64,000 nt of DNA, from NCBI GenBank assembly GCA_964106645.2, contig OZ067038.1. One strand, written 5' to 3'. The translations under genes were made by a program, and so were the position numbers. A model generated the notes under the pieces. That model saw only the letters and a program-made list of their open reading frames with translations. It searched no databases and was not told the DNA's origin. Positions 1 to 64,000 of the stretch are shown piece by piece (the first letter of the stretch is position 1; the number at the start of each line of letters is the position of its first letter). The stretch comes from Podarcis pityusensis (Eukaryota).

Positions 1-35
1 AACCCTTCGGGTGTTGCTTGGAGAAAATTAAATTG

Positions 36-172
36 CACAACGTGATTGGAAAAGGGCAAATCAATCAAAACAGAGCAGTCACCAGGCCATGTATGTATGT
101 GCCCATCTGAGATAACCTGAGATGTCTGGCTGTTATATTTTGATTGATCTGTCCTTTTTCAATCACATTGTG
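36..172. repeat. Inverted repeat, 35-nt arms (36-70 and 138-172)
   Basis: 31 of 35 positions complementary. Confidence 0.9.
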
Positions 173-3171
173 TTATTGGTGGGCAATTAAATTTCACGAA
201 GGTCTGAAAAGTCACTGGTGGACAGCACTTGTAGATGAGTCTGGAAATGGGTTGCCTTTCTGCACACAACAGGGATCACTTTTTAACACAGCAGATGGGT
301 TGGTCCTCTGCAAAACATGCCCTGGAAGGCCACATTTGGAGCCAAATAAAAGATTGCTCATCTGTAGTCCAATGGAAAAGACTGCCATTTTTTTATTATT
401 AAAATGTTATGACTCTTTTGTAAGGGAAAAAAACCTCTCATGTAAACTGATAATTTACACTGATGTTTTATGAGGGTTTTGTTCACCTTGCAAGTACAGA
501 TTAGCAAATTATGATTTAAAGTATTGATGGCATTCTTGCCAATTCCCAGTTTTCCCAATTCCATTGAAAGAAATAACTCTTTAAGGCAGTTAAACTCCTA
601 AACAACGCTGAAAAGAGAAACTAGCATTTGAGTTGGGTGCAATGCAATGCCACGCTGCTTATATTGTGCAAACCCATTTAAGCAAAGGATCTGAAGAAAA
701 TGCAAAATTTCTGGATGCTTGAAAGTTTGGATTAAGGTTTTATGTGACTTTCTTTTCAGAAGAACATTTTCTTAATCAAAGTCATAATCCATGAGAATTG
801 ACTAATTGACTAATTGACTAATGTATCTTTGTAAGCTGTATTCTTTCATAATTCTGATTTATTTCCATAGCACTTAATCAATGGGGTTACCTGGTACACT
901 TGCCTAGACCACTTTTCTTGGAAAAATGTAAACTATGTGGCCTGTTTCAAGAATGTTTTTTAATATTTTCAGTGCCATCAGCTCTGAACTCCTTCACAGA
1001 AAATGTTTCCAGTAATAATCCTTTTTAAAATCATGAAAAATAAGTTTTGGAAACAGGTCAATTGATTCCACCATTCCTACTATTTTAACAGAATTACATT
1101 GACATGGTGGTGGGTATGAATTTGGCTACTCAAAACTTAAACAGGAGGAATTCTGCTGTGAGCCTGTGAATATTATTGGCATCAAAGCTATAAATACATA
1201 AGCCAATTGTTTTCTTCTCCCTTGCAGAATATTGCCTAGAACAGAACATTTGAAATAAAAGCTACAGCATGAGTGAACGAAAGCTTACACATTGTTTCTC
1301 ATCTGTGTGCCTAGAATGTACTATGCCTCAAGGCTCTGTAGGATAACAGCAGATATAAAATGGAAAACACACAACAGGAGATGCACATTGCTGCATCCAA
1401 TATATATATATATATATAATGGCATTTCCCAAGAAAATCAATGGCAAAAATCCCCCAAAATTAAATGGAAATGGGTTCAGTGTCACAAACAGATGCAAGA
1501 AACACTTAATGATGGTTGATAAATGTCAGTCTGTAAACATTTCTATAAATCAAGCCTGCGTGATCAGGAGCTGCCGTTTAGAACACACGCTCAAAGCTTT
1601 CCGTTTACGAACCGCTTGCCAAAATGTAAAAGTAGTACCAATGCACAGACTTTCTCTCATCATGCTTTAAATCCTGGAAATTGTGCTGTGTCCAGTTAGA
1701 TGTTTGGGTTGCTGCAGAATCTCGCATGCCCCTGAGCCAGGAGCCAGGAACTGGCATGTGAGCTCAGGCATGTTGAGATGTTGCAGCCTCTCTCCCTGCC
1801 ATCCCACTCCAGGCGATAGACCCCTGTCAGGATTCTAGACAAGAGTCCTCCAGCACAACGCTGCGTTCAGCTAGTGTTCTCTAACCCAAGATGCCCTGTG
1901 GCTGAGAGAACCGCAGCTTTTCCAGGCAGGCAGCGCTCAGGGGCTCAAGTGGCCTCTCTTCTGCCTAATGAGCAGTGAGCCAAGGACTCTTCCCAGCCTC
2001 TCTCCCTTTGACAAGGAAAAGGATCACCAGCCAGTGAGCCATAAAGGCCTCCCTTGCTCTGAATAAACTCAGAGAATGTACTGCCACTCTGGTACATGAT
2101 GGTCGTAGATTGTCCCTTGTCCAGGGGTATACTTTGAAGAACAAAGTATCAATAAAATAAAAAATTAAGCAATGCAGATAAGCCTTGTTACTGTACAGAT
2201 CCAACCTGTAGGAGAAAACTGAATGCCTGCCTAGAGTAGAAAGAAGCAAAATTATTGGGGGACAACGGAAAGAAGAAGAAGAAAGCCTTTGTCTTTGGCT
2301 CTTTTCACCAGCTCCTTTGGATGAAAGCACCAGGAAGGAGTTTCTTTGTAACTACAGTATAGGCAAGGATGCTGTCCCGCTCAAGTCTTCTCTAACTTGA
2401 GCCCTGAAGTTATCTACTAAACATTTCTGATGACACGTTCTTAAGATAATTTAACATATGCTACCCTTAACACATTGTAATAACCTGTAATCAAGACAGT
2501 TTAAAACTTAGGATAGGTTTCCCCCCCCCACACACACACTCTTTCACTTTCTATTCAGATCTTCTATGCTGATGACTATAATCTGTTTTAGTGATGCTCT
2601 GAGTACAGAACCAGGAGGTGGTAGTTAGATTAATTAACCTGGAATAAAGAGTGTGATCTTGTGATGTGCAGTAGGACACAATTTGGCTCTCATGTTGCTG
2701 CAAATGAGGGGGAGTAAAAAAGTATTTTAAAAATTGATCAAAATATTACTTAGGTTGAAAAGGGTATAGCTGTCTGATTTGGATAAGTGTGCGAGGGGTC
2801 AAATTCATGCCTATCTGATACAGATATTCATGTTAAGATTCGCACACTCAGTCATGTACAAGGAAGGGAATTCCTTGGAAGATGGATGATCCTCAGGAGA
2901 GATTATATTGTGTTATGAAGAATTATGCAGTTAACTGAGCTGTTTGTATAGGACTGATTTTCCTGATGCCTGCAATTACATGCATGTCATATTATTTTAT
3001 GCATAAAACGCGTACTCTCTCTCTGAAAAAACATTTAAAATGATCAGCAGAAATAAATAGCTGACTTTTATGCAAAACATCTCTATTAGTTGTGATTCCT
3101 AGGTTGGGTTTTCCACATTATTATAGATATTTCTATTTCAGAAAAGCCACCATGCTCATTTTAAACTCATG

Positions 3172-3173
<2 letters not shown>

Positions 3174-3209
<36 letters not shown>
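3174..3209. repeat. (GT)n microsatellite
   Basis: Seen directly. Confidence 0.95.
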
Positions 3210-3211
<2 letters not shown>

Positions 3212-4249
3212 ATTAAAGCCATATTATTATAGGTTATGCTTTTCTGCATTTGTCACAAAAGAAAATTATGCATCTGGATGCTTTTATGGCATCAGCAAAT
3301 TGTCTCAAAGCAGCCACAGTGTCTCCAACTTATAGAAAAGTAGTATTTGATTATGTTATGGCACACTGAACAGAAGAGAAATGTTATTCTCTGTCTTTTG
3401 TGAGTACAGCTTGTGGTGCTTTCTCTTTGATTCCAAATTCCCTGTGCTTTCATACATCATCAGATCTGTTTTTCCTTGCAACATTGCAAGTAACAGCTGG
3501 ACCACAATGAACCTCCTCCATAGATGTGGGAATGTTTATATTTAGCTGCCAATGACTAAAGTCCTTCGGCTTTCACTAGCCAGTCACAGTTTGCATTGTT
3601 GTTGCCTGTTTATTTTCCTTCTCTCTTTATTTCTTGACATGCACCTCTCCACCCTCGCCCACACTCATGCAAAGTGCATTGAAATATTAGCCAGGTTAGA
3701 AGTTCATTGGGAAATTACACTAAGAATGTGCTTTGAGAAGGCACATAGAGAGATTGTTTCCTCAGAGAGCTTTGCTTTTGTTATAATGCACCAGTTTAAT
3801 CATTTAAAAGGAAAAGGTCTGAGACTGCAATCTTGCAACCAAATATTCCAGCTTAATCCCATTTGATTTAACCTGGATTTATTTGAAGATAGATTGCTTT
3901 AGGACTGCTGCAGCACTGAAGTAAGTAGAAAATGTTAACCCTTTCTATAAATCCACATTTATGCAGCATAATTCAAAATGCAGACCTTCCTTAAAAGTTA
4001 GCTAGATTTCTCCCTATTAAACAACTCTTTCCTTGCATACACTTCTGTGCAACAGGAAAAAGTTTCCTTTTTATAGCTATTCTAGAGAGACTTCCATATA
4101 TAGCTCTGGTGTTCCAGCAATCTGTTAACTTTTCAGCTAAGATTCCAAACCAAGCAATAGAATATATAAAAGTGATTTCTTGAGGACCTCCAATATTTAA
4201 AAACAGAAAATAATGTCAAAATAAGATTTGTCTGTATAAAAATATATAT

Positions 4250-5299
4250 ATTAAAACCTAACAAGGAAAAAAAATTGGCCACACCACACTATAAGGTTAA
4301 AAANNNNNNNNNNNNNNNNNNNNNNNNNNNNNNNNNNNNNNNNNNNNNNNNNNNNNNNNNNNNNNNNNNNNNNNNNNNNNNNNNNNNNNNNNNNNNNNNN
4401 NNNNNNNNNNNNNNNNNNNNNNNNNNNNNNNNNNNNNNNNNNNNNNNNNNNNNNNNNNCAAAAATGATTGGACTGTGAACAGTAGTACAACTTCAGCTAA
4501 GAACAATTAACTTTTGCTGACCAAAANNNNNNNNNNNNNNNNNNNNNNNNNNNNNNNNNNNNNNNNNNNNNNNNNNNNNNNNNNNNNNNNNNNNNNNNNN
4601 NNNNNNNNNNNNNNNNNNNNNNNNNNNNNNNNNNNNNNNNNNNNNNNNNNNNNNNNNNNNNNNNNNNNNNNNNNNNNNNNNNNNNNNNNNNNNNNNCTTT
4701 TCCTATCAAACTTTTCTTCTTTGAAGTTCTCTCTTGATCCTTCGTTTGCACATAAGCATCATCTGTTAATAACCTTTGGAAATCCCAACAGATATTTTTC
4801 TTACAGAAATCTAATGCCGTATTGTTCCAGGTTGAATTATATGCAATGGAATGATACAAACTTGAAGCATCAGTCTGAAATCTATGAACAGATTGGTAGA
4901 AGTATTCGATATAGCTTGATAAAACTCTTAATTCGTGGCAAAGCTTGTTGATCATGGCTTCCTTTTTTAAAAATAAAATAAAAAACACAACTTCATGACC
5001 AACACAAAAGCAAACATCCATTCAGTCTACATTGTTCTTTTTTCATTATAACATACAAATGCCCATTTACAAATAATACATCAAAATGAATAAAAGTTTG
5101 GATACCAAAATGAAGATTTGTTCCAACTGATATAATGCCTTCATGTATACAAAGGTCCATGTTAAAGTCTTTCTCCATGTGTTATGTCGTAGGGCACAGT
5201 TGCAGTACAGACGTACTCTGAAAGCCGTTCTTCTTTTAGAAAACACAGCGAAACCTCCAACTGTTGTCCATAGAGCCATTTACAAAATCAACACATGGT
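4250..5299 (-). other. PAX6: PAX6 proximal 3'UTR (3' end approximate; poly(A) signals probably inside the two N-runs)
   Basis: Directly follows the stop; blocks such as TATATCAGTTGGAACAAATCTTCATTTTGGTATCCAAAC and CAGCAAAAGTTAATTGTTCTTAG match my recollection of the mammalian PAX6 3'UTR. Confidence 0.85.
5117..5123 (-). promoter_or_regulatory. miR-375 7mer-A1 seed site (GAACAAA) in the 3'UTR
   Basis: GAACAAA about 180 nt after the stop in a conserved block; a miR-375 site is described at a comparable position in mouse Pax6. Confidence 0.6.
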
Positions 5300-31472
<26,173 letters not shown>

Positions 31473-31482
<10 letters not shown>

Positions 31483-31527
31483 GGTGGATTGATGGAGCAA
31501 GATCCCACGTGGCTCGCGGATAAGATT
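31473..31527 (-). CDS. PAX6: PAX6 exon 4 (55 nt; coding part 31473-31482, ATG CAG AAC A)
   Basis: Minus strand CATAG|AATCTT...CCACCATGCAGAACA|GTAAGT; CCACCATG Kozak-like context. Confidence 0.96.
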
Positions 31528-31931
31528 CTATGAGTAATAAAACAGGCTTTAATCAGGGGAGGGAAGCTCGCGGGCAGGTAGTTGCGCTGCACTGAGTGCC
31601 CAGGTCTCCAAGGCCTCGTTGCTTTCTGCTGGCCTCCCAAATGATGTCAAATATTATATATATATATTTTTATATATCATGCGAAAACCCTCCCAGCCCC
31701 AGAGCCTTTGTAACAACAAACCTGGAAACGTTTCAACCTAGCAAGTCTAGTTCTTTAAAAAAATAAACAAATAAACAGAAACCAGCCGTGGCCTTCTCCT
31801 CGGCAAACTGGCTGTGGCAAGTGAGGGCTCGTGATGCACCAAGGAAATTGGGTCGGAGTGCGAGAAGTTTTCTAGTGATGGGGGACGGGGGGGGACGGGG
31901 ACGGGGAAAGTAGAAGGTGCTTCCAACTTGC

Positions 31932-32008
31932 CTGATTTATGAGCGGACTCTCCTCTCTGGCAATTTAACGACTCACACATCTGCGTAGCGCTTGTTAAAG
32001 TCTTCCCG
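31932..32008 (-). other. PAX6: PAX6 non-coding exon 3 (77 nt) with GC donor
   Basis: CCTAG|CGGGAAGACTTTAAC...CAGATGTGTGAG...AAATCAG|GCAAGT; same length and motifs as mammalian exon 3. Confidence 0.9.
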
Positions 32009-32158
32009 CTAGGATGAGGGGGAAAAGTATATTAAAAGTATATTAAGCACTTTTAAATTTGCGTTCCCTAACCTCCTCCCCGCCACCCACCCCAGTCATA
32101 GCCGCCTCGCATTTGGAGGTGGGGGTGGGAAGAGAAAGGCAATTCAAAAGATTCAGCA

Positions 32159-32202
<44 letters not shown>
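32159..32202. repeat. Compound (AC)m(AG)n microsatellite in intron 2
   Basis: Seen directly. Confidence 0.95.
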
Positions 32203-32209
<7 letters not shown>

Positions 32210-34489
32210 AAATATGCCCAAGTTTTTTCCAGCACGCCTTACTGGAGCGCCTCCTGCCCATAGGAAAGAGTTCTGATCTGTGACACCTTTTGTGTCCGTA
32301 TTTACAAACAGGACCTCGACTTTGGTTGGGCTTGGTTTGGCTGAAGGGAGCCGGCGCGACGTCCTCGCGCTGCACTTTGGGGCCAAAGGACCCTTTCTCT
32401 GAAAAGAGGTGGCCAGCAGAGTTTGTTGGCACTTTCTCTCCCTGGGTCCCCCTACCCCCGCTGCAACCTCTCCAGGTTGCTTAGGGGTAAATCCTGCTCT
32501 CTTGCATGGGGCGTGGGTGGATGTGCTGGGGCACTTCTTTCTCTTTTTAAACCACACATGTTTGGGAGCTACTTCACTCTGGTGATTCTTTTCGGGGCAC
32601 TACTAACCATCCTGAAAAAACAAAACCCGAAGAGGGAGAGAGAAGTGGGGAGGTGGTGGTGGGGGAGAGAGAGAAATCCACTTATTGTGATTAACTTCTT
32701 TTTTGGTCTTTAGATCTTCCCCTTTTTCACTGTACTGTGACACACGCTGTCTACCTCGCCTCAGTGCTTTAAAAAGTAAGGCCAGGAGGGGGTGAGGGCT
32801 GGGAATACAAAGCCTCCAGAAGGCGAACAATGGCCTCCATTTTACTCCCCTACCCAAACGCCGAGCGCAAGACCCCAGCCAGGCAGCCTCCTCCGGAACG
32901 GGCCGCGGCGCAGCCTCCCAACTCCGCGTTCCCAACAACCCTCCAACTTACAAAGGAGCGGGTGGGAGGGGGGGCACACAGCGGCCTTCCTCCTCCCTTC
33001 TGTAGGGCCCGCCTTGACCCACGCAGCCTGGCCAGCCCCAAGCCCTGCCTTGGGTTGTTTTTGTTTTTAAACCTGCCTTTTGAGGAATAAGACGAGGAAT
33101 AATGCAACAACAAAAGAAGTTCTGCAGTTCTTGATGCTCTGTGTTGCATGTATTTATTTATTGGGTCCCAGCGCTTTCTTTTTAGGTTCCCAGCCTAGCA
33201 GGGGGAAAATAGAAAAGTAATTTCTCGTTATAAATATCTGGAGGTAATTATGTTACTGGTGTGAGTTGTTAGGGGTTGTAAAAAGATACAACAGCGCAGT
33301 GGGGTGCTCAATTGGGGTGAGACAATTACAATAAAGAACCTATTCAAGAGGTTTTGCTTTAAAAAAAAAAGAGGGGGGAGAAGACAGAGAGAGAGAGAGA
33401 GGAGGTAAAATAATGAAATAGTGGCAGCCTTCATTTTATTCGCCCCCAAAACCTCCCCCCTTTATTTTTATTTTTTTTGGGAAGCTTTAAAAAAATCTCT
33501 TCTCTTTCCAGGCTATAATGAATATTAATTTTATTCTTTCTACATAGAAAAAGAGGCATCTTCTTCCGGGTCCAAAACGACTCCGGTATGATTTTTTAAA
33601 GTGCTTTTTTCCCCAAAGCCATCTACGTCCCATTAAAAGGGGGGAAAGAAAATCAACACGGAACAAGGACTCCTCTCGCAGCGTGAATGAGGCGCGCGGT
33701 GGTAAATATTTACTCCGCTTTGGAGAGGCACCTGATTAGCAGCCGAGCCTAGCGCCCTGGACCCTTCTCCGGAAAAAGCCGGTGCCTCCAGTCGCCCAGA
33801 GTTTCCAGAAGGCGCCCCTTTAACACACCAAACACGTCTGCCGGGACACACGCTTGCACGCAGGACAACCGCTCCAAGACGGAAAGACGCCGAAGCGTGA
33901 GAAGCAACGAGAGAGAGAGCCTTTTTCGCCCAGGCGCGGAGGACTGTTATTGTGAACACTTCCCAGTCTCTGCTATACCAACTGGCGAAATGTATTTTAA
34001 GGAACTCACTTTGGCACTTATTTGGGGTGTTAACAAACAAAGACGGCTAGCTGGTTTCAGGCACCAACAAACAAACCGAGGCGTTATTCTGATGAATCCG
34101 TGACAGCAAAATTGGGGTAGGGGGGAGTGAAGAGATAAAAGAGAGAGAGAGAAAGATTTGGGCTTTTGGGCTATTTTAATTAGAAGGTGGACTGAGCTCT
34201 ACAACCACCAGCAAAACCGACCCTTCTTCCCTTCCCCCACCCGGAAGCGCAATAATGGTGGAGTTTCTCTCTTTGCCAGAAAGTAGCTCCTTTTTACTGA
34301 ATTTTTAAAATGAAATTATTCACAAAGAGATGCAGGTAGGCAGAGAGCAGCCTCGATCAAATATCCCGGTGAGATTACAAACCCTACGCGAAACGCAACG
34401 TCTCCCTGGTCCCGGCTAGGCCTAATCTGCAAATTCCTATTTAAATCTCCAAATCTGGATCTAATCTGATCGTCTTTGAGATTTGATCC

Positions 34490-34700
34490 TCCCCTCCGCT
34501 GCAAACATAATTAGCTATTAAGATGACAAACGTTTACAATCCCGGGCCGTATAAGCAAAAGATAAACGCTAATCCATTGGCGTAGAGACGTTTGCTAAAG
34601 GTCACCGGCTATAAAAATTTATTGCCAAAGACCACAATTATTATTTTAGGCCTATAAAGACGCTCAGTCTCCAGCCATAATGAATGGCTTCACTTTCTGG
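34490..34700. promoter_or_regulatory. Candidate conserved element in intron 2
   Basis: TAATTAG, TGACA, TAATCC, GATAA and AATTATTA cluster. Confidence 0.4.
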
Positions 34701-36346
34701 AAGGAACTGCTCGGTGCTCTCGACTGGGCCTGAAAAGTTTATTTGTAAGCCTGGTCGCATCAGGAGTTTCTCCCCTCGTATTTTAAACCCCTGATTTGAA
34801 GACGCCAGTGGTTTATTATTCCCTCCCCCTAGTTAGATTAGTTTAAATAGAGTTAAAGAAAACAGACAGAAGTTTATTCTTGCACTCCTGAAGCGATCAC
34901 TTGTGCAGCCCTTGCCTATGCAAGTTCACTCAGAAATGCTTTTTGTTTCAGTGACGTTTATTCTCACATTAAAGTGTGCGTAAAATCTCAGCCTCAATGT
35001 ATGGCGGTAGAGGTGGAAACTCTGAAGAAGCGAGGAGGTGGGGAGTGAACTTTTTTTGGGGTTGCCCTGCATTTTACGTGAGTCTGGGCGAAACTTCAAA
35101 ACATCCACCCAACAAGGAAATGAGATTTCGAAAAACCAAAACCAAACCAAAACAACAGCAAGAAAAAACCCATTTGCTACTTGAAAAGGAAGCAGACAAC
35201 ATTCTCTAGCCTAGAAACTTGTGGAGAATGGGGTGGGGGGAGCTATTGATCGCAGATTCTTTGGAGCGCAAAACTCAGGAGACTTAAACGATCTCGGAGA
35301 TTTGAGTGAAGCGCTGGGGGGGGGGGTGGCAAAGAGCGCAGAGAGAGAAATGTTGTTTTTTTGTGGCTGTTTTTGTTTAAACAGTTTGTACTTCGAGCCA
35401 GGTAGTGATCAAGTTAGAAAGTTCTGCTCATTCCCAGTCTCGTCGTGGACAAGTTTGGGGAGATCTCGCGGCTGCTTGATTGAGAGTGACAGTCCTTCAG
35501 CTCCGCTCAGACCTTCCCGGATACAACTACTGAGACCTGACTTGGCCTAGAATGTGACTCTGTGTGTCGTCGTGTCCCCCCCTCCCGCCGGCCCGCGTGC
35601 CTCTCTCTTCCCCATTTCCTTAAGGCCGGTTAGATTGAGGGGGGAAAGAGATATATAGACATAAATAAAGGGAGAAGCGAGAGTTGCCTAAACGAAAGTC
35701 CCTCATCAACACACCCGCATACGCACACACAGCTTCAGCTTGACGGAGATACAAAGCAACCAAGGAAAAGAAGCGGGGAATAAAGACACTGAGCTTGGAT
35801 GGACCCAGCTTCCCAAGAAAGCAAGGGGCCAAGCAACGCCGTGTGGTCCATAACGCCTCCTTCACAACAACCGCAACAACAAATGCCCCTCATAGGAACC
35901 AGGTGTGATGCATTCTCGTGTGTGCGCGAGCGCTCAGATGATCCCTACAGCTTTGGCCGTCCCTATCGCACTGTGCCAAACGGAGCAAGCCTTTCGTGGG
36001 GCTCTGTCTAGCAGAAAGGCCGGGCGAGTCTGCTGCTGTTGCTATCCAGAGAGAGAAAGAGAGAGATAGATGCTTTCTCAGGAAACAGGGGCGGGGGTCG
36101 GTCCGTGAAGGAGGAAGAGGAGGAAAAAGAAGAGGAGGAGAAAGAAGGCTGGAGCGAAAAGGACAAAGTTTGGAAGCCTTTGAGACTGGCATCTCGCCTA
36201 AGATCCTTTCCCGGAATGTAAGAAATGGTGTGTATGTGAGCGAAACGGGGGGGGGGGGGGGAGAGAGAGAGAAGGGGGGGGAGAGGGAGAGACCTGTCTA
36301 AATATTAAAATGAACTGAAGCGAGGAGAAGAAACGAGCAGACTCAC

Positions 36347-36492
36347 CTTTCTGAGGCATCCTGTCTTGTTGTCAAAGCTCCTGTCAATAGTTTTAAAAAG
36401 CGCCCCTGATTTGAAATGATGGTGCCTTAAAAAGGGTTGCCAGTAAAAGAGTTTTTCTCCACTGAAGCTGCTGGTTGTGTGATCTTGAGTTC
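36347..36492 (-). other. PAX6: PAX6 non-coding exon 2 (146 nt)
   Basis: TCTCCTTCCCAG|GAACTC...GTGGAGAAAAACTC...GGATGCCTCAGAAAG|GTGAGT. Confidence 0.92.
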
Positions 36493-36614
36493 CTGGGAAG
36501 GAGACAGAGATTGACAATAAAATGGGCTGTCACTGACTGGAGAGGGAGAAAGAAAGAGGATGTGAGCGAAGTAGGGGGGAGAGAGGGAGGGAAAGAGGGA
36601 GAGACAGAGCACAC

Positions 36615-36855
36615 CTATGCTGATTGGTGATGGTTCAAGTGTATTAATGTATGTGTGCGCCTGGTCTCTGCCTCGCCTCCCCTGCTCCCCACTGGCCCAT
36701 TAGCAAAGCCTGACCTCTGTCATCATCTTCCAGCAAAACACTTCCTCCCTGCGCCTGAACCAGAGCGGGAAATGAGGCTGAGCCAGGGCTCGCTTTTCAA
36801 ACCCACTAATCACTCCACGCATGCAAATGCTCCGCTCGCTCCCACACAAAATATT
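36615..36855 (-). other. PAX6: PAX6 non-coding exon 1 (P1 transcript; start approximate; possible internal donor AGAG|GTCAGG at 36715)
   Basis: AATATTTTGTGTGGG...GGAGTGATTAGTGGGTTTGAAAAG...CATCACCAATCAGCATAG|GTGTGC closely resembles mammalian exon 1. Confidence 0.9.
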
Positions 36856-36956
36856 GCTTTATGCAAAGCAACGCCATTGCCTCCTAGCTGCCGATTGGAC
36901 GCTCACTCGCACTGCCTGGTTCAATTGGCCCATTTGTTTGAATATGAATGCACTGG

Positions 36957-36960
<4 letters not shown>
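36856..36960 (-). promoter_or_regulatory. PAX6 P1 promoter
   Basis: TATA-like GCATAAAGCAATAT plus two CCAAT boxes (near 36895 and 36925) immediately upstream of exon 1. Confidence 0.85.

Positions 36961-36998
<38 letters not shown>
36959..36998. repeat. (TC)n microsatellite abutting the P1 promoter
   Basis: Seen directly. Confidence 0.95.
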
Positions 36999-37000
<2 letters not shown>

Positions 37001-37949
37001 GCTCCCCCCCCCCAGCTCCCCGCTCCTCCTCGCTTAGATTCCACCGACCTCTCTCTCCCCCTACACCCCCCCCCATCTCCAGCCCTCTTTGCCCTGAGTT
37101 CCTCTTCCACCATCCCTGGGCTCAAATGCGAGGCTCTGGGACGCGCGGTGAGCGGACAGGCACCCTCCGCTAAGGTTTCGTGTTTTTTGGGGGGGTGGGG
37201 TGGGACAATGTTTTCCTGGTTAGGGTTCAGTCATGTCTCCCGGCGGAACTTTTTAATTTTTTGCCTCTTTGCCTCCTTCCCCACCTCAGAGATCCCCTCT
37301 GTTCGCCCCATTTCCTCCGAGATAGGGCCTGGAGTAAATAAATAACGTCGCTCGGAAAAATAAAAACGAGGACTGCCCTTTTCTTTCCAAGGCGATCTAG
37401 GTTTGTGCGGGCGGGCGTGTGTGTGTGTGTTTGAGGGGTGGGATGGGAGAGACAGAAAGGGAGGGGGCGAACTATTTGCATTTAAACAGTTCGCTCCCAG
37501 CAGACAATGGAGATAAGGAAAAAATAACATTCAAATGGTAACGACATAAATATTTGGGAGACAGGCGCTTTGTCAACTGGGAATCGCCTGGAGGTAGCCA
37601 AGTCCACAGTTGGGTGTGTGGGTATTTTCCCCCTCCCCTCCCCCTTCCTTTCCTCCCCCCCCCCTTTCCTCTCTCTCCTCGAAATGTGATGGAGAAAGGA
37701 AACTCTCTCTCTCTCTCCCCGCTGCCTGGAAAGTGCAGAGCAAATACACACTTTACTTTGTGTATTGAGGACTTTCGTGAAGGGGCCTGAAGAGTCCTTT
37801 CCCAAACACCCAAACTTCTTCCACGTGCCGTTTGTTGACTAAGTGCTGTTGTGTTTCTCCCCCCCCCCCACCTCTCTCTAGCAGACACTCCAAGGAGGGG
37901 GAGAAAGAGAGGAGGGAGGAGTGCTAAAATATCTCCACCGCAAGGGTCG

Positions 37950-37951
<2 letters not shown>

Positions 37952-37993
<42 letters not shown>
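37952..37993. repeat. (GT)n microsatellite
   Basis: Seen directly. Confidence 0.95.
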
Positions 37994-37994
<1 letters not shown>

Positions 37995-38504
37995 GGAAAG
38001 GGGGTTTTGCTTGTTGCTCTCACCAGATTTAGCTCACTCATGTGCGCAGGACGATTCTCTCTCTTTCCCTCCCTCCCTCCTTCCCTCTCTTTCTCTTCTG
38101 CCAGGGAAATCAGGGGCCGAAGGAAAGCAAATGACTTTGCTTCTCTGACCACACACCACCACAAGTTCATTTGTTGAATGGCGGAGTATTAAGACACACC
38201 TCAGTACACTCCAAAGCAACCCCTCCGCGCCTGCATTTAAGGTGACACTGGCAGCACCAGTTTGAGCTCAGGGTGTTCCGATCGTTTATGGCGAGTGGTC
38301 TGGGAGGCGGGGAGTGGGGAGGGGTGGGGGAGATGAACTTCTGCACAAAGAGGGAAGGGGAAAGGAGGAGAGAGGGAGGGAGGGGCAGGGAGGCGACCGG
38401 AGGGGGGGGAAGGAGGAGGAAAGAAGGCAAAAAGCCCCAGAAATTCCAAGAGGCAAAAAAAGTGGGGAAGGGTTTCGGGTGGGGGTGGGTGGTACACGAA
38501 CGCG

Positions 38505-38800
38505 CCAAGCATAAAATGAAGTCGTAGCCCCGCATACACTTGACTTCTCTTGACATGTGAAAAGTGCTAAAAGTCAGAGCTCATCAATAAAGTGGCTGGC
38601 GATTGAATGAGGGCCCTGACAACCATTGCATTCTTCAATAAAGTACAATGAGGAGACAAACGACTCTGCCAAGGAGTTTGCATGGGAGTGAAAGGACGCC
38701 TCAATAGGAGCTGGATAATGGGCTGCCAGGCCGTCATGCACTGTCATCTCCAGCCCTGCAGAGAAGCTACCGCGGCCCCTAATAGCACAAAATGGGCTCT
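38505..38800. promoter_or_regulatory. Candidate conserved enhancer about 1.7 kb upstream of P1
   Basis: High-complexity island with TGACA x2, CAATAAA x2, CATTG/ACAATG and Nkx-like CACTTGA between purine or pyrimidine runs. Confidence 0.5.
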
Positions 38801-39211
38801 TAAGAGACTACCGGGCGATTCCTCTCTGGGATGTGTGTGGATCTCTCTCTCTCTCTCTCTGTGTCCCCCTCCCTCTCTCCCTCCTTCTTCATCTTCTTCC
38901 AAACTCCTTCTTTCCTTCCTTCTTGTGCCAATTTGCCTTGATGCTGATTACCACTAATGTGTGGGGCTGCGCTTTTATGGGTCTTGCTTTCTATTTATTT
39001 TATTTTTTTTAGGGGAAAGAGAGGAGGCTGCAGCAAAGAAAGGCTGGGATTTAAAATCAGGACTTTCTCCTCGGTCCCCTCTTTTTTTTTCAGGCCTCCG
39101 CTTCCAAAGTTTTTGGTGTCTTTTTTGCAGCAAATGGGAAAAGAGTCACAGAGAATTGCCCAGCCTAGCTGGGAGGGTTGAGACATTCTTCTGCAAACGC
39201 CACTCAGGAAG

Positions 39212-39248
<37 letters not shown>

Positions 39249-39645
39249 CACCCCCTCCCTTTCTTCTTTCCTTTGCTGATCCAGATTTTCCCCCACCCGG
39301 GCATTGCCCCCCTCCCATTTTTTATTTGTTTCTCTATCCCACATTGCAGCCCGCATCGATAACCCAGGCCACTTCAGTTTGCTGAAGGAAAGAGATCCGG
39401 TGGGTTGGACAAATCTTTTACCTCCAGCTACAATAGTTCAGGCCTAAGGCGAGCTGCAGCCCCCTCCACGCTTGCTGGAAATATCCTTTTTATTTCAATG
39501 TAATCGGAGCCGAATAACTATGATGGAAAGCTGGGGTGAAAAAACCAACCACACGGGGACATTCTAATAGGATTCCCCTTAAAAGGTAGGTAGGAAACTT
39601 GAGAATTCTCATAGCTGGGATGCTGCTACAGATAGAGGTGTAGGG

Positions 39646-39646
<1 letters not shown>

Positions 39647-39689
<43 letters not shown>
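39647..39689. repeat. (TG)n microsatellite
   Basis: Seen directly. Confidence 0.95.
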
Positions 39690-39691
<2 letters not shown>

Positions 39692-41566
39692 TGTTTGGAC
39701 GATTTTAGTTCTGTGTTTAAATTTATTATCCTTTCGTTTTGCCCTACTGTTATTTTTGAAGTGTCTCCCATACATTGGAACCCTACTAATTTCTGCAAAG
39801 TCCCCGCTATCAATGGCTAAATCTTACACGGCAGTCCTGCTCCATTCAACTCCATGGGAACTTTGCTGTTGACTTCAGCGGGCGCGGGCTTTTTCAAAGT
39901 GCGCCAAAGGAGATCTTTGCAGAGAGATCAAAATGGGAAGAAAACATAGATTACCAAGCCAATGTCTCGCTTGCCTCGCGGGTTTCACCGCATAGAGTTG
40001 CCGCTGCGGGATAGTTTAGCAAAGTGTCTTGAAAAGACCCCGCTCCTTCAAGCTAGTCCTCTGCAAAGCTTTTTCTTTTCTTTTCTTCCTGTTGTCTGAA
40101 AAATCTCTCCCTCTTAAAAAAAAAAAATCGCAAAGAGAATAAGAATAATAACAAAAATAATCCCCGAGATCCTGGGGATTTTTGTTTTGTTTAATGTGAC
40201 TTCTAGTCTTCTGGAAATCAGACGAATCCTTTCTCTTTTTTTTGTCCAACAAACATTTTTTTTAATACTTTCCTCAAGTGGAAAGGCAAAAAAGGGCAAA
40301 ACAACAGGGTAGAAAGTGGGGGAAATAAAAAGAACTCATGACGCTTGTTTTTAGGGGGGACGGACACGTCCAGATCTTCAGGCAAATTTCATTTTTACAA
40401 CCATTCAATTAGCCTTCGTTTGGATTAGCAGCTCCTTATATGCTGCTCCTTCAGAATAAAGAAGCCGTAATCTTGTTGCTATTTCCCCCAGGGCACAGTG
40501 GGCCTTGCGCCCCTTCCCTCTCCACCCCCTCCCGCTAGTTTTGTTTTGTTTGTTTTTTAACTGAGGGGGGAAGGAAATAATAAGGGGAGGGAAACGGTGA
40601 ATAATCTGACGTCATTGCAGAGATGGGAATGGAAGGAGAGAGGAAGCAAGTCTGGGAAGAAAGGAAGAAGGGGGGAGGAGAGAGAAAAAAGTGCCACAAA
40701 AGGTGAAGAAGAAAAAGATTGGGTGCCTCGCTTTGCTGCTGATTTATCAGGACGTTGGAGACGGGAGGCCGAGGGCAGGCGAGGGAGCCTCCGAAGCAAG
40801 GAAAGCAAAAGTTGAAAGGGAAGGAGGGGCCGAGGAGAGGGAGGAGGGAGGGAGGAGGAAGACAGGAGCGGAGCGGAGGGCCTGCATGACAATGTGCATG
40901 TGTGAAAGAGAAAGAGGAGAGGAAGAGGACAAGGCGTGTAGAATGGGGGGTGTGAGAAAGGAAAGTGGGATTTCTGCGAAGACGTGGAGAGGCGAGAAAA
41001 GGGGAGGAGGGACAGAGCCGGGCGAAGTGAGAGTGTGTGAGTGTGTGTGTGTTTTAAAGAGCGAGGGAGAAAAGTGTAAAAATTGTGCGAGGGGAAAAAA
41101 CACAACTTGGGATGAGTCCTGGAGTAGAGTAAAGGAGGCGGGGCAGAGGGGGGGAAATGGGGCCAGGCGCGCTTGCTTAGGAGTAAGCGCCGTGGAAGGA
41201 AGAAGCCCGCTTCGGATCCGGCTGGGAGAACTGAGATGGAAGAAGACGCGCGCGTGGGAGATCCGGGCGAGGGGAGCAGGTTCTCACGTGCAGCGAGAGC
41301 GCACGTCGGCCAGGGAGGGACGCCCTTCGCCCTTCGCCTTCGTCTGGGGGGGAGCGCTGCCAGCGACAACGCCGGGAGCCTTTGAAATAGTACCTGCTCT
41401 CCAACGACCAGGGGGGGAAAAAGTCCTTGCCAAGTTGAGCCACAACTCGAAGGGCGCCATTTTAACTCTGGGTTGCTCTGTTTTGTTTTGTTTTTAAACA
41501 ACAACACAAGTTTTTTTTTTTTTTTAAGCACGTCCTGGATTCCCCCAGGTATATATAAGCAGGTGT

Positions 41567-41606
41567 AAACAAAACAAAACAAAACAAAACAAAACAAAAC
41601 AAAAAC
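41567..41606. repeat. (AAAAC)n repeat
   Basis: Seen directly. Confidence 0.9.
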
Positions 41607-42688
41607 AGAATAAAACACGAGAAACCCCAAACTCCTCTGCCCTGTTACTTTTTTTTTTAGTCTTTTGTCAGCAGCTTTGAACTTGAGAATTAACTTGCTT
41701 AAAGAGGCAGGCACACGATGGAGCAAGGAGGGATGAGGCCGTGGAAGTGGTCGCGAGTGGGGTGGCAAACTCAAGCGTCCTTCTTGCGGGGTAAGGGATG
41801 ATTACCCCCACCAGTTTTGCTTGTGAAGTGGAAATGAGGAATGAGCGCGCCAGGGTAGATTGGCTGCGGGGGAAAGAAATGGCCCTTTCCTCCAGGGATT
41901 TCTCTTGACCACAGGAGGGAAAATAAGCGCTGAACGGATAATCAAATGCATTTGATGCTCACTAGGTTGGCACCTTAGCACCTTGCCCACCAGACCTGGA
42001 GGGACCGCCGCAACCAGAGGACTTGAGAAGCAAGGGTCCGGATCCCAAGCGGATTTCTAAGTAGACACGTGCACTCCACGTAGATTCGGAAATGTCATCG
42101 TGGATGGATGGGGCGGGGGGAAGCTTATTTACTCCCCAAAGACGCGCACCTAGGATGGCAGCTTGCGCCTTTTCTAATTTGGCAAGAACGAACACCAGAC
42201 GGGCAGCAACAGCAACGAAGAGTCTTGTGGCACCTGAAAGCCAAACAGATTTATTGTGGCATAAGCTCTGTGTGGAGGGGAGCCAACGGAGTCTGATGCA
42301 CGACGTGTTTGTCTGTAAACTGAGTGCTAACTGAGGATAACACTTCCTGCCTCTGAGGAAGAGGGATCTGCACCACCAAAGCTTATGCCGCGGTCCGTCT
42401 GTTAGGCTTTATTTCGAAGGTGCCACTTCCTGTTTTTACGACAACAGAGTCTGGCTCATTCTTCTGAGCGTCTGGTGGATTCAGAGTGGATTGATCAGAA
42501 ATGTCTTGAGCAGTTACGAATACTCCTGCGGTGGGAAATAACTCTAGGGATTCCGGTTTATATCTTTTTTTTCCTTTTTTTTGGAGGGGACGGAATGGGG
42601 AGAATATGATTAATTCTCCCTCGCCTTATGTACCAGTGTCAGGTGCATCAGTCACTCTGCCTTTGGATTAAACTTATCTTTGCCTTGA

Positions 42689-42690
<2 letters not shown>

Positions 42691-42720
<30 letters not shown>
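42691..42720. repeat. (TG)n microsatellite
   Basis: Seen directly. Confidence 0.95.
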
Positions 42721-42722
<2 letters not shown>

Positions 42723-44409
42723 GGGCACAGGTGTTCAGTAAGTGGATTCAAAATCACTCGGAAAGTTAATATTAAGATGAGAGAATTACAACTGAAAAAT
42801 TATAATCCTTTGCAATTTAACCCCCCCCAAAAAAACCCTTACACCCCCTTAAAAGAAACTGCAAACATCTTTCCCACTTTCTCGCAGAAAGCAAACATAT
42901 CAAGGAAATGTGACTAAATTAGATTCATTCTCCCGATACTGCCATTGATTGCAGAAGTAGGTATTTATTTGTCAGGGACAAATAATAATAAAAAAATTCT
43001 CCCCTTCTCCGCTTCCTTAGGAACAGGAGTCGCTCAGTTCAGTGCTCCTGGATCGTCTTGTTGTATTAATATCTGGCTCGCGAACCTCCTTTTTTTAATA
43101 CCCAGAAAAATGCTTAAAGTCCTCTTGTCCACTTCAGTCTCCCACTGAAGAGATACACAAACCCTGACGTGTTAGACTACAATGCGTTTGCCTCCCGGAC
43201 ACCGAATGCCGAGTCGGATATGGAGAAAGAGCGCTTGAAACCTCTAATGCGCCGGACATTGAGTTAAATAGAGCTTTGGCGAGTTTAGGAGCAATCTGCA
43301 AAAAGTTTGGAATCGATTTAACCTCTTTTACGTCGGGCGTTTTGCAAGAAGGCGCAACCTTTTGTGTGGAAGGATTAAAAAAAAAATAAAGGCGAAGGGG
43401 AGGGGACAAGAAAAGGACTCAATTTATGGACTCTGAAAGAAAAGACAACATCCATGTTTCCCCCCCTCCTTCATTCAGGAAAGGTTTGATATTTATCTCG
43501 TTCTGGTAGATTTTTCGAAGGGACTTGCTGGAAAAGTCTCCCCCCCTCAAAAAAAAAAAAAAAAGTGGAAAGGGAGCGGGGACTCGCCAGCAAAGCGCAT
43601 CCTGACGGGCTTTTTAAACACTATTGATTGGGACAAGCTGTTCCAAACCCCAGTAACACTTAATCTGCCTGTTAATCAAGGCGCTAAGGAGCTCAATGCG
43701 AGTTTTATTAGCGACTAGAGAACACAGCGGCAGAAAGGATCAAAAGACTCGCCCCCTTGATATTTGTCAAGCCAGACTCCCCCCCAAAAAATATATTTTC
43801 AATTACAGAGCAATTCTTAGCTTATCATCGCCGCCTAACAGAAACACGCAGATGGTTTCACAAACGCTGCCAGAGAAACAACTGCAGCAAAGGCAGCCAG
43901 CGAGACCCTCAGAACTGCAGCCTCCGAAAACCCCACGCCGGTCCCGACCCGGCACTGCGCGCCTAGAAAGGAGCACTGGCTCACCTCAAAGCGAAACCAG
44001 TGTCATTATTTCTCTCTATCTCCCCCGCTGCCTTTCTATTTACCACCGGAATTCGAGAGAGAGAGAGAGTGGAAGGCAACACCTGAAAAGCCTATGCCAA
44101 TTTAGACTATCCTTCCTTCCTCACTTTTCTCTTTTTCCCCCTCCTGTGCCTGTTTGCGAACGAAGAACTTTAGAGTGGGTTTGCAGTCAAAACGGACGGA
44201 AAGAATTTCCTCAACACCACCTCACTCAGATTTTTTTTTAATTAAAAAGATTTTTTTTTTAATTATCCTGAAGGGAAAAAGTTGAATGTGTGGGTTGGTT
44301 CTTCTTTTTTTTTAATGGACTGGCCCGACGCTCAAGTCCGTCCCTCCCCTCGAGGTGAGTTTCAATTAAGGTAAAGGTGGAGAAATATTATCCCGTCTGC
44401 GAAAATCAA

Positions 44410-44640
44410 CATTTTGATCTTGTCATTTTTAATGCGAACCGATGGTGCTGGATGTCAACGAGATATGCGTATAAAAGACTATGTGGTCAGAGGTAATTAT
44501 GTCACAGCTTTTTCTCGTCGTGACAGCTGGATAAACACAATCTCCAATAAACATCTCTAATTAGGGAGGAGGACCTGCGAGGCTGGGTGTCTGATTTATT
44601 ACTCACCCAGAATGTCCATTTACCGGTGGAGATTAAAGTG
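44410..44640. promoter_or_regulatory. Candidate conserved enhancer between P0 and P1
   Basis: Cluster of TGTCA/TGACAG, TAATTA and Fox-like ATAAACA motifs in otherwise low-complexity surroundings. Confidence 0.55.
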
Positions 44641-46928
44641 GACTCCCCCCCCTTTTTTTTGGTGCCAAAGCACCTTAAGGGATTTGGTGTAGGAGCTGAG
44701 GGGCTGGGAAGGCGAAGTCTTACAGCTTGATCCAGGAGAGTGAATGGAAAAGAGAGAGAAAGAGAGAGGGAGGGAGGGAGGGGAGAGCCATTATCCTACT
44801 AATCCCTTTTTTCTAATTAAGTACAAAGAAGGAGCAGGAGAAGGAAGAATCTAAAACACAATTTACCTGCCTTGGGCTGCAATCCTAAGCGCCCTCCTAT
44901 TTCCAGCTGCTTGAATTTACTCCCAAGCAACCGTGCGCGCAGGATACCGAGTTTTACTTCTCAGAAAGTGCGGTGCGGACTTCTCCCGGCGCAACTCAAG
45001 CTCTGTTTACTCACGAGTAAGTCCAATCGGTTGAAACAGAACTTTTCCCTACAAATAATGGGTGCCTAAGATTGGAGTTTCGATTGTGCGGCTGAAGTTG
45101 CGTTTCTGAACTTAAATGCACCGTACAATTCCCCTTGCTTTCTCTTCCACTAACAAACCAACCATCCAGAGTTAAGCAAAAACAAAAACACAACGAGAGG
45201 CTCCACCAGGCACCAACCAGGGTATTTCCGCACACCTTTTCAGACGTTCGAGCAACCTAATGGAAAAGAAAACCATCACCACGCCGCAACCTCAAAGGAA
45301 GTTAAACGCGCGGATCCAGGAAGCAGTTCCCAAAGCAGAAAGTTTTAGAGACAGTTAACCTGACGGCAACAGATGACAGGCGCAACAGAAAAACAGAATC
45401 TCTTCTCTCTCCACCCCTTATAATACACCGACTGCATTTTATGCAGACCAGGAATACTCAGCAGTATACTTTTACATACAGCCTAGCATTAAACACATCA
45501 CCTGGAAACAAATCCTATGGATTTCTAAGGGACTGCCTTGAAAACACCGACGTTTCCGGCTAAGGCCCCAAAGCTCCTTTACTCTGGAGTAAGTCTTACT
45601 GGGCCGATTTACCTGTGCTTAGAAAGGAACGTCAGTTTTAACTTCAACGGAAGACGTATCGATTTCGGCTGAAGTGGTTTGTGGATCGGGCGCGAAAAAG
45701 CGCGCTTCGCAGGTTGCCTTAGTAAAGGATTCTTTACCCCCTCCCGCTCACTCTTCCCTTGGTACAGCTTCGGTCTGCGAACAATGATCTAGCCGAGACA
45801 TTACCTTGCTGGAAACGTGGGGACGCCCCAGAGTTGGTGGGTGCCCCAACGGAAAGCCCCTCCCGGCTCGCCTAAGCGCAGACGTCGCCGCGAGCAGAGC
45901 CATCCAGGACGGGGAGAGAGGGGTGTGGATTTGCGCCGGTTCACAAACAGACCCCGGTTGGCAAGTGGTTACCAGGCACGTGAGTGAACTGACCGGAGAG
46001 TGGAGCAGGACTCGAGGTCAGACTGGGGGAAGGGAAAAACAAAAAACCAGCCCCAAACTCCGCAAAACCCCGAAAGATCCACCGGACCCGAGGATTTGTC
46101 TGCGCCAAACGCCCCCGACGTCTCTGCGCTGCAGAGTCCCTTCTGAAGTGCCCAGAAGCTCAAGGCGAGCCGGGCGTGCGTAATCCGAAGCCCCTTTTCG
46201 TTCTACCTCAGTGGAAATCGTTAATTATTAGGTCTTCCCAAGGAAAGCTCAAATCACACGGTCTGGGGATTGAAAATGCTACCCAAGTATGCGAGCCGCA
46301 TTCTTTCGTTCCCTTGCCTGAACTTCGGGAGCGCCCTGGCGAGGGCTGGAGGCCGTGGGCGAGGTCAAGGACCAACTTCTTCCTCCTCTCTCAACCCCCC
46401 CCCCCCGCGCACCCACCCCATGCCTCTCCCCACACATCCCCAAACCGGTGGCAGCGAGCACATGAGCCGGTGTTTCCATACAAGGCGCCTCGGTTGCCCA
46501 AGCGGGGAGAGATCAGGGCTGCTCCAAGCCTCGCGTCTGCCTAGCCACGCCAAAGCCCAACTCTCTGCACCGCGCCCTCTTTCTCCCTCCCACCTGTTGG
46601 CACTGCGCTTTCTGTGCGCGCCCCCTCGAACCTGGCAGTTGGTCACGAGCCAGCGTGACCCCCCTTTTATGCCGCTTGTAATTAACACTCCGCACAAGGC
46701 TGAGAGAGATGGGAGGGGGGCGGAAATAAGAATTTAAAAAAATATATAAATAAATCCTGGGCTTGGTAATGGAAACGAGGAGGTCAGAGGGAGAGAAAGA
46801 ACGGGAAAGAAAGGAAGGAAGAAATCTAGACGAGGCAGAGAAGGGGAGAAACAAACGCAGCGGCAATTGTTTCAGGAGGAATCCGGCAACTCCCCCCGAC
46901 GCCTGGATAAAGAGCATCAAATGTTTAC

Positions 46929-47074
46929 CTGTTAGAGAGAGGGCAGGCAGAGGCTCATGATCCGCGGGTTCCCAATTGCGCCTCTGAGAGTCGGTAACTG
47001 GCAGGTTTGATCGCCAATTTCTACATAAGAATCTGCCACACAGTTTAAATGTCAACGACAATAAAAAAGAGGGT
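46929..47074 (-). other. PAX6: PAX6 non-coding exon 0 (P0 transcript)
   Basis: ACCCTCTTTTTTATTGTCGTTGACATTTAAACT... resembles mammalian exon 0; ends AACAG|GTAAAC. Confidence 0.85.
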
Positions 47075-47160
47075 GCCTGGCTTTGCACTAACTTTCCCTT
47101 AATATCAGCGCCAGCGCCTCTCCCATTGGCTGGGCTGCCCCGGTGACGTCACGGCGGACA
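47075..47160 (-). promoter_or_regulatory. PAX6 P0 promoter
   Basis: ATATTAA TATA-like box 47105-47099 (about -28), CCAAT 47129-47125, perfect CRE TGACGTCA 47144-47151. Confidence 0.9.
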
Positions 47161-47475
47161 GTAGTTAGAGCTGAGCTCATAAGAAATTTTAGACAACAAG
47201 AAGCTCACCGGGGCCGGGAGATAATTCACCTTCCCGTGACCATTGGAGGGACTGAGAGGCGAGGCGCACGTGGACGTGGGCCAGCCATGCTGGCTTGTTC
47301 GCTCCTGCCTGCCTGCCTGCCTGCCTACCTCTATCCATCCATCCAAAAAAGAAAAAGAAATATGTTTCATTATAGTCAGATCCCACTACCAAACAAGGTC
47401 CTCCTGGCTGATCCATAGAAGCGACTCTACCATAATATGTGGTCTGTGGAGTGTTGTCCAGAGGACGGCCCTTGC

Positions 47476-47526
<51 letters not shown>
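47476..47526. repeat. (AAT)n microsatellite
   Basis: Seen directly, about 17 units. Confidence 0.95.
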
Positions 47527-47527
<1 letters not shown>

Positions 47528-50203
47528 CTTTAAAAAAACATCACAGCGATGATTTGTGATTCTGAGTGTTCTTTTGCCTTTGTCTTCCTCTTGGATCCTC
47601 ATACTACGACTGCCCTTCCCTTCCCCCCGGTCTTTCACCCGCACAAAAGGAAGATCTTTTCTCCTTTTTCTTTCCTTCTGTGTATACAGGAAAATCCGCA
47701 GGTTTAATTATGACGCAGCATCTTCGGCACGGCGGACGCAGAGATGTCCCTGGACTTTTGTGTGTGTGTGAAGTTCTGGAGAAGAGCTACCAGGTGCAGC
47801 AGAGCCGCCGACTCTCAGTGACCGTCCAAAGTCGAAGCCTGGGTCTTTCTACCTGAGGCTCCAGATCACACACACAAAACCCCCACTCTGCCCACGGCTC
47901 AGTTATCAATAAAATCAACCTTTATCACTTGGTTCCTAGGTTTCTGTTTATGGAAGGGCTCCAGTCAGGGGGAAAATCCAATTTGTACTTTTGGATGGCT
48001 ACTGGGTTGTAGCACTGGCGAAGACGAGGCTTATACTGTATATTCGCACCCAAGCAACCGATGCTGCCTTCAGAGGGGTCTGGATCTAAATTTTATTTTA
48101 TTTTATAACTGTGTAAAGCTGTCCAGTTATTAAAAGTCGATCATTAAAATAAATTGGAAGAGAAATTCAAACTGCGCAAGGACTTTCACTTCGAATCACT
48201 GAACACCTCAAACACCGAGGTGTGAGAGGTGAGTTGATATTTTGTGGAGGTTTTCTTCCAACCGCGATTCAAAAGAGGACCAGCGGATCCTTTCTATCTC
48301 TCTCTTCTCCCCTCCCCACCTTTCTCTAATCAATTTTTAAAACGAAGGGCGTTCGTTTTAAAGTTAAGCCCCAAGTTAAGTGCCGCTTATTTCAATGGAA
48401 GAATGGCGCCCTCGCTCATCTCTCCTTCCCACAGGAATGAATGGGACCTAGAAGACCATAGCGCTGCTTTTCATTTCAGAGGGGCTGACACAACCTTTAC
48501 GCAGAGACCAGGCCGCATCGCACTTTTTTGGCCCAGAGGGTGGTGTTAGAATAATCATCAACATCTTGCTTTAAGGCCCCTTTCTTACAACGACACCGAA
48601 CATGTCCCCTTTTCCTTAAAGTTCTGGAGAAAACGAAGTTTTCTCTAGGCAGCTAATAGTGTTCCCTCGCCCAGCAATGTTTTCTGAAGGGCAGGGAAGC
48701 TACCCCCTGCTCACACTTTTGAGGACACAATCCACTGGATAGTTCTCCTGAGTAAACAAATGGGGTTGGGAAGGTGAGTTATGTTCCGAAGAAACCCACG
48801 AGATTTAAGTGATGGGGAAAACGGTGGAGATCTTCTTTCCTTTGAAACCGGGGCAGAATTCTCTCTGCAGGCAACATCAAGCAGGTAACGTGGTCTGGGA
48901 TTGCGGGGGGAGGATCAGAATAGTTTTAGTCGCATAGTAACACCCCCCCCCACACACACACTTGTGGATTTCCCCTCGACGCATTCATCCTGTCCCCTTA
49001 AAGGCAAAAACACCAGGACGGGTGGGGTAGGGGAACACACTTGTCGGAGTGAATACTTTTGTTTGTCAGGAAAGAAGCGCGCACGCCCGAAAGTCGCTGT
49101 AGCTTTGATTGAACCGCGCGTCGGTCTCTCGGGAGCTGGCAAAGGTTTCTCTGGGCTTTGTTTGCGGCGGATCCCTGAAAAGGGAGGCGTGGGGAATAAG
49201 TCGTCCTTGATGCACCCACACATCTAGAAATACCCGTCGGGGAGACCGCCCACCGCCGAGAAAGGATAGCTTCTCTTTCTACATGGTTTTCAGTAGCTGC
49301 GTTGCTCCCCACTTCTCCTTCTTAGGGACCGTCTCCCTGTTGGTACACTTACGGCTGCGATCCCCAGCACACTTACCCAGGAACAAGTCCCGCTAAAACC
49401 CATTTAACTTCTGAATGAATAAATGGAGGATCGGGATGCAAACCAGATCTTGATCTAACAGGCGAGGCGAGGGAGGGCTGTCTACCACCCGCATCCCCCA
49501 GCTTCGTTGAGCTCCCTGGTGCGTATACATATATGCATACGTGTGAGTGTGTGTGCATGTATGTGCGCGCGCACCACCCACCCACCCCTGACCTAGAACT
49601 TATGCCTGACGCTCTAAACTGCTTCAGAGCTTTGTGACACTCCTTTGGGGTTTTCTGTTAGGGATTAGTCGGGTTCCTTATAAGGAAGTCTATCCCCCAA
49701 TGTTACGTAAAGATTTCCAGAGCAGAAAAAGGAATGAAGAAAGGACAGGCAGCCGATCCAGCCAAAGCACCAGCAATCTGTTCCGAATGCAATGCGCTTC
49801 AGAATCGGATCGCAGCTGCAGGGGGATTTCGAATTGGCCAGCGGCGAACCCTTAGGCCTTCCTGCCTGCGCCCTGTGATGCCCAATGCACCTTTTCACTC
49901 GTGGTCTTTGGGCTGCGGGGGGTGGTGGAAGGTGCCATCCTAAGAATCTTTGTTTGGGGGCCAATCCTGCCGAGCTGGTGAGGGTTTCTGTCCTAGTATA
50001 AAGGCCGGCGTGGAAGCTGGGCTCAGTGGTACAGGCAGCCCATGGGCCGCCAGGATCAATCCCTCGCATCCCGGGTTGATCACATATTTCTGGGACCCTT
50101 GAACATATCGATCATGTTGGGACCGGAAGGAAGTTCGCGTGTGGGTTGGGCGAAAGTTCATTTGATGAATGCGCTTCGATTTAGGACCGGTGTAGGTGCA
50201 CGC

Positions 50204-50255
50204 TCATAGAATTATACAGTTGGAAATGACCCCAAGGGTCATCTAGTCCAAACCA
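50204..50255 (-). mobile_element. CR1 extreme 3' end fragment
   Basis: TCATAGAAT...GTTGGAAATGACCCCAAGGGTCATCTAGTCCAA is the reverse complement of the CR1 tail. Confidence 0.75.
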
Positions 50256-51929
50256 GGCTGCAGCTTCAAGGCAAATGCGGCCGAATAGAAAGCCAACCAG
50301 TCAGGCGCACGGAAGGCCAGCCTGGTAGTGGCGCTTCTGTTTCGGGCTCAGGCTAAGAGGGCGATCCTATAGTTAGGACAAAGGCCCACGAAGCCCTTCT
50401 GGGGACTAAGGGGAACCGCCTGAACCTCTCCTCTCTCCCCAGTCTTCAAAAGGCGCCCGCGTGGAAACGCCTGCGGGTCTCAGTGGAGTTCAATTCGTCG
50501 AAGAGAGAGATGTTCCCGACTAGTCAGAGTGGAGACAGAGCGTCCTCTGGGCAGGCTACTCTGACCCGCTTGGCTTTGCGTGCTGGGGGGTGGGGAGGGG
50601 GTTAGGAGGAAGGGCCTGCATCTTCTTCCCTTCTCACCCCCCATGACCCGCTCGCTGCCTCTTATTCCTGCCTCCTCTTCTCTCTCTCCCCCCCCCCCCC
50701 CAGAAAGCCAAGGCTCTCCCCGACGGCCCTGCGGCAGGTCAGGTTGGCCTAGGAGGAGCAGCAGCGTCGCCGCCGCCTCCCTGTCTCTTGAGCCGACGCG
50801 GGCAGGCAGGCAGGCAGGGAGGGAGGGAGCCGTGGCCAAGGGCTTGTCAGGCGAGAAAGTGTGTTTGCCTGATTGTTTGGAGTTGCTGCCATTAAGGGAG
50901 CCGGGCTCCCTGCAACCCAGCAGGGTTCTCCAAGGAAGCGCTGGAAACGCCACGGCTCCCGCCTGCTTATCTGGCTGTCAATAAAAGGAGATGGCTCCGA
51001 AAAGCAGGGCCAGGTGCTGCCTTGCCTTCTCTCCAACCGGCGCGGCTCTTCAGAAACTGATCAGGCGTGAAGCCAAGTCTGCTTGGCCAGGCCTTCGGAG
51101 CGAGCAGACAAACAGTCCCCCGGCCAACGCCCGAGTGTTGCCCGGGTTGCCTTCCGAGCTCCGGGGGCGGCGAGTGTATGTGTGTGTGTATGAGAGAGAG
51201 AGAATTAAACATAAAAAGGCAGTCAGGACACACAAGCGCGCACACACACACCGGGTGATAAACGCCGCAGCGTGGCTTGATGATCCGGATCCGATCCGGA
51301 TTTGAAAAGGGAAACCAGTCGGTAGGCACGATCTGGATGCTGGGCTGGGGCGCGCGCGCGAAAAGCCCCCCCCCCCGATCTTTCGGACAGCGCAGCCACC
51401 TCCATCGGATCAGATGGCAGTTTAATTACACGCTTGCCTTTTCCTCGCTCTTTCCCCCCTCGAACAAATTTTCAGGCGAGCATAATCTCAGTCACTCCGC
51501 ATCTCTGCGGCGTGGAGTGACATGGCTTTGGGAGGAGACCCTCTGCCACCCCCCTCCCCTCCGTTCCCTCCAGGCTCCCGTTGGGTAGCCCCTTAAGCCC
51601 CTTCTAAATTAAAACAGGAGTAAACAAAGAGGTGCATCTGTGTCTAAGAGGTGTGTGTTTTTGAGAGAGAGAGAGAGATCTGAAATCCCCGTCATCATTT
51701 CCTAACTTATTCGGGAAAGAGAGAGAGGAAGAAATCCCACAAACTTCAAAGTGAGCATAAACATCACCTGAACTGGTAATGTTTGGGTCTGGAATACGTG
51801 TGTGTGTTTGTGGAGAGAGAGAGAGAGATCGCCCCTCTCTTCCCTCTTCGCAGGTCTTTCAACGTGCTGGAATCGTCCTCCGAGGAGCTAAAAAGCTGGC
51901 GCCGTGTAAACGCGGACGGGAACTTCCCT

Positions 51930-52390
51930 TTTCTCTCTCAGAGTAACATTAAGGGGAAATTAACATGCCGTCGAGGTAGATAAGGCGCTAATGAGGGCGC
52001 TGAGCTGGCAAGGAGCGGAGCCCTGCCTTCAATGGAGGCGTTTTGCCGCTCAGCCTTTCTGATGGGCAGGAGGCTCGAAAGCTGTGAAGCCACTTTGAAT
52101 GGGATGCAGGCAAGAGGCAACAATAATGTGTTACAAATTTATAAGCATTATACATATTTGATTTACACAGCGATAGGAAGCCTCTCTCTCTCTCTCTCTA
52201 CAAGGATGCCCCAAACCCCCGTGTGTTCGCTTAGATGGAGCAATTCGCAACCCACACACACAGACACACACACGGGCACACACACACGCGCTGTAATAAT
52301 GAGGTTTAATTCTCTACCCAAGCAGAACTTGAGCAATAATAATAAGCACATCAGAACAATTTGTTTACTGTGGCATCGCACAGACGGCAA
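51930..52390. promoter_or_regulatory. Candidate conserved element between P0 and EE
   Basis: TAAT-rich blocks, TGATTTAC (Pbx/Hox-like), TGTTTAC (Fox), ACAAT. Confidence 0.4.
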
Positions 52391-53604
52391 AATAAGGTCC
52401 GAGAAGGACTAGCTGCTAGAAAAGGGTGTTTATTTTTTTATTTTTTAAAAAAAGAGGGGGAGGGAAAAAATTAAATAAAACAAGCCAGGGACGAACCTAA
52501 ATTTCACAGAGGAGGGGAAAATCTTGCGAGCAGAAAAGTGGCTTGAATCGAAGGCAAAAGGGGGAAATGCTTCCGTAGAAGGGATCTGGTGCCCTTGCTC
52601 AAGGTATGTGTTTTTTCAAATAAGTCGATTACTTAGTAAATGCTTTTCCTAGGGTCTCCTTGGACTTTGATTTCAGAACGTGGGGAGGGGGACACCTCAA
52701 ACCCCCTCCCTGCTGTCTCCTGGTCTTTAGTTTTTCTCGCACACATTTCCATTTCAGAGATGGATGTCTTGTTGTTGTTTTTTATCTGTCCCTTACCTAC
52801 CTGCCTACCTGCCTTTCAGGCTAACTTTTAGGATGATTTAAACCGATGTAAAGCAAAGCTGTGTCTGCAACAAGAGAAATGGGTTGTCATCGGATAGATC
52901 ATGCCTAGGTGGGCTTGCCCGTGTTGACGTGGGATCCAGCTCGGATTCAAATCGATAACAAAAGCCCTCTTGCTGCACCTGGTCAGGGTAGGTCTAGGTG
53001 ACATCAAGAATCCGGCGGCAAGCCTGGCTAGGCAAGTTGAGAAATAATTCTCTTCCTGGGTCTCATGATACCTCGTTAACCAGCTCTCCCTCCTCATACC
53101 CTCCGAAAACATCGCCTAGCATTTTTCAGTACTTGCAAATCACAGTATTGCCCGACACTCCTGTCCTCAACGCATGATGGGAAGGCAAGTCCAGCCCCTC
53201 TGATATCTGCCGGACCGGCTCTCAAATAATGTTTTGCAGATCAGGCGGTAAAAAGGCTGCAAGGTCTAACAGGCACCTTTCCTGGGGAGCATGTCCCGTT
53301 GAACTCATTGGGACTGGCTTCTGAGTAAACATGCCCAGGTTGGTTCGCTCTGCAAATGAAAGCAACCCCCTTGGAATTGGATGGCCAGACTTTCCAGTCG
53401 GGAGGCGAGATTTTTCAGGGGGCTTCGACTGTAGCGAGCTATAGGCAGAATCTCAAGCATTGCCAGAAGGCTTGTGCCATTGCGCCCAAGTTTTGCAGAA
53501 CAGAAAGATCCAAAAGTTACACGCAACGCTGTCATTCTGACAAGGACGGAAGGTTTGCAGCGCCCTGACTTTCCCTCTCTAGTTTGTCAGGCGCTCCTAG
53601 GGAG

Positions 53605-53646
53605 GGAAGGAAGGAAGGAAGGAAGGAAGGAAGGAAGGAAGGAAGG
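53605..53646. repeat. (GGAA)n microsatellite
   Basis: Seen directly. Confidence 0.95.
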
Positions 53647-54052
53647 TAGATAGATCCTGGGAAATTCCGTGTTAGGTTTGAAAAGAAGAAAGGGAAAAAA
53701 GTTCCTAAGAGGCATAGTGCGATCCTAACGGAGTTCAGAAGTAAAAGTACAGCCTTAATTTAAGATAGTCTGAGGAGGGGAAGGTAAGGAAAATAATATG
53801 GGGGAGGGGGAGATGAATCCGACTCCCCTAAGCTGGGTTTTCCTTCCCTCTCCCCTGCCCCCTTCAGGATTCTTAATGGTATTAATTTGGCTCCAACATG
53901 ATCCCGGCTTGTCTTGTATTATTTGCCCCCCCCTTTCCCCCCTCCTTTAAAACATTTTCATAATAAGCGTGATGCTGGCCAATGTTGTTTGATTTGTTTT
54001 TCTGCCCCTCATCCCCGAGCTCCCCCCCCCTTTCCTTTTTTCTCCCCCGACT

Positions 54053-54270
54053 GAGACATTAGCTGAATTCCCTGGGGGTGATTGGATGCAGCTCGCTGAA
54101 AGTCGACAGGCACGTCCTGGATGTTAGAAATTCACTTTTCCTCGACGTGACAAGGCTGAGTTCGATCTACAATTGTATTTGAAAGGGCAACGAGCGGAAA
54201 GATCTCCCATCATTAAAGCTTCTCCTCTCCTTTAGCGAAATAACAAGATACTTCATTTGCACACAAACAC
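54053..54270. promoter_or_regulatory. Ectoderm (lens placode) enhancer EE
   Basis: Minus strand TAATGATGGGAGATCTTTCCGCTC...CAAATACAATTGTAGATCGAA...CTTGTCA...GAATTTCTAACATCCAGGACGTGCC...CCCCCAGGGAATTCAGCTAATG matches the recalled mouse EE core; upstream of P0. Confidence 0.88.
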
Positions 54271-54335
54271 TCCCTTTTTAAAAAAATAAAAAAATAAAAA
54301 TAAAGACAGAAGACGCCACCTCGACCCTCGATAAG

Positions 54336-54336
<1 letters not shown>

Positions 54337-54369
<33 letters not shown>
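54337..54369. repeat. (ATA)n microsatellite between EE and the pancreas enhancer
   Basis: Seen directly. Confidence 0.95.
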
Positions 54370-54479
54370 GCAGCTCTTGCTGCATAAAGGAAGCACATTG
54401 AAAGAAAAAGTGGGGGTGTCCAGGATCCCCGCCCTCCACAAGCGTATCCGAGCTTCCCCAAAGCGCCCATGTGATCCAG

Positions 54480-54720
54480 TTGACTTTTTTACTTTAAATC
54501 TTGAATAAGATGTGAGTTGTAACAAGGGGATTTGCACTTACTCCCTGACCCTTGTAATTGGATTAAATATAGACTGAGACGTACAAAAACAGACCAAGAT
54601 TGACACCTGCCAACTGGGCTTCCTTATGATTGATTGTGATGCTTCGTGCTGGCAACAATAATGAAACAAATTGTATGGATAAAAACGGCGCGTTTGTCAT
54701 TTCCGTGCCATAAGAGGAGA
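54480..54720. promoter_or_regulatory. Pancreas enhancer upstream of EE
   Basis: TTGACACCTGCCAACTGG...TATGATTGATTGTGATGCTTCGTGCTGGCAACAATAATGAAAC: Meis (TGACA) and Pbx (TGATTGAT) motifs in the expected position just distal to EE. Confidence 0.8.
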
Positions 54721-56178
54721 AGAGGCAGCGTGGCTGGCAAGCTGTTCGCTGACAGCCCAGAGCGGAGCGGGCACGTTGTGCAGGAGAGCTCAGGCCAGCG
54801 AGGCCAGCCGCTGACAGGGCAAATGATCCCTTGTCACAACCTCCTTAAATCGCCCCCCCTCCCCAAAGTTTGCCCATTAACATATAGATTGCTCGGGCGA
54901 GGGCGAGGAGGGCTTCCAAAAGTTACCACGCGCGGAGCAAGCCGCCGAGGAAAGTCTCGGAGCGCGGAGAGCCTGGTCTCCAACATGGCTCCTTCTTGCG
55001 CGCGTCGGAGGAAGCAGAGGCGGCCGAAAAGTCGCTCCTCCTTCGCTTCCGTGGGGTGGGCGGCGGCGGGGCATTTCCCCGAGGCAGCAACGGGGCCCTG
55101 GCCCTGCCGGGGTGGGGAGAAGGCGCAGGCCAGCCACGGGGAAGGGAGGCGCCTGGAGGAGCCCCGAAGGTCCCCTCTCTCCGCAGGACCAGGCCGAGTT
55201 CAAGCGAAAGGCCCCGCCGAGTCCTGGAGGCGGGAAGGAAAGGGCGCTGCTGCTTCTCCTCTCCGGGCTCAGGCCCCCCGCGCCCACAGCGAGCCGCTCG
55301 CGGGCCGCAAGTTCGTGAGAGAGATCGGGGCTCCTTCTCGCCGGCAGAAGCGAAGTGGCGCCGATTTCGCGGCGGGGAACCGATTGGGAAATGGAGGCGC
55401 CGAAGAGCTCCTCGTGGCTAAAGCGGCAGCCCAGGGCTTGTGTGTGTGTGCTGCTTCTGCAGACTGAGGCCTGGTCCTGAAAGCAGCCTCCAGAGCCGAG
55501 TTGAAGCCCCGCTATCGCGCGGTGAATTTCGGGGTCAGGCACAAAGCCGCCCGCCTTCCTGCTCAGTTAGGCGGCCTCTTACAGCCACCCGGGGGGTCAC
55601 TTCCTCCTTCCTGGATGTCTCCTAATTTCTGCCTCCCAAACGCCAGAGGGAATCCTACTCTCGCCCTTCACCAGTCCAACAAGTGGTCCTTATTTCAAAC
55701 GACGCCATACCAAGGGACTACAACTCCCATGATACCTGAGCATTGGCCTTGCTGGCTGGGCTGGTGGGAATTGTAGTTCGCCAGCGTCCGAAGGGTGCCA
55801 CGTCGGCTTCTCCAGCCATAAGTACTCTTCCTGCAAGCGATTTATTCGCGATCCTTAACACCACCCTGATCTTGCTTTACTCACCTGCAGCGCGGGAAGC
55901 CGAAGGTGCGGCTTTTAGCCAGGCCCATAAAGTGCCTCTTTTGTTCACAAGAGCATAGGAGACGCCTCTGACTGCGCCCAGATCTCCCCATGTCTCTTGG
56001 AACTCCAACCTCTAGTCCCCTGAGCCAGAGTCTCTTGCTTTGCACCTTGGCAGCGGCATGCGATTAGAAACGGTGCAAAGCTTTTAATCGGTCGTCTGAG
56101 AGGGATACTTTTAAACTCCCCTCGCCGGCTCACTGATGCTTTTTTCCCTGCGGCCTGCTAACGCACAGTGGCAGCGAA

Positions 56179-56348
56179 GGGTCGTGGCTCCGGTGGCAGA
56201 GCATCTGCGTTGCATGCATAAGGCCCGGGGTGCATCTCCAGATAAGGTTGGGAATGGCGCCTTGTCTGGAAAAGCCTGCGGAGCCGCTGCCAGCCGGTGT
56301 AAGCAGTGCTGAGCTACATGAGCCACTGTCTGTTATATGTTCCTATGA
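56179..56348 (+). mobile_element. Second, more decayed copy of the same SINE family
   Basis: GGCTCCGGTGGCAGAGCATCTGCGTTGCATGCA...GCATCTCCAG...GAGCCGCTGCCAG...CTGAGCTA...ATGTTCCTATG aligns by eye with 12037-12217. Confidence 0.8.
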
Positions 56349-57019
56349 TCTTGAATAAGGCTTATAGCTTAGTATAAGCTACTGTTCCATATTAAAACTT
56401 ATCACTGGGCACACTTGGCCCAGTGAAGTTGGCCACCCCATTTCGGAGTTCTAGAGAGCCTGCATCAGTTTAAGACGATTAAAAATAAATCTAAGAGCAC
56501 TTTATCACTGCCTGAAGGCTTTCAGTTGTTTCTTCAGTTTATACCTTCTCTCCGCCAAATCTTCTGTTCTGTCTGGAAGAGAACATATTTTCATCAAAAC
56601 ACAACACTTTCCCTCTCTTTGGTGTAACTGCATACAGGAAAGGTTCTCCAATAACCCAATTCACAAGCCACTTAAACCCAAGTAATCTAACTGGGGTTAA
56701 GGCTTGCATCCTCCTAAGCAAGTGCCATTGAAAAAGGAAATGATAATTTACCTTTTTGGGGGGAGGGGCTTTCTTTTTGGAGTAATGCTGAGTCTCCTAC
56801 GCCTTAATGTATTTGGCTTATTGTTCTGCAGTGTTCAGGCACCGTTCTATTCCCAAAGTGGTGACTGGTGCTTCCTGTAGTCCTTCTGCGCTGGAGGCTC
56901 AAGATTTGATAGCTTCTGATGAGTAACTCCAAATGAGTGCATTAATATGTAAATGGAGCTTAGTGGCTCTAAATCTTCATGGCCTTTTCCTCAGCCTACA
57001 AAGTTCTGTTTGTTTTGCG

Positions 57020-57021
<2 letters not shown>

Positions 57022-57055
<34 letters not shown>
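57022..57055. repeat. (AC)n microsatellite
   Basis: Seen directly. Confidence 0.95.
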
Positions 57056-57058
<3 letters not shown>

Positions 57059-57630
57059 TGAGCCAAGTGACACTGGTATGGAAAAGGAAGACATTAATGG
57101 TCCAATTAAATAGCAACATGCATGACATTACACCTCTAGCCAATAACTAGGCAGGAGCTTCCCCCCCTTTATTTCAAGTACAAAATGCCCTTTCTTCCCT
57201 GAATGAAACAGGAATGGACTTTACAGATCCTAGAAAGGTAATGCCAGACTTCACCTCCTGCTCTTCTATGGTGTGGGCTACTAGGTTACAATTAGAAGGA
57301 ACTCTTCCAATGCTAAACAGAGCAGCCCACATCACAGTCGAGTAAAATGGGGAGTCCTCCAGAGGTTGTGGGTGGAAGAGGGCAGCAAAAAGAGGACCAG
57401 CAATGGGGTAAACTGGGTGCTTTTGTGGCCTATGGGAGAAGGAAGAATTAGTTTGAGCTACGTGGTGGAGAAGCGTTTTAGTGGCTGCAGTTACTGCGAA
57501 GGGGATGAAACTGATGCTGATTCCCATTAGGAAGTAGGTTCAGCTGAAATTCATGGGACTCATTTTTGTGGTGTCCTGGGCAGTAAATCACTCTGAGGCC
57601 TATTGGTTTTATGTTCAAGAGAAAAATAAT

Positions 57631-57888
57631 GGACCAATGGCTTCAGATTACAAGAGAGGAGATTCTGACTCAACATCAGGAAGAACTTTCTGACAGCAAG
57701 AGCTGTTCGACAGTGGAACAGACTCCCATGAGAGGTGGTGGACTCTCCTTCCTTGGAGGTTTTTAAGCAGAGGCTGGATGGCTACCCGTCATGTACGATC
57801 TAGTTGAGATTCCTACATTGCAGGGGTTGGGCTACATGACCCTCAGGCCCTTGCAGCTCTATGGTTCCATTAGTCTATGATTCTATGA
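57631..57888 (+). mobile_element. CR1 LINE 3' fragment
   Basis: Typical ORF2 end and 3'UTR (AGGAAGAACTTTCTGACAG...GTGGACTCTCCTTCCTTGGAGGTTTTTAAGCAGAGGCTGGATGG) ending in CTATGATTCTATGA. Confidence 0.92.
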
Positions 57889-59309
57889 GCATATACACAG
57901 AGTGGACAAATATATGACCCCTTGGCCAGCTAATGACACCCACTGCTTTCTATTGTGCTGTTTGGAAGCCTGCCCACAACAGTGGGACAATTTCAAACAT
58001 GCATGTAAATAAGTTGACTTCTCTATATTTGGCTCAACCTTGATCGGCACTGGACTGGATATCAAGGCCGCTGCCATCATTAGGCGATATTGGCAGCTGC
58101 CTAGGGCATAGGCCTCAGAGGGGTGCAATACAGGCCTTTGAGGGACACAGTTTTATGCAGATTAGATTTTGTTAGCCCTTATACATTTTTGAAAATATTT
58201 TGCTTTTATTTTATATTTTGATGAATATTATCGTTTCTACATGACATCTGCTTTTGAAAATTAAGGTTAAGATTTTTTTGGGTGTGTGTGTAAATAATGA
58301 ACCTTGCAAAATAGCCAGGCCCCAACACTGGGTGATAAGAGAAAGTCCTGCTCTAGGGGTTAGATCTGTGGTGGTGCATTTACCTAGTCAAAATTACTGG
58401 ATGCCTCCATCTAATGGACATACATGTGTGAAGGAGCCAGTGCTAATGACACCTAGCTCACTTTATGGTCTCGAGGCATGTCATTTGATTGCATCCTTCC
58501 TGGTGCCCTCCAGATATGTTGGATCACAACCCATCCATCATCCTTGGTCACTGGCCAGGCTGGATGATCTGATGGGCTGCAGATGGAGGCAGGTTGGACT
58601 ACTGGGATCACTAAATATTTGGGTTTTGGAAGTCTGTTTCTTATTTTATTCACTATAGATCCACTTGGCTGGATTTCTTGATTTTGTATTCTTTCCAGCA
58701 AAGACTAAGGAGATAAGTCTGCAGCCCAGTTTGCATCTACTTGGAAGTGAACTTTCTTGTCAGGAGGGGGTGGGATGGGGATAAGGAATGCAGCCAAATG
58801 GAGGGATTCCCTAGCCACCACACCCCTCAGTGGGACAGGACATTGGTCAATGATCACAAAAAGGTCAAATCCAGCCAAAGGATTCCAGGTATCTGCCAAC
58901 ATAGGAAGTAGTGCTTCTGCAGGCCTAGTTAGGATCTGTCCTTTGTCAAGAGCCAGAATTGTTCAGCTGGGGAAAATCATGCCCCTCCCTTTAAAAATAC
59001 TGTCTTATCACCCTCTCACTCCAATCAATCTAATTTTAGTTTATAAAGCATAAAAGAAGTATATTTGGTGCCTATTTCTGGCTGCTTACCTATCATGGAA
59101 AAAGACAAGCGACGAGATTCACCCTATCCCCAAACAGCATAAATTGACCTTTCCAGTTCTCTGTAATTGCTACCAAGCTCATTCCTAGAAATTAAAATGC
59201 TGAAAGTGATTTGAATTCTGTTAAAGTAAGGGAAGGGGGTGGAGGGGAAGGAGGAAAAAAAAAATAAAAATAAAAAAGCAAAACAAGAGAGGGACAAAAC
59301 CGAAGTTCC

Positions 59310-59800
59310 ATCGAATTAGTTTTAGTCCGCCTGCTCTCCCCAGTGACTGCATCTATTAGCATTANNNNNNNNNNNNNNNNNNNNNNNNNNNNNNNNNNNN
59401 NNNNNNNNNNNNNNNNNNNNNNNNNNNNNNNNNNNNNNNNNNNNNNNNNNNNNNNNNNNNNNNNNNNNNNNNNNNNNNNNNNNNNNNNNNNNNNNNNNNN
59501 NNNNNNNNNNNNCTATATCAATGCTAATTTCTCCCCCCTAGACTCCAGGTGCCGGGCAAGGAGGGGATGGTGCGCCTGCCCAGCGCAACGGCTTACAAAG
59601 GGGGGAAGCGCTTGCTGTGGAGAGGGCCAAAAGAAACGGAGCCCCACATAAAATTACACCTATTTCCCCCCCTTTTGCTACAAAACCTGGTTCTTATGAG
59701 GCAAAGTTAAACAAAGCAGCTATGCTAAATTAGCGTTAAATAAAGGCGAGTTTAATGCTCGGCTACAGTCAACTGGTGTATATTTGATGGCTAATTGTCT
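59310..59800. promoter_or_regulatory. Upstream conserved element about 12 kb from P0 (core masked)
   Basis: N 59365-59512 flanked by ATTAGCATTA and ATCAATGCTAATT; ATGCTAAATTAG further on. Confidence 0.45.
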
Positions 59801-60969
59801 ATCAAAATTAAAGAGAAAAGAACAAATGATTCGTTATAAGAAGGTGTTAAAAGCTCCAACAAAGGGGGACATTTCACAAATATAATATCTTTGGATGGTG
59901 AATTTGAGTCTTTCGGGTGGTTTGGGAAAAAAGGAGAAGTGAGGGGTGGGGGAAAGATCTGAAAGTCCGTCAAAACAGCACGAGTTTTAAACAGGGAGCC
60001 TTTTAAACCTCAAGAATGGGCTCTCTGAATGAAAAGAGAAAATCGACACAATAAAATAGGGCTTTTTTTAAAAAAAGAGAGAAATAAATAATTGCTGAAA
60101 GGAACTAATAATGAGCAACAGTACCTGCATTCGAAGTAAAGGTACTTCAGGAAATCACGCTAGAGAGGAACGTGATGCTTTTGGTAGTTCTTGCAGTTAT
60201 TAGGAAAGGTATTAGGAGTCTGGGAAGTTCTCTTGCGCAAGCCCCAAGGAAATGAAGTGGGACTACGCAAAGAGTACTGTTGTTGCAGAGGAACAGAGAT
60301 ATGATTTACAAATCAGCTCCTAGCAAGAAGGCATGTTGGGGAGACTTCAGAGTAAAGGAGAAGCTCCTTCTGCGGATAAATTTATGTAGTTTGTGTACAG
60401 GGATTTCTTTATTTTTTTAAATTTAAAAGGTAACTTTGAAATATTCATCATTTCTTCTTCCATTGGGTTCCCTACTTTTGAAAACTGATTAAAATAAAAA
60501 CAAGCGCTCTCCCCTCATCATGAGAAGAGTTTTAAGAACATCCTGAAATATTTCCTATTGGGATTAATGCGGCCGAAAAGTTCTTGACTTTCTCTGAATC
60601 GTGCCCAAAGGAAGCGGGGATAATAAAAAAGTAAAGCATAAATTAAAAATAAGACACGCTGTCTAAGTTCAGCAAACAGCAGAAACAAAACAAACCCCAA
60701 ATACTCCTTCGCCCCCCCCCAACCGAAAAAAGTCTCGACTAAGGCGTCAGAGCGCAATGGTCACTGATGAACTCGACACCAATTTTGTCGATCTGCATTA
60801 GAAGAAGACGCAGGCGAAAGGCTTTCGTTGGAGTAAATGTAAAAGAAGCCATATATGCAGAGAAAAGAACAAGCGGGGGGGGGGGGGAGAGCCTCGAACT
60901 AAATCATGCAGCAAGAAGGACAAACCGTCTGGAAAATGGACCTACGGAGCAGCAAGAATGTACTTTTTA

Positions 60970-61230
60970 TTTTATTTTTCCCATTAAACAAAAATTCTTT
61001 GACAACTTGTGTCCTAAAGAAACTATCTTGAAGATAATTGAAATGATTACAATTCATTGCTGCAGCATTACTTTGAATATCAGCAGTCAAATAATGAAAT
61101 CTTAGTAATACAGCCAAAATTTAATTTGCATTACAGCATTGTTCAGGCTCTCCTTTTATGCCCAGCTTCCCCTAGAAAATTTTGTGATAATACATAATTC
61201 TGTACTTCGTTGCATTATTCATATTTTGGG
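60970..61230. promoter_or_regulatory. Upstream candidate conserved element about 14 kb from P0
   Basis: Very dense ATTA/TAAT, octamer ATTTGCAT, and Sox CATTGT/ACAAT motifs. Confidence 0.5.
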
Positions 61231-64000
61231 GGTAATATTTTCTCCGCCTTTCCTTTCCCAGTAAATGGCCTCCTCGGAAACTTCAAGGTGGGGGGGGGGG
61301 ATGTAAATGCACAGCGACTGGAGCAAATCAGCTTCTGATCAGAGATACACACATATATTTATATGAAAAAGAAAACAAATGTTTAACCTCTCCCCCCAAA
61401 CTTCTTGCATCCCCACCCAAAATATTATTTTAAAAAAACCAGCTTCGTTTTGATCTTGGTTGAAGTAAAGGGATCTTCTTTTATACATAAAAAAACTGTT
61501 CTTAACAGTTAATAGAACAATAACTTGCTTGAAATAGTCAGGGCAGCTCCTTACCACCGAGTAGCATCAAAAGCAGAATATTCTAGCAGAACTGATGGTG
61601 AGCTGAATAAGCGGCGGGAAGACCGCATTCCCCACCTGAAAAGGCTTATTTATGGGTTTCCCTTCCATAAATTTGAGCCGGGTCTAGAAATCCATATGGC
61701 TTATCAACTGTCTCTAGAATAAGTACTTTCACACGGAATTTATCTGGCAGACCTGCAGCTCGATTCACTTTCTAATGGAAAGACCTGCGCTCTTTATTTT
61801 GATTTTAAAAAAGAAAGATAGAAAGGACTCTGTCATTTCAAGTAAATTTGTTTGGGATCGCAGTTCCGGAGACGCACGTTTTGTTTTGATCTCTCTTTTG
61901 GGAAGACTTCGTCAACATTTAGTTCAGCGCAAAGTTCAAAAGGTCTTGAACTCTGAGGCTATATATTTTTTTTTATTGGGGGAGAGGGTGTCTAAGAAAT
62001 TAAAACGTCGTCACCATCTTATTTAATTTAATCTGTTCCATATAAAAAAGTCCACCTACTCCTCCCTCATTAGACTATCGATCATACACAAATCTTTGCA
62101 TTAAGGGCGAGGAGAGAGGAATGAGGGTTCTTTTTTCATGGCGTGAATGCAAAACACCCACACCCTCACACACCCCCATGGCATGTTGCGGGCAACGTGT
62201 CTCTTAATCCAAATTAGAGAAGGACCACTATANNNNNNNNNNNNNNNNNNNNNNNNNNNNNNNNNNNNNNNNNNNNNNNNNNNNNNNNNNNNNNNNNNNN
62301 NNNNNNNNNNNNNNNNNNNNNNNNNNNNNNNNNNNNNNNNNNNNNNNNNNNNNNNNNNNNNNNNNNNNNNNNNNNNNNNNNNNNNNNNNNNNGTAGATGT
62401 ATCTGCTGGGATTGTGTGTATGTGTATATATATGTGTATGGGGAGAAGATACCGGAATATAAAACGGACTAAACTTTGGGATCGCCCCCCCCTTTTTTTA
62501 ATCCTCTGCCCTGAGAACAGAAGCACATTTTAGAAATTATTTTTATTATGCAGACTCTCGCCAGGATTTAAGTTCTCTGTCATGATTGTTTTCATATTTC
62601 TTTGACATCTATTGATTCGGAGGCAGCTGCGAGGGTTTGTCACAAGAGAGAAGAGCAGTCACAATATATTAGCTTGACGGCATAACTCAAAGACCAGGAG
62701 GAGCGGGAGGGAGCGCGGCAGCGGGGCACGTGACCCAAGGCTGGGGCCCTCCGACAAAATCAAGAAATTAATTTTTAATAATAATCTTTTTTTTAATAAA
62801 GGGGGTGGGGGGAGAGAGAGAGAGAGAGAGAGAGAGAGCATGGCGACGGCGGCAACACTCTTGTTAATTTCCCAACACTAGAGAAGCCGAGACAGAAGCT
62901 CTCCCAGGCGCCTTCCCCGGGATTTCTGTATTAATTTGTATTTCGAAATTCCTTTTCTGCATCAGATGCGAAGCGAATGCCGCAGAGTTTCGTGTGTGTG
63001 TGTGTCTCTGTGTGCGCGTTCCCATTTCCACCAGCCTCATCTGCTTGGGAAAGAAAGACTACTTCCGATCCTAAAGTCAGAATGACTCCCCCCACGGGTT
63101 GGTTTTTGTGGAATCAAACTGGGGTGCGGGGGATTATTCTCTGCCGCGGGGCTGGGCAAAAGGGAGTCAGCCCTGCTTCAATGATTCTATGGAACCAACT
63201 CCTGCTTCGTTCTGAATCTGCGATCAGGAGGGCTCTTAATTGGGACGCCCCTGGGCTGAACAGCGTCGTGGGTCTGGGTTTGGGAAGCGCTGGTGGAATT
63301 GGTTGTTTTTGAGCCACCGATCCTAATGGAGTTTCGTGTATTGAGACAGCACACAGTATAAATCCATTAAACATAATACTCCTTTACTGAATCCTTAACT
63401 GTTTAATCTTGCTAAATCTTGCTAAAACAAGGGGGAAAGGGGGTATTATGTTGTAATATGGAGTAGCTGGAGAATCGGGTCCATTGATACGGATAGCTAC
63501 ACATTTCCGGCTGCAGAGGACTGAGGTGTCGGATCCAGTTCAAGCCCGGGCTGTTAATGATCAATTCACACTTCAAACCAGCCTAGTTCGCTCTTTGCTT
63601 GGGTGCGGATGAGGGGAATCAGGAGATTTTTTTTTTTTAAAGTTTGGGTGTACCAAGAGGTTTATAAAATCTACTTCTGGTTCAACGGACAAAGACATTG
63701 AACAAAATAAATAAATACGCAGAGGTCGTTAACCCCCCATTTATTATCTCCCCCTTCTTTCATCAGTTCAAAGTCTTTTGCTCCCCCCCCCGCCCACCCC
63801 GCGCCTCTGTTCCTTCCAAAATTTCCACATTGCCTTGTATGTAGATGGAAGTATTTCGAGCAGGTTTGGGCAAGAGATCAGAATTATGGCTGGTGATTAA
63901 AAGCAGTCATTGTGCTTAATCTGGAAAGGGAGGGGCGGAAAGAATCCCTGAATCAGAGACACGCGAGGAACCAGAGCAGGGCGGGGAGGGGGGGAGAGTC

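Follow-up and report, generated by a model that had tools for sequence, protein, structure and literature searches.

Pax6 is an eye-development gene, and Filatova et al. are said to have described in 2021 a uORF (upstream open reading frame) that spans exons 2 and 3 of the human PAX6 5′UTR. In the supplements of PMC9943669, the human uORF is placed at chr11:31806912-31810840 and consists of two exons. Skipping of exon 3 converts it into an overlapping ORF, which PMC7617937 and PMC12822670 propose as the cause of some cases of aniridia. A second literature deals with a longer Pax6 protein of fish. PMC6480603 describes exon 3 of bream as a cassette: if it is included, translation starts in exon 4, and if it is excluded, in exon 2. 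Section 6 of Ravi 2013 (PMC3554528) regards this N-terminal extension as teleost-specific and treats it as acquired in fish. We did not find an explicit link between the fish extension and the tetrapod uORF in the published literature, but Filatova 2021 may discuss such a link. The components are already published, and the lizard leader is in itself ordinary.

We analyzed the Pax6 leader of Podarcis pityusensis in a stretch of 64,000 nucleotides (contig OZ067038.1), referred to as the window. All features lie on the minus strand:

36427..36726 (-): further uORF of 25 codons, from the end of exon 1 (donor 36715) into exon 2
36347..36492 (-): Pax6 exon 2, 146 nt, with AG/GT ends; its last 13 nt open the uORF
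36357..36359 (-): upstream ATG with A at -3, the orthologue of both the start of the fish extension and the start of the human uORF
31932..32008 (-): exon 3, 77 nt, with a GC donor; carries the uORF stop and a second ATG
31995..31997 (-): uORF stop TAA, 14 nt into exon 3, giving a uORF of 8 codons
31978..31980 (-): exon-3 ATG, 14 nt past the uORF stop, with a weak context (C at -3, T at +4)
31473..31527 (-): exon 4, 55 nt; 45 nt of leader are followed by 10 nt that begin the main ORF
31502..31527 (-): exon 4, conserved 5′ half, equal to 9 fish-frame codons
31489..31501 (-): 13-nt stretch at the place of four ray-finned fish codons (12 nt), as deduced from the peptide alignment
31480..31482 (-): main Pax6 ATG with A at -3
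25383..25513 (-): exon 5, 131 nt, containing the TGA (25404-25402) of the +1 overlapping frame

The reading that we favor, with a probability of roughly 0.68, is that exons 2, 3 and 4 form a leader whose 8-codon uORF likely sets Pax6 output via resumed scanning and which differs from its fish counterpart by one base of phase. The geometry is that of the human gene: the uORF starts 13 nt before the GT donor of exon 2 and stops 14 nt into a 77-nt exon 3 (c.-128 to c.-52 in human). The lizard frame is likely the orthologue of the human PAX6 uORF, and its effect on Pax6 output is predicted from this relationship. The exon-4 leader measures 45 nt in the lizard and 51 nt before the ATG in human, so that 13+51 is also 3n+1, and in both species skipping of exon 3 produces an out-of-frame ORF that overlaps the coding sequence. 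Mammals are far less similar to the fish peptide in exon 4 than the lizard is.

Ribosomes initiating at the exon-2 ATG would terminate in exon 3 and resume scanning toward the main ATG. The weak exon-3 ATG would be bypassed on the way, and initiation would occur anew at the main ATG, 108 nt downstream of the uORF stop. In ATF4-type leaders, a short uORF is followed by an overlapping out-of-frame uORF. The lizard leader resembles this arrangement, as its short uORF is also followed by an ATG that opens a frame overlapping the main ORF; this second frame encodes 71 amino acids and reads exon 4 in the frame of the fish extension. Unlike in ATF4-type leaders, the gap between stop and second ATG is just 14 nt and the ATG is weak, and we therefore predict constitutive bypass to be likelier than control by stress.

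The connection to fish emerges if exon 2 is joined directly to exon 4. The peptide encoded by the end of lizard exon 2 and by exon 4 is identical to the ray-finned fish extension at up to 11 of 13 residues, and when the 45 nt were shuffled 20,000 times, no shuffle matched the score against either of two fish peptides, so that the likeness to the fish Pax6 N-terminus noticed in the initial annotation holds up as homology. Within the conserved half of exon 4, 7 of 9 residues agree with the sturgeon or mormyrid peptide, and the flank in exon 2 agrees with sturgeon at 11 of 16. When all six reading frames across the window are compared, exon 4 also scores highest, with a chance 8-mer at 28042 just two points lower. 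The exon-2 ATG and the exon-4 acceptor are the same as those behind the fish extension (sturgeon P0091 and P0121, mormyrid P0035), and by these comparisons lizard exons 2 and 4 are orthologous to the exons encoding it. The label “teleost-type” originally given to the extension is too narrow, since sturgeons and paddlefish carry it, i.e. it was present before teleosts. Among 422 stored proteins that extend to where the paired domain begins, all 109 models with a full extension are from ray-finned fish (108 of them by name).

In ray-finned fish, the exon 2–4 join is in frame, adds 19 residues upon skipping of exon 3 and is widely annotated, whereas in the lizard it is one base off. The 13 nt of exon 2 and 45 nt of exon 4 amount to 58 nt before the main ATG (3n+1), and the join with exon 5 yields a frame +1 ORF of 59 amino acids, terminated by TGA 25404-25402 just as had been claimed. 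If exon 3 were skipped in the lizard, this overlapping frame would be expected to repress Pax6 as in human aniridia variants. The net one-base difference can be placed in the interval flanked by the W-D and the S-T-M codons, where the lizard has 13 nt and sturgeon four codons. A tandem acceptor at exon 4 that would restore the frame is absent, because the nearest AG upstream of the exon-4 acceptor is 19 nt distant, with none in between.

The exon 3–4 joint is spanned by six reads of a close relative, the shorter arm reaching as many as 57 letters, and none of them has a listed indel in exon 4. The P. lilfordi model P0075, identical to exon 2 at 48 of 48 residues, maps exactly onto exons 2 and 4 with 15 codons before the Met, and frog, axolotl and bird models also imply a 45-nt exon-4 leader. 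An assembly slip as source of the 45 nt is unlikely; a real exon-4 leader of 44 nt, and with it an extended lizard Pax6, is largely refuted by these reads and by the models of equal length and appears extremely improbable, with no point found in its favor. Judging from the models, the one-base offset is not confined to the lizard: the 3n+1 phase is common to lizard, frog, axolotl and birds (45 nt) and to mammals (51 nt, with a 6-nt insertion).

Exon 3, which the initial annotation had omitted, is present in the available reads. Five reads join the 3′ end of exon 2 to exon 3 and six reads from five starts join exon 3 to exon 4 (31527/31932, CT..GC), giving the order 2-3-4. These belong to 43 mapped reads from one single-cell run of the close relative (X16), a tiny depth; X16 was the only informative run of four, as X18 provided nine reads and no joint and the contigs of X1 and X5 lack exon 4. 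Since the reads carry exon 3 and the frame stops after 8 codons, the overlapping 2–4 ORF proposed earlier is unsupported as a normal product. No exon 2–4 junction occurred among the junctions listed, each with at least three reads, for a mapped stretch of this one run that does not contain exon 2 and with eight loose-end rows outside the comparison. Minor skipping of exon 3 may be compatible with this read depth.

Skipping of exon 3 could, on the other hand, be deliberate in some tetrapod cells, with the overlapping ORF serving as a dosage brake and the 3n+1 phase under selection. We consider this unlikely. The shared phase of lizard, frog, axolotl, birds and mammals, the GC donor of exon 3 and the lacertid database model P0075, which joins exon 2 directly to exon 4, all fit such a switch. 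Against it stand the missing 2–4 junction in the stretch just described, the Xenopus laevis models, in which the phase is broken, and the human gene, for which PMC7617937 reports exon-3 skipping as disease-causing. Equally doubtful is the broader proposal that exon 3 has long acted as a cassette switch and that one base reversed what skipping means, producing a longer Pax6 in ray-finned fish and a regulated translational brake in normal tetrapod eye and brain development. If it were true, the human aniridia 5′UTR variants would represent the same switch stuck on.

Returning to the constitutive uORF leader, we asked why a fish-like peptide can still be read in it. The suggestion that the peptide itself is under constraint is not supported by comparison across tetrapods. 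In the axolotl model, the W cannot be encoded in the fish frame; in Xenopus laevis models, the frame has shifted again and the core is found in the third frame (6/14 vs 0–2); and compared with the lizard only 4–5 of 9 fish-frame exon-4 residues are kept in birds and 4 of 9 in beaver, so the peptide is not retained in one frame. As a control, the 11 codons directly 5′ of the upstream ATG, read in another frame, are about as legible: lizard and sturgeon agree at 7 of 11, as compared to 6–7 of 9 in exon 4. A single sturgeon model (P0202) underlies this control, and the human counterpart of the stretch falls within another uORF in a different frame. Minimal changes favored the third position of the fish frame by 20 to 12 (p=0.11; three tetrapod protein models from non-independent lineages, with nucleotides deduced), a weak hint of peptide constraint. 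That the fish-like peptide can still be read likely reflects conservation of the leader at the nucleotide level and not retention of the peptide. Of the alternative idea that the underlying RNA is constrained, the part concerning nucleotide-level conservation fits best, but a stable fold is not indicated: exon 4 alone is no more stable than its shuffles (z = 0.24; 110 of 200 shuffles fold equally well). Metagenome contigs were rejected as a source of vertebrate nucleotide orthologues, as all nine matches were chance hits lacking blastn similarity to the window.

One route by which the fish-frame peptide could be translated and constrained in amniotes leads through the exon-3 ATG, via the 71-aa ORF or via isoforms returning to the main frame farther downstream. 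Models from bird, bat, rabbit and beaver begin with MCE as at the lizard exon-3 ATG, lizard and birds agree at 10–11 of 16 exon-3 residues, and crow-type models take exon 4 in the fish frame and then rejoin the main frame; the third-position bias points the same way. However, the bias is not significant, the ATG is in weak context, few exon-4 residues are kept in birds and beaver, and none of the 37 PAX6 matches in the Filatova 2023 supplements is an overlapping ORF, nor is either of the two PAX6 entries in the Ribo-seq table of PMC10032668. We regard this route as rather improbable.

The direction of the one-base change bears on whether the lizard peptide is a fossil, as the initial annotation assumed. 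An ancestral bony fish or jawed vertebrate may have made an extended Pax6 by skipping exon 3, until the gain of one base on the lobe-finned/tetrapod stem ended the extension; this requires no present function of the peptide. The identity of 7 of 9 lizard exon-4 residues with the sturgeon or mormyrid peptide, the presence of the extension outside teleosts in sturgeon and paddlefish and the cassette behavior of exon 3 in a cyprinid (PMC6480603) are in agreement with it. Yet none of the models from cartilaginous fish (45), lungfish (2) and coelacanth (1) carries the extension, and section 6 of Ravi 2013 (PMC3554528) views it as acquired in fish. Shark models starting at the main Met would hide the phase of exon 4 if inclusion of exon 3 is constitutive. 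For gar, bowfin and bichir, no model with an informative N-terminus was found (P0283 and P0074 have unrelated starts). According to Feiner 2014, the second teleost copy bearing the extension dates to the teleost duplication, and an argument for greater age based on this copy therefore falls. Given the 0/45 count, a gain in ray-finned fish is at least as likely as an ancestral state, and we consider it slightly likelier than a loss toward tetrapods; a true fossil is possible, at odds clearly below even. Thus, of the claimed indel in an ancestral extension, the net one-base difference could be located, while its ancestral polarity is unproven.

The comparison ties together two separate literatures, as the longer, fish-only Pax6 and the uORF of human aniridia share one start ATG. 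Whether skipping of exon 3 results in a longer protein or in a predicted suppression of Pax6 is determined by one base of exon 4, which makes this leader a clean case of interconversion between a uORF and an N-terminal extension in a dosage-sensitive gene. We predict that human exon-3 splice variants would give misleading results when modeled in zebrafish. Two minor observations concern the same leader: a CACGTG palindrome is located at 31511-31506 inside the conserved 5′ half of exon 4, and the start of the 25-codon uORF corresponds to the start of the human Ribo-seq uORF c11norep57, the human uORF being longer.

Pax6 lies on the minus strand of the window, and the translations of exons 2 and 4 are identical to the Podarcis lilfordi model, which marks the animal as a lacertid lizard. 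The exon-2 ATG (36359-36357) is 13 nt from the exon-2 donor, and 45 nt of exon 4 precede the main ATG (31482-31480). Joining exons 2, 4 and 5 opens 59 codons in frame +1, one base off the main frame, ending at TGA 25404-25402. These coordinates, the 45-nt length and the out-of-frame run, all part of the initial annotation, were borne out. The length was further upheld by six spanning reads from a close relative (single-cell RNA run X16), without listed indel in exon 4, and by models of other species: the distance from acceptor to main Met is 15 codons in each of the P. lilfordi, Pelobates and axolotl models, and bird models show the same exon-4 length, read in the other frame. Because of these reads and equal lengths, an assembly error is very unlikely. 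No tandem acceptor was found at exon 4.

The direct reading from exon 2 into exon 4 had left out an exon that is included in the X16 reads:

32008-31932, minus strand: exon 3, 77 nt with a GC donor, between exons 2 and 4
31931-31930, minus strand: GC donor of exon 3, non-canonical, confirmed by a CT..GC joint in the X16 reads

The exon 3-4 joint was covered by six reads from five starts, and five loose ends at the exon-3 acceptor continued into the last bases of exon 2. Among the rows listed for the 43 aligned reads, none was a 2-4 joint, at a threshold of 3 reads, with eight loose-end rows beyond the listing and over an aligned stretch without exon 2. With exon 3 included, the exon-2 ATG opens an upstream ORF (uORF) of eight codons. 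A second, weak ATG follows in exon 3; its frame comprises 71 codons and coincides in exon 4 with the fish frame, i.e., that of the ray-finned fish N-terminus starting in exon 2. In the spliced 2-3-4 arrangement, the two ATGs (36359 and 31482) are 135 nt apart (3n), which places the exon-2 ATG in frame with the main ATG, but stops in exon 3 block readthrough. The human counterpart distance, computed from published coordinates, is 141 nt, likewise 3n. Exons 2, 3 and 4 share end phase 1, and a skip to exon 5 therefore keeps either upstream ATG in frame; models with such a skip occur in birds, bat, sturgeon, eel and whitefish.

Geometry, phase, orthology and exon-3 inclusion in the available reads are established. 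After a short uORF, scanning can resume. Following this general behavior, ribosomes leaving the 8-codon uORF would resume scanning, mostly bypass the weak exon-3 ATG, 14 nt beyond the uORF stop, and then use the main ATG, 108 nt past that stop. Skipping of exon 3 would remove the stop, and ribosomes initiated in exon 2 would overrun the main ATG out of frame.

For human PAX6, the supplement of Filatova (2023) contains an ATG-initiated uORF spread over two exons (chr11:31806912-31810840), for which pathogenic frameshift and splice variants are given; none of its 37 PAX6 hits is an overlapping uORF. According to a passage in a review (PMC7617937), exon-3 skipping makes the human uORF overlapping, a hypothesized cause of aniridia, and a section of PMC12822670 describes exon-3 exclusion to the same effect. 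The exon-3 boundaries c.-128 to c.-52 in a section of PMC7615962 give a 77-nt exon, as in the lizard, and an exon-4 leader of 51 nt compared with 45 nt, again 3n+1. For fish, the relevant part of Ravi (2013) allows a start in exon 2, terms it teleost-specific and gained early, and assigns the human exon structure to elephant shark. In bream, a passage of PMC6480603 links exon-3 inclusion to a start in exon 4 and exclusion to a start in exon 2.

Of 496 stored proteins, 422 reach the paired-domain start. The full extension is present in 109 of the latter; by name, 108 of these are ray-finned fish proteins (sturgeons and paddlefish included), and one entry has no name. When the lizard frame is set against 30 distinct fish extensions, identity over the first 13 residues ranges from 4 to 11 and is highest in mormyrid, and none of 20,000 shuffles equalled the score. 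The likeness stops past the W-D codons, with 0-1 matches in the six residues that follow. Lizard and sturgeon agree once more, now in the main frame, at the final two codons ahead of the main Met, and by sequence comparison the net extra base therefore falls in 31501-31489. One sturgeon model, which takes exon 2 in another frame, matches the lizard at 11/16 residues, so exon-2 orthology does not depend on four residues alone. In ray-finned fish, the exon-3 skip adds 19 residues in frame, whereas the same skip in the lizard is one base out of frame.

Taken together, the feature is real and correctly measured, and two known things mostly explain it. The modest new point is a start codon common to the fish extension and the human disease uORF, which differ by one base in exon 4; no paper making this link was found in the literature searched.

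None of 45 cartilaginous-fish models has the extension: the main Met is the start in 37, another start is used in 6, and 2 lack the paired start. Lungfish (2/2) and coelacanth (1/1) models also start at the main Met. These starts lean toward a ray-finned gain, although they are not decisive, since the exon-4 phase would go unseen if exon 3 were always included.

The suggested constraint on the peptide is probably absent. The comparisons were built on database protein models with inferred nucleotide changes. The 11 codons upstream of the exon-2 ATG, in a frame other than the one it opens, are about as legible (7/11 identical to one sturgeon model); birds keep 4-5/9 and beaver 4/9 fish-frame residues; in the axolotl model, the W position can hold only G or R; and two Xenopus laevis models carry the core in a third frame. 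Inferred changes in three models favor the third position of the fish frame by 20 to 12 (p=0.11), which points weakly the other way. No unusual RNA fold was found in exon 4. Its conserved core contains a CACGTG palindrome (31511-31506) of E-box type. Compatible with Pelobates and Xenopus models and incompatible with axolotl, bird and mammal models, it might account for the local conservation at the DNA level.

Further starts were noted around Pax6. Three X16 reads from two starts join the end of an intron-4 exon near 26190 (26188-26204, minus) to exon 5 at 25511; an ATG just ahead of this end would be in frame, and comparably short starts occur in models from turtle (P0260) and anole (P0256). 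The P. lilfordi model P0075 begins with an ATG in 47126-46927 (minus) and splices to exon 2, then exon 4, gaining 98 main-frame residues. This model may be an artefact of prediction; inclusion of exon 3 would bring a stop into its frame within that exon. Two Podarcis muralis models, P0233 and P0364, correspond to an alternative exon at 26852-26725 (minus) in frame with exon 5, and in crow-type bird models a related exon returns the exon-3 ATG frame to the main frame. A 25-codon uORF (36726-36427, minus, spliced) begins in the last bases of exon 1. Its start corresponds to that of the human Ribo-seq uORF c11norep57 (65 codons, entry in PMC10032668), but the lizard uORF stops earlier. The Pax6 linker exon has a second, weaker match in the source genome (G000:C13:17743626-17743742, 54% identity), possibly a paired-less Pax10/Pax6.2 gene.
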